A DNA stretch of 53,328 nucleotides from a virus (taxonomy: Duplodnaviria > Caudoviricetes), in IMG/VR virus record IMGVR_UViG_3300047480_000319, positions 1 through 53,328 of that record; one strand, 5' to 3'. Below are positions 1-53,328 of this stretch, in pieces. Both the position numbers and the translations under genes were made by a program. A model generated the notes under the pieces. The model worked only from the letters and a program-made list of their open reading frames with translations. It searched no databases and was not told where the DNA came from. The stretch's first letter is position 1, and every line of letters begins with the position of its first letter.

Positions 1-183
1 GAAGAAATCTTGACCAAACTCTTTAGTCAAGTCTTCTTTTTTGTTAAACATGATCTCTCCAGTTCTACTACTCAAAATAAACTTATTATTTTCTTTTTTC
101 TGCAAAGTAGCAATTTTAGATCCATCTTGTTCGACAATCCAATATTTTCCTTCGATAACAGGTTTGGCATGAATTTCGGTCAT
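1..183 (-). CDS. Hypothetical phage protein, 5' part only (runs off the window edge)
   Basis: Read manually: ATG at 183, open frame MTEIHAKPVIEGKYWIVEQDGSKIATL... to position 1, starting just after the exonuclease stop codon. Confidence 0.7.
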   Translation of the reverse strand, partial: MTEIHAKPVIEGKYWIVEQDGSKIATLQKKENNKFILSSRTGEIMFNKKEDLTKEFGQDFF

Positions 184-184
184 A

Positions 185-1168
185 TTATTCTGGATATTTT
201 GCTTGAAATGGTTCTGCATACTGCTGTATAGATTCAGCAATTTTATTCATATCATATGAATTGCAGAATTTTAGCATACGAATACCTACTTGTGTAATAT
301 CTTTTGGCTTACACAACTCTTTAATTGTGGTGTTGATAATTTCTCTTATATGGTCTGGTTGATAAGACAAATCGATTAATCGACGATTGCGTTCGTAGTC
401 GTCACGAACTCGATGTTCGATACCGTTGTGATCGGACCATCTTTGTAACATTAAGTTGTTCCAGTTATAGCCTTTACCATTACGATCTTCAAATGCTTCA
501 GTTAATCCTACTTTGTTCTTAGAACCTTTTACTCTTACACCTGGAAAGGCACTGAATACGTTATCTGACGAATCGCCCCTAATACACTTTTCAAAGAGGA
601 GCCATTCAGGGTTAGGAATTTTCTTAGGTTCCTTAGTTTTTTTATCAATAACAGGATTTCCTTTCTTATCGAAAATACCTTCGATAGTGTGTAGTTCTTC
701 GGATATACCGTTATATTGTTTTACATTCGATGCTAACAATTGATAAAAATCGGAATCGCTACTAATGATAACATGTTGATCATTAGGGTGACTTTGAATA
801 AATCCTGCAATTAAGTCGTCAGCTTCAAGTTGAGGATGATGCAAAATAGTACAGTTAGTTTTATCAGTTACAAACTTTTTAAATTCATCAAAAGTTTCCC
901 AGAACAGCTTATCTTCTTCTTGTTCTTTAGGAGACATTGCGGCTCTTGTTTCTGCACGATTTCTTTTATAAGGTTCATAAAAGTCTTTACGCCAGCTACG
1001 ACCTTCTAAACAAAAGACTACATGATCACCGTCAAAATCTTGCCATGCCTTTTTAATGCTGTTAAACATAATATGTAAAGCCATGCCGAGTTTAATACTA
1101 GCATCACCTCGTACTACATGTCTAGAACGAAAAAATGTATTTGCTGTATCGACAATAATATATGTCAT
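185..1168 (-). CDS. rnh: 5'-3' exonuclease / T4 RNase H-like flap endonuclease
   Basis: IVDTANTFFR, YKRNR, LEADDLIA, ISSDSDFYQL and GDSSDNV motifs of the PolI-5'exo/FEN family. Confidence 0.9.
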   Translation of the reverse strand: MTYIIVDTANTFFRSRHVVRGDASIKLGMALHIMFNSIKKAWQDFDGDHVVFCLEGRSWRKDFYEPYKRNRAETRAAMSPKEQEEDKLFWETFDEFKKFVTDKTNCTILHHPQLEADDLIAGFIQSHPNDQHVIISSDSDFYQLLASNVKQYNGISEELHTIEGIFDKKGNPVIDKKTKEPKKIPNPEWLLFEKCIRGDSSDNVFSAFPGVRVKGSKNKVGLTEAFEDRNGKGYNWNNLMLQRWSDHNGIEHRVRDDYERNRRLIDLSYQPDHIREIINTTIKELCKPKDITQVGIRMLKFCNSYDMNKIAESIQQYAEPFQAKYPE

Positions 1169-1656
1169 GAAACCTCTGATTTACCGTCATCACGTTTAAC
1201 AATATTAATATATCCCATATCTCTTTCGGACATATCAATTCCTTCTTCTGCAGCAACCGATGCACTGATATCGCGTAACCATCGATCTATGATTGCTTCA
1301 TCTGGATCTCCGTCTACACCGTATCCTTCTTGCTTTAATTGTAAAATCCAATACTCGTTCCAGTCGATATCATAAAAGCCGTATCTGACACTATTCTTAG
1401 TAACATTTAAGCGTGCGTCAACCCAAGGTTCTTTACGCTTTGTAGCAAGTTCCTTTGGTGTAAGTTTTGCATCTTCTTCTGCTTGTTTACGAAGTTTTTC
1501 TTCTTTTGCCTTTTTTCGAAGTTCTGCTTTTTCTTTCTTTAACGACTCGTTTGCTCTTTTAACAAGCTCTAGTCTTTTTAGTTCTTCTGCCTTTGCTTGT
1601 TCTTCTCGAGCAGTAATACCTGTAATATCTCTAATAAACTTTTTAATTTTCATCAA
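1165..1656 (-). CDS. Hypothetical protein with an N-terminal coiled coil
   Basis: 163-aa ORF with 4-nt overlaps to both neighbours. Confidence 0.75.
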   Translation of the reverse strand: MMKIKKFIRDITGITAREEQAKAEELKRLELVKRANESLKKEKAELRKKAKEEKLRKQAEEDAKLTPKELATKRKEPWVDARLNVTKNSVRYGFYDIDWNEYWILQLKQEGYGVDGDPDEAIIDRWLRDISASVAAEEGIDMSERDMGYINIVKRDDGKSEVS

Positions 1657-2504
1657 GTTCCCCAGCTATTTCCGAATAACGGTAAGTGAAGCCTGTCACT
1701 ATATCTAAGTCCATTTTTTAATGCAAGTTCAGCAACCCTCTTTGCATTGAGGTTGTATACTTCGTTAACACCGCCGACTGGCATTAAGTATACCGGGCCT
1801 TCGAATCCTTCTGCTCGATAAACATCGACAGTTTCTAATGCTTCTTCTACGTCATCTTCGGTAGCTACAACAAACTTAAGGTATGTATAACCAACTTCTT
1901 CGTATTCACAGACTACTGATGGCCGGATAGCATTTTCTCTTGCTTCTCCGGAACAACTTAATTTAGCACTCACACTAAAAGTAATATTATTAGTGTTTGT
2001 TTCGCGTTCTTCTATCCAACTTAATAAGTATGACTTAAAATTTGTATCAAGTGTTTGTGTACCATTCGTTTCGAATGTAATATTTTTAAGTTCTACCATT
2101 TTAGGATGTCCTAACAATGCAGGATATGCTTTTTGCCAACCTAACAATGGTTCACCTCCGGTTATTACAAGATGTTCATCCATCCATTTTTTATAAGGAA
2201 GTAGGTCGAGAATTTCTTCAACTAAATCGTCAATTTTTTTAAACGGACTAAGATCTTTAAATTTAGGATGCCAACTTGCATAACTGTCGCATCCAGTATC
2301 GGCTAACGGTAAAGACTCATAATTTCTATATGGCCCCGATTCTGCAATAATATCTGCTTCTTCGCTTAGTTTACCTTTCGGCATTCCAAAGCCCCGACAT
2401 TGAAAGTTACATCCAAATGTTCTTAAAAACACAGAAGGGACACCCATGTATCTTCCTTCTCCTTGTAAACTATAAAATAGTTCTGATACTTTTATCTGAT
2501 TCAT
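1653..2504 (-). CDS. queE: 7-carboxy-7-deazaguanine synthase (QueE-like radical SAM)
   Basis: ELFYSLQGEG, FLRTFGCNFQC...GCDS, VITGGEPL, FETNGT and RLH motifs; folE nearby. Confidence 0.9.
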   Translation of the reverse strand: MNQIKVSELFYSLQGEGRYMGVPSVFLRTFGCNFQCRGFGMPKGKLSEEADIIAESGPYRNYESLPLADTGCDSYASWHPKFKDLSPFKKIDDLVEEILDLLPYKKWMDEHLVITGGEPLLGWQKAYPALLGHPKMVELKNITFETNGTQTLDTNFKSYLLSWIEERETNTNNITFSVSAKLSCSGEARENAIRPSVVCEYEEVGYTYLKFVVATEDDVEEALETVDVYRAEGFEGPVYLMPVGGVNEVYNLNAKRVAELALKNGLRYSDRLHLPLFGNSWGT

Positions 2505-2509
2505 AATAT

Positions 2510-2538
2510 ATTGTATAATAATTAGTTTGTATTGTCAA
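2510..2538 (-). promoter_or_regulatory. Sigma70-like promoter for queE (TTGACA-17-TACAAT)
   Basis: -35 at 2538-2533 and -10 at 2515-2510; ATG 5 nt downstream of the -10. Confidence 0.7.
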
Positions 2539-4318
2539 CGATTGAAATGATATTTTTTGATGTGCCTGTTCTTCTATCACGCGCACCACTTGTAATAATT
2601 AAATCTTTCGGTTGTACAGAATAAGTTACAGATTCGTCTACTTCGTTAATAATATCGCAGGTTCCATTTATTAAAATTGGATATGTCGATTCGGAGTTAT
2701 ATAAGAATTCTTTTTGCAATTCGTGTACCCATATAGGAATATCCTTCAATTTTTTTCCTACATCGTAAACAAAATTAAAAATTTCAAACCGATTTTCTGA
2801 CATCCATGCCTTAGTTGAAGTGTGCAAGGCATGTCCCCCGACTGACGAATCTAGTGAACCCGTAGTTAGGTATGTATAGATTGTATTATATAACGATTGA
2901 TATTTTTTAGACATAACTTCGTCGGTTATAATATTTTCTAGCAAAAAGTCATAGAACGTCCTAAACGGAACATTATGCACAAATCGTAGATATCTTGAAA
3001 TAATTTGCGAGTACCCTTGCATATGCCATTGTATAATCATCCATCCATATAAATAGGATTCGGTCATTTCGTGAGTATTCATAGTGCTTGTTGAAATTAC
3101 AAGTTCAATCTTTTCATTAATTCCGTCGTGATTGTGTTTTTTATATTCGTTAAAATTGTAGTAATTAACGTAAATCGCACTTTTGAGCTGATACATTTCT
3201 CGTGATTCGGGTTTTGACAATTCGCTATTTTCGAGTAGCTGTGTAAACCAAATTTCTAAAGCATTATGCTGTCCCATCTCGAGTAATTCACAAAGACCTC
3301 GACACCACGTTTCTTTAGTTTCTAAAGGAAGGCCTAATAATAATTCCGAGTATGACGGTACATTATATTTTTTTGACAATCGAATTAATTCTTTTACATC
3401 GTTAATAGGCAAATTTTTTCTATGAATAGCATCTAATGTATCAGGATTCATACTTTGCAATGCAATAGTAACTCCGATAGCCTTATCGCCTAAAATTTGT
3501 TCAATCTCAAATGCTAGCTCGGTGCTATTTTTTGCTCCTTGTACATTAACAACATCGACTGAAGAATCGTCGGCTGCTGCCTTAATTAACTTAGCGAGTT
3601 CTAAATCTCGTTCTTTAAAAATACCAAAATTTGCATCTGCAATCATCAGGTATCCGATAGGTTTTCCTCGAATCCAATCTAATTCTTGTTGTACATTTTC
3701 GAGTGCAAACTTTTTAACTTTAGAATAGGTAAGACTCCCCCAGTCGCAAAAACTACAGGAATAAGGACATCCTCTATTAGTTTCGATAGTTACATTCCAT
3801 GTAATGTCCGGATTTTCTTCGAGAAGACGATCGAACACTCCGCTAACGTATGGCCCGGAATGGGATAAATCTTGTAGTCGAGTTTTTGGAACAATTGAAT
3901 CTAACTTATTTCCTTTATGTATATCTGTTAAAATTTTAACAAATGCTTCTTCACCTTCTCCTAGAACTATGCAATCTATAAAAGAATAAGAAAGATATCT
4001 TTTGCTAATTTGAGGTCCGCCGAATAATATTACACATTCGGGCCATTTTCTTTTTATTTCTTCTGCCGCAACTAGACAGTATTCAATATTCCAAATATAG
4101 CAACTAAACCCACATATAGTTGGATTTTCAATTTTATCAAGAAGTTCGGGGATCGGATTTCTTTTAAAAAATAGATCTTTTAATACAAAGTTATCTGTTA
4201 CATCCTTAAAGTTTGAGGCATAGTTCCAGAGGACCCCAACAGAATATGGGATCCAATTACTTAATTTTCCATTAAAGAAAATGGTATATTGAGGCTGAAA
4301 CAGATAAACGTTTTTCAC
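2522..4318 (-). CDS. B12-binding-domain radical SAM enzyme (class B methyltransferase-like)
   Basis: N-terminal cobalamin-binding-like motifs GFSCYIWN, ILFGGPQ and GEGE; ETNRGCPYSCSFCDWG (CxxxCxxC); DANFG; LGLPLET. Confidence 0.85.
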   Translation of the reverse strand: MKNVYLFQPQYTIFFNGKLSNWIPYSVGVLWNYASNFKDVTDNFVLKDLFFKRNPIPELLDKIENPTICGFSCYIWNIEYCLVAAEEIKRKWPECVILFGGPQISKRYLSYSFIDCIVLGEGEEAFVKILTDIHKGNKLDSIVPKTRLQDLSHSGPYVSGVFDRLLEENPDITWNVTIETNRGCPYSCSFCDWGSLTYSKVKKFALENVQQELDWIRGKPIGYLMIADANFGIFKERDLELAKLIKAAADDSSVDVVNVQGAKNSTELAFEIEQILGDKAIGVTIALQSMNPDTLDAIHRKNLPINDVKELIRLSKKYNVPSYSELLLGLPLETKETWCRGLCELLEMGQHNALEIWFTQLLENSELSKPESREMYQLKSAIYVNYYNFNEYKKHNHDGINEKIELVISTSTMNTHEMTESYLYGWMIIQWHMQGYSQIISRYLRFVHNVPFRTFYDFLLENIITDEVMSKKYQSLYNTIYTYLTTGSLDSSVGGHALHTSTKAWMSENRFEIFNFVYDVGKKLKDIPIWVHELQKEFLYNSESTYPILINGTCDIINEVDESVTYSVQPKDLIITSGARDRRTGTSKNIISIVDNTN

Positions 4319-5004
4319 TTATGTCCTTTCATCGACAAACAGATATCGTAAAATTCTTGTTTTAACGCCGAGTCTGATTGGAAAGCACCGAGCATGATAG
4401 CAGTAGTCATATCACTTTCGTGTTCTCTAACTCCTCGCATAGTCATACAATGATGTTCTGCTTTAACAACAACTGCAATATGCTGTGTCTTTGCATATTC
4501 TTGTAAAGCATCTGCAATCTGTGTAGTCATTTCTTCTTGAATCTGCGGACGTTCACAAATATGATGCACTAATCGATTAAATTTACTAAGGCCGATGACT
4601 TCCTCATCAGGAACGATGCCGACCCAACATTTTCCTACAATATTTTGAAAATGGTGTGCGCAAGTCGATCTAATTGAAATAGGCCCAGTAGTGTATAAAC
4701 TTTTGTAACCCATATTTGGAAATGCAGTAACTTTTGGTACAGGACGATATCTGCCGCTAAATGTTTCAAGAATCATCATTTTAGCAACACGTCTTGCAGT
4801 ATCGTGTGTATTATGATCGTTGTCAAGATCTATTACTAACGAATCGAGGACATCTTCGAACTTGTCTGCTACTTCGTCGACTAATAGATCTAACTCTCCT
4901 TCTCGAATGTAGTCTGCAATGTTGTCGTTACAGTGAAATCTTTTATTTGCTTGATAAATTCTTGTACGAATAATGTCGCTTATTGGTGTGTTTTTTATTT
5001 CCAT
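4315..5004 (-). CDS. folE: GTP cyclohydrolase I
   Basis: TARRVAKM, STCAHHF, GLSKFNR, QIQEEMT and HHCMTMRGV motifs. Confidence 0.95.
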   Translation of the reverse strand: MEIKNTPISDIIRTRIYQANKRFHCNDNIADYIREGELDLLVDEVADKFEDVLDSLVIDLDNDHNTHDTARRVAKMMILETFSGRYRPVPKVTAFPNMGYKSLYTTGPISIRSTCAHHFQNIVGKCWVGIVPDEEVIGLSKFNRLVHHICERPQIQEEMTTQIADALQEYAKTQHIAVVVKAEHHCMTMRGVREHESDMTTAIMLGAFQSDSALKQEFYDICLSMKGHK

Positions 5005-5014
5005 AGTTTCTCCG

Positions 5015-5044
5015 ATGATAACGCAGTGGATTGCGATATATCAT
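5015..5044 (-). promoter_or_regulatory. Hairpin directly 5' of the folE RBS
   Basis: ATGATA-TAT-CGCA-[ATCCAC]-TGCG-T-TATCAT followed by CGGAGAAACT-ATG. Confidence 0.5.
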
Positions 5045-5045
5045 T

Positions 5046-5075
5046 AATATACATTCTTATTTAGATCTTTGTCAA
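5046..5075 (-). promoter_or_regulatory. Sigma70-like promoter (TTGACA-18-TATATT) with an embedded late-type TAAATA, upstream of folE
   Basis: -35 at 5075-5070, -10 at 5051-5046, TAAATA at 5063-5058. Confidence 0.6.
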
Positions 5076-5254
5076 TGATTACGTTTAATATTATGAAGTT
5101 CATCTTCGAGATATTTTTTATATTCGTTCAAAACTTCAAACTTTCTACCACTTTCGCCAGCCTGATTTAAATTCTCAAGATCCTTTACAACTTGATTAAT
5201 CTTTTCTTGTAATTCTTCTATAGTCAAATCACTCACTTTGAAAATCTCTCCCAC
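5072..5254 (-). CDS. Small coiled-coil hypothetical protein
   Basis: 60-aa ORF overlapping the end of the PRTase gene. Confidence 0.65.
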   Translation of the reverse strand: MGEIFKVSDLTIEELQEKINQVVKDLENLNQAGESGRKFEVLNEYKKYLEDELHNIKRNH

Positions 5255-5730
5255 GGAAATTCAATCCAAACATCTTCGTTTGCTTTGTTAATTTCCATTC
5301 CACAAAAATCCATTTTTGCATTACACTTACTAGATAGATTGTCAACTAATACTGCAAATTTAACATTGTGATTCCAGACCTTTGTATTCCAGTGATCTTC
5401 TTTAGGGCGGCAAGTAGATTTCCAATCGTCCATTATCCAATTAAGAGTTGCCCCGGTATCGTTAATATCGTCAACAATTAATATATTCTTACCGTCAAAT
5501 GCATCTTCTGACATCCAGCAATTACTTTCCATATCTTCATGATCCCTTAATGAAATTTTTAGGGTATTCATAGGAATATTAAAGTAATGGCTAAGATATA
5601 CGGCAGGAACTAAACCTCCTCGAGTAAGCCCTACGATATAATCCGGCTTCCAACCGCTTCCTTCAATTTGTCGGCAGATATCTAATGCCATTTTTTTAAA
5701 AGTCTTGTTTTTAAGTTTTTCGATCTTCAT
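5233..5730 (-). CDS. Type I phosphoribosyltransferase (xanthine/guanine PRTase-like)
   Basis: IVGLTRGGLVPA, PRPP-binding ILIVDDINDTGAT and C-terminal WIEFPWE. Confidence 0.9.
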   Translation of the reverse strand: MKIEKLKNKTFKKMALDICRQIEGSGWKPDYIVGLTRGGLVPAVYLSHYFNIPMNTLKISLRDHEDMESNCWMSEDAFDGKNILIVDDINDTGATLNWIMDDWKSTCRPKEDHWNTKVWNHNVKFAVLVDNLSSKCNAKMDFCGMEINKANEDVWIEFPWERFSK

Positions 5731-6124
5731 TCTTTAGCCTTTTCCAAGTTTTATATTTTTCTAGTTCTGAGTTGTATTCTTCCCACAGGTGTTTTAATTT
5801 AGGAAATTCTTTTTCCATTTCTACATCTCGGGAAGGAATGTTTAAAAGCGTTTCAATCCTTTCTAATCTTTTGCTTAAATCTTCACCGTTCATCACAATG
5901 GTTCCTTTAACATTTAATGCTGCTGATGGTTCTACAATAACCTCATTACCATTTGATGGTATGCTCATTACTGGATTACTATTAGCATGAAATACAGTAC
6001 TTGGAGTAGTCCAACTTACTGTATTGTTTGCACTTGTTATATAACTTCCATTATTTCCTATAATGTTACTGCATACTAGACTAGTGATATCGTTAGGATC
6101 ACATGTTTGTGACTTAGTTGCCAT
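5711..6124 (-). CDS. Hypothetical protein
   Basis: 137-aa ORF overlapping both neighbours. Confidence 0.7.
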   Translation of the reverse strand: MATKSQTCDPNDITSLVCSNIIGNNGSYITSANNTVSWTTPSTVFHANSNPVMSIPSNGNEVIVEPSAALNVKGTIVMNGEDLSKRLERIETLLNIPSRDVEMEKEFPKLKHLWEEYNSELEKYKTWKRLKNEDRKT

Positions 6125-7199
6125 TCTTTTTAGATGCTAACTCTTTATATAACTCGTCTGCCGAAAAGAAGTCATAGGTTAGCGATTTTGCTTGCTTTTT
6201 TAACCATGGTAGACGAGTTGTGTAGAAGTTCATATGATCCATAATTGTTTTACATAGATCAACACGATAGATTTCGTATAGTTCAAATGATTCAGTCCAT
6301 TCGCTTGGGTATTTAAAGATTGGTTCGTACATTTCCGAGTAGCTTAACCGATCCGGAACCATAGGAATTGCATCAAGTAAACAGCCTTCATACATACTAA
6401 TTCCAAGAGTTTCTTGTAAATTAGCACTAAAGACCATCTTAGCCTCACCTAATAATTTATGATATTCGTCCTTAGTAAGTTTCTGTTCTTGACATACAAC
6501 CCATTCATATTGCGGAAGATGTTTTTCCAAGTCTTTAAAAATTTCGATCTGCTTTTCTGGAGCAATACGATGTGGAAATAAAATTAAGTCTCTTTTTTGT
6601 AGACTAGTAAATGGAAGTAAAGTGTCCTGCATGTACTCCATAGGCCATCCGGATCTAACAATTTTGTTATTGTCGTGATTTTCACGAAGCCCTACAATGC
6701 TTTCTAATAACTCGTTGCAAAATAGTTCTATATGAAAATTAGTGGCAAAATAGTTATGATCGATTGCGTGAAAAAAACTTTTTTCTGCGTGTCTGACCCA
6801 AGGTGTATTTCCGATAAGTCGTCCTAAAAAGTCTTGCGGGTCATAACTGCCGGCATGCCATAATGCGTGAATTGTTACAGGAATTTGTAGCAACTCGCTC
6901 ATATACTTTAAGTTGATAATGCCAGGATGCCAAGCATCTGTAAAGACAAAATGATCGCCAGCAACAATCTTGCCTGCCGTGAAGAGTCTAGATATACTTT
7001 CCACTTGTGCAGCCTTGTATATGTTGGTGCCGCCAAAATTAAGAAAAGCGCCGGGAGTAGTAGCAGCTGGGATGTCAGCAGGGCCTGATATAATGTATAC
7101 TTCATGTCCTTTTTCTTTAAGCATGGAAGGTACATGGGTCTTCCACTGACCCGTGTACCTTGTATCAACTGCTTCTAGATCAACTAGAAAAATTGTCAT
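6114..7199 (-). CDS. Glycosyltransferase (GT-B fold, GT4-like)
   Basis: FPHRIAPEKQ and ETLGISMYEG (E-x7-E) motifs. Confidence 0.8.
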   Translation of the reverse strand: MTIFLVDLEAVDTRYTGQWKTHVPSMLKEKGHEVYIISGPADIPAATTPGAFLNFGGTNIYKAAQVESISRLFTAGKIVAGDHFVFTDAWHPGIINLKYMSELLQIPVTIHALWHAGSYDPQDFLGRLIGNTPWVRHAEKSFFHAIDHNYFATNFHIELFCNELLESIVGLRENHDNNKIVRSGWPMEYMQDTLLPFTSLQKRDLILFPHRIAPEKQIEIFKDLEKHLPQYEWVVCQEQKLTKDEYHKLLGEAKMVFSANLQETLGISMYEGCLLDAIPMVPDRLSYSEMYEPIFKYPSEWTESFELYEIYRVDLCKTIMDHMNFYTTRLPWLKKQAKSLTYDFFSADELYKELASKKNGN

Positions 7200-7483
7200 T
7201 AGTGAGACCTTGGTTTATTGACTCTTGCGCCCTGAGACTGTTTATTTTGATTCCAAGGCTTTTTCTCCCCATTCCAAGGCTTACGTGGCCTTGTACTCTT
7301 TTCATAAGATTGCCAAACCCTTGAATGTTTATTATAAAGGTCTGCTGGGTTAAATGGAAGTAATTCGATACGACAAAAATTAAGGAACAAGTCTAGATCA
7401 TCAAAAATCTTAACAATATCAGGGCGACGATCAAAATAACGTTGCTTAGATTGTTTGTTTGAGTATCTTTCGTTAGTAGCCAT
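7199..7483 (-). CDS. Hypothetical basic protein
   Basis: 94-aa ORF whose stop overlaps the glycosyltransferase start. Confidence 0.7.
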   Translation of the reverse strand: MATNERYSNKQSKQRYFDRRPDIVKIFDDLDLFLNFCRIELLPFNPADLYNKHSRVWQSYEKSTRPRKPWNGEKKPWNQNKQSQGARVNKPRSH

Positions 7484-7501
7484 TTTTATATTTCTCTTTT
7501 A

Positions 7502-7870
7502 TTAATGGTTTAAAAATTTTAGAAGACAGCCGTTTTCGCCATCTTCGCTTACTTCAATCCAAGTCTCACGAGTTGGATACCTGTAACTAATTTGCTCGTA
7601 AAGTTCACGTGCAAGCATTTCACAGGATTTGTGATTCAGTTCAAGTGTGCTAGTGCCATATAGTCCTTCAAGCCATCTCTTAAACTGAATAAATTCGATT
7701 TCACGATCGTCGTGTTGTACTTCAATCCATACTTTAAAATGGAACATGTGACGATGCGGATGTGATAAAAATGCAACATCATTTAAATTAGGATTAGTTG
7801 CTGCCTCTGGATAACAATGAATTCCTTCACGGCTAAATGTTACCCAAATCATTGATGTTTCTTTATTCAT
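7502..7870 (-). CDS. QueD-like T-fold protein, DpdL (CDG decarboxylase)-like
   Basis: LSHPHRHMF matches LxxxHRHxF rather than the QueD CxxxHGH motif; also SCEMLA and VSEDGENG. Confidence 0.75.
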   Translation of the reverse strand: MNKETSMIWVTFSREGIHCYPEAATNPNLNDVAFLSHPHRHMFHFKVWIEVQHDDREIEFIQFKRWLEGLYGTSTLELNHKSCEMLARELYEQISYRYPTRETWIEVSEDGENGCLLKFLNH

Positions 7871-7876
7871 ATTATT

Positions 7877-7905
7877 ATTGTATAAAAAATAGAGTAGTAT
7901 GTCAA
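7877..7905 (-). promoter_or_regulatory. Sigma70-like promoter (TTGACA-17-TACAAT), leaderless start
   Basis: -35 at 7905-7900, -10 at 7882-7877, ATG 6 nt downstream and no SD. Confidence 0.7.
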
Positions 7906-7921
7906 CAAATAAGAATAAATC

Positions 7922-8449
7922 TTATTTAATAATATTATCGTTTTTGTAAGCAGTCCAGGACGTAAATGCATTTTTGTCCATTAACGTGTGCAAACTATGA
8001 GACCATACACCTGGATTAGTTGCATTAAAATCTTTATCATCAATTTTAATAGTAGTGTTGTAGTTCCATAGTTTAGTATACGGAATCGGAACGCGAATTT
8101 GTGGAATAAAGTTATTATATTCACATAAACAGCTTTCGTTAAATTCTTCAACTTGACTCATTGGAATATCTAACGAGCACAAGTAATCTTTATCTAAGAA
8201 ATACTTTATCATAGATTCCCATTCTTCATGTTGCTCATATCCGTACGGATCGTAGCTGTGATTCGCACCAAAAAAGATATGGCTAGTTTCATAGGTTGAA
8301 ATTGCTAAACAATCTTCGATGTCTTTAACTAATTGTACCCCTACTACAAATAACGTGTGCATTCCATATGCAGGAGTGTGTTCGACTTCATATCCGGTAA
8401 AAAACTTAATGTTTTCTGCAGAGCCGTCTGTATAATTACGTTTCATCAA
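7922..8449 (-). CDS. Hypothetical protein coupled to the dpdA-like gene
   Basis: 175-aa ORF overlapping the dpdA stop; HIFFGANHS and NPGVWSH motifs. Confidence 0.75.
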   Translation of the reverse strand: MMKRNYTDGSAENIKFFTGYEVEHTPAYGMHTLFVVGVQLVKDIEDCLAISTYETSHIFFGANHSYDPYGYEQHEEWESMIKYFLDKDYLCSLDIPMSQVEEFNESCLCEYNNFIPQIRVPIPYTKLWNYNTTIKIDDKDFNATNPGVWSHSLHTLMDKNAFTSWTAYKNDNIIK

Positions 8450-10049
8450 TATTGTCCTCTAATTCTTCTAACTTATCTACAGCCGCAGGGGTAAACTCCC
8501 CATCTTTATCAAATATTTCAATTTCCTTTTCAAAGTCAGGATCTTCTTGAACAAAGTGCTCTCCAAATTTATGTCTAGCACTAATAGTTTTAGAACCAAC
8601 AGCACCTCTTGTTCCGGGTATATCCAACCAATATCTTTTACATTCTTCAATTATCCCTTCGGCAACACCTCGATCGCTAGTAGCAAAAATAGCATCAACA
8701 ATATTTTTAAAGAAATGTCCGTATGGGTATTCTTTATGAACTTTTTTATTCGAATCTACAACAGATAGCATTGCAGGAATACAATGTGCATCATATTGTC
8801 GATTTGCCTCTTGAACAGCGTTAATATGATGCCAAACATTGTGCCCCATTTGAATAGCATAACTAAAACTATCCCAACTAGTCTTTCCTTCTTTGCCTAT
8901 TTTGTTTAAATCGCCGGGTGCGTAAATACAAATGTCTTTAATAGGTACCTGATCGATCAATGGACTAGGTTCAAATCCGTATGCACTTTTTTTACCTTTT
9001 TTAAATATTTTGTCCTGTACAACCGCATCTTTAAATAGTCGAATATCATTTGCATACTTTTTATCATCGGCACTTTTCATCATGCGATAAACCCACTTTT
9101 CTCTATCATTAGTTTCAGTAACAATATAAATTTGTCCGTTTGCAGTTGCCAAGAACGGACTTGCACAATCGAAACTAATAGTGAAATTTGGATTATGATA
9201 TTTTCGAACAGCTCGTTGAATATCAGTAAGTAAACACGCCCATTCTAATTTACTAGTTCCTAAGAAGTGCATCCAATCGTGCAATCCTTGTTCTAAAAGA
9301 CCGTCAAATCTTAAAGCTACTAATCTTTTAAGAACTAGATGAACATCACACATGTTTTGTCCACCCATTGCCCATCCGTTAAATGCACGATCTCCGTATA
9401 CTTTCGGATCGCAATACTTCTTCATGCGATCATACCAGTCGTCTGCTTCGTTAAAACTTTCTCCTTGCAGAACATTTAAAAATTTGCAATTACCGTTACG
9501 ATTATTAATAAACCAGTCGTTATTAATATAAGTTCCTTGTACAGCTTCTGCATAACTTGTAATGCCAGTAGCAGCTCGACCGGTAGGACTTCTTTCAACC
9601 CATGCAGGAATATCTAAGCACATACCGTAATCCATTAAAGAATCCATCCATGTAAGTACTTGTTCCCTCTTTTTTTGAGCCTTTGGGCAATTAGGATCCT
9701 TCCAATCGGCTGCCCATACTCCTTTACCTATCTGGAATCCGCCCGAGTCTCCTAATACCCAACTAGTGGTTCGATCTCGGTTACGAAACATGTCTTCTTT
9801 TTCGTCATGCTTTGTAAGATCTAAGTTAGCATGTCCTGCAGAGTATAAGCACCAGTTATAGTAAAATGATCCTTTAACGGGATCTAAGTAGTTTAAACTT
9901 TCGATCCCATTAGCAAAAGATGCAGGAATACGAGCAGGATCTACATAATTACCGTATCGCTGTTTCCCAATAAAAGTAGAATAGAATCCCGACGTTGCTG
10001 GCAAGAATACAGCATAGTCTTTTTGTGTTGTGGTTAAATCTTTATTCAT
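8436..10049 (-). CDS. dpdA: tRNA-guanine transglycosylase-like protein, probable DNA deazaguanine transglycosylase (DpdA family)
   Basis: TGT motifs in the expected order: DSGGFQ, MCLDIP, NVLQG, GWAMGG, MHFLG, SFDCASP; clustered with folE and queE. Confidence 0.75.
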   Translation of the reverse strand: MNKDLTTTQKDYAVFLPATSGFYSTFIGKQRYGNYVDPARIPASFANGIESLNYLDPVKGSFYYNWCLYSAGHANLDLTKHDEKEDMFRNRDRTTSWVLGDSGGFQIGKGVWAADWKDPNCPKAQKKREQVLTWMDSLMDYGMCLDIPAWVERSPTGRAATGITSYAEAVQGTYINNDWFINNRNGNCKFLNVLQGESFNEADDWYDRMKKYCDPKVYGDRAFNGWAMGGQNMCDVHLVLKRLVALRFDGLLEQGLHDWMHFLGTSKLEWACLLTDIQRAVRKYHNPNFTISFDCASPFLATANGQIYIVTETNDREKWVYRMMKSADDKKYANDIRLFKDAVVQDKIFKKGKKSAYGFEPSPLIDQVPIKDICIYAPGDLNKIGKEGKTSWDSFSYAIQMGHNVWHHINAVQEANRQYDAHCIPAMLSVVDSNKKVHKEYPYGHFFKNIVDAIFATSDRGVAEGIIEECKRYWLDIPGTRGAVGSKTISARHKFGEHFVQEDPDFEKEIEIFDKDGEFTPAAVDKLEELEDNIDET

Positions 10050-10468
10050 TTACCATCCAATTTGTTATATACATTGTCTAATGAATAGCTAAGATTAGAT
10101 GTTAATGGAGAAGAAGTATATGTCGGAGCAATCCCTACCGTGGATATAGTTTGATTATATGTCTGAGGTGATCCAACTGTAGGAGTCGGAACTATCCAGG
10201 TCGGAGGCTGGGTCGATGTTGCTGGCATAGTAACAGGTCCGTAAGTGCTGTACTTATTTGCTTCGAGTACTCTTACTCTTTGTTGTAAATCTTCAATAGT
10301 TTTAACCATTTCTCTTAATGGTCCTATTTTAGGATCATTTTCTGAATTAACAAGTGTCGCAACTAACATTAGATTTTTAAAAGCCTTTTTAACTGTAGGA
10401 TTGTCCGACATCATTGCTGTGTCGAACAAATCTACAAATGTTTCTAAATTAAAGTCGTCTTCGATCAT
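10046..10468 (-). CDS. Hypothetical protein with a Thr/Pro-rich C-terminus
   Basis: 140-aa ORF with 4-nt overlaps on both sides. Confidence 0.7.
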   Translation of the reverse strand: MIEDDFNLETFVDLFDTAMMSDNPTVKKAFKNLMLVATLVNSENDPKIGPLREMVKTIEDLQQRVRVLEANKYSTYGPVTMPATSTQPPTWIVPTPTVGSPQTYNQTISTVGIAPTYTSSPLTSNLSYSLDNVYNKLDGK

Positions 10469-11196
10469 TTTGTATTTGCCGGTAAGAAATAGTTGTATTC
10501 GGCAATTCCGCTATCGATTGTAATTTGCATAACGCCCGCATTAGAAATCTTCATGGTCTTATCTCCAGATAGACCTAAGATGCTTAATGTTTCTTTTACA
10601 GGATATTCCCATGTGCGTTTTAGCGGTGATGACACATTATGTTCAAAAATAAATGATCCTGCGTGTGTACTAGAGTCACCAAAACTAAAAATTAAGTTGT
10701 TATTGTTAGTGCTAACTTCGAATACAGTTTCTTCGGAATGTGCATTTGCTTGAAATTTTAGCTTTTGTATACTTAATACAGAAGGACTAATATCAATATC
10801 CCACACTGCGCCTTTAAATGTAGTTTGTGGTAATTTATTTTTAACTAATTCAGAACTCATAAATCTATATGAGTTATTGAAGTCGTTAGTTTCGTTTGAG
10901 AAAAGTAAGCTCGATGGAACCTTCTCGTCATTTTTAACAGAATATTCAACTTCGATAGTTGCATTTTCTTTGTACATCGGGCACTTTAAATGAATGTCCA
11001 ATTTGTTTAAGTTAGGCATTCCGAATACTCCTTCAAATTCAGACATCGGAACCTTTGTAGTAGCACTAAGAATTGCCGACTTAGTAGCCGATAATGATTC
11101 AATTAATGTTTCGTCTTGAGATGCTGTAATTTTAAGTAATTCGATCCCATCTAGCGGTAATGTATGTGCAACTAAATCTTGTAAAAAATCTTTCAT
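10465..11196 (-). CDS. Probable DNA polymerase sliding clamp (gp45/PCNA-like)
   Basis: About 243 aa of alternating beta/alpha pattern, adjacent to polB, C-terminal EYNYFLPA; start reassigned to ATG 11196 with a GGAG SD. Confidence 0.65.
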   Translation of the reverse strand: MKDFLQDLVAHTLPLDGIELLKITASQDETLIESLSATKSAILSATTKVPMSEFEGVFGMPNLNKLDIHLKCPMYKENATIEVEYSVKNDEKVPSSLLFSNETNDFNNSYRFMSSELVKNKLPQTTFKGAVWDIDISPSVLSIQKLKFQANAHSEETVFEVSTNNNNLIFSFGDSSTHAGSFIFEHNVSSPLKRTWEYPVKETLSILGLSGDKTMKISNAGVMQITIDSGIAEYNYFLPANTK

Positions 11197-11215
11197 ATTG
11201 TTCTCCGTATTCGTT

Positions 11216-11244
11216 ATTATATTTAGGTTACTAAGTGTAGTCAA
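11216..11244 (-). promoter_or_regulatory. Sigma70-like promoter (TTGACT-17-TATAAT) overlapping a late-type TAAATA
   Basis: -35 at 11244-11239, -10 at 11221-11216, TAAATA at 11225-11220. Confidence 0.7.
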
Positions 11245-11253
11245 GAATTATTC

Positions 11254-13923
11254 TTATCGAAAATCAAATAAACTACTAAATGTATTCTTTTCGTTTGTAC
11301 TAGATATATCCCACTCGAGTACACCGATCAAGTTATCTAGCTTCTTATCTATAATGGTTGCTTCCATCTCGGCATGATCAAAAGGAAGTTCTTTGAACCA
11401 CTGCGGTAATCTTAGTTCATCTACAGGGTATGCAACACTAGTAAAGCCTAACGGATTATTTTTTAATTTACAAATAATAACCTTTCCTCCGTCGGTAATA
11501 CTCATTGAATACTTGTCGTCATATAACTTCTTCAAAGTATTCCAGTTGATACTTGCCCTTACATGCCCGGGCATATTAACTTTACCTTGTTTCTTTTCCT
11601 TATTTTCGTAATCGGTAATATTGTTAGCTCTCTTTGGGCTACCTTTTTCCCAACCTGGTCTAGATTTGAATAAAGTTCTAAATTGACTGATATGATCTAA
11701 TACTTCTTGTTCGACTGATCCTGTTAGAACCATTTCTAATATTTCACTTAAGAAGTCTTGGATAAACTCCGGAGTATCTGATCTTTTCAAATCTAGTCCC
11801 ATAGCTTTAATTTCGCCGGGTCTTCCGTCTTTATCCTTCCGTTTTCCTTCCTTATCGTAAACTAGCACAGCATATCTCTTTTTAGTAATAAACAATGCTT
11901 TTGAACCGACAATTTCTCGACCAGCTTTAATTACTTCACCTCTTGATTTAGGGCAGTGAAACTGATCAAGCATAAATTGCTGGAATGTACCGTTTACTTC
12001 AACAGCTATTTGATCATATAAGTTTGCAATAGCTTCTTTACTCCAAGGTATTAGTCCTTTTTCGATATCATCTATAAGAGTAGTATATGCTGAAAAGTAA
12101 CAAGAGTCTGTATCACCATAAATTACAGCCTTGCCTACGTGATCATATTTGCCTGTAATAATCTCATTAACCTTAGCCGCCATATGTTTAGCAATTTGTC
12201 TACCAGTTAATGTTGTTGATTGTCCGATGCGTTTATCGAAGAATCTGCATCCTGGGTTAAGAATAGCACCGTATAAGCTATTTAGGTTAATCTTCTTAAC
12301 AAGCTGACGTTTATCCCAGTATTCCTCTTCAATCTTATTGCCTGCATTGATGCATTCTTTAAGTTTTGCCTGCATTTCTTTACGTTCAGCATACCAGCGT
12401 TTTAACAATCCAGGGATAATACCTTCTTTTTCCCATGTAAAGATCGTACCATTTGCACTAAGCATCCACGGTTGATTGCTTTCGTAAATTAATCGATATA
12501 CTTCGGCAGCACTTACTACATCACTATCTCCATTCTCCCAGTCGATAGTAATATTCGATCCTATTTCATTATTCATAACAGAATCATATTCGAATGTTGC
12601 AAATAATCCTTCCCATGCTGCTGCAAATGATTTTCCTTTAGCAACTTGAGCAGATATATAAGAGTCTGTTCGTTCAGGGCGCAATTGTCCGATAATAGTT
12701 TCTGGACCCATATTTAATGCACGAATTACAGACGGATACAGTGAGTTAATATCTAAAGATCCAATCCAATCATGTAGTCCTTCTTTCGGATATGCAACAT
12801 ATGCTCCTGCTGCTCTTGTATCAACATTTTCGTCTCTTTTAGCACGATTAGGTACAATAAATCCTCTTCTATGTGCTTCATTAATAATAGCCTGTTCGGT
12901 TACTGCTACAGCTCCCATAGTAGTTTGTAGAAGTACAGTATTTTCGTGTGCAAGAGTATTAGCTAGATCAATAAATTTAAGTTTTCGATCTAACTTTTCT
13001 AAGAGCATGGTATCTTGTCTATTATATTCGATAAAGGTCTTAAAATCATTATTATATAATTGATCTAACGTACCTTCATATGCAGTTTTACGTTCACCTA
13101 ACTCATATTCTGCAATAGCATCGAGTCGGTAACTATGTCGTTCTTCATATGTGTATTTTCGATATAGTTCTAAGCTATCAAGATGAACTCTGCCTACAAA
13201 GTCGTATGTATTTGCAGTCTTTCCATACTTTTCGTATTCTCTCTTTTTAGGATACTGATTAAATAGACAAAATCTTCTAGTATCGTCTTTTGATAAACTT
13301 TTAGTTACTCTGTTTACAGTATACGGTACGTCATATCCTTCACTGTTCCAGCCACTTAAAACATCGGCATCTTTGATTAAGTCTAAGAATGCATCCAGTA
13401 AGTGAGATTCTTTTTCAAATAAAAGAGTATTTGGAAAATCTTTCACAAGTTCAGTTGCTTCCTCCATCGTTAAAGTTTTTGGAGGAACAGCAAAACATAC
13501 TAGAGTGTCTAGCCACTGTAAATATACTGAGATAGCAGTAATCGGCATAAATGCGTCGTCTGTACTTGCATAGCCTCTTTCTGGATCAAAATCTACCTCG
13601 ATGTCGAAAAACGCAATGTTAAGTTTTGGAGCATCTTGATTTAAGTAGTTTTCACTTAAACAAACGAATATAGGATTAATATCAGATTCAAATATCTTTT
13701 TATTACTAGCAATTGCAAGCTCTTTTCTCAGATCTTTTGTATTTTTACAAACAACCTTTGATACAGGATCTCCGTAAATGCTTTGATATTTTCCTTTAGG
13801 GTCAGAGTAATAAAATGTATGCTTTACAGGAACATCTCGGAACTCTCGATCACCTTTTTTATTTCTTTCAACGATTTTAATAATGTCGTTGTCTCTATCG
13901 TAGTATGCATCAACGTAGCTCAT
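11254..13923 (-). CDS. Family B DNA polymerase (gp43-like)
   Basis: Exonuclease motifs FDIEV, GWNSEGYD and YNRQD; polymerase motifs DINSLYPS, KINLNSLYG, YGDTDS and KKRY. Confidence 0.97.
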   Translation of the reverse strand: MSYVDAYYDRDNDIIKIVERNKKGDREFRDVPVKHTFYYSDPKGKYQSIYGDPVSKVVCKNTKDLRKELAIASNKKIFESDINPIFVCLSENYLNQDAPKLNIAFFDIEVDFDPERGYASTDDAFMPITAISVYLQWLDTLVCFAVPPKTLTMEEATELVKDFPNTLLFEKESHLLDAFLDLIKDADVLSGWNSEGYDVPYTVNRVTKSLSKDDTRRFCLFNQYPKKREYEKYGKTANTYDFVGRVHLDSLELYRKYTYEERHSYRLDAIAEYELGERKTAYEGTLDQLYNNDFKTFIEYNRQDTMLLEKLDRKLKFIDLANTLAHENTVLLQTTMGAVAVTEQAIINEAHRRGFIVPNRAKRDENVDTRAAGAYVAYPKEGLHDWIGSLDINSLYPSVIRALNMGPETIIGQLRPERTDSYISAQVAKGKSFAAAWEGLFATFEYDSVMNNEIGSNITIDWENGDSDVVSAAEVYRLIYESNQPWMLSANGTIFTWEKEGIIPGLLKRWYAERKEMQAKLKECINAGNKIEEEYWDKRQLVKKINLNSLYGAILNPGCRFFDKRIGQSTTLTGRQIAKHMAAKVNEIITGKYDHVGKAVIYGDTDSCYFSAYTTLIDDIEKGLIPWSKEAIANLYDQIAVEVNGTFQQFMLDQFHCPKSRGEVIKAGREIVGSKALFITKKRYAVLVYDKEGKRKDKDGRPGEIKAMGLDLKRSDTPEFIQDFLSEILEMVLTGSVEQEVLDHISQFRTLFKSRPGWEKGSPKRANNITDYENKEKKQGKVNMPGHVRASINWNTLKKLYDDKYSMSITDGGKVIICKLKNNPLGFTSVAYPVDELRLPQWFKELPFDHAEMEATIIDKKLDNLIGVLEWDISSTNEKNTFSSLFDFR

Positions 13924-14032
13924 AATTACTCCTTGCTAAAGAAGTATTTTTGATTTGTAATTCTACAATATCTTTATTTTGAATAGATAAGCATGGTTCA
14001 CATGCTTCAAATTTGAAGTGTTGAATAGTCAT
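13910..14032 (-). CDS. 40-aa upstream ORF overlapping the polB start (MTIQHFKFEACEPC...NYELR)
   Basis: Read manually; AAGGAA SD before ATG 14032 and TGA at 13912-13910 inside polB. Confidence 0.45.
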   Translation of the reverse strand: MTIQHFKFEACEPCLSIQNKDIVELQIKNTSLARSNYELR

Positions 14033-14042
14033 GTTGTTTCCT

Positions 14043-14094
14043 TTGCGACTTCCGGTTCGCAACACCAATAATGCGGATTATGGCCCGCCTGCCT
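14043..14094 (-). promoter_or_regulatory. Tandem hairpin/pseudoknot leader element upstream of polB
   Basis: GGC-AG-GCGG[GCCATAAT]CCGC and GGT-G-TTGCGA[ACCGGAAG]TCGCAA, preceded by TAAATA at 14112-14107. Confidence 0.55.
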
Positions 14095-14109
14095 TTCCCT
14101 TATACGTAT

Positions 14110-14367
14110 TTAGATACGTTTTGTAACATCGAGGATAGCTTCGATTTCTTCCCAATCGGAGTTATGATCCTGCCAGTTACCTTTGTGTGCAATTTTGATT
14201 GCTTTGTTAATTACACTAGCTTTTACTTGTAGTTCTTCAGCTACAGATTTTACTGTGTCTCTTAAACCTTCTTGTAAATCTTCAATCTCACGAAGAACCG
14301 TTGATCCTTCGACAATTAGTCTTTCAAGTTTTGCCTTTTCTTCTGGGCCATATGCTCTATTTGCCAT
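14110..14367 (-). CDS. Small dsDNA-binding protein (T4 DsbA/GapR-like)
   Basis: 85-aa helical protein with IEDLQEGLRDTVKSVAEELQVKASVINKAIK pattern; AAGGAG SD. Confidence 0.6.
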   Translation of the reverse strand: MANRAYGPEEKAKLERLIVEGSTVLREIEDLQEGLRDTVKSVAEELQVKASVINKAIKIAHKGNWQDHNSDWEEIEAILDVTKRI

Positions 14368-14388
14368 TATTTTCTCCTTTGTGCCTTA

Positions 14389-14417
14389 ATGATACGTTAT
14401 ATATTAGATATGTTCAA
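14389..14417 (-). promoter_or_regulatory. Sigma70-like promoter (TTGAAC-17-TATCAT)
   Basis: Intergenic with correct spacing, upstream of the SD of the DsbA-like gene. Confidence 0.5.
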
Positions 14418-14435
14418 GTTAATTGATGATATTGA

Positions 14436-15776
14436 TTACATGCCAGGAGCATACATTTTTAATGTTTGTTCTGCATGTGCAATTGCTTTTTGTGCGTCGG
14501 CCTTAATTTCAGGATTTGTAATTCTCTTTAAATCAGTAATATCAACTTTAATATCGCTGATTAACTTTGCTAGCGTAGTATCAATTGAGGTAGTACTAGC
14601 TGCTGTACCTGGAGCCGGTGCGTTCGATACAGTAGGAGTAGCAGGTTCCTCGGGTTTAGGTTCAGAAACTATACCAGGAGCATATTCATGTGCTTTCGAT
14701 TGAATTACGTTTCCGTAATTGTCCCATACATATCCTCCCGCCGCAATAGTTGCTATTGTTGTTAGTAAACGATTGTTACTAACAAAATTTGATACTTTTC
14801 CTTTTACAGCATTGATGACATTTTTTGCGTATTGTAAAAATCTAGAAGGAACTTTAGCCTCGTCAATTTTATCTAATGTTGATCTCAACTCCGAAATTTG
14901 ATTAGTGTTAGCCGGTGCTGTAACATTTAAAAGTTTGTATATTGCATCTAAATCACTAGGTAAATTATTTGCAGAGGTATATTGCTTTAAAGCTGCAAGT
15001 GTATCAGGACCAAAAATACCGTCTTTTCCGTGAGAACCCACACTAAATCCTAACTTTTCTAATGCACTTTGTAAGTCTTTTATGACCGGAGCAGTTTCGT
15101 TATTTGAAGCACTTGCTGTTGTAGGTTGTTGTGGAGAGGTAGTTTGTTGTGGTGCCGAGTCTGGAGAATAAAAGTAATCTACAATATAGCTCACTAACTG
15201 ATTCACATCATCTCCAAATGCCCATTGTGCAGCAACTCCGCCAGCAATACCTGATACTAATGCTCCCGGTCCTGATGCTCCTCCTAACGCAGCGCCAATT
15301 CCGGCACCTACTGCAAAAACTCCGTATTCCCCGACTACATTTCCAATAATTTTAGCCACTTCTTTTTCGAAAGTTTCTTGAGGAACGTTTCTTGGCAGTT
15401 GTGTAATTTGTTCGTAAGCATCCCATATAGCAGCCGCAGCAGTTACAGGCCATGCAATCTTTTTACCGATAGTCTTTAATATTCCATCTCCTGATACAGG
15501 TGCAGATGTTGCATTAGAAGCAGATGCAGTTGCAAGACGGTCCATATCCATCTCGTTGACTTGATATCCAAAACTTTGAACTAATGCTTCTTCGAGAGAT
15601 GTTGGATTCGACTGCTTGTTTATTAAAGCACGTAGCTGTTGAAGTAAGCCGTATAAGTGTTTTTGTTTTTCAGCAAATTTCCACTTATCTTGGTTTAATT
15701 TTTTACCGGCTTCGATATCATATTCTTCTTGTTCAGAAATAGAATCTAGCTTACTTATTAAGTCTCTCAAATCCAT
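14436..15776 (-). CDS. Peptidoglycan-binding domain protein, probably virion-associated
   Basis: LQSALEKLGF...DGIFGPDTLAALKQY (PG_binding_1); Gly/Ala-rich hydrophobic segment; start set at MDLRDLI. Confidence 0.7.
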   Translation of the reverse strand: MDLRDLISKLDSISEQEEYDIEAGKKLNQDKWKFAEKQKHLYGLLQQLRALINKQSNPTSLEEALVQSFGYQVNEMDMDRLATASASNATSAPVSGDGILKTIGKKIAWPVTAAAAIWDAYEQITQLPRNVPQETFEKEVAKIIGNVVGEYGVFAVGAGIGAALGGASGPGALVSGIAGGVAAQWAFGDDVNQLVSYIVDYFYSPDSAPQQTTSPQQPTTASASNNETAPVIKDLQSALEKLGFSVGSHGKDGIFGPDTLAALKQYTSANNLPSDLDAIYKLLNVTAPANTNQISELRSTLDKIDEAKVPSRFLQYAKNVINAVKGKVSNFVSNNRLLTTIATIAAGGYVWDNYGNVIQSKAHEYAPGIVSEPKPEEPATPTVSNAPAPGTAASTTSIDTTLAKLISDIKVDITDLKRITNPEIKADAQKAIAHAEQTLKMYAPGM

Positions 15777-15777
15777 A

Positions 15778-16758
15778 TTATTTTCCTTTTTTCGGAACAC
15801 AATTTGGAACCATTCTCTTACCTTTCTTTTTCATTCCAATTTGTTTGTAATTTTTCCAACATGCTTCGTTTGTTGGTTCGGGTAATAATTTTTGATCTCC
15901 TACTATTTGATCATAATTATTCATGTTTAATATATCGCCTTCTTTGCTTAAATTTATAAGCATAGTAGTTACATTATGAAGATCCATATCAGTTTTAGCA
16001 TCTTCTTTTGCATATTCTAATAATCGTAGTAATAAGGGAACATCGAGCTTGATAATATCCGGTGGATTAAAATCGGTGCCTTCGTTAAGATCGATAGGTT
16101 TGCCTTGTTGCAAATCTTCTAGATCATATCCTAAATTTTCGATTCGATCTTCGATTTCGGAAATAAGATACGTAAATGGTTCTTCTAATTCAAGTATTGC
16201 TGATTCAACACCATTATATGCTTCTGCAATAGTACTTTCTGCATACTGGAAATGAGAACGTTGAATACCGACAGATTCTCCAACTTCGATTATTTGAAGA
16301 ATGATATTTGTAACTGTATCGTCGTATCGAATACTTCTATTGATTTCTTTTGCTTTTGCTAGTGCGTGTTGTGCTTCTTCAAGGGATTGAGTTAAATCTT
16401 TAATTTCTTTTTGAATAGCACTTTGAGCAAAACGTGGATCTTGTTCCGGTCGTTTTGACTCCATTACACGATTTGCAATTTTTCTAGAATACATTAATAT
16501 ACGTTGCTGTTCTAATGCTTTTTGTGCATTAAAGTCTTCCTCGGCTTCTGCAACATATTGTTTAAACAATGAATTTTTAGTTTCTTTTATAGGTTCTGAT
16601 TTTTGATAATGACTCATAGCCATTTGAACAGGAAGGCTAACCTTGTGTGGATTAGCCCCTTCTTTAATAATTTCTAATGACTTTTTAATATCGTCAGATC
16701 CTCCTACAGGCTTAGATGCAGTATTATCTAAAGCCTGTAGAATTTTCTTCATATCCAT
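15778..16758 (-). CDS. Hypothetical protein, probable internal head protein
   Basis: 326 aa with many (I/L/V)xE junctions and a C-terminal EACWKNY...KMVPNCVP-type module (CWKNY...RMVPNCVP). Confidence 0.65.
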   Translation of the reverse strand: MDMKKILQALDNTASKPVGGSDDIKKSLEIIKEGANPHKVSLPVQMAMSHYQKSEPIKETKNSLFKQYVAEAEEDFNAQKALEQQRILMYSRKIANRVMESKRPEQDPRFAQSAIQKEIKDLTQSLEEAQHALAKAKEINRSIRYDDTVTNIILQIIEVGESVGIQRSHFQYAESTIAEAYNGVESAILELEEPFTYLISEIEDRIENLGYDLEDLQQGKPIDLNEGTDFNPPDIIKLDVPLLLRLLEYAKEDAKTDMDLHNVTTMLINLSKEGDILNMNNYDQIVGDQKLLPEPTNEACWKNYKQIGMKKKGKRMVPNCVPKKGK

Positions 16759-16762
16759 AATA

Positions 16763-18373
16763 TTATCCGTTTAATCGAGTTAAGAACTCTTTTAGACGAT
16801 TAAGATCTGTACTTTCGTTTACTTGTTCTGCGCCTTCTTGGCTCTTTTTGCCCATTGCTTTCTTAATTGCTTTGTCTTTAGAACCTAAGTACTCGTCCTT
16901 ACCTGACTCAACTTTACCGTCGCCGTCATAGTCCTTTTGAGCTTTAACAGCTTCTTTAACACAATCCTTTTTGCCCATTGCTTTCTTAATTGCTTTGTCT
17001 TTAGAACCTAAGTACTCGTCCTTACCTGACTCAACCTTACCGTCGCCATCGTAATCTTTTTTAGCTTTTTTAACAGCTTCTTTAACTACTGCGTCATCTT
17101 TCTTATGCATCTTTTCAATAGCATTACGATAGTTTGTAAGATCCTTTCCGCTTGCTGGCTTCTTGTCTTTAAACATTTGATCGCCTTTTTTATCAGCATA
17201 GCTTTTTAAAGTTTCTTTACTTAATTCATTTAGTTGTACATCTTCTTTCTTAATGTTCTTCCACATAGCAGCCGCAGCAACTTTTTCGCCTTTTTCTTTG
17301 CTACCATACTTCTTTGCAGCCTTATCAGAGACCTTTTTAAAGTTCTTACCTGGCTTACCGATATCTCCGCCTGCCTTTGCTTTCTTTACAGTTGCAGATT
17401 TCTTCTTAGCTGAAAGTCCTGCACTTGGCTTAGAAGATTCATACATTCCTTCGTTTTCGTCAGACGAGGTTGAATCGTATACAGCATTTGCAATCTCATC
17501 AACTAAATTGTCTTTTTCATCTTCACTTAGTGCGTTCCAATGTAAAAGTGTTCTGCGATTTTCTTTAATATAAAATGCAATATCTTCTGAACTAGTAATA
17601 TCTTCGCTAGATATTCCTTTAGAAATTAGTTCGTTGGAGATCTCATGTACTAAATGATTAGCAGCCATTGATTCTTGAACTTGTTGCTTACTTTTTGGTG
17701 AATCTTTAAGACTATTGCTAAGACCCTTTAAATGCTTCGAAACTTTTGCTTTATCCCCGGCCTTTGCAGCATCTTGCATCTTTTTACCGAGTTCTTCATG
17801 TTTGCCACGATATGCCTTCTTAGTTTCGTCGGAGATTTCGTCAAGTTTCTTTTCTTTAGACGCTTTTTTCATTGGCTCTTTCTTATCACCGTCTTTATCT
17901 AAATCAAGAAAATCCGGTTTTGACTTCTTTCCTTCTTCTAATTTCTGTGCTTGAAGTTTTTTAAGTTCTGCAATCTTGGTACGTGCTTCGATTAACTTGC
18001 TACGTAATTCAGCCTTTTGATCTTCATTCATCATTTCAGCATTGTCTAGCTTATGACCGTAGTTACTAAAATCCATTTCATATTCTAGATAATGATAAAC
18101 AGATGCAATATAGTCTGCTGCCTTAGTAATCTTTGCTTGAACCCATGCTTCCATCTGAGTTTCATCTTCAAGTTTATTGTATAATTTTGTAGCATATTTG
18201 GCTAGCTTGCTTAGATCAGCTTTGGCCATTGCTCCTTCTCTGTCTACTTCTCCGTCTGGAAGAAAATCGGTAGATGATGTATCTGTTTGTGGTGGTGGTG
18301 TAAATTTTTCGACAGGTGCTGTTGATGCACTAAAATTTGTGTCGAGAAGTTCGTCAAGTTGTTTCCTACTCAT
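16763..18373 (-). CDS. Lys/Glu-rich modular protein, probable prohead core or internal protein
   Basis: 536 aa, highly charged, modules starting at LxE/VxE, internal repeats. Confidence 0.65.
   Translation of the reverse strand: MSRKQLDELLDTNFSASTAPVEKFTPPPQTDTSSTDFLPDGEVDREGAMAKADLSKLAKYATKLYNKLEDETQMEAWVQAKITKAADYIASVYHYLEYEMDFSNYGHKLDNAEMMNEDQKAELRSKLIEARTKIAELKKLQAQKLEEGKKSKPDFLDLDKDGDKKEPMKKASKEKKLDEISDETKKAYRGKHEELGKKMQDAAKAGDKAKVSKHLKGLSNSLKDSPKSKQQVQESMAANHLVHEISNELISKGISSEDITSSEDIAFYIKENRRTLLHWNALSEDEKDNLVDEIANAVYDSTSSDENEGMYESSKPSAGLSAKKKSATVKKAKAGGDIGKPGKNFKKVSDKAAKKYGSKEKGEKVAAAAMWKNIKKEDVQLNELSKETLKSYADKKGDQMFKDKKPASGKDLTNYRNAIEKMHKKDDAVVKEAVKKAKKDYDGDGKVESGKDEYLGSKDKAIKKAMGKKDCVKEAVKAQKDYDGDGKVESGKDEYLGSKDKAIKKAMGKKSQEGAEQVNESTDLNRLKEFLTRLNG
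16844..17086. repeat. Near-identical tandem direct repeat (2 x about 120 bp) within the CDS
   Basis: 16844-16960 and 16967-17086 both encode VKEAVK..KDYDGDGKVESGKDEYLGSKDKAIKKAMGKK. Confidence 0.95.
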
Positions 18374-18400
18374 GGGTTAACTCCAATGTTTATATTATAT

Positions 18401-18583
18401 TTATCGTTTGATGCTTCCGCCCGTTAACAGATTAGCCTTCATATCTAGAGCATTCTTAGCAGTACCGTCTTTGTTTTTAGGTTGTTTTACTGGTTTATTC
18501 TTATATGCAGGACCGATTGATACGTTAGCAGCCATAGTTGCGCCCATTGTAGCATTTTCACCCAACAATTCACTAATCTTCAT
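18401..18583 (-). CDS. Small hypothetical protein (MKISELLGE...)
   Basis: Start set at ATG 18583, overlapping the upstream stop, with a GGAG SD. Confidence 0.65.
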   Translation of the reverse strand: MKISELLGENATMGATMAANVSIGPAYKNKPVKQPKNKDGTAKNALDMKANLLTGGSIKR

Positions 18584-18840
18584 CTTTTGTCTCCGTACCA
18601 TAACTCGAACCATGCCGGAGTTCCTGGTTTAATATTAGTTTCTCTTTGATATCGTCCTTTATCACATTCTACTTTGTTAGAAGATTGTTTTGCACGATAT
18701 TCGTCTAATCGAGCTTGTGCACCTAGTCCGTCCATTATTTGAGTAGCAATTAATTCATGTACAGGATCGTCAGGGGCAAGATAACAATCTTCTTCAGATT
18801 TTACAGGAATGTTCTGTGATGTAATTTTGTATTGTTTCAT
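18580..18840 (-). CDS. Hypothetical protein
   Basis: 86 aa, C-terminal IKPGTPAWFELW, 4-nt overlaps. Confidence 0.7.
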   Translation of the reverse strand: MKQYKITSQNIPVKSEEDCYLAPDDPVHELIATQIMDGLGAQARLDEYRAKQSSNKVECDKGRYQRETNIKPGTPAWFELWYGDKR

Positions 18841-19205
18841 ATACCGTATTTGTTTTTCTTAGGTTTAGAAATTGGACTAGTTTTATATGTATCTGATAGT
18901 TCTTCGCTTCTATTTGATGAGATACGTTTTAACGGACCGACACCGGATTGCTTCCCTGCATATTGTATCATTTGCCATTCTTCATCAGTGTATGTAGTAA
19001 GCAAAGGATCCCCCCCGATATCGTTAGTAGCCTTTGTTGGATAATCTGGCGCACCTGCTAGTGCTAACCCAAAGCGATAATTTTTATATGAATCGCCTGC
19101 ATTGTTGTTAGCATCGGGTGTAGTAACTGCCCCTTTAATGCTCGACTTTGCTACTTTTGACAACGGCTTATTTCCGCCTTCTGTAATAATTTCCGATATT
19201 TTCAT
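18837..19205 (-). CDS. Hypothetical protein (MKISEIITE...)
   Basis: 122-aa ORF with 4-nt overlaps. Confidence 0.7.
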   Translation of the reverse strand: MKISEIITEGGNKPLSKVAKSSIKGAVTTPDANNNAGDSYKNYRFGLALAGAPDYPTKATNDIGGDPLLTTYTDEEWQMIQYAGKQSGVGPLKRISSNRSEELSDTYKTSPISKPKKNKYGI

Positions 19206-19561
19206 TCGTATCTTCCTTCTTCTTTATGTTTACAAATTTCTTCATAAAACTTATCACAGACTTCTTTAAGGGTTTCTTCGTCTAAATCTCGGGGAAGTCC
19301 TTTTACAGGATAACTTTGGCAATAGTTTTTGTAACTGTTTATTGCAGTTTCTTTAAACATTCCCGAATCGACTTTTGAGTTTTTGCCCATCTTATGTAAA
19401 CATTTTACAAGAGATGGATAGACATGAGTTCTGTAAGTATCGTCGTCGTGGTTCATGTAATAGATCAAATCTTCGGCGAGATCGTACATTAATCCTTTTT
19501 CGGGATCGACGAACTCGTCAAAGTTTTGATGCTTATTTTCAAACAGATCTTTAATTCGCAT
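19202..19561 (-). CDS. Hypothetical protein (MRIKDLFE...)
   Basis: 119-aa ORF downstream of TAAATA at 19589-19584. Confidence 0.7.
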   Translation of the reverse strand: MRIKDLFENKHQNFDEFVDPEKGLMYDLAEDLIYYMNHDDDTYRTHVYPSLVKCLHKMGKNSKVDSGMFKETAINSYKNYCQSYPVKGLPRDLDEETLKEVCDKFYEEICKHKEEGRYE

Positions 19562-19586
19562 AATAAATCCAAAATATATATGGTAT

Positions 19587-20228
19587 TTATGCTGCGGGAC
19601 GTACTATTTTTTCAACTCGAGTGATGATAGAGCCAAGATGCATCTTAGCCATAGTGAGATTTTTATCCCCAGTAATATAGAAATATAAACTAGGAGGATA
19701 CTTGATAGCGTGACTTAACGCATTAATAGTGCTTTTTGGCAAACGAATATTTTTATTATCAGTTGCCCATAAAAGAAAACTTTCTTGCTTACTAGCAGTA
19801 TTTTTAAAATGTACCTTGTAATCAAAAGGTAATGTTGATACAATTTCTCCTTCGGATAAAATAGCTGATGGTTGATAGATATATTTTACTCGAGCTTCGT
19901 TAATATTTTTTAAAGTATTAACATCAGCTTCTGACGAAAAATAAATCGATAACCAAGGACTTTCTACCCGAATTGAGAAGTCGTTAATTGATAACAGAGC
20001 TTGATAAACATCAAATAGATAATCTAAATCTTCCTGACTTTTGACTAGAGTGTAGGTATAAAATTTATCATCTAATTTTGGTTCAATAACGATTTCAGAT
20101 AAATTCTTAAAAATTTTATCTAAGTCGCCACTCCTAAATAGAGATACTCCGGAAGATACCAACACAATTTTGTATTGATATCTTCCTTTGTATAATTTCT
20201 TAAGAGGCCTATAAAATATCATTAACAA
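19587..20228 (-). CDS. Hypothetical protein
   Basis: About 213-aa ORF overlapping the end of clpA; start uncertain (ATG at 20222 possible). Confidence 0.7.
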   Translation of the reverse strand: MLMIFYRPLKKLYKGRYQYKIVLVSSGVSLFRSGDLDKIFKNLSEIVIEPKLDDKFYTYTLVKSQEDLDYLFDVYQALLSINDFSIRVESPWLSIYFSSEADVNTLKNINEARVKYIYQPSAILSEGEIVSTLPFDYKVHFKNTASKQESFLLWATDNKNIRLPKSTINALSHAIKYPPSLYFYITGDKNLTMAKMHLGSIITRVEKIVRPAA

Positions 20229-22479
20229 GTTCGGTTGTTAATAACTGTACCTTAGGCAACTTTGGCTTTGTAACAAGTACAAGTTTATTGTCGGCTACAC
20301 TAATTGACAATGTGCCTCCGTTCTTCAAGTCTCCGAATAACATTAATTTAGCAAGATCGCGTTTAATTTCTTTGTCGATTACCCGTTGTAGTGGTCTTGC
20401 ACCCATCTTGTCGTCAAATCCTCGTTCAAGTAACCAGTTAACGGCATCCTTATTAACTTTAATCTTAATACCTTTATCCTTAACTTGCAATCTAAGTTCG
20501 TCAATAAATTTATTTACAATCTTAATAGAAGTTGACTTATCAAGTTTGTTAAATGTTACAATACCGTCGAGCCTGTTGCGAAACTCTGGAGTAAAGAATT
20601 TATTTAATTCGGCATCACTATATTCTTTTCTTTGAGCTCCAAAACCGATTGCATTCTTTTCAGCTTCTCGTGCACCGGCATTTGTAGTTAGAATAAGGAT
20701 GATATTACGACAGTCTGCCTTTTTACCATTGCTACCTGTAACAAATCCGTTATCCATTAGCTGAAGCAAAATAGTAGTTACATCAGGATGTGACTTTTCT
20801 ACTTCGTCTAATAACAATACAGCATTTGGATGCTCTTGAATTTGTGTTATAAGCTGCCCGGCATTTTCTTCAAATCCTACATACCCCGGAGGACTTCCGA
20901 TGAGCTTACTAATGCTATGTTGCTCTTGATATTCACTCATATCAAATCTGAGCAGGTTAACTCCTAAATGCTTTGCTAAGGATTTAGCAGTTTCAGTCTT
21001 ACCACATCCTGTTGGCCCCATAAATACAAACGAACCAATTGGCTTATTTTCTGCCTTAAGTCCGGCTTGTGCAACAATAATCTTATCTACTACTTCTTCA
21101 ATTGCAAGGTCTTGTCCGTAGACATCATTTTCTAATCCTTCTTGCAACTTTGCCAAGCATACACTTTCAGTTTCCATAACTTGTTCGGCAGGCAAATTAA
21201 CCATCTTACTTAATTCAAATTGAATCTCAGATTCAGATACAATTCTGTCTTCGGCTAACTTTAAGTTAAATCTAGAACATGCACAGTCAATAAGATCAAT
21301 AGCCTTATCGGGCAACTTCTTGTCTGCTTGATATTTTACTGACAACTTAATTGCAGCCTGAAGTGCATCGTCTTTAATTTTTACCTTATGATGTCCTTCG
21401 TAGTATTTCTTAATACCCTTCAAGATTTGCAAGGTGACTTCTTGAGTTGGCTCGTCGACTGTGATACGTTGGAATCGACGCATAAGTGCTCGATCTTTTT
21501 CGAAATGCTTGCGGAATTCTTCCCAAGTAGTTGATGCAACAACTTTAATGTTTCCTTTGCTAAGAGCAGGCTTCATCATATTGGCAAGGTCGTTTGCATT
21601 GCTTCCGGATGATCCTGCACCGCTAATCATATGTGCTTCGTCGATGAACAGCACACACTTTCCTTTCTTTTGAAGAGCTTTAATAACATTTTTAAATCTT
21701 TCTTCAAAATCTCCTCGATACTTGCTTCCTGCAAGCATTGCACTAATGTCGAGATTATAAACTGTATAATCTTTCAAAAAGTCGGGGACTGCCTCCTTAA
21801 CAATGTTATATGCCAAACCTTCCGCAATTGCAGTTTTACCTACACCGGGATCGCCGACTAGAATAACATTATTTTTGCTGCGACGACCTAATGCTAGTGC
21901 AATATTTTCAAGTTCGTCTACACGACCAATAACAGGGTCGATTTTATTTTTAGCAACTTGCTCATTTAGATTTGTAGTAAACGATGCTAGTGCCTTATTG
22001 CTGGCTGGATCCATGCTTGGTTGTTCTCCTTCGTCCTCATCCTCGTCGAAGGAATTATGTAAGTAATCTGAGAACTTATCTTTTTCAATTTCTGATTGTT
22101 GTAGATAAAAGAATGCCCAGCTATGTTTTTCAGTCATTAATGCTACAAAAACATCAGTCGGTTCAATCTTTTGTCGACCGTTAAACAATACTTGTGTAAA
22201 TGCTTTATTTAATACCCTTTCAACTGCCTGGGTTTTCTTGGGCTTTACTACCACGTCGGGTACAGTAATTTGTGCGCATTTAGTGTTTAAGTGGTCCGTT
22301 AGCAATTTCCTCATATTATCAGGATTTGCGCCGTACCCTTGTAAACATTTTACGAACGAGTCGTCCATGAGGATTGCATAAAGCAAATGTTCTATGGTGA
22401 TATATTCGTGATGTAATTTCTTAGCAGCTTCGATAGCTTTTTCGAAAACTGCTTGTAAATTATCGCTAGGTTCAACCAT
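20209..22479 (-). CDS. clpA: ATP-dependent Clp protease ATP-binding subunit ClpA
   Basis: Clp N-domain, two AAA+ domains (GDPGVGKT, GPTGCGKT), GSKYRGDFEER, GSPPGYVG, IGF loop, no middle coiled coil. Confidence 0.95.
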   Translation of the reverse strand: MVEPSDNLQAVFEKAIEAAKKLHHEYITIEHLLYAILMDDSFVKCLQGYGANPDNMRKLLTDHLNTKCAQITVPDVVVKPKKTQAVERVLNKAFTQVLFNGRQKIEPTDVFVALMTEKHSWAFFYLQQSEIEKDKFSDYLHNSFDEDEDEGEQPSMDPASNKALASFTTNLNEQVAKNKIDPVIGRVDELENIALALGRRSKNNVILVGDPGVGKTAIAEGLAYNIVKEAVPDFLKDYTVYNLDISAMLAGSKYRGDFEERFKNVIKALQKKGKCVLFIDEAHMISGAGSSGSNANDLANMMKPALSKGNIKVVASTTWEEFRKHFEKDRALMRRFQRITVDEPTQEVTLQILKGIKKYYEGHHKVKIKDDALQAAIKLSVKYQADKKLPDKAIDLIDCACSRFNLKLAEDRIVSESEIQFELSKMVNLPAEQVMETESVCLAKLQEGLENDVYGQDLAIEEVVDKIIVAQAGLKAENKPIGSFVFMGPTGCGKTETAKSLAKHLGVNLLRFDMSEYQEQHSISKLIGSPPGYVGFEENAGQLITQIQEHPNAVLLLDEVEKSHPDVTTILLQLMDNGFVTGSNGKKADCRNIILILTTNAGAREAEKNAIGFGAQRKEYSDAELNKFFTPEFRNRLDGIVTFNKLDKSTSIKIVNKFIDELRLQVKDKGIKIKVNKDAVNWLLERGFDDKMGARPLQRVIDKEIKRDLAKLMLFGDLKNGGTLSISVADNKLVLVTKPKLPKVQLLTTELVNDIL

Positions 22480-22509
22480 GTGATTCTCCTTTAAAAAAAC
22501 TAATTAACG

Positions 22510-22538
22510 ACTTTAACACAGATCGGTATGTGAGTCAA
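22510..22538 (-). promoter_or_regulatory. Sigma70-like promoter for clpA (TTGACT-17-TAAAGT, extended TGn)
   Basis: Correct spacing, followed by an AAGGAG SD. Confidence 0.55.
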
Positions 22539-23395
22539 GACTCACCGTTTATCTCTTTATTAATGTTTCTCAACTTTGATACAATCGCAGGATCGGTAAT
22601 TGATGTAGGTTCAATTTCTACAACAGTTACAAATCTTCCCTTAATATGTGTACGATGCGGATCGGAAAATCCTGCACCGGCCATTGCAAATTCTGTGCCA
22701 TGCTTTATGCCTGGATTTAAATTGAGCTCCTTTTCAGCCCCTGTTATATTTTTTACTTTCTTTTTACAACCGATCATAGCCTCAATAGGGTTAATTTTTA
22801 CGGTAGTATAAAGATCGTTTCCTTGTCGCACAAAGGTCAAATCTGGTTGTACGATAACAGTAACATTTAAACTACCTCTAGGAACTCCGGGAATACTATC
22901 GTCTCCGAGTCCCTGATACTTAATAACATCTCCGTGTGCTATACCAGGTGGTAAATTAATAATTACATTCTGACTTTTACCACTCGGCAATGTAAAGTTT
23001 GCTTCTAACTGTTTGCCAAGGAATGAGTCAAGTAAAGTAATATTACATTGTATATTCAAATCACGATTTTTTCTAAATTGTCTTTGCCGTCCAAAGACAT
23101 CATGAAAGTGAGCACCAAACGGAGTACCAGCAAACATGTCTTGCAGATCGTCGTAGTTATTGAATCCGCTAGATCTAAAATTCATCTGCGGATTTCTTTT
23201 CATATGATCGTATTCTGATCTTTTTTGAGAATCACTTAATGTATCGTATGCTGCCGAAATATCTTTAAACTTTGCTTGATCTCCTCCTCTATCAGGATGA
23301 TGTTTCATAGCAAGACTGCGATATGCTTTTTTAATTTCATCTGCTGAGGCAGTTTCAGCTACACCTAAAATTTTATAATAGTCGTCCATAGTCAT
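22535..23395 (-). CDS. DnaJ-class co-chaperone (CbpA-like, no zinc finger)
   Basis: J-domain DYYKILGV...HHPDRGGD, G/F-rich linker and DnaJ C-terminal domain. Confidence 0.93.
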   Translation of the reverse strand: MTMDDYYKILGVAETASADEIKKAYRSLAMKHHPDRGGDQAKFKDISAAYDTLSDSQKRSEYDHMKRNPQMNFRSSGFNNYDDLQDMFAGTPFGAHFHDVFGRQRQFRKNRDLNIQCNITLLDSFLGKQLEANFTLPSGKSQNVIINLPPGIAHGDVIKYQGLGDDSIPGVPRGSLNVTVIVQPDLTFVRQGNDLYTTVKINPIEAMIGCKKKVKNITGAEKELNLNPGIKHGTEFAMAGAGFSDPHRTHIKGRFVTVVEIEPTSITDPAIVSKLRNINKEINGES

Positions 23396-23400
23396 AAGAA

Positions 23401-23448
23401 AAGGTCAAGTTGTAAAGTAATTATACAATCTTGACCTTATGTTGTCAA
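23401..23448 (-). promoter_or_regulatory. Consensus sigma70 promoter (TTGACA-17-TATAAT) overlapped by an inverted repeat / possible terminator
   Basis: -35 at 23448-23443, -10 at 23425-23420; arms AAGGTCAAG and CTTGACCTT at 23401-23438. Confidence 0.7.
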
Positions 23449-23457
23449 TAGAATGAC

Positions 23458-23694
23458 TTATTTTTTCTTTTTAGCAGGTGCCTTTGGCTTCGGAGCAGGT
23501 GTGGGAACCTTTGTGCCTTCGAACTTCTTATGCATCTTAACGTTCTTACATTGCTTTTGAACTTTACCTTTAATTTTAAATTCGTTACAGATCTTCTTAA
23601 CTTCAGGCTTTGCAGGTGCCGCTTCGTGAGAGTTAGCAAATGCAAGCGATGATGCTAAGAGACTTGATAAAAGAATTGACAGTAACTTTTTCAT
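23458..23694 (-). CDS. Small exported basic protein
   Basis: Sec signal peptide MKKLLSILLSSLLASSLAFA, two Cys, Lys/Pro-rich tail. Confidence 0.75.
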   Translation of the reverse strand: MKKLLSILLSSLLASSLAFANSHEAAPAKPEVKKICNEFKIKGKVQKQCKNVKMHKKFEGTKVPTPAPKPKAPAKKKK

Positions 23695-23702
23695 AATATC
23701 TC

Positions 23703-24119
23703 CTATAGTGGTTCGTCAATTTGTGGCGCCGGAGCCGAAGGTGCAAATGACTTTCTAACCGGAGCAGGTGCTGCTACAGGCATTGGTGCTGCTACAGGTG
23801 CAGGTGCAGGTGCTGAGATTGCAACAGGTTGTGGTCCCGGACGCGGTTGTTGTGGCGGTAACGGAGCATCCGCACCACTAATTTTTTCTTTAGTATTACC
23901 GTATGCACTGATACCTAAAATAGCACCCATTGCAATATGATAAAGACCACCACCTTGTAATGTGATTGCATGCCACATATCTAAGTGTTGACCTGGGTTA
24001 TAAAACTGTAATACATTATATAAAATTGGGCCAACGATAAAATCAAACACACATGTTGCCATGTATGTCCACCCCATCATTGGTCTCCATAGTCTTGTTA
24101 GTACACTATTATCTTCCAT
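23703..24119 (-). CDS. Putative holin (GTA 3TM-holin-like)
   Basis: WRPMMGW...FDF and GAILGISAYG..KEK hydrophobic segments; located in the lysis cluster. Confidence 0.7.
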   Translation of the reverse strand: MEDNSVLTRLWRPMMGWTYMATCVFDFIVGPILYNVLQFYNPGQHLDMWHAITLQGGGLYHIAMGAILGISAYGNTKEKISGADAPLPPQQPRPGPQPVAISAPAPAPVAAPMPVAAPAPVRKSFAPSAPAPQIDEPL

Positions 24120-24137
24120 TTTCGCTCCTTTTTAAAA

Positions 24138-24407
24138 TTAAATTGCTTTTGCGGCTGTTGCTGCAATAGTAATCGCTGTGTCGATAATTAACTTTAATTG
24201 TCGTTGTTCATTAAGAGCAGCAGCATCATTAACAATAGATGTTTCGCTCGCAATGTCTTCTAACAATTCTTTATATTCCGATGCACTTAAATCACCCGAG
24301 TTATATTGTTCGGTAATTTCTTTTAACTGGCTAGCAATTTCTGCTAACCTTGCATTTTGTACATCATTATATCCGTTTAAACTATTTAAAATGCTATCTG
24401 CGCTCAT
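24138..24407 (-). CDS. Hypothetical helical protein in the lysis cluster
   Basis: 89-aa ORF coupled to the upstream lipoprotein gene. Confidence 0.7.
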   Translation of the reverse strand: MSADSILNSLNGYNDVQNARLAEIASQLKEITEQYNSGDLSASEYKELLEDIASETSIVNDAAALNEQRQLKLIIDTAITIAATAAKAI

Positions 24408-24808
24408 CGTGGTTTACTCCCTAATACTTCTTGAATTGTTTCGGCTGACTTTTCAATAATGTTAAGTTTCATCTTACAATACGCTTTACCTATCTTTTCT
24501 GGACTTTGATAACGTGTTTGTAATTTGTAAACTTCGTCGTATAATGATTCTGCCAACGGAATCGTTTTTTCATTATGCGGAATGAACTGGGCATAATTTT
24601 TAAGTTTAGTTGCTGTTAAGTACATGCTATTAACAATGATATTCATCTGATCTCGATTTTCACACTGATTAACACTTACTTGAGCTGTACTTCTAACATC
24701 GTCAACAAGTAAATATTCATTAGGATCAAATCCTGCCATAAAATATGCATCGACCATAGCACAACCACTTAACAAAAGCAACAAGGCACCTACAATTAAG
24801 TTTTTCAT
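24404..24808 (-). CDS. Lipoprotein
   Basis: Lipobox LLSGC after a hydrophobic signal. Confidence 0.8.
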   Translation of the reverse strand: MKNLIVGALLLLLSGCAMVDAYFMAGFDPNEYLLVDDVRSTAQVSVNQCENRDQMNIIVNSMYLTATKLKNYAQFIPHNEKTIPLAESLYDEVYKLQTRYQSPEKIGKAYCKMKLNIIEKSAETIQEVLGSKPR

Positions 24809-25104
24809 TTGACTTCCTCGTAAATTTCTCTTTGCTCACGATACCACTCTTGCCAACCGAGATACTTTTCACGTAACTCGTGATACTTTCCGTAGTTTTC
24901 GTTTGCGTTTTGTATTAGATCGCTAAGATCTGTATCAGTTGGCCCCAAGGGGCTTAACTTCGGTGGATCTCTCATTAAGCTCGGCGGTGCTTCCGGAAAT
25001 TTCATGGTCAATGGCACGGTTGTAGAGCACCCTTGCAATATCAGGAATAACACACTCGGCATTAATAGAGTCTTTATTTTCGTGAATGGCTTGTTTATTT
25101 TCAT
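24805..25104 (-). CDS. Outer-membrane spanin (Rz1-like lipoprotein)
   Basis: Lipobox LQGC, Pro-rich region, overlaps the 3' end of the i-spanin in another frame. Confidence 0.8.
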   Translation of the reverse strand: MKINKPFTKIKTLLMPSVLFLILQGCSTTVPLTMKFPEAPPSLMRDPPKLSPLGPTDTDLSDLIQNANENYGKYHELREKYLGWQEWYREQREIYEEVK

Positions 25105-25435
25105 TAACCCGCTCCTTAATGATTTTTACTTTTTCAACTATTTGTGTTTCAATTCTCACATTTGCCTCATGTGATTTTGCTTCAGCTTCTGCGATCTTTT
25201 GTTTCATTTCTTCAACTTTTGATCTCCATTCAGCTTCAACACCATAGCCGCCCTTAAAATACATTCCGCTTGCTAGTAAAATCGTCGCAATTAAATTAGC
25301 AAGATATTTGTACGGAAGCAATCCGGGGACAAAGTTTGTTAGTAACCCTAGTAGAAAAAGACCAGCTCCTCCTACTAGGATACCGTTTATAGCTAATAGC
25401 AAATAACTATCAGGTATAAAATTTAGATAAAACAT
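24935..25435 (-). CDS. Inner-membrane spanin (Rz-like)
   Basis: N-terminal TM helices, coiled coil and a C-terminal Cys; directly after the endolysin. Confidence 0.8.
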   Translation of the reverse strand: MFYLNFIPDSYLLLAINGILVGGAGLFLLGLLTNFVPGLLPYKYLANLIATILLASGMYFKGGYGVEAEWRSKVEEMKQKIAEAEAKSHEANVRIETQIVEKVKIIKERVNENKQAIHENKDSINAECVIPDIARVLYNRAIDHEISGSTAELNERSTEVKPLGAN

Positions 25436-25437
25436 TT

Positions 25438-26070
25438 TTATCCTTGCAATACATGCATAGCATGTGCATAATGTTTCTTACGATCTTCAAGACCGATTGT
25501 ACCACCATTGATACGTTTAGTCATAGTAAGAATATCGTTACTATCGGCATATTGATTTAAGTTATTAGTTTCCCAGAACCAACATGCAGATTGAACAGCA
25601 CCTTCGAATGTACCTAAGTATTCAGAAACTTCTTCGGGCTCCATACCGATACTTTCAGCAAACCAGGTATAGTTTTCCTTACCAGTTAACTGAATAAGTC
25701 CGCGACCGCAATAACGGAAACCATCACCGGATGCTTCGTCACCGTTGCCCATACGTCCGCCGTAAACTTTATTTGCAATCTTTTCAGGGTGTCCAGCATA
25801 AGATTCTGCTAATGCATCAGTTGGAAAGTATTTAGGAAACACTTTTCTTAATGTTGCTGCACGATAGTTTAAATTTTCTTTTAATAATTTAAAATTGCCC
25901 GATTCGTGGGAGCATTGTGCAATAAATGCTGCTACTCGAGGTGCTGTGTTAATTCCGTATTCTGGTAAAATTTGAACTAATGCATTATACCAGTTTTCTA
26001 AATATGGATTTCCCGGAATAAGCTGTGCTAACTTATCCTGAGTAAATTCAAAATCAAATCCTTCAGTCAT
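25438..26070 (-). CDS. Endolysin, glycoside hydrolase family 19
   Basis: AAFIAQCSHES, ENLNY, GRGLIQLTG and TKRINGG motifs. Confidence 0.93.
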   Translation of the reverse strand: MTEGFDFEFTQDKLAQLIPGNPYLENWYNALVQILPEYGINTAPRVAAFIAQCSHESGNFKLLKENLNYRAATLRKVFPKYFPTDALAESYAGHPEKIANKVYGGRMGNGDEASGDGFRYCGRGLIQLTGKENYTWFAESIGMEPEEVSEYLGTFEGAVQSACWFWETNNLNQYADSNDILTMTKRINGGTIGLEDRKKHYAHAMHVLQG

Positions 26071-26801
26071 TATTTTTTCTCCAATGCTACGGCCCAGCCG
26101 TTATTTTCAAATATAAATGTATTCTTAATTTTAGTAATGTTGTAATTTCCGATTGACTTAGTAAGATATAGTACTTCTGCAATATCTTTACTTTCTATCA
26201 TTATCGGACCTTTAATAGATTCGTATACTTTGTTCTTTGGACCACTACATACAATATTAAAAGTTTGCGGCTCCATACGAACACGTGTAAATCGAATAGA
26301 TTCACTTAACAGTTGAATATTATCAGTATAGCTATTAGAAAAGAAATTAGTAAAATTCTCCATATAGAATCTTTCAGTTGCATCGTCATACGAATCAACA
26401 TCTATAGGAATAATCTTTTCTAAATTTTCAATAGTTGCATCGTAACTAGTAAATCCTTTAAAGTATCTGAATCTAAAATTATCAATTCCGGTAATAACTT
26501 CTAAACCGTTTAGTACTTCTCTAATTTGATCCGGAGCATGTCTTGATCGTTCTAATTCAACGTATACTTTGTACACGCTATCATCAGTTTCTCCCGGACT
26601 TACATCTGCATCTAACACAAAGTTATAACCCATTTCGATAAAATGTTCCATATCTTTTGCAGGGTCTTCTTCTTTTACAGTAAAGCTAAGTGTGATAATG
26701 TCCTTGTCATCGCCGATCTTACTTTTATATGAATCAACTTCAAACACTTTATCAACAAAGTGACGTAAATCTTTAGCTTTTAAATTTTCTTTAATGATCA
26801 T
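26070..26801 (-). CDS. Hypothetical late protein
   Basis: 243-aa ORF preceded by TATAAATA. Confidence 0.75.
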   Translation of the reverse strand: MIIKENLKAKDLRHFVDKVFEVDSYKSKIGDDKDIITLSFTVKEEDPAKDMEHFIEMGYNFVLDADVSPGETDDSVYKVYVELERSRHAPDQIREVLNGLEVITGIDNFRFRYFKGFTSYDATIENLEKIIPIDVDSYDDATERFYMENFTNFFSNSYTDNIQLLSESIRFTRVRMEPQTFNIVCSGPKNKVYESIKGPIMIESKDIAEVLYLTKSIGNYNITKIKNTFIFENNGWAVALEKK

Positions 26802-26808
26802 ACTTTTT

Positions 26809-26816
26809 TATTTATA
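26809..26816 (-). promoter_or_regulatory. T4-type late promoter TATAAATA
   Basis: Exact match; the core TAAATA also recurs before genes at 5063, 11225, 14112, 18403, 19589, 27441 and 51328 (-) and 27489, 51354 and 51649 (+). Confidence 0.65.
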
Positions 26817-27411
26817 CCGATGGTGCAATGCCGCCTGGTGCAGCCATTCCGCCCCCTGCCGGAGCCATTCCGCCTGGTGCAGCAGAAGGCATTCCTCCCG
26901 GAGCCATAGGTGCAGCTTGTTGAGGCATCGCTGCTTGTGGCAATGTTGCGGGTGCCGAATCTTCGAGATCTTCTCTCTGCTCGCTCTTTAGCTTGTTCAT
27001 ATATCCTCTAAAGATATCGAACGCTACTTTTTTAGGCATTTGAATCTCAACAATCCAAATTGGATGTCTATCAAGTTTTCCTTTCTTAGTTCCAGGTCGA
27101 TAGTCAGATGCACTTTCGATCTTTCTTGGTTCGACTAGATTTGATTTTTCGTATATAACCCGACAACCTAAATCAGTTAATCTTTTTGCAGCAGTAGGAT
27201 TAGGCATCTTATCTCTAGGCCACATAAATCCTGCGGTAATCCAATGTCTATCTACTTGAGGACCATATGCTAGTTCACCGTCATACCAGTTTTCGTATGC
27301 ATACATATCCAATACATCTAAAACTCTCTCAAAGTCCTTTAACACTGAAAGATTAGTATTGTTTTCGTAGATTCCTTCGATGTTTCTAATAACTTCTAAA
27401 ATATCATACAT
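26812..27411 (-). CDS. Hypothetical protein with an Ala/Pro/Gly-rich tail
   Basis: About 200-aa ORF; start set at ATG 27411 (MYDILEVI). Confidence 0.75.
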   Translation of the reverse strand: MYDILEVIRNIEGIYENNTNLSVLKDFERVLDVLDMYAYENWYDGELAYGPQVDRHWITAGFMWPRDKMPNPTAAKRLTDLGCRVIYEKSNLVEPRKIESASDYRPGTKKGKLDRHPIWIVEIQMPKKVAFDIFRGYMNKLKSEQREDLEDSAPATLPQAAMPQQAAPMAPGGMPSAAPGGMAPAGGGMAAPGGIAPSV

Positions 27412-27498
27412 AATTGATTCCAATTTACTTATACTTATTTAGCTGGTTTAAAAACATAACATAGCAGTTTACTTTTTAAATTATCGCTTAAATACTTT

Positions 27499-27571
27499 GT
27501 AGGACCTCTGTAGTTATCGGGCGGTCACTACATGTCCTACTTTACTATTAGAGTAGGAGATATAAACTACA
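27499..27571 (+). promoter_or_regulatory. Structured phoH leader with alternative RBS-sequestering folds
   Basis: GTAGGAC/GTCCTAC and TGTAGT/ACTACA stems compete with TCCTACTTT/AGAGTAGGA over the SD. Confidence 0.55.
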
Positions 27572-28290
27572 TGAGTAAAAGAGTAAAAAAGCGTTTTACA
27601 TCAGAAGTTCAAGTAATTGATTTTAATCAGCCTTACATTCCTCAAAAGAAACACCGTGTTGTTCTTACACCACGCGGTTCTAATCAAAAAGCATATTTAA
27701 ATTTGTTAAAAGATGACACAAAGAATATTGTATTTGCGATCGGTCCTGCTGGTACAGGTAAAACACTTTTAGCCGTATTACACGGAATCAAATTGTTCCA
27801 AGAAGGGATTGTGGACAAGATTGTAGTTACAAGACCCGCCGTATCCGTAGATGAAGATTTAGGATTTTTGCCAGGTACCTTAAATGAAAAAATGGCACCG
27901 TGGACAAGACCTATATTTGATGTTTTTGCGGAGTATTACCACAAGAAAGAAATCGATAAGATGTTAGAAGAGGGAGTTATTGAAATAAGCCCGTTAGCAT
28001 ATATGAGAGGACGTACCTTTAAAAATGCATATATTGTTGCGGATGAGATGCAAAATGCAACAATTAATCAAATGAAAATGCTATTGACCCGATTAGGAGA
28101 AAATAGTAAGATGGTTGTTACAGGAGATTTAGCACAAGCAGATAGACTTAATGATAATGGTCTAATTAATTTCTGTGGCCTACTCGCAGAAAATCCTGCA
28201 CTAAAACATATTGATCTAGTGCAGTTTGATCATAAAGATATTGAACGACATGAAGCAGTTAAGGAGGTGCTTTCGATCTACGGAGACTAA
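27571..28290 (+). CDS. phoH: PhoH-family ATPase
   Basis: GPAGTGKT, TRPAV, LGFLPG, YMRGRTF, DEMQN and GDLAQAD motifs; start reassigned to ATG 27571 after AGGAG. Confidence 0.95.
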   Translation: MSKRVKKRFTSEVQVIDFNQPYIPQKKHRVVLTPRGSNQKAYLNLLKDDTKNIVFAIGPAGTGKTLLAVLHGIKLFQEGIVDKIVVTRPAVSVDEDLGFLPGTLNEKMAPWTRPIFDVFAEYYHKKEIDKMLEEGVIEISPLAYMRGRTFKNAYIVADEMQNATINQMKMLLTRLGENSKMVVTGDLAQADRLNDNGLINFCGLLAENPALKHIDLVQFDHKDIERHEAVKEVLSIYGD

Positions 28291-28297
28291 TAGTACT

Positions 28298-28325
28298 AAC
28301 TTGAGGGGTTAATTCCCCTCAAGTT
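28298..28325. terminator. Probable bidirectional terminator between convergent phoH and dCMP deaminase genes
   Basis: Perfect 11-bp stem AACTTGAGGGG-ttaatt-CCCCTCAAGTT. Confidence 0.75.
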
Positions 28326-28809
28326 TCTCTACAGTCACTCCTGATAGTCTTAGGAATTGTATTCCTGCTTCTGAACGATAAGAAGTGCGATAGAACACAC
28401 TAGTAATACCAGACTGGTATATAAGTTTGGCACAATCCAAGCAAGGACCATGAGTAATAAACATAGTAGCGTCAACACCAGATTCAGTACTTTTAGCTAA
28501 TTTAGCGATCGCATTGGTTTCAGCATGTAATACCTCTGGTTTTGATTTAAGATGATATCGACCTTTATCATCTTCTAACGGCCATCTAGTCATAATTTCA
28601 TCGATGTCCAGCCATCCTCCTGCATCAAAATCCATATATACTTTGTTTTCGCAGTTGTTATCCCATCCAGACGGCATTCCATTATATCCGATAGAAATGA
28701 TTCTATCGTCTTTTACAATGATAGCGCCGACATGCAATCGTTGAGCATAGCTTAGATCCGCAAATGTTTCTGCGGTTTTCATGTAAGCTTCTTTCAGTCG
28801 TTGTTTCAT
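28309..28809 (-). CDS. dCMP deaminase
   Basis: VGAIIV, GYNG, HAETNA and PCLDC zinc motifs. Confidence 0.93.
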   Translation of the reverse strand: MKQRLKEAYMKTAETFADLSYAQRLHVGAIIVKDDRIISIGYNGMPSGWDNNCENKVYMDFDAGGWLDIDEIMTRWPLEDDKGRYHLKSKPEVLHAETNAIAKLAKSTESGVDATMFITHGPCLDCAKLIYQSGITSVFYRTSYRSEAGIQFLRLSGVTVEKLEGN

Positions 28810-29729
28810 AGTCTAGCCAGTCTAACTAAAGTTGCTGCAAGGTTAATTTCCGGGTCTGCAATAAAGTTATGATCAACTAACCCATCTTTTATAATCAAAA
28901 TCGCTTTATCTTGAGCTTCTTCGTTGCCAAATATTTCAAGATTATTGTACAGCCATACATAGATATCTTCCATTTCTTCCGGAAGTGCTTGACTACAAAT
29001 TAATTTCCTTGCTTCGGATATCTTACCTTTTTGAAACAAATCTACCATTTGAACTCTGTAATCTGCGCTATCGTCATTAGTAGCCGGTACAATTAGTTGT
29101 CCATTCCTACAATTTGATTCTAAATTATTGATACATTTTCTTAGATCCGGATATGTTCCTTTAACAAATGTGTCTAACGTTTCTAAGTCAAAGTTAATTC
29201 CTTCGTTAATAAGAATTGTTGCTGCTCGTTCGGTAAAATTATTTAAATCTGATTTTTCGAAATGAAAGGTTTGAAATCGACTATGCAACGGCGGAATAAT
29301 CTTATTGCCATAATTGCAAGTAAGAATAAATCGAACCGCACTTCCAAAATCTTCAATTAAATTTCTTAACGACGGTTGTACAGATTGCCCGTTCATGTAA
29401 TCTGCTTCGTCAATTAATACAACTTTAAAATCTCCGAATGGCATTGTAGAACAAAACGAAATTAGTTTATCAACCCATTCGATTTTCCTACATTCTTTAC
29501 TACCGTTAGCAAATAATACATCGGCACTTTGTACACCGAGTTCATTTAGTATAATTTTTGCTAAAGTAGTTTTACCAGTACCCGGACCTCCTCTAAATAA
29601 CAAATGAGGGATACTTTTGCTTTCAATCCATTCTTTTATTTGATACTTTAAGTGTTCATCCTGAAATACATAATCATCTATAGACGACGGACGATACTTA
29701 TCAACCCAAATTTGTTTCAAACCTGACAT
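28806..29729 (-). CDS. Clamp loader AAA+ subunit (RFC/gp44-like)
   Basis: WVDKYRP, GGPGTGKTT, IDEAD, FILTCN and HSR motifs. Confidence 0.93.
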   Translation of the reverse strand: MSGLKQIWVDKYRPSSIDDYVFQDEHLKYQIKEWIESKSIPHLLFRGGPGTGKTTLAKIILNELGVQSADVLFANGSKECRKIEWVDKLISFCSTMPFGDFKVVLIDEADYMNGQSVQPSLRNLIEDFGSAVRFILTCNYGNKIIPPLHSRFQTFHFEKSDLNNFTERAATILINEGINFDLETLDTFVKGTYPDLRKCINNLESNCRNGQLIVPATNDDSADYRVQMVDLFQKGKISEARKLICSQALPEEMEDIYVWLYNNLEIFGNEEAQDKAILIIKDGLVDHNFIADPEINLAATLVRLARL

Positions 29730-29738
29730 ATATTACCT

Positions 29739-30116
29739 TTAAAATTGAAAATCGGAAAGACCGGGTCTAGTTGGAGTTGCGTGTTGTCCAAATTCTAAAT
29801 CGGAAGGTCTCTCATCTGCAACAATAAGTATACCTTCTGGATCAATACGAAACAACTCTGTTTTATCCTCAGTATCGCCAATTTCTAGTTCAACACCTCT
29901 AGTCCATCTTCCATGTTCAACAAGTAACCAGTCTCCCACTTTTACATCCTTTTGATCCGGGCCCACAGCATATACTTTGCTCCATCTCGGCTTAACTCCT
30001 TCGCTTTTTCCATTATCGCTTCGAAGCACGATTCCACTAGAAGTTACTTGTTCACCAAAATTCATATCAGTAACTAAAATATGGTCTAAAATAGGATTAA
30101 TCTTATTAATTTTCAT
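29739..30116 (-). CDS. GroES-like co-chaperonin
   Basis: PILDHILV, TSSGIVL, VYAVGP and VKVGD motifs. Confidence 0.85.
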   Translation of the reverse strand: MKINKINPILDHILVTDMNFGEQVTSSGIVLRSDNGKSEGVKPRWSKVYAVGPDQKDVKVGDWLLVEHGRWTRGVELEIGDTEDKTELFRIDPEGILIVADERPSDLEFGQHATPTRPGLSDFQF

Positions 30117-30394
30117 TCATCACCTTCTGGGTCCATGTCTTCGATGTCTTTTATAATAGATTCATCGACGGGCTTTGATACAGGTGCAGATTCATTTGGT
30201 CGTCTAGTTGCTGCGGCTCTTAGTACTTCTTCACGTTTTCGGATAATCTTACCACCTGGACCTAATTCATCGCCTCGTGCATTAACTTTTGCATTTCCGA
30301 TAGCAACAGTCATTTCATTTTGCATTGAAAGTTTATGCATATCAACTTCTTTTCCTAGCATCGACTTGTGTATTGTTCTTTGTTTCTCTTTCAT
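30113..30394 (-). CDS. Hypothetical protein
   Basis: 93 aa with an AIGNAKVNARGDELGPGG motif and an AAGGAG SD. Confidence 0.75.
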   Translation of the reverse strand: MKEKQRTIHKSMLGKEVDMHKLSMQNEMTVAIGNAKVNARGDELGPGGKIIRKREEVLRAAATRRPNESAPVSKPVDESIIKDIEDMDPEGDE

Positions 30395-30421
30395 TTTAAT
30401 CTCCTTTAAGAGTTATTCTAC

Positions 30422-30913
30422 TTATCTTAAGAATTCTCTCCAATCTAAATTATATTTGATGCTGTCAATGTGATGCACTCCTAATAAGTATAACACATAA
30501 CTAGCAACACTTGAGCCTCGACCTACTCCGGATACAATGTTATTTTGATCACAGACGTCAACAAAATATTTTAACCATCTTAATAAATCCAACATTTTTC
30601 TATTTTTATATTCATCCATTTCTTCATATACTCGAGTATCGGATGATAGGGAATATACATATTGTTCAATGTCTAAATTTTTATATTCGTCGGGTATAAA
30701 CCAGACACTTTGCGATAATGCATCAAACTCCTCTATTGAGACAATATTCGGAATCGGATCGCAGAGTTTGATGTCTGCAACATTTTCTAAAGATAGCAGA
30801 TCGTCGTCTTTATCGACAGTGATCGATGACAAGGTGTTTAATTTACCGTAATATAGTAAATTAAACACATCTTGTGAATTGTATATTGGGAGTCCGTACT
30901 GATCTAGGCGCAT
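30422..30913 (-). CDS. Stand-alone fragment homologous to DNA polymerase III alpha (DnaE) palm region
   Basis: GVGRGSSVASYVLYLLGVHHIDSIKYNL.W.EFLR matches the DnaE GRGS motif; ends before the catalytic PDxD. Confidence 0.8.
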   Translation of the reverse strand: MRLDQYGLPIYNSQDVFNLLYYGKLNTLSSITVDKDDDLLSLENVADIKLCDPIPNIVSIEEFDALSQSVWFIPDEYKNLDIEQYVYSLSSDTRVYEEMDEYKNRKMLDLLRWLKYFVDVCDQNNIVSGVGRGSSVASYVLYLLGVHHIDSIKYNLDWREFLR

Positions 30914-30919
30914 GCCTAT

Positions 30920-30948
30920 ATATTAGTTAATGTTAATCAACTTGTCAA
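30920..30948 (-). promoter_or_regulatory. Sigma70-like promoter (TTGACA-17-TAATAT), leaderless start
   Basis: -35 at 30948-30943, -10 at 30925-30920, ATG 6 nt downstream. Confidence 0.65.
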
Positions 30949-31153
30949 GATCTTTATTTCTTTCATTTGCCATTCGATCGAGTTCTTTTTGTCGACGAAC
31001 AGACAATTCTTCTTTGTAAGTTTCTAAAATAACACTAATTTGACTTCGAACTTCATAATTTGAAGTCATAAAATACTTTCTTGTTAAATCGTTAACTTTA
31101 AATTCAATTTCTGAATCTTTTAACGATGACAAATTTTGAACTAATGGATGCAT
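30923..31153 (-). CDS. Hypothetical helical protein
   Basis: 76-aa ORF tightly packed between neighbours. Confidence 0.7.
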   Translation of the reverse strand: MHPLVQNLSSLKDSEIEFKVNDLTRKYFMTSNYEVRSQISVILETYKEELSVRRQKELDRMANERNKDLDKLININ

Positions 31154-31154
31154 A

Positions 31155-31988
31155 TTAATTCAATTCTACCCAAGTTGCAGATCCAGGAGCTCCGCTTATT
31201 GTACACAATTCTAGTTTTACCGTTGTTGTATTAAATATCATCATACCTGCAACACCGGTTAAACTTGATCTCTGTGCAGTAGTCATTGGCGGAAATCTCG
31301 GGACACCGGCAAACGAAATATTATCTGTAATTGCATCACCTAGAGTAGAAGAACCATTAACAGATAGTGATCCTGTAATTGTTCTATTGTTACTTCTTGT
31401 TGAAACATACTTTCCTAAGTATTTCATATAAACAGTTGCACCGTTATTATATGACCATGCTTCAACTATATCAACTGTTCCGGCGGAAAACGCATCAACT
31501 GTGAAAGGATTTGGAAAATTATCACTATACTTTATAGTACCTGCAGACTGTTGAAAGTTAACTTGGAATGAATTAGTACTACTGGAAAGATGAATAATTA
31601 CTTTCCCGCATGATGCAGCACCTACAGTTGAATGCCAGTCATCAAAGTTTATTGTTACGTTTCCTGTTAATAATAAAGTTCTAACTGGAAACTGAGATAC
31701 AACAAGGTCAAATGTATCGACAGCAACTGTCTCTGATTGGAAAAGAGGATTGAAGTTAGAATGTTTACCATTATTAATTGTTGAATTTTGTAAATCATTA
31801 TCGACAATTTCATTAGCATCAAGACTTGCTGTTAGTACTGAATTAGTTTGTAACTCAGTAATTTCCGACTTTGTTACTTGTAATGCAGTTTTAATAGTTT
31901 CGAAGTTATCTCGAAATCCTTGACTATCGTTATCTTGGCCTGCTACTGGATATAGTTCGTCGATGTTGGTGTAATTAATATTACTCAT
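31155..31988 (-). CDS. Probable tail or baseplate structural protein
   Basis: YPVAGQDNDSQGFRDNF N-terminus, short coiled coil, fibre-like C-terminus (TTAQR...GMMIFNTT). Confidence 0.6.
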   Translation of the reverse strand: MSNINYTNIDELYPVAGQDNDSQGFRDNFETIKTALQVTKSEITELQTNSVLTASLDANEIVDNDLQNSTINNGKHSNFNPLFQSETVAVDTFDLVVSQFPVRTLLLTGNVTINFDDWHSTVGAASCGKVIIHLSSSTNSFQVNFQQSAGTIKYSDNFPNPFTVDAFSAGTVDIVEAWSYNNGATVYMKYLGKYVSTRSNNRTITGSLSVNGSSTLGDAITDNISFAGVPRFPPMTTAQRSSLTGVAGMMIFNTTTVKLELCTISGAPGSATWVELN

Positions 31989-34927
31989 ATTGTTATCCTA
32001 TCGTTTCTAAATACAAGATATTTATCCTCACTAGAACCTTGTATAGCATCGATTATGTAACGATCAACTGTGTAATCTAATAATTTGAAGTCAAACTCAC
32101 TAAACTTAATGTTTAAAAGAATATCGTCACCGGTACCGACTTTACAATAACATAACGGTATGCATAAGACAAAATCTAATTCTTGTTTGCTATTTGGTTG
32201 AATACTTCTCATCCATAACGGCAAATAATTTCTTTCAGTTTGACCTATTTTAGATTTTATATTTTCTCTCCAAATGCTAACACTACTTGGATAATATGTT
32301 GTTGAATTTGTATTAGATGCTTGATAACCTGTGCTATCGACAGTCATAAAAGGATCCGGTCTGACAGAAACAGGAGCAGGATCGTTTAACAAATCAATTT
32401 GTGCTTGTTCGTCGGAGGTGAGCGGATCAGACTTTGTAAATCCTTTTTGCCAAATAACATTACTGTTATCAACAGTTATTGAAGGTTGTGACCTACTTAA
32501 ATGTTCTAATCTGGCATTAAGATGTTTTTTATTTACTTCTAACGGATCAATCATTTCGATATAAATTACTTCGTATACTTCTTGATTAGTTCCTGGTAGT
32601 TTTGCAACTGCTTTTTTTACTGAACCGAATTGGAATCGTTTCTTCTTATGATTCAGTCCTATTGCACCTACATATGCAGCGGCTTCTTTAGTTTCGATAC
32701 CGGCATAGATGAGCATAGATAAATCGGTTTGTATTCCAAAATTAGAATCATTAGGTCTATAGATACTTGTAGAATCAAAAATAGTAGAGTCATTAATAAA
32801 CTCGTTCCACAAGTCTCTTTGTTCAAACTTTAAATAAGGTTTAACTTTAATGTTACTGAAGATTAACTGATTAGGTGTCTCGACTGTAATATAAAAATCT
32901 TTCTTCGATGCGCTATAGTTGTATTGATCAAGTGCTTCTGCTGTAAAATGAAAGACACGATCGATAGTAGTATCCCCATTATCGAAAGATTGATTTGTAT
33001 AAGTTGTAGGAGTTGATACATCTGAGAATGTAATGAATCCTTCGTAAAATTCTTCCCAGTTATCTAAATTAAAAGTATCTTCCGGTAATTCTAATGTATA
33101 AGGTCTTATTCTTTTGTAGAATGTTGTGTTATATAAAACAATATCGTTAAGCGAATATCTAGTTAACGGCAACCATGTTGATTTGTATGCATATTTAAAT
33201 GAATATGTTTCCCATTTTGTAGTATTAAATGATAGTTCAGCACTTGTATATTGTGCGATTCTTTTATAGAAACTACCTTGATAAAGCACTACTGAGTTAA
33301 TAGGATAAGATCGATTAGCTCTCCATCTAGATCGGTATACAATTGAATCTCCGTACTGTTGAATCTTTCCGATAATTTCTCCGTCGATATTTAATCTTAG
33401 TCCCGGAGGTAATTTCCCAGAAGTCTTTCGATAAATGACAACAGCATCTTTGATCGAACTTGATGCATTAATCTTTAAAGTTGAAACAAAGTTAGCATTT
33501 GCAGTTCCTAAGTTTGAATCACTAGTCCAAGTTATAACACTATCAACTTCGCCGATAATCTGTACAGTGAATTTTCTAGATGATCGTGCTTCTTCATTTT
33601 TATCGCTTATACGTCTTGCTGTAATAGTAAAACTATACGTTTTTGTCACGGCAGGTTGATACGGAACTCTTCCAAACACTTCTGCATTTCCGACATCAAC
33701 TACCATTCCCGGAGGTAACTGACTTCTTGACCCAATAAGAAATCTTACTTCGTTAGGAATAGTTACATCTAAAGCCGGTTCTATTTGTAATCGAAAACTA
33801 CCGCTAGTTGCTAAAGTAGATACATTTACAATTTGATGTATAGTCGATGTAGCACCTGTTACTAGACCGGTAAAAGACATAAACTGACCGATAAGAGGAG
33901 TAGAAGATGATTTTTCAATAGTAAGATATTCGCTTCCTACTACGTTATCAGTTTCTAAATATTTTTTAGAAAGAGCAGATACATCGGCATTTACTAATTC
34001 GTCAATATATATAATGTTATCGGTATCATATGTATCAAGTTTAAATGTTAAGTAGTTATTTGCACGATAGGTTCCTAAGTTACTAGGAGTTAACCATATC
34101 GGTGCTCTCATATATGTAACGTCTGCTGTAAATAATCCAGTACCATCAGTTAAGATATTATTATCTGCACGGAAATAATCATCACCGACTACAAATATTT
34201 TAAATCTTCTTTTTACTACTGTATCACCGTCGGTTACAGAGATAATGAATTCATAGTTACGATTAAGTTTGCGAGGTGCTAAAGATTTTAGGCTAAAATC
34301 ATAAAAGACACTATCGTAGATATAAGTGTCAAAACCATTTGTTGATCTCTCGCCAAAATCAAATGCTACTCCGTCATATGGTCCAACGTCATAGAATCCA
34401 TTACCGTCGCTAGGTTTAATAGAAAATACAGGCTTTACAAATCCAACAATTCTTCCATCTTCGGTTAACATTAATCCTGGCGGCAATGCACCGTCGTCAT
34501 CTTCGATAAAGAAACTTAATTTTTGTCCTGCTGCGGTGTCAAAATCATATGCTTCGACTTGGAAATCAACATAAGTGTTATCTATCACAAACAGTTGGTC
34601 ATTTGGTCCAATTGGCAAATCACCTTCCGGGGTTAAGAATATAGGAGGATCCTCTCCTTCGATAAACATCCTTAATGTGCGATCTGATATTTCGTTGTTC
34701 TTACTTGCTCGAATACAAAATTTAAATTCAGTTACACGAGGAACTTCATAAGGAGTACCGACTATGCGATTTCCTAATAACTTTAATCCTCCGGGTAATT
34801 TTCCTGAAATAACAGAATACGAAACTCCTTGATCGTTCGAAACAGGTAAAGGAATATCAGTTCTTACTCTTTCAGGGTATGTTCCAAATGAATAGTTAGT
34901 TGATTTTGTCCATACACTTAATGTCAT
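31985..34927 (-). CDS. Probable baseplate protein with putative Ig-like repeats
   Basis: Four G.LP.G(L/M) Ig-like (He_PIG-type) motifs; structural gene context. Confidence 0.65.
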   Translation of the reverse strand: MTLSVWTKSTNYSFGTYPERVRTDIPLPVSNDQGVSYSVISGKLPGGLKLLGNRIVGTPYEVPRVTEFKFCIRASKNNEISDRTLRMFIEGEDPPIFLTPEGDLPIGPNDQLFVIDNTYVDFQVEAYDFDTAAGQKLSFFIEDDDGALPPGLMLTEDGRIVGFVKPVFSIKPSDGNGFYDVGPYDGVAFDFGERSTNGFDTYIYDSVFYDFSLKSLAPRKLNRNYEFIISVTDGDTVVKRRFKIFVVGDDYFRADNNILTDGTGLFTADVTYMRAPIWLTPSNLGTYRANNYLTFKLDTYDTDNIIYIDELVNADVSALSKKYLETDNVVGSEYLTIEKSSSTPLIGQFMSFTGLVTGATSTIHQIVNVSTLATSGSFRLQIEPALDVTIPNEVRFLIGSRSQLPPGMVVDVGNAEVFGRVPYQPAVTKTYSFTITARRISDKNEEARSSRKFTVQIIGEVDSVITWTSDSNLGTANANFVSTLKINASSSIKDAVVIYRKTSGKLPPGLRLNIDGEIIGKIQQYGDSIVYRSRWRANRSYPINSVVLYQGSFYKRIAQYTSAELSFNTTKWETYSFKYAYKSTWLPLTRYSLNDIVLYNTTFYKRIRPYTLELPEDTFNLDNWEEFYEGFITFSDVSTPTTYTNQSFDNGDTTIDRVFHFTAEALDQYNYSASKKDFYITVETPNQLIFSNIKVKPYLKFEQRDLWNEFINDSTIFDSTSIYRPNDSNFGIQTDLSMLIYAGIETKEAAAYVGAIGLNHKKKRFQFGSVKKAVAKLPGTNQEVYEVIYIEMIDPLEVNKKHLNARLEHLSRSQPSITVDNSNVIWQKGFTKSDPLTSDEQAQIDLLNDPAPVSVRPDPFMTVDSTGYQASNTNSTTYYPSSVSIWRENIKSKIGQTERNYLPLWMRSIQPNSKQELDFVLCIPLCYCKVGTGDDILLNIKFSEFDFKLLDYTVDRYIIDAIQGSSEDKYLVFRNDRITI

Positions 34928-34941
34928 ATTATTTCTCGATC

Positions 34942-35481
34942 TTAGAATGTTCCAAAATCAATAATGTTATTTGGAGGGTCTATAAAGCTGCCGAAGTCTA
35001 ATGTGATACCACTATTTGGAGATCCATTGCCTCCTGCAGGATCATTAAAGCTCCCAAAATCGATTGTGAATTGATTTGAAGAAATTAATAGTTCTAACAT
35101 TCCCGCAATAATTGGAACATTATATCCGTAAATAGGAGCTAACACATCACCGTTAGTAATATAATGTCCATCTAAATCTAAATTCGCACCAAGTTTAGGA
35201 GCAGGGTCACTTTCTAATTTTGCTTGAGACTTAAGATCTATCGAAGTAGAGTTAGCACTAATATCTACAGTTGAATCGCTACTAACTAATGATTTAAATT
35301 CTAAGTTACTAATATTGAGTTGTGCAAAGATACCAACCCCAGATCCAAGATTAGTTCCGTTAGCAACACTTCCGGTCATATCTGCAAAGTTTTTATTAAC
35401 TTTATCAAATGCTGTTCTTAAATCATCCCCGGTTCCGTCATTAGCATATACACCGAGATTAATTGTTCTAAATTGTGGCAT
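34942..35481 (-). CDS. Baseplate/tail-fibre connector-like protein
   Basis: INLGVYANDGTGDDLRTAFDKVNKNF resembles the T4 gp9/gp10 N-terminus. Confidence 0.65.
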   Translation of the reverse strand: MPQFRTINLGVYANDGTGDDLRTAFDKVNKNFADMTGSVANGTNLGSGVGIFAQLNISNLEFKSLVSSDSTVDISANSTSIDLKSQAKLESDPAPKLGANLDLDGHYITNGDVLAPIYGYNVPIIAGMLELLISSNQFTIDFGSFNDPAGGNGSPNSGITLDFGSFIDPPNNIIDFGTF

Positions 35482-35490
35482 TTTAACTCC

Positions 35491-36231
35491 TTATTGTATA
35501 TTTAACCTTTTTATAATCCAACCGCTCATATCGAATTCCCACCATTTTCTACCAAGATACGGATTAGATGGTTCAGCATGATGGTTATTGTGCCATCCTT
35601 CGCCCCACATTAGATAACCTAAAATAATATTATTTTTGCTAAAATCGGTAGTTTCGTAGTTTCTATATCCCCAAGTATGACCTATTATATTTACAGAACC
35701 GCCTATTAGTAATACTAATGCCGCAGGTGCTAGATATAGAGATACTGCTATCATAGGACTTATTAATAATAAAATAGTTAATAATATAAAATGTAGTTTA
35801 AAATAATGTCTGTGTAAAAATACATGTAACGAATCACGCCACAAATGTGGTACTCTTCGTATATTAGTTTCTGCAAACATTCCTCCTAGGTAAGAAATTA
35901 ATAAATTTTGTTTAGGATCGTGCGGGTCAGACTTTTGATCGGTAAATCGATGATGATCGTGATGCAAAGACACCCAAGCAATACTGCTACCGATCATAGA
36001 TAACGTTCCTGCTAATGTTCCAAAAATATGAAACCATCGAGGGCTAGACCAAGATCGATGCGATAAAAGTCTATGGAAAGTTATATTTGCTCCTAAACAA
36101 CTGAATATAAAAAATATTAAAAAGGCTAATATCCAGTTTACTAACGTACCGTAAACGATTAAGAATATTAGCCCTAAATAAGCTAGCAGATGTAAAAATA
36201 ATAATAGATAAGCATCGCGATGATTTTTCAT
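35491..36231 (-). CDS. Membrane fatty acid desaturase (delta-9/DesC-OLE1-like)
   Basis: His boxes HRLLSH, HHDHHRFTD and GEGWHNNHH, plus TM helices. Confidence 0.93.
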   Translation of the reverse strand: MKNHRDAYLLLFLHLLAYLGLIFLIVYGTLVNWILAFLIFFIFSCLGANITFHRLLSHRSWSSPRWFHIFGTLAGTLSMIGSSIAWVSLHHDHHRFTDQKSDPHDPKQNLLISYLGGMFAETNIRRVPHLWRDSLHVFLHRHYFKLHFILLTILLLISPMIAVSLYLAPAALVLLIGGSVNIIGHTWGYRNYETTDFSKNNIILGYLMWGEGWHNNHHAEPSNPYLGRKWWEFDMSGWIIKRLNIQ

Positions 36232-36252
36232 TTTAGATTAAAAAAGGTACTA

Positions 36253-36282
36253 ATTCTATCATCATAATCTGCAAAATATCAA
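36253..36282 (-). promoter_or_regulatory. Sigma70-like promoter for the desaturase (TTGATA-18-TAGAAT, TGn extension)
   Basis: Located in the 63-bp intergenic gap upstream of the desaturase. Confidence 0.5.
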
Positions 36283-36294
36283 GTTATTTCTATA

Positions 36295-39200
36295 TTAGTC
36301 CCAACCTGAGTTACTTTGCCAATGACCGTCTGTAAAGATCAGTGTACACATACCGCCGTTGCTAGCAGCATTATAATCTAAAAACGGATATAATGCAGTA
36401 TCGGTATATGTACCACCGTTAATTCTAGCATTAGACACTATAACGGTGACGGCAGACATAGTTGTTCCTGTCTGTGCTACTAGATACATGATTTGTCCTT
36501 CGACCCCATTAGCTAAGGTATAACTACCATCTTCTAGTTTGTTAACAGATTTTGTGATATCTATTTCTGTTGAATCATTAACAGATGCAACTTGAACATT
36601 TGATGTATTACCAGGTGTTCCACCTAACTCGCCGGCATCTAACTGAACAATAACAGTATTAACAGCAATAGGTCCACTATTAGCAGTGATTGTATAAATA
36701 GGCATACCGCTAGTTACTTGTACAGTAAATGTAATACCATTATAGGTAAACGGACCGTAACTACCGTCCGTTAATGAAACAGGCCATGTTGAATCTGATA
36801 AAGTTAAAGGAATACCAAGTCCTGCTGTAAAATCTTTAGTAGCTGTACTGTTAACTAACACACCCGGTAATCCGATACTACCGGTGGAACTAAATGTCCA
36901 AACATTGCCACCGTTAGCTGTGTTGATAGTTATATCTCCACCGCTTTCTGTATATAATGCAAGGGCTCCGCCGTTGTTAGCGGTAATTGTTACATTTCCA
37001 CCGACACCGTTAGTTGAACTGCCGCTTTCAATGTTAATATATCCGCCTGTGCCGTCCACAGTATTACCTGCCTGGAAGTTTAAGTAACCCCCGGATCCTG
37101 TACCATATGCTCTACCGGCACGAATCTTGATGTCACCACCACTACCATTAACATCTCCGCCTGGGCCTGCCCATAAGTAAACATCTCCACCTTCACCGCC
37201 TGTGCCGGCAAGTCCCGGAGCACCTTGTATAATAATACGTTCAGCATTAGAGTTGGTTTCTGTGCTAGGAGGTCCAAAAATAATTGCCTGCTGTGTTGGA
37301 TCAGAAAATTTAATAGTCTGTCCAATGCCACTAGGAGTAGCATTGTCGCTGATAGGTACAGTTAATGTTGGGAAGGTAGTTTCGCCATTATTTTTAAATG
37401 TCCAAACATGAGTACTAGTTCCGATGCTGATAGGACCTTCCTTAGTAAGTTTTAGATATTTGTTATCGTCACCAAAATATTGATCAAACAAAGTATCGTC
37501 ACTAGTATCTAAATGTAAATGAGTAGGATTATCGCCACCGCGGAATCTCCAATATTGATTGTTTGCAAACAGATCTGGGCCCGGTGCAATATATAAACCG
37601 CCAAGACCGCTGTCGTCGCCGGTGCCTATTAGTGTCACATCGTCAACTGTAATATTCCCTAAACCTATACCTTGTCTATATCTTGTGCCAATTAAGAAGT
37701 TACTGCTTTCTGGCGTAACAGATACGCTAGTAACTAATACTGTTTGAGAAGAATCAGTTTTATTAGCAGATGAGACTGTGATATCGCTAGCAGTGCCGTT
37801 TAATATTCCGCTAAAACTAGAACCTTTAAAATCCCAATTGCCTACAGAGAAAAGAGAACCACTACTAGAAACTTGGGCCACCACTGCATATGGCTGTGTG
37901 CCAGGATCACCAAATGTGCCAGACACGACTAAGTATCCGGTTCTAACAGCAAGATTACTGCCTCCTCGACCGCTAAACCAAGCAGTACCACCAAACGACC
38001 ATGTTGTGGTGTTATCCAGCAATCGCTGCCATACTACTAGTCCGCTAGTATCATATTTGGCTAACACTAGACTATAATCTGATGTTGCATTAGTTCCTGT
38101 TACTGCACTAAGGTATACGCAATCATCCGGACCTACAACGATGCTAGTAGCAAAATCGTCACAATCGCCTACCACTCTACGTGTCCACTGTTTAGCACCA
38201 TTGCTATCTAATTTAAATATAGCCATAGCACTAGTAGTTCCGCCATTATAATCTCTTTGATAACTACCGCAAACATAAATGTTACCGAGACTGTCGATGT
38301 CTGCATCTGCGCCTTTACAATCGTAGCCACTATCAAACTGTATAGCTTTTTGCCACTGTATTGATCCGTCACTGCCATACTTAACTACTAGCATTTGATC
38401 ATAGATGTCACCTAATGTAACAGTTGCTACTTTAACTGACAAATTGTCTACGCCACTAGCACCTCCTAGTGTTGATCCATCTATTTGACCTATTGTATCA
38501 TTTTGTGACCAGTTACCTCGAGTATCGCTTATCACAGTAAAACTAGGAACACCGTCTGTAAAAGAAACATCGAATGTTACACCATCTATGAACACCCCCG
38601 TATAAGTACCGGACCAGTTAACATTACTGACAGGATCACTAGTTAGAGTAGCTACAGTATTGATCAACCCAATATTATCCATGAATCCAACAGCGACAAT
38701 TTCACCGTTAGGACCGACAGCCATACCTAAGGCCTGCTCGTCATTCTGTCCGTTGAGTTTTCTACTCCATATCACAGTACCGTCTGTAGCGTCGACTTTA
38801 GTAGTAGTAATCCAACCATCACCGTCGTCAACATAACCGACCATTACAGGATTACCGTCGCTAGCTATATCAACTACAGCACTATTGCTTGCGAAATTAA
38901 AATCGTAATATTTCATCCATATTAAATTACCATTAACTGAATTTAATTTTGTTAAAGTTGATGTTTGATACGACTCGGGTGAACCTGTACCTTCAGATTC
39001 TCCTGCTATATAGACATAACCGTTGACATTATCAATAGCAAGTCCCCATCCGTCTGTGTATTGTGATTCTTGAAATCTCACAGACCAAAGTTTAGTACCA
39101 GCAGAATCAAACTTCGCCACACTAAAATAATTGGCCGGATTTATTGGATCAATATGCGAAAACAATGCAACTATGTTTCCGTCTGCATCATATTCTACGC

Positions 39201-39888
39201 TAGATGCTGCTTGAGGAATATCTGTTGGATCATTATCTGTGATAAATGTCTGTACCCAAATGTTATTATCTACGCTGTTAGTTCCAGGATTGGCTGCATA
39301 AGTAAATTCACCGCTAGTCGGATTGTAGTATGCAATATAATCGTCAAATTGTTCTTCGCGAACAGGTTTGACAAAGAATCCTGCTTCGTCTGGATCTAAA
39401 TTTTGCCCTGTAGCATTTAGTGTGATACTGTTAGCAGGAGCAGAGGTATATGCTGCTCTATGTCCAATAGCAATCGCATCGGCACCTATGCCATCATCGT
39501 CGCCCCAGCCTGCTTGGTAGCCTATGGCAATACTATTAGCACCTTGGTCCCAACCTACGTCATCATTACCGATAGCAATGGCGTTGTCACCGTGCGAGCC
39601 TTCTCCATCTACCCCTGTTCCGATACCCAGAGCAGGACCGTAGTTATCGCCTTGACCTTCAACACTTGGAGTTTTTTTGAAAACTACTATCTGAACTTTT
39701 TGTTCTTCACTTTCTGTATTCAAAGTTAAAATGAATTCTTCAAATCCTACACTAGGATTTACTGGGGTTGATGTTGATACTCCATCTAACCCTGATCCGC
39801 CGAGTAACGAATCGCCGTTTTCGTCTACAATATCATCTCCTGTTAGAATTTTAATACCGTCTTGAGTTTCAAATGGTTTGTTTGCCAT
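36295..39888 (-). CDS. Tail fibre / receptor-binding-like protein with a beta-propeller
   Basis: YadA-head-like (A/S)IAIG repeats, K(Y/F/L)D..G...W propeller repeats and Gly-rich GG.(V/I).I repeats. Confidence 0.7.
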   Translation of the reverse strand: MANKPFETQDGIKILTGDDIVDENGDSLLGGSGLDGVSTSTPVNPSVGFEEFILTLNTESEEQKVQIVVFKKTPSVEGQGDNYGPALGIGTGVDGEGSHGDNAIAIGNDDVGWDQGANSIAIGYQAGWGDDDGIGADAIAIGHRAAYTSAPANSITLNATGQNLDPDEAGFFVKPVREEQFDDYIAYYNPTSGEFTYAANPGTNSVDNNIWVQTFITDNDPTDIPQAASSVEYDADGNIVALFSHIDPINPANYFSVAKFDSAGTKLWSVRFQESQYTDGWGLAIDNVNGYVYIAGESEGTGSPESYQTSTLTKLNSVNGNLIWMKYYDFNFASNSAVVDIASDGNPVMVGYVDDGDGWITTTKVDATDGTVIWSRKLNGQNDEQALGMAVGPNGEIVAVGFMDNIGLINTVATLTSDPVSNVNWSGTYTGVFIDGVTFDVSFTDGVPSFTVISDTRGNWSQNDTIGQIDGSTLGGASGVDNLSVKVATVTLGDIYDQMLVVKYGSDGSIQWQKAIQFDSGYDCKGADADIDSLGNIYVCGSYQRDYNGGTTSAMAIFKLDSNGAKQWTRRVVGDCDDFATSIVVGPDDCVYLSAVTGTNATSDYSLVLAKYDTSGLVVWQRLLDNTTTWSFGGTAWFSGRGGSNLAVRTGYLVVSGTFGDPGTQPYAVVAQVSSSGSLFSVGNWDFKGSSFSGILNGTASDITVSSANKTDSSQTVLVTSVSVTPESSNFLIGTRYRQGIGLGNITVDDVTLIGTGDDSGLGGLYIAPGPDLFANNQYWRFRGGDNPTHLHLDTSDDTLFDQYFGDDNKYLKLTKEGPISIGTSTHVWTFKNNGETTFPTLTVPISDNATPSGIGQTIKFSDPTQQAIIFGPPSTETNSNAERIIIQGAPGLAGTGGEGGDVYLWAGPGGDVNGSGGDIKIRAGRAYGTGSGGYLNFQAGNTVDGTGGYINIESGSSTNGVGGNVTITANNGGALALYTESGGDITINTANGGNVWTFSSTGSIGLPGVLVNSTATKDFTAGLGIPLTLSDSTWPVSLTDGSYGPFTYNGITFTVQVTSGMPIYTITANSGPIAVNTVIVQLDAGELGGTPGNTSNVQVASVNDSTEIDITKSVNKLEDGSYTLANGVEGQIMYLVAQTGTTMSAVTVIVSNARINGGTYTDTALYPFLDYNAASNGGMCTLIFTDGHWQSNSGWD

Positions 39889-39902
39889 GTTAATTCTTCC
39901 TA

Positions 39903-40390
39903 TTAATCTCTTGTACTTATCTCAATCGAATGTATACGTAAACTGACGCTAGAATTGCAAGCAGCAGTTTTTGTTCCAATAATTTCGATTAAGTTAGTAG
40001 TAATATTTCTTTGTGCTGTAAAAGTGACTAGTGGTTGTGTACTAGTATAAACATTTCCGTATACGGTCATTGCAGGAGCTCCAGATCCGAGTCCGCCTCG
40101 ACATGCAAGTATTGCTTCGCATGACTGACTATGCCATCCGGAACTATCTGCTACTTCAGATGCTTCTGCTTGAATTACCAATTTAGCACTGCTAATGTTT
40201 ATTGCCGAGCTAGTCCAAACTACATTAGATGAGCTTACTATATCACCGGTTTGTATTAGTGCAGGTACATTTAATCCTGTAGAGGAATATAGTTCGGTAA
40301 AGTTTTGATTAACTTTATCAAACGCAGTTCGGATTAAATCTCCACTTCGATCATTTGGATTTAATCCGATATTAATAAGTTGTTGCGACA

Positions 40391-40391
<1 letters not shown>
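39903..40391 (-). CDS. Baseplate/tail-fibre connector-like protein
   Basis: INIGLNPNDRSGDLIRTAFDKVNQNF gp9/gp10-like N-terminus. Confidence 0.6.
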
Positions 40392-51280
<10,889 letters not shown>

Positions 51281-51363
51281 TTATTAAACTCCAAAAATTT
51301 AACCATAATTAGTTGTATAGGGTATTTATCAGAAAATTTTTATAATCTTAACGTAAATAAATT

Positions 51364-51651
51364 ATGATAATTAGAACAGAGTATCTCAAGAAAGAATATC
51401 AAAGACCTAGTAAGTTAGGAAAGACGCATTCTTACTACCGTCATCAAACAATTTTAATCATTCGATGCGACAAATGCGGAATAGAATTTAAACGAGAAAG
51501 AGGATCAATGAATCCAAAAAGAATAAACAACAATGTTTATCATGTATGCAATTGTTGCGATTCAAAAAGATTTGCACAAGAGAAGGGAGTTGAACGCAGA
51601 CATATTTGGGACATGCCAGTTTCGAGCCTTAAAACACTAGACCAACTATAA
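51364..51651 (+). CDS. Putative zinc-binding protein
   Basis: CDKC...CNCC Cys pairs; TAAATA immediately upstream. Confidence 0.7.
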   Translation: MIIRTEYLKKEYQRPSKLGKTHSYYRHQTILIIRCDKCGIEFKRERGSMNPKRINNNVYHVCNCCDSKRFAQEKGVERRHIWDMPVSSLKTLDQL

Positions 51652-51675
51652 ATAACCTACAATGGAGAATAACAT

Positions 51676-51909
51676 ATGTTAGCATTCTTAAAAAAATTGT
51701 TAGGTCTAGATAATAAAGATGTATGGGCACCGTCACCGGAGTTAGTGACAGAAGCCGAAAAAGTTCAAGTAGTTGAAAAGAAAGCGCCAAAATCTTCTTT
51801 ACCTAAAAAGACTGTAGCAAAGAAAACAACAACAAAAAGAGAAAAACCTTCACTTAAAGTTGTAAAGACGGAACCGAAGAAACGCGGACGTCCTGCTAAA
51901 TCAAAGTAA
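51676..51909 (+). CDS. Small basic protein with an AT-hook-like motif
   Basis: Lys-rich with KKRGRPAK; TATAAATA at 51647-51654 and a GGAG SD. Confidence 0.7.
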   Translation: MLAFLKKLLGLDNKDVWAPSPELVTEAEKVQVVEKKAPKSSLPKKTVAKKTTTKREKPSLKVVKTEPKKRGRPAKSK

Positions 51910-51912
51910 AAT

Positions 51913-51934
51913 AAAAGGGCTTAATTGCCCTTTT
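51913..51934. terminator. Bidirectional intrinsic terminator
   Basis: AAAAGGGC-ttaatt-GCCCTTTT between convergent genes. Confidence 0.85.
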
Positions 51935-52172
51935 ATTTTGATAATACATGAATGAGAAATTGATGTTTTTCAACATATACAGTAGTTGTTAAAAGATCAT
52001 CTGCATATCTTACAAACATTGTACCGGTATAACATTTCTTAAACCATAAGAGTTTATGACTGAAAAAACATCTTCTTGGCCTTAAACAAAAATGTAAAGT
52101 CTTCTCCCACCATATCCTATCAATCTCATAGGGGAAGAAATAGTTTGCCATTGCAGTTACTTTTGCGCCCAT
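51933..52172 (-). CDS. Hypothetical protein
   Basis: 79-aa ORF following uvsE; start could be the later ATG (MANYFF). Confidence 0.55.
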   Translation of the reverse strand: MGAKVTAMANYFFPYEIDRIWWEKTLHFCLRPRRCFFSHKLLWFKKCYTGTMFVRYADDLLTTTVYVEKHQFLIHVLSK

Positions 52173-53176
52173 TGCTCGTATAGTTTTTTACTTGCTAGAT
52201 TCTTAGCCTTTGCTTCGCACATGATATCGAACTGATCGATAAAGCTCAAAGCCCACTGGTTGACAGCATTGTTCCAATAGAAGTCTGAATGTGCGCGAAG
52301 GTGTTGCTTCTTATGTCCGGTCTCTAAAAGTTGAGTAAAGTTTGGAAGAGTGTTTGGGCAATGGGCAACCACCACATTCTCACGGCTAACACTATAATGA
52401 CAAGTTGGCCGATTACCGCGCCAAGAGTCAATAACCCGTGCAACTCGGTCGTCGTTGGGTTGTATATACTCTCCAGAATGAATCCAATGGTGATGTATAT
52501 CGAGCACAATAGGCAAAATGTCAGCAAGCTGAAGACAAGTATCGAGTCCATGTGAGTTCTCCTCGTTTTCGATAGTTAAGCAGTTGCGTGCTTCGGGTGT
52601 AAGTTTCTTGTAGGCAGCACGAATACCGTTAGGGCCTTGTCTACCGGAGATATGAACATTAATCTTCATATCTTGAAATTGTCGACCAAAGCCCATCCAG
52701 CGAGCCATGTCTACATGATACTCAAATTCCTCAATAGAGCGATTAACAATGTCCGGATTATCACTTGCCATAACACAAAACTGCCCAGGATGAAAAGACA
52801 ACCGTACATTACGATCGCGGGCAATACGTCCGACTTCCGCAAAAGTCCTTGCTGCATAATCTTTAACATCTGCTTGATGCCAAAAATACTTGTAGTTATC
52901 ATGTGTATAGACAGGAAGAATATCGCTGCTAATACGCACCATTCTAAGATGCTCATCTAACTCTCCTACTCGTTGCACGAGTCGACGAGTTGCTTCAATA
53001 TTCTGTTTCATCAAAGACCACAGTTTATCTTCGGCAATCGATCGTGACTGTCTATTTAACCAAGCGACTGTAGTAGTACCAGTATTGTACTTTTTACAGT
53101 CGTCGGTTGATTTGATACCATCGACCTGTCCGGCATGATCGATCCATTTACAAGCAAAGCCAATTTTATTAGTCAT
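52157..53176 (-). CDS. uvsE: UV-damage endonuclease
   Basis: IGFAC, RISSD, RLSFHPGQF, INVH, IENEE, LDIHHH, AHSD and IMCEAKAK motifs. Confidence 0.93.
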   Translation of the reverse strand: MTNKIGFACKWIDHAGQVDGIKSTDDCKKYNTGTTTVAWLNRQSRSIAEDKLWSLMKQNIEATRRLVQRVGELDEHLRMVRISSDILPVYTHDNYKYFWHQADVKDYAARTFAEVGRIARDRNVRLSFHPGQFCVMASDNPDIVNRSIEEFEYHVDMARWMGFGRQFQDMKINVHISGRQGPNGIRAAYKKLTPEARNCLTIENEENSHGLDTCLQLADILPIVLDIHHHWIHSGEYIQPNDDRVARVIDSWRGNRPTCHYSVSRENVVVAHCPNTLPNFTQLLETGHKKQHLRAHSDFYWNNAVNQWALSFIDQFDIMCEAKAKNLASKKLYEQWAQK

Positions 53177-53182
53177 ATACAT

Positions 53183-53210
53183 AGTTTAACACAGATAAAT
53201 AAAAAGTCAA
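53183..53210 (-). promoter_or_regulatory. Sigma70-like promoter for uvsE (TTGACT-16-TAAACT, TGn extension)
   Basis: ATG 53176 lies 6 nt downstream of the -10. Confidence 0.5.
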
Positions 53211-53211
53211 T

Positions 53212-53275
53212 AAAAATGTCTATCGCGGTATTGGCGTACCCATAGACTCTAACGCTTACAAGGAGCATCAGCAAT
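53212..53275 (-). ncRNA. Candidate small two-hairpin RNA
   Basis: CTGATGCT/AGCGTTAG and GTCTAT-G-GGTA/TACC-GCG-ATAGAC stems, T-run after, TAAGTA before. Confidence 0.35.
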
Positions 53276-53328
53276 GTACTTATCTAACAAATATACAGTA
53301 TGGTATTTTAATATCATTAATCGAGCAC

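Follow-up and report, generated by a model that had tools for sequence, protein, structure and literature searches.

Two conserved, mutually exclusive folds in the phoH leader of uncultured phages suggest switchable access to the ribosome-binding site

The DNA analyzed here, referred to as the window, is a stretch of 53,328 nt (positions 1 to 53,328 of IMG/VR virus record IMGVR_UViG_3300047480_000319) from a freshwater double-stranded DNA (dsDNA) jumbo phage of an uncultured group. It carries phoH, an auxiliary gene that ranks with the most widespread in aquatic phages and serves as a marker gene; we know of no established role for it in infection. Residues 25–237 of the encoded protein match PHROG 170 over the P-loop ATPase core (E = 7e-74), and the protein is 57% identical to PhoH of the Pseudomonas phage PA5oct group. 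As the first-pass annotation had noted, phoH is one of few plus-strand genes: 7 of the 53 crude open reading frames (ORFs) of the window lie on that strand, the gene 5' of the phoH leader (26812–27411) and the genes 3' of phoH lie on the other, and the window holds no plus-strand gene upstream of the leader. Genes around phoH in PA5oct are arranged in the same inverted way; covariance model R1 found no match in that region (best score 9.2 bits, inside the gene), and no near DNA relative was found among GenBank phages. Features are collected in Table 1.

Table 1. Features of the phoH leader and gene in window coordinates
Feature	Position	Strand	Remarks
GTTTAC, -35-like word	27467–27472	+	weak part; 16 nt upstream of the TAAATA hexamer
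TAAATA hexamer	27489–27494	+	putative -10-like promoter core of phoH, from hexamer counts and fixed spacing
Segment S1, GUAGGAC	27499–27505	+	5' arm of fold A; Shine-Dalgarno-arm mimic; probable first mRNA bases
Fold A inner hairpin	27509–27532	+	27509–14/27527–32 and 27516–18/27523–25; apical loop 27519–22
Fold C partner of 27499–27510	27518–27531	+	predicted only; in minimum-energy fold
Segment S4, GUCCUAC, anti-Shine-Dalgarno	27534–27540	+	shared by fold A (3' arm) and fold B (5' arm)
Fold B hairpin	27535–27558	+	27535–44/27549–58, loop 27545–48; buries AGGA of the Shine-Dalgarno
Shine-Dalgarno AGGAG	27555–27559	+	GGAG invariant in 83/83 rows
phoH CDS	27571–28290	+	239 aa, PhoH-like P-loop ATPase; PHROG 170

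Relatives were taken from IMG/VR (the best 80 per query of 418) and yielded three leader sets: 83 distinct leaders, 100 of the 105 close-clade leaders (alignment A2) and 143 distinct leaders including distant clades. An in-frame ATG at 27532, which the first-pass annotation had treated as the rival start codon, is present in 8 of the 83 distinct leaders and absent from 75; because it is not conserved, we dropped it and place the start of phoH translation at ATG 27571, 11 nt from the Shine-Dalgarno. Similarity to relatives begins at residue 1 of the 27571 frame (or 2; 4 at a contig end) in 80 of 80 kept loci.

The hexamer reads TAAATA in 137 of the 143 distinct leaders and TAAGTA in the other 6, a count that is partly circular because leader extraction demanded the hexamer. 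Its distance to the first base of the 5' hairpin is 5 nt in 125 leaders, 4 nt in 17 and 3 nt in 1. Across the window, TAAATA lies 8–100 nt upstream of 12 of the 53 ORFs, against about 2.6 expected, and GTTTAY-N15-18-TAAATA has a single occurrence, at the phoH leader; GTTTAC-like words can be found by eye in close relatives, not in distant clades. Scans of 27300–27700 gave neither a sigma-70 promoter nor an intrinsic terminator. Going by its spacing from TAAATA, the mRNA probably starts at or next to G27499, 4 nt past the hexamer, so that 27499–27570 would be the 5' untranslated leader. PA5oct promoters have been reported as TATAATA/TTGAC, and PhoH goes unmentioned in the accessible passages of that paper (PMC7318152).

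The first-pass annotation had described two alternative folds in this leader, and the complementarities that it listed are all present in the sequence, at the coordinates it gave. In fold A, GTAGGAC (27499–505) complements GTCCTAC (27534–40) over 7 bp around an inner hairpin in which TGTAGT (27509–14) complements ACTACA (27527–32) over 6 bp and ATC (27516–18) complements GGT (27523–25). In fold B, 27535–43 complements 27550–58 (9 bp including one G-U), and A27544-U27549 adds a tenth pair next to a loop of 4 nt. The two folds are mutually exclusive because six nucleotides, 27535–27540, are common to both. Both helices exist, are conserved and covary in about 100 related uncultured phages.

Over the 83 distinct leaders, fold A is 98.9% paired and has double changes in 2 pairs (3 cells). 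In A2 it is 98.5% paired, with 13 double-change cells in 4 pairs, counts that lean towards fold A because A2 was fitted to it. None of 500 shuffles reached its covariation score, and RNAalifold, run on its own, returned fold A as the consensus. The outer helix, S1:S4, is paired in 99.1–99.6% of cells and has double changes in L038/L059, L149, L232/L237 and the L365 clade; the inner hairpin is 97.6–98.8% paired, with one pair changed from U-A to G-C in 8 rows of A2. When the 3' partner was slid by 1–3 columns, pairing fell to 20–60%. One subgroup extends fold A to a nearly continuous stem of about 20 bp, and the length of the apical loop varies. Mean pairwise identity over 79 rows is 90.5% in fold A columns, compared with 52.4% at phoH codon position 3 and 87.1% at codon positions 1 and 2, and fold A columns appear to be under purifying selection.

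Fold B is likewise well supported: it is 97.2% paired in the 83 distinct leaders and 96.8% in A2, has 9 and 10 double-change cells in two alignments, scores above all 500 shuffles and drops to 49–65% pairing when its 3' partner is slid by 1–3 columns. The GUA flanking GGAG and the CUUU/AGAG extension are conserved or covarying; the loop is hypervariable in both length and sequence. The first-pass version of fold B contained a further pairing, TGTAGTT (27509–15) with AACTACA (27565–71), which takes in the A of the start codon, exists in the window and is not conserved (64.4% paired, with the G-C pair kept in 3 of 83 rows); we rejected it and retained the hairpin. Substitutions in S4 are transitions that keep a pair or wobble with both S1 and the Shine-Dalgarno arm. 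In the 83 distinct leaders, G-U wobbles fill 169 of 1,328 fold A cells, versus 14 non-pairs, and 81 of 738 fold B cells, versus 21 non-pairs. G-U wobbles would be mismatches on the other strand; the pattern is that of a plus-strand RNA.

The minimum free energy of 27489–27590, -29.3 kcal/mol (z = -4.1), was matched by none of 200 shuffles. Fold A, although conserved and covarying, is not the predicted ground state: the minimum-energy fold of the window combines the fold B hairpin (core -11.5 kcal/mol at 37 °C, 10-bp helix) with a different, local 5' hairpin, fold C, which pairs 27499–27510 with 27518–27531 and is absent from the first-pass annotation. Fold C is 95.6–96.2% paired, but compensatory changes are lacking and such substitutions as it has disrupt it. 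We considered fold C as the true 5' hairpin in place of fold A and rejected this, as it lacks compensatory changes and RNAalifold prefers A. It is instead the predicted resting place of S1 when the Shine-Dalgarno is buried, and much of the stability of that OFF state is predicted to come from it. Constrained ensemble energies of the window are -22.2 kcal/mol for A and -27.4 kcal/mol for B, giving a predicted equilibrium that is 98% OFF. With an RNA thermometer in mind, we compared the states across temperature: the predicted advantage of the OFF state over fold A rises from 7.0 kcal/mol at 42 °C to 16.6 kcal/mol at 5 °C, with no crossover. Predicted A-B energies are not tightly balanced across relatives (mean difference +0.9, s.d. 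2.2, range -5.6 to +5.3 kcal/mol; four rows were artefactual, the constraints having forced non-standard pairs).

In chain-growth predictions for the window, C is the fold of lowest energy at 34 nt, A takes its place at 42–58 nt and C plus B at 60 nt and beyond. When the 106 close-clade leaders are cut before the Shine-Dalgarno arm, S1:S4 is in the predicted minimum-energy fold of 104; at full length, thermodynamic prediction gives 39 with S1:S4 and 61 with S4 paired to the Shine-Dalgarno arm. The barrier from A to C plus B is estimated at only about 8 kcal/mol between 10 and 37 °C, low enough to close any kinetic window within seconds.

The three-segment logic extends beyond the close clade. 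Among the 143 distinct leaders, 122 keep at least 6 of 7 S1:S4 pairs together with at least 5 of 7 pairs between S4 and the Shine-Dalgarno arm. L365, from a distant clade, has GAAGGAC/GUCCUUC/GAAGGAG in place of the GUAGGAC/GUCCUAC/GUAGGAG of the window; all three segments changed in concert, so both pairings are kept. L364 and L350 share the S4 and Shine-Dalgarno arm of L365 and have further wobble-compatible changes in S1, and the L324/L326 clade has a fold B compensation from C-G to U-A. The inner hairpin, unpaired bases included, hardly varies within the close clade; in distant clades that keep the S1, S4 and Shine-Dalgarno segments, the inner part of fold A is swapped for unrelated hairpins. 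In several distant clades S4 makes just 4 of the 7 pairs to the Shine-Dalgarno arm, or its role passes to a separate UCC word, and in these clades the 5'-terminal hairpin is the sole universal feature. Shuffling the interior of single leaders matched the observed three-way complementarity in 0–20% of trials for clean cases and in 3% for the window.

The element is also specific to phoH. Covariance model R1 hit the window once and, in 5 of 5 large relatives (one of them 94% complete), each record once; with a single copy in each, we rejected the leader as a regulon operator with extra copies. A 15-nt leader word, allowing 3 mismatches, matched in the leader only. A short degenerate pattern run against IMG/VR also matched unrelated coding sequence; among the matches listed, every whole leader preceded phoH or hit a contig end (for example, L115, L119 and L166). 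No Rfam 15 family matched across 27489–27575 in a cmscan of both strands of 27000–28000 at E up to 10, and the four weak matches in that region (14–17 bits, against gathering scores of 50–80) all lie outside the leader. A literature search of titles and abstract openings returned no published account of a phoH leader RNA. We regard the phoH leader as a real, previously undescribed predicted cis-regulatory RNA whose mechanistic kind is already known.

On balance, we favor a two-state leader in which the exclusive folds A and B set access to the Shine-Dalgarno and which probably passes from ON to OFF during transcription. The order of folding and the effects on translation and stability are what we infer from the pairing patterns and the energy model. 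In the ON form, S1, a copy of the Shine-Dalgarno arm, would pair with S4 around the inner hairpin and so lock the anti-Shine-Dalgarno segment away, leaving AGGAG free; the paired 5' end should also slow mRNA decay. All parts of fold A are transcribed before the Shine-Dalgarno arm, and fold A would therefore form first and open a short translatable window. Strand exchange from A to B would then shut the ribosome site: S4 would pair with GUAGGA of the Shine-Dalgarno arm, extended by CUUUA/UAGAG (about -11.5 kcal/mol), and S1 is predicted to re-pair locally as fold C. PhoH output may thus be low, time-limited or condition-tuned.

A simpler reading, in which fold A is a stabilizing 5' stem-loop and the Shine-Dalgarno hairpin is a fixed brake or by-product, without functional interconversion, seems to us unlikely. 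It would account for a hairpin 3–5 nt after TAAATA as the sole feature common to every clade, for the many distant leaders that pair the Shine-Dalgarno with a separate UCC word while keeping the 5' hairpin intact and for the wide variation in A-B energy difference. However, a stabilizing hairpin needs no likeness between S1 and the Shine-Dalgarno arm, which 122 of 143 leaders show; nor does a plain Shine-Dalgarno need the GUA flank and the CUUU/AGAG extension to be conserved or to covary, and the concerted change of all three segments in L365 also speaks against a static leader. That the inverted repeats act in DNA, bound by a dimeric DNA-binding protein, or mean nothing, has hardly any chance of being right: the repeats do sit directly 3' of a promoter-like hexamer, a typical operator position, but G-U-compatible transitions, which are asymmetries in DNA, dominate over non-pairs, compensatory changes preserve pairing rather than sequence, and the z score of -4.1 argues against a chance palindrome.

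Two further readings keep a switch and hand its control to another molecule. A phage or host protein might bind one conformer and set the A/B ratio, be it PhoH, an RNase III-type enzyme acting on a long fold A stem or a translational repressor. The near-invariant inner hairpin and unpaired bases of the close clade, the near-continuous stem of about 20 bp in one subgroup and the predicted OFF equilibrium of the window, with which an activator would make sense, all fit such a protein, and some PhoH relatives act on RNA. We nevertheless judge it quite improbable, as nearly all invariant close-clade bases are paired in A, B or C, so that alternative pairing alone can explain their conservation, the inner hairpin is not conserved between clades and one element per genome does not make a regulon operator. 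Autoregulation by PhoH through the leader, which the first-pass annotation had raised, is not supported. Its other suggestion, a riboswitch-like element, we find very improbable in the form of a metabolite riboswitch in which fold A is the aptamer and a ligand stabilizes S1:S4 to turn translation on. Being mutually exclusive, and with the Shine-Dalgarno sequestered in fold B, folds A and B do have the form of a riboswitch-type expression platform, here a translational ON platform whose closing helix sequesters the anti-Shine-Dalgarno segment; the predicted OFF ground state and the strong conservation of inner sequence in the close clade are also in keeping with it. Against this stand the failure of any Rfam family to match the leader at E up to 10, a candidate aptamer that is a simple irregular hairpin, an apical loop of varying length and the exchange of the inner part for unrelated hairpins in clades that keep S1, S4 and the Shine-Dalgarno segment, which leaves no common aptamer core. 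Inner hairpins that differ between clades speak against a ligand pocket common to them all and favor a switch that works by structure only, probably during transcription.

The two-state leader has counterparts in several known systems. In the maturation gene of MS2, an earlier-forming hairpin sequesters an anti-Shine-Dalgarno sequence and allows brief translation; the genome is RNA, the inhibitory pairing spans a cloverleaf and the trap was shown by mutants (PMC4615214). The phoH leader resembles it in that an early hairpin is predicted to hold the anti-Shine-Dalgarno segment and both structures are conserved, and differs in that its mRNA comes from a dsDNA jumbo phage, its early structure is the whole 5'-terminal hairpin and is predicted only, its closed form is a local 10-bp hairpin and its estimated barrier is low. 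Altuvia et al. (1989) is said to be the primary paper on the conformers of lambda cIII mRNA. There, two exclusive conformers, one of which exposes the ribosome-binding site, set the translation rate by their equilibrium, and the structures include coding region and respond to temperature (PMC4166951). The phoH leader is likewise a phage mRNA start region with two exclusive folds and the ribosome site open in one; unlike cIII, with which it shares no sequence or structural homology, it has a Shine-Dalgarno mimic at the 5' end that would compete with the real Shine-Dalgarno for one anti-Shine-Dalgarno segment.

In the T4 genes e, soc, 49 and I-TevI, late transcripts lack the 5' arm of an inhibitory hairpin, because a late promoter lies within or after that arm and the promoter that fires decides (PMC3014915). 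In these genes, too, an upstream segment sequesters the Shine-Dalgarno in a large virulent phage, with a TATAAATA-like late promoter motif near the structure. A promoter-choice hairpin of this type does not fit phoH, where TAAATA lies upstream of S1 and all arms, at a spacing of 3–5 nt in 143 leaders, and where the gene upstream is on the other strand and provides no longer same-strand transcripts; unlike those of T4, the phoH transcript also carries its own anti-anti-Shine-Dalgarno segment. A 5'-terminal activator element that pairs with an anti-Shine-Dalgarno box is found in hok-type mRNAs. The aapA1-type toxin mRNA has such an element as well and passes through successive metastable folds during its synthesis (PMC6733600, PMC5416894). 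The likeness to phoH would lie in a 5'-end element that competes for the anti-Shine-Dalgarno segment and decides ribosome-site access; hok and aapA1 control toxins and depend on 3' processing and antisense RNA, and no 3' partner, processing site or antisense regulator was identified for the phoH leader. The adenine-sensing add leader is a translational ON riboswitch in which the anti-Shine-Dalgarno segment is part of the helix that closes the 5' domain. Formation of the fold A closing helix would free the Shine-Dalgarno in the same way, but, unlike add, the phoH leader has neither a ligand pocket conserved across clades nor an Rfam match.

The leader is more conserved than the non-synonymous sites of phoH, which shows that strong selection acts in these phages on how much PhoH is made, or when. 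A bolder idea, and a long shot, is that the leader makes a decision co-transcriptionally and on its own: at the branch point S1 takes an early local partner or the late S4, and this choice might read a physiological variable such as RNA polymerase speed or NTP supply, or might be remodeled by the PhoH ATPase. If PhoH did so, the leader would give phage PhoH its first known natural RNA substrate and autoregulatory loop, and would offer a direct handle on its part in infection. The leader is compact (about 60 nt), has two exclusive folds that are both conserved and is tractable in vitro. Few leaders have evolutionary support for both conformers, and this one would join them as a phage-borne family. 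The same logic recurs in three clades with different sequences, a natural set of variants for RNA strand-exchange switches.

Two conserved, covarying and mutually exclusive helices occupy the phoH leader. The first-pass annotation had proposed a two-state translational switch there, in which a 5' hairpin (fold A) leaves the Shine-Dalgarno sequence free and a second hairpin (fold B) buries it. Every complementarity that it listed was found again on reading 27200-27800 (table below), and both folds are conserved and covary across relatives in two leader alignments. In A1 (the window plus 82 distinct leaders, 83 rows), fold A is 98.9% paired, with two pairs changed on both sides, and fold B is 97.2% paired, with nine double-change cells and a covariation score reached by none of 500 shuffles. 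In A2 (100 of the 105 close-clade leaders), which leans towards fold A because it was fitted to it, fold A is 98.5% paired, with 13 double-change cells across four pairs, and fold B is 96.8% paired, with ten across three (0/500 shuffles each). RNAalifold on A1 yields fold A unaided. Wobble pairs far outnumber non-pairs (169 versus 14 cells in fold A; 81 versus 21 in fold B), which places the pairing at the RNA level, on the plus strand, and substitutions in the shared segment 27534-27540 (S4) are transitions after which it can still pair or wobble with either partner. The further proposed pairing of 27509-27515 to the AUG exists as a complementarity but is not conserved (64.4% paired in A1, with its G-C pair retained in 3 of 83 rows).

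Pairing segments and start signals of the phoH leader, with examples of the 12 TAAATA sites upstream of ORFs
Feature	Position	Partner	Strand	Remark
TAAATA hexamer	27489-27494		+	
Fold A, outer stem (S1 with S4)	27499-27505 (GTAGGAC)	27534-27540 (GTCCTAC)	+	sequence reading
Fold A, inner stem	27509-27514 (TGTAGT)	27527-27532 (ACTACA)	+	sequence reading
Fold A, innermost stem		ATC with GGT	+	flanks GGGC; sequence reading
Fold B stem (S4 with Shine-Dalgarno arm)	27535-27543	27550-27558	+	one G-U; tenth pair closes 4-nt loop
Fold C	27499-27510	27518-27531	+	minimum-energy prediction
Long-range pairing	27509-27515 (TGTAGTT)	27565-27571 (AACTACA)	+	sequence reading
Shine-Dalgarno (AGGAG)	27555-27559		+	
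phoH ATG	27571		+	
TAAATA sites	26814, 27441, 35504, 51328		-	
TAAATA sites	51354, 51649		+	

GenBank phages include no near DNA relative of the window, and the best PhoH match there, from the PA5oct group, is 57% identical. Of 419 candidate stretches in IMG/VR, 418 encode a relative; the best 80 of the 418 share 79-90% protein identity and have strikingly similar upstream regions, and in the 27571 frame their alignments begin at residue 1 (otherwise at 2, or at 4 where a contig ends). Fold A columns average 90.5% identity, and phoH itself, over the same phage pairs (79 rows, 3,081 pairs), 52.4% at the third codon position and 87.1% at the first two; this phoH-specific leader is under strong purifying selection. 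Translation from ATG 27532, which the annotation had named as an outcome at odds with a switch, is ruled out, as only 8 of 83 A1 rows carry that codon, and the start is therefore 27571. The PHROG and PA5oct alignments begin at residue 25 of PhoH and do not cover its basic N-terminal tail (MSKRVKKRF..., residues 1-24, 27571-27642); similarity among clade relatives runs from residue 1.

More divergent PhoH queries added leaders from clades whose protein is 63-73% identical to that of the window; altogether, a leader was obtained for 299 of 311 loci, 143 of these leaders being distinct. TAAATA precedes 137 and TAAGTA six, a count that is partly circular because extraction required the hexamer, and in every clade the first base of the 5' hairpin follows 3-5 nt on. 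Inner hairpins differ entirely between clades. In 122 of the 143, the 5'-terminal 7-mer (S1) pairs at no fewer than six of seven positions with S4, and S4 at no fewer than five of seven with the Shine-Dalgarno arm. Double changes in S1:S4 run from G-C to A-U (L038/L059), A-U to G-C (L149), U-A to C-G (L232/L237) and, in the TTG-start clade L365/L364/L350, U-A to A-U; in L365 the Shine-Dalgarno arm is changed too, a concerted shift of all three segments. In the L324/L326 clade a compensation (C-G to U-A) falls in S4:Shine-Dalgarno arm. L354, L322, L340, L336, L366 and their relatives carry two identical GUCCUAC 7-mers, so that the 5' segment has two perfect partners, one early and one late: the same pairing choice, built differently. 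Several distant clades have a weak S4:Shine-Dalgarno arm match (4/7) or a separate UCC word able to cover the Shine-Dalgarno; across these, the 5'-terminal hairpin is the only universal feature. In clean cases, 0-20% of single-leader shuffles attain the three-way match, and the argument thus rests on recurrence and compensation, not on any single sequence.

The 102-nt stretch folds at -29.3 kcal/mol (z = -4.1; 0/200 shuffles fold as well). Fold A, one of the annotation's two states, is not its minimum, which is predicted to combine the fold B core with an alternative 5' hairpin, fold C. Fold C is 96.2% paired in A1, with no compensatory changes and with the occurring changes disrupting it, and 95.6% paired in A2, with no double changes. 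For the 87-nt leader RNA (27499-27585), pure-structure energies are -18.5 kcal/mol for fold A, -26.9 for C plus B, -18.6 for inner A plus B and -11.5 for the B core alone; with S1 as the 5' end, prediction puts 98% of the window's leader in the B state. The A-B difference has a mean of +0.9 kcal/mol over the 83 rows, with an sd of 2.2 and extremes of -5.6 and +5.3; in four of these rows forced non-standard pairs produced artefacts. Among 106 close-clade leaders, minimum-energy folds of transcripts ending just before the Shine-Dalgarno arm contain S1:S4 in 104; at full length, 39 keep it and 61 have S4:Shine-Dalgarno arm. The window's growing chain is predicted to pass from C (34 nt) to A (42-58 nt) to C plus B (60 nt onwards), and the direct-path barrier from A to C plus B is estimated at about 8 kcal/mol at 10-37 C, low enough that any kinetic window would be short. 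Predicted energies favour the OFF state on cooling, with no crossover.

We envision an mRNA that would start at S1 and form fold A first, as a translatable, 5'-protected species, until S4 changed partners, from S1 to the Shine-Dalgarno arm, and stopped translation; we regard this two-state reading as moderately probable. In mechanism, the closest precedents are the MS2 maturation-gene leader (PMC4615214) and lambda cIII (PMC4166951). The T4 e/soc/I-TevI arrangement (PMC3014915) does not fit, because the putative phoH promoter lies upstream of all arms. The lack of an aptamer shared by the clades argues against a riboswitch, and none of the results supports autoregulation by PhoH. The phoH leader is a real cis-regulatory RNA that had not been described before, though its mechanism is of a known kind; titles and abstract openings in a literature search included no paper on phoH leader RNA, and an Rfam scan with an E cutoff of 10 gave no match there.

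The leader is a cis element specific to phoH and present in single copy. With the leader covariance model R1, the window has a single strong site (89.2 bits); the next match is the opposite strand of that site (20.8 bits), and the remainder score at most 11.7 bits. Each of five large relatives likewise has one strong site, and one of the five is 94% complete. R1 has no site in the phoH region of Pseudomonas phage PA5oct (MK797984.1; L209), where phoH again stands alone, in inverted orientation, between structural genes; its leader is not homologous to the window's. The 176-nt region upstream of PA5oct phoH (L209 1208-1383) has a TAAATA and, after 6 nt, a predicted 7-bp hairpin.

The window, an entire IMG/VR virus record, is estimated to be 14% complete, and since relatives reach 259-400 kb it is a jumbo-phage fragment. 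Its plus-strand phoH (PHROG 170, E = 7e-74) stands alone, with minus-strand virion structural and endolysin genes on one side and minus-strand dCMP deaminase and clamp-loader genes on the other, and therefore needs a promoter of its own. Scans of 27300-27700 gave no sigma-70-type promoter and no terminator. TAAATA resembles the promoter core of T4-type late genes. Of the window's 53 crude ORFs, 12 have it 8-100 nt upstream, where about 2.6 would be expected; the two structural genes adjoining phoH are among the 12, and the hexamer looks like the late-type promoter core of this phage. Most of these ORFs have short unstructured leaders; only phoH has a long structured one. The window's largest ORF by far in the crude map (about 3,600 codons, 40391-51277, minus strand) has a TAAATA 51 nt upstream. 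Another, at 27436-27441 (minus strand), precedes the divergent virion structural gene, about 25 nt ahead of its ATG 27411 and 18 nt ahead of TTG 27423, its listed start, so the 159-nt intergenic region may hold two back-to-back promoters. Nearby, a 65-codon Cys/His/Arg-rich frame (26794-26991, plus strand) runs antisense to a low-complexity Ala/Gly/Pro/Met tail of a virion structural protein (26812-26990, minus strand) and is probably a by-product of repeat composition.
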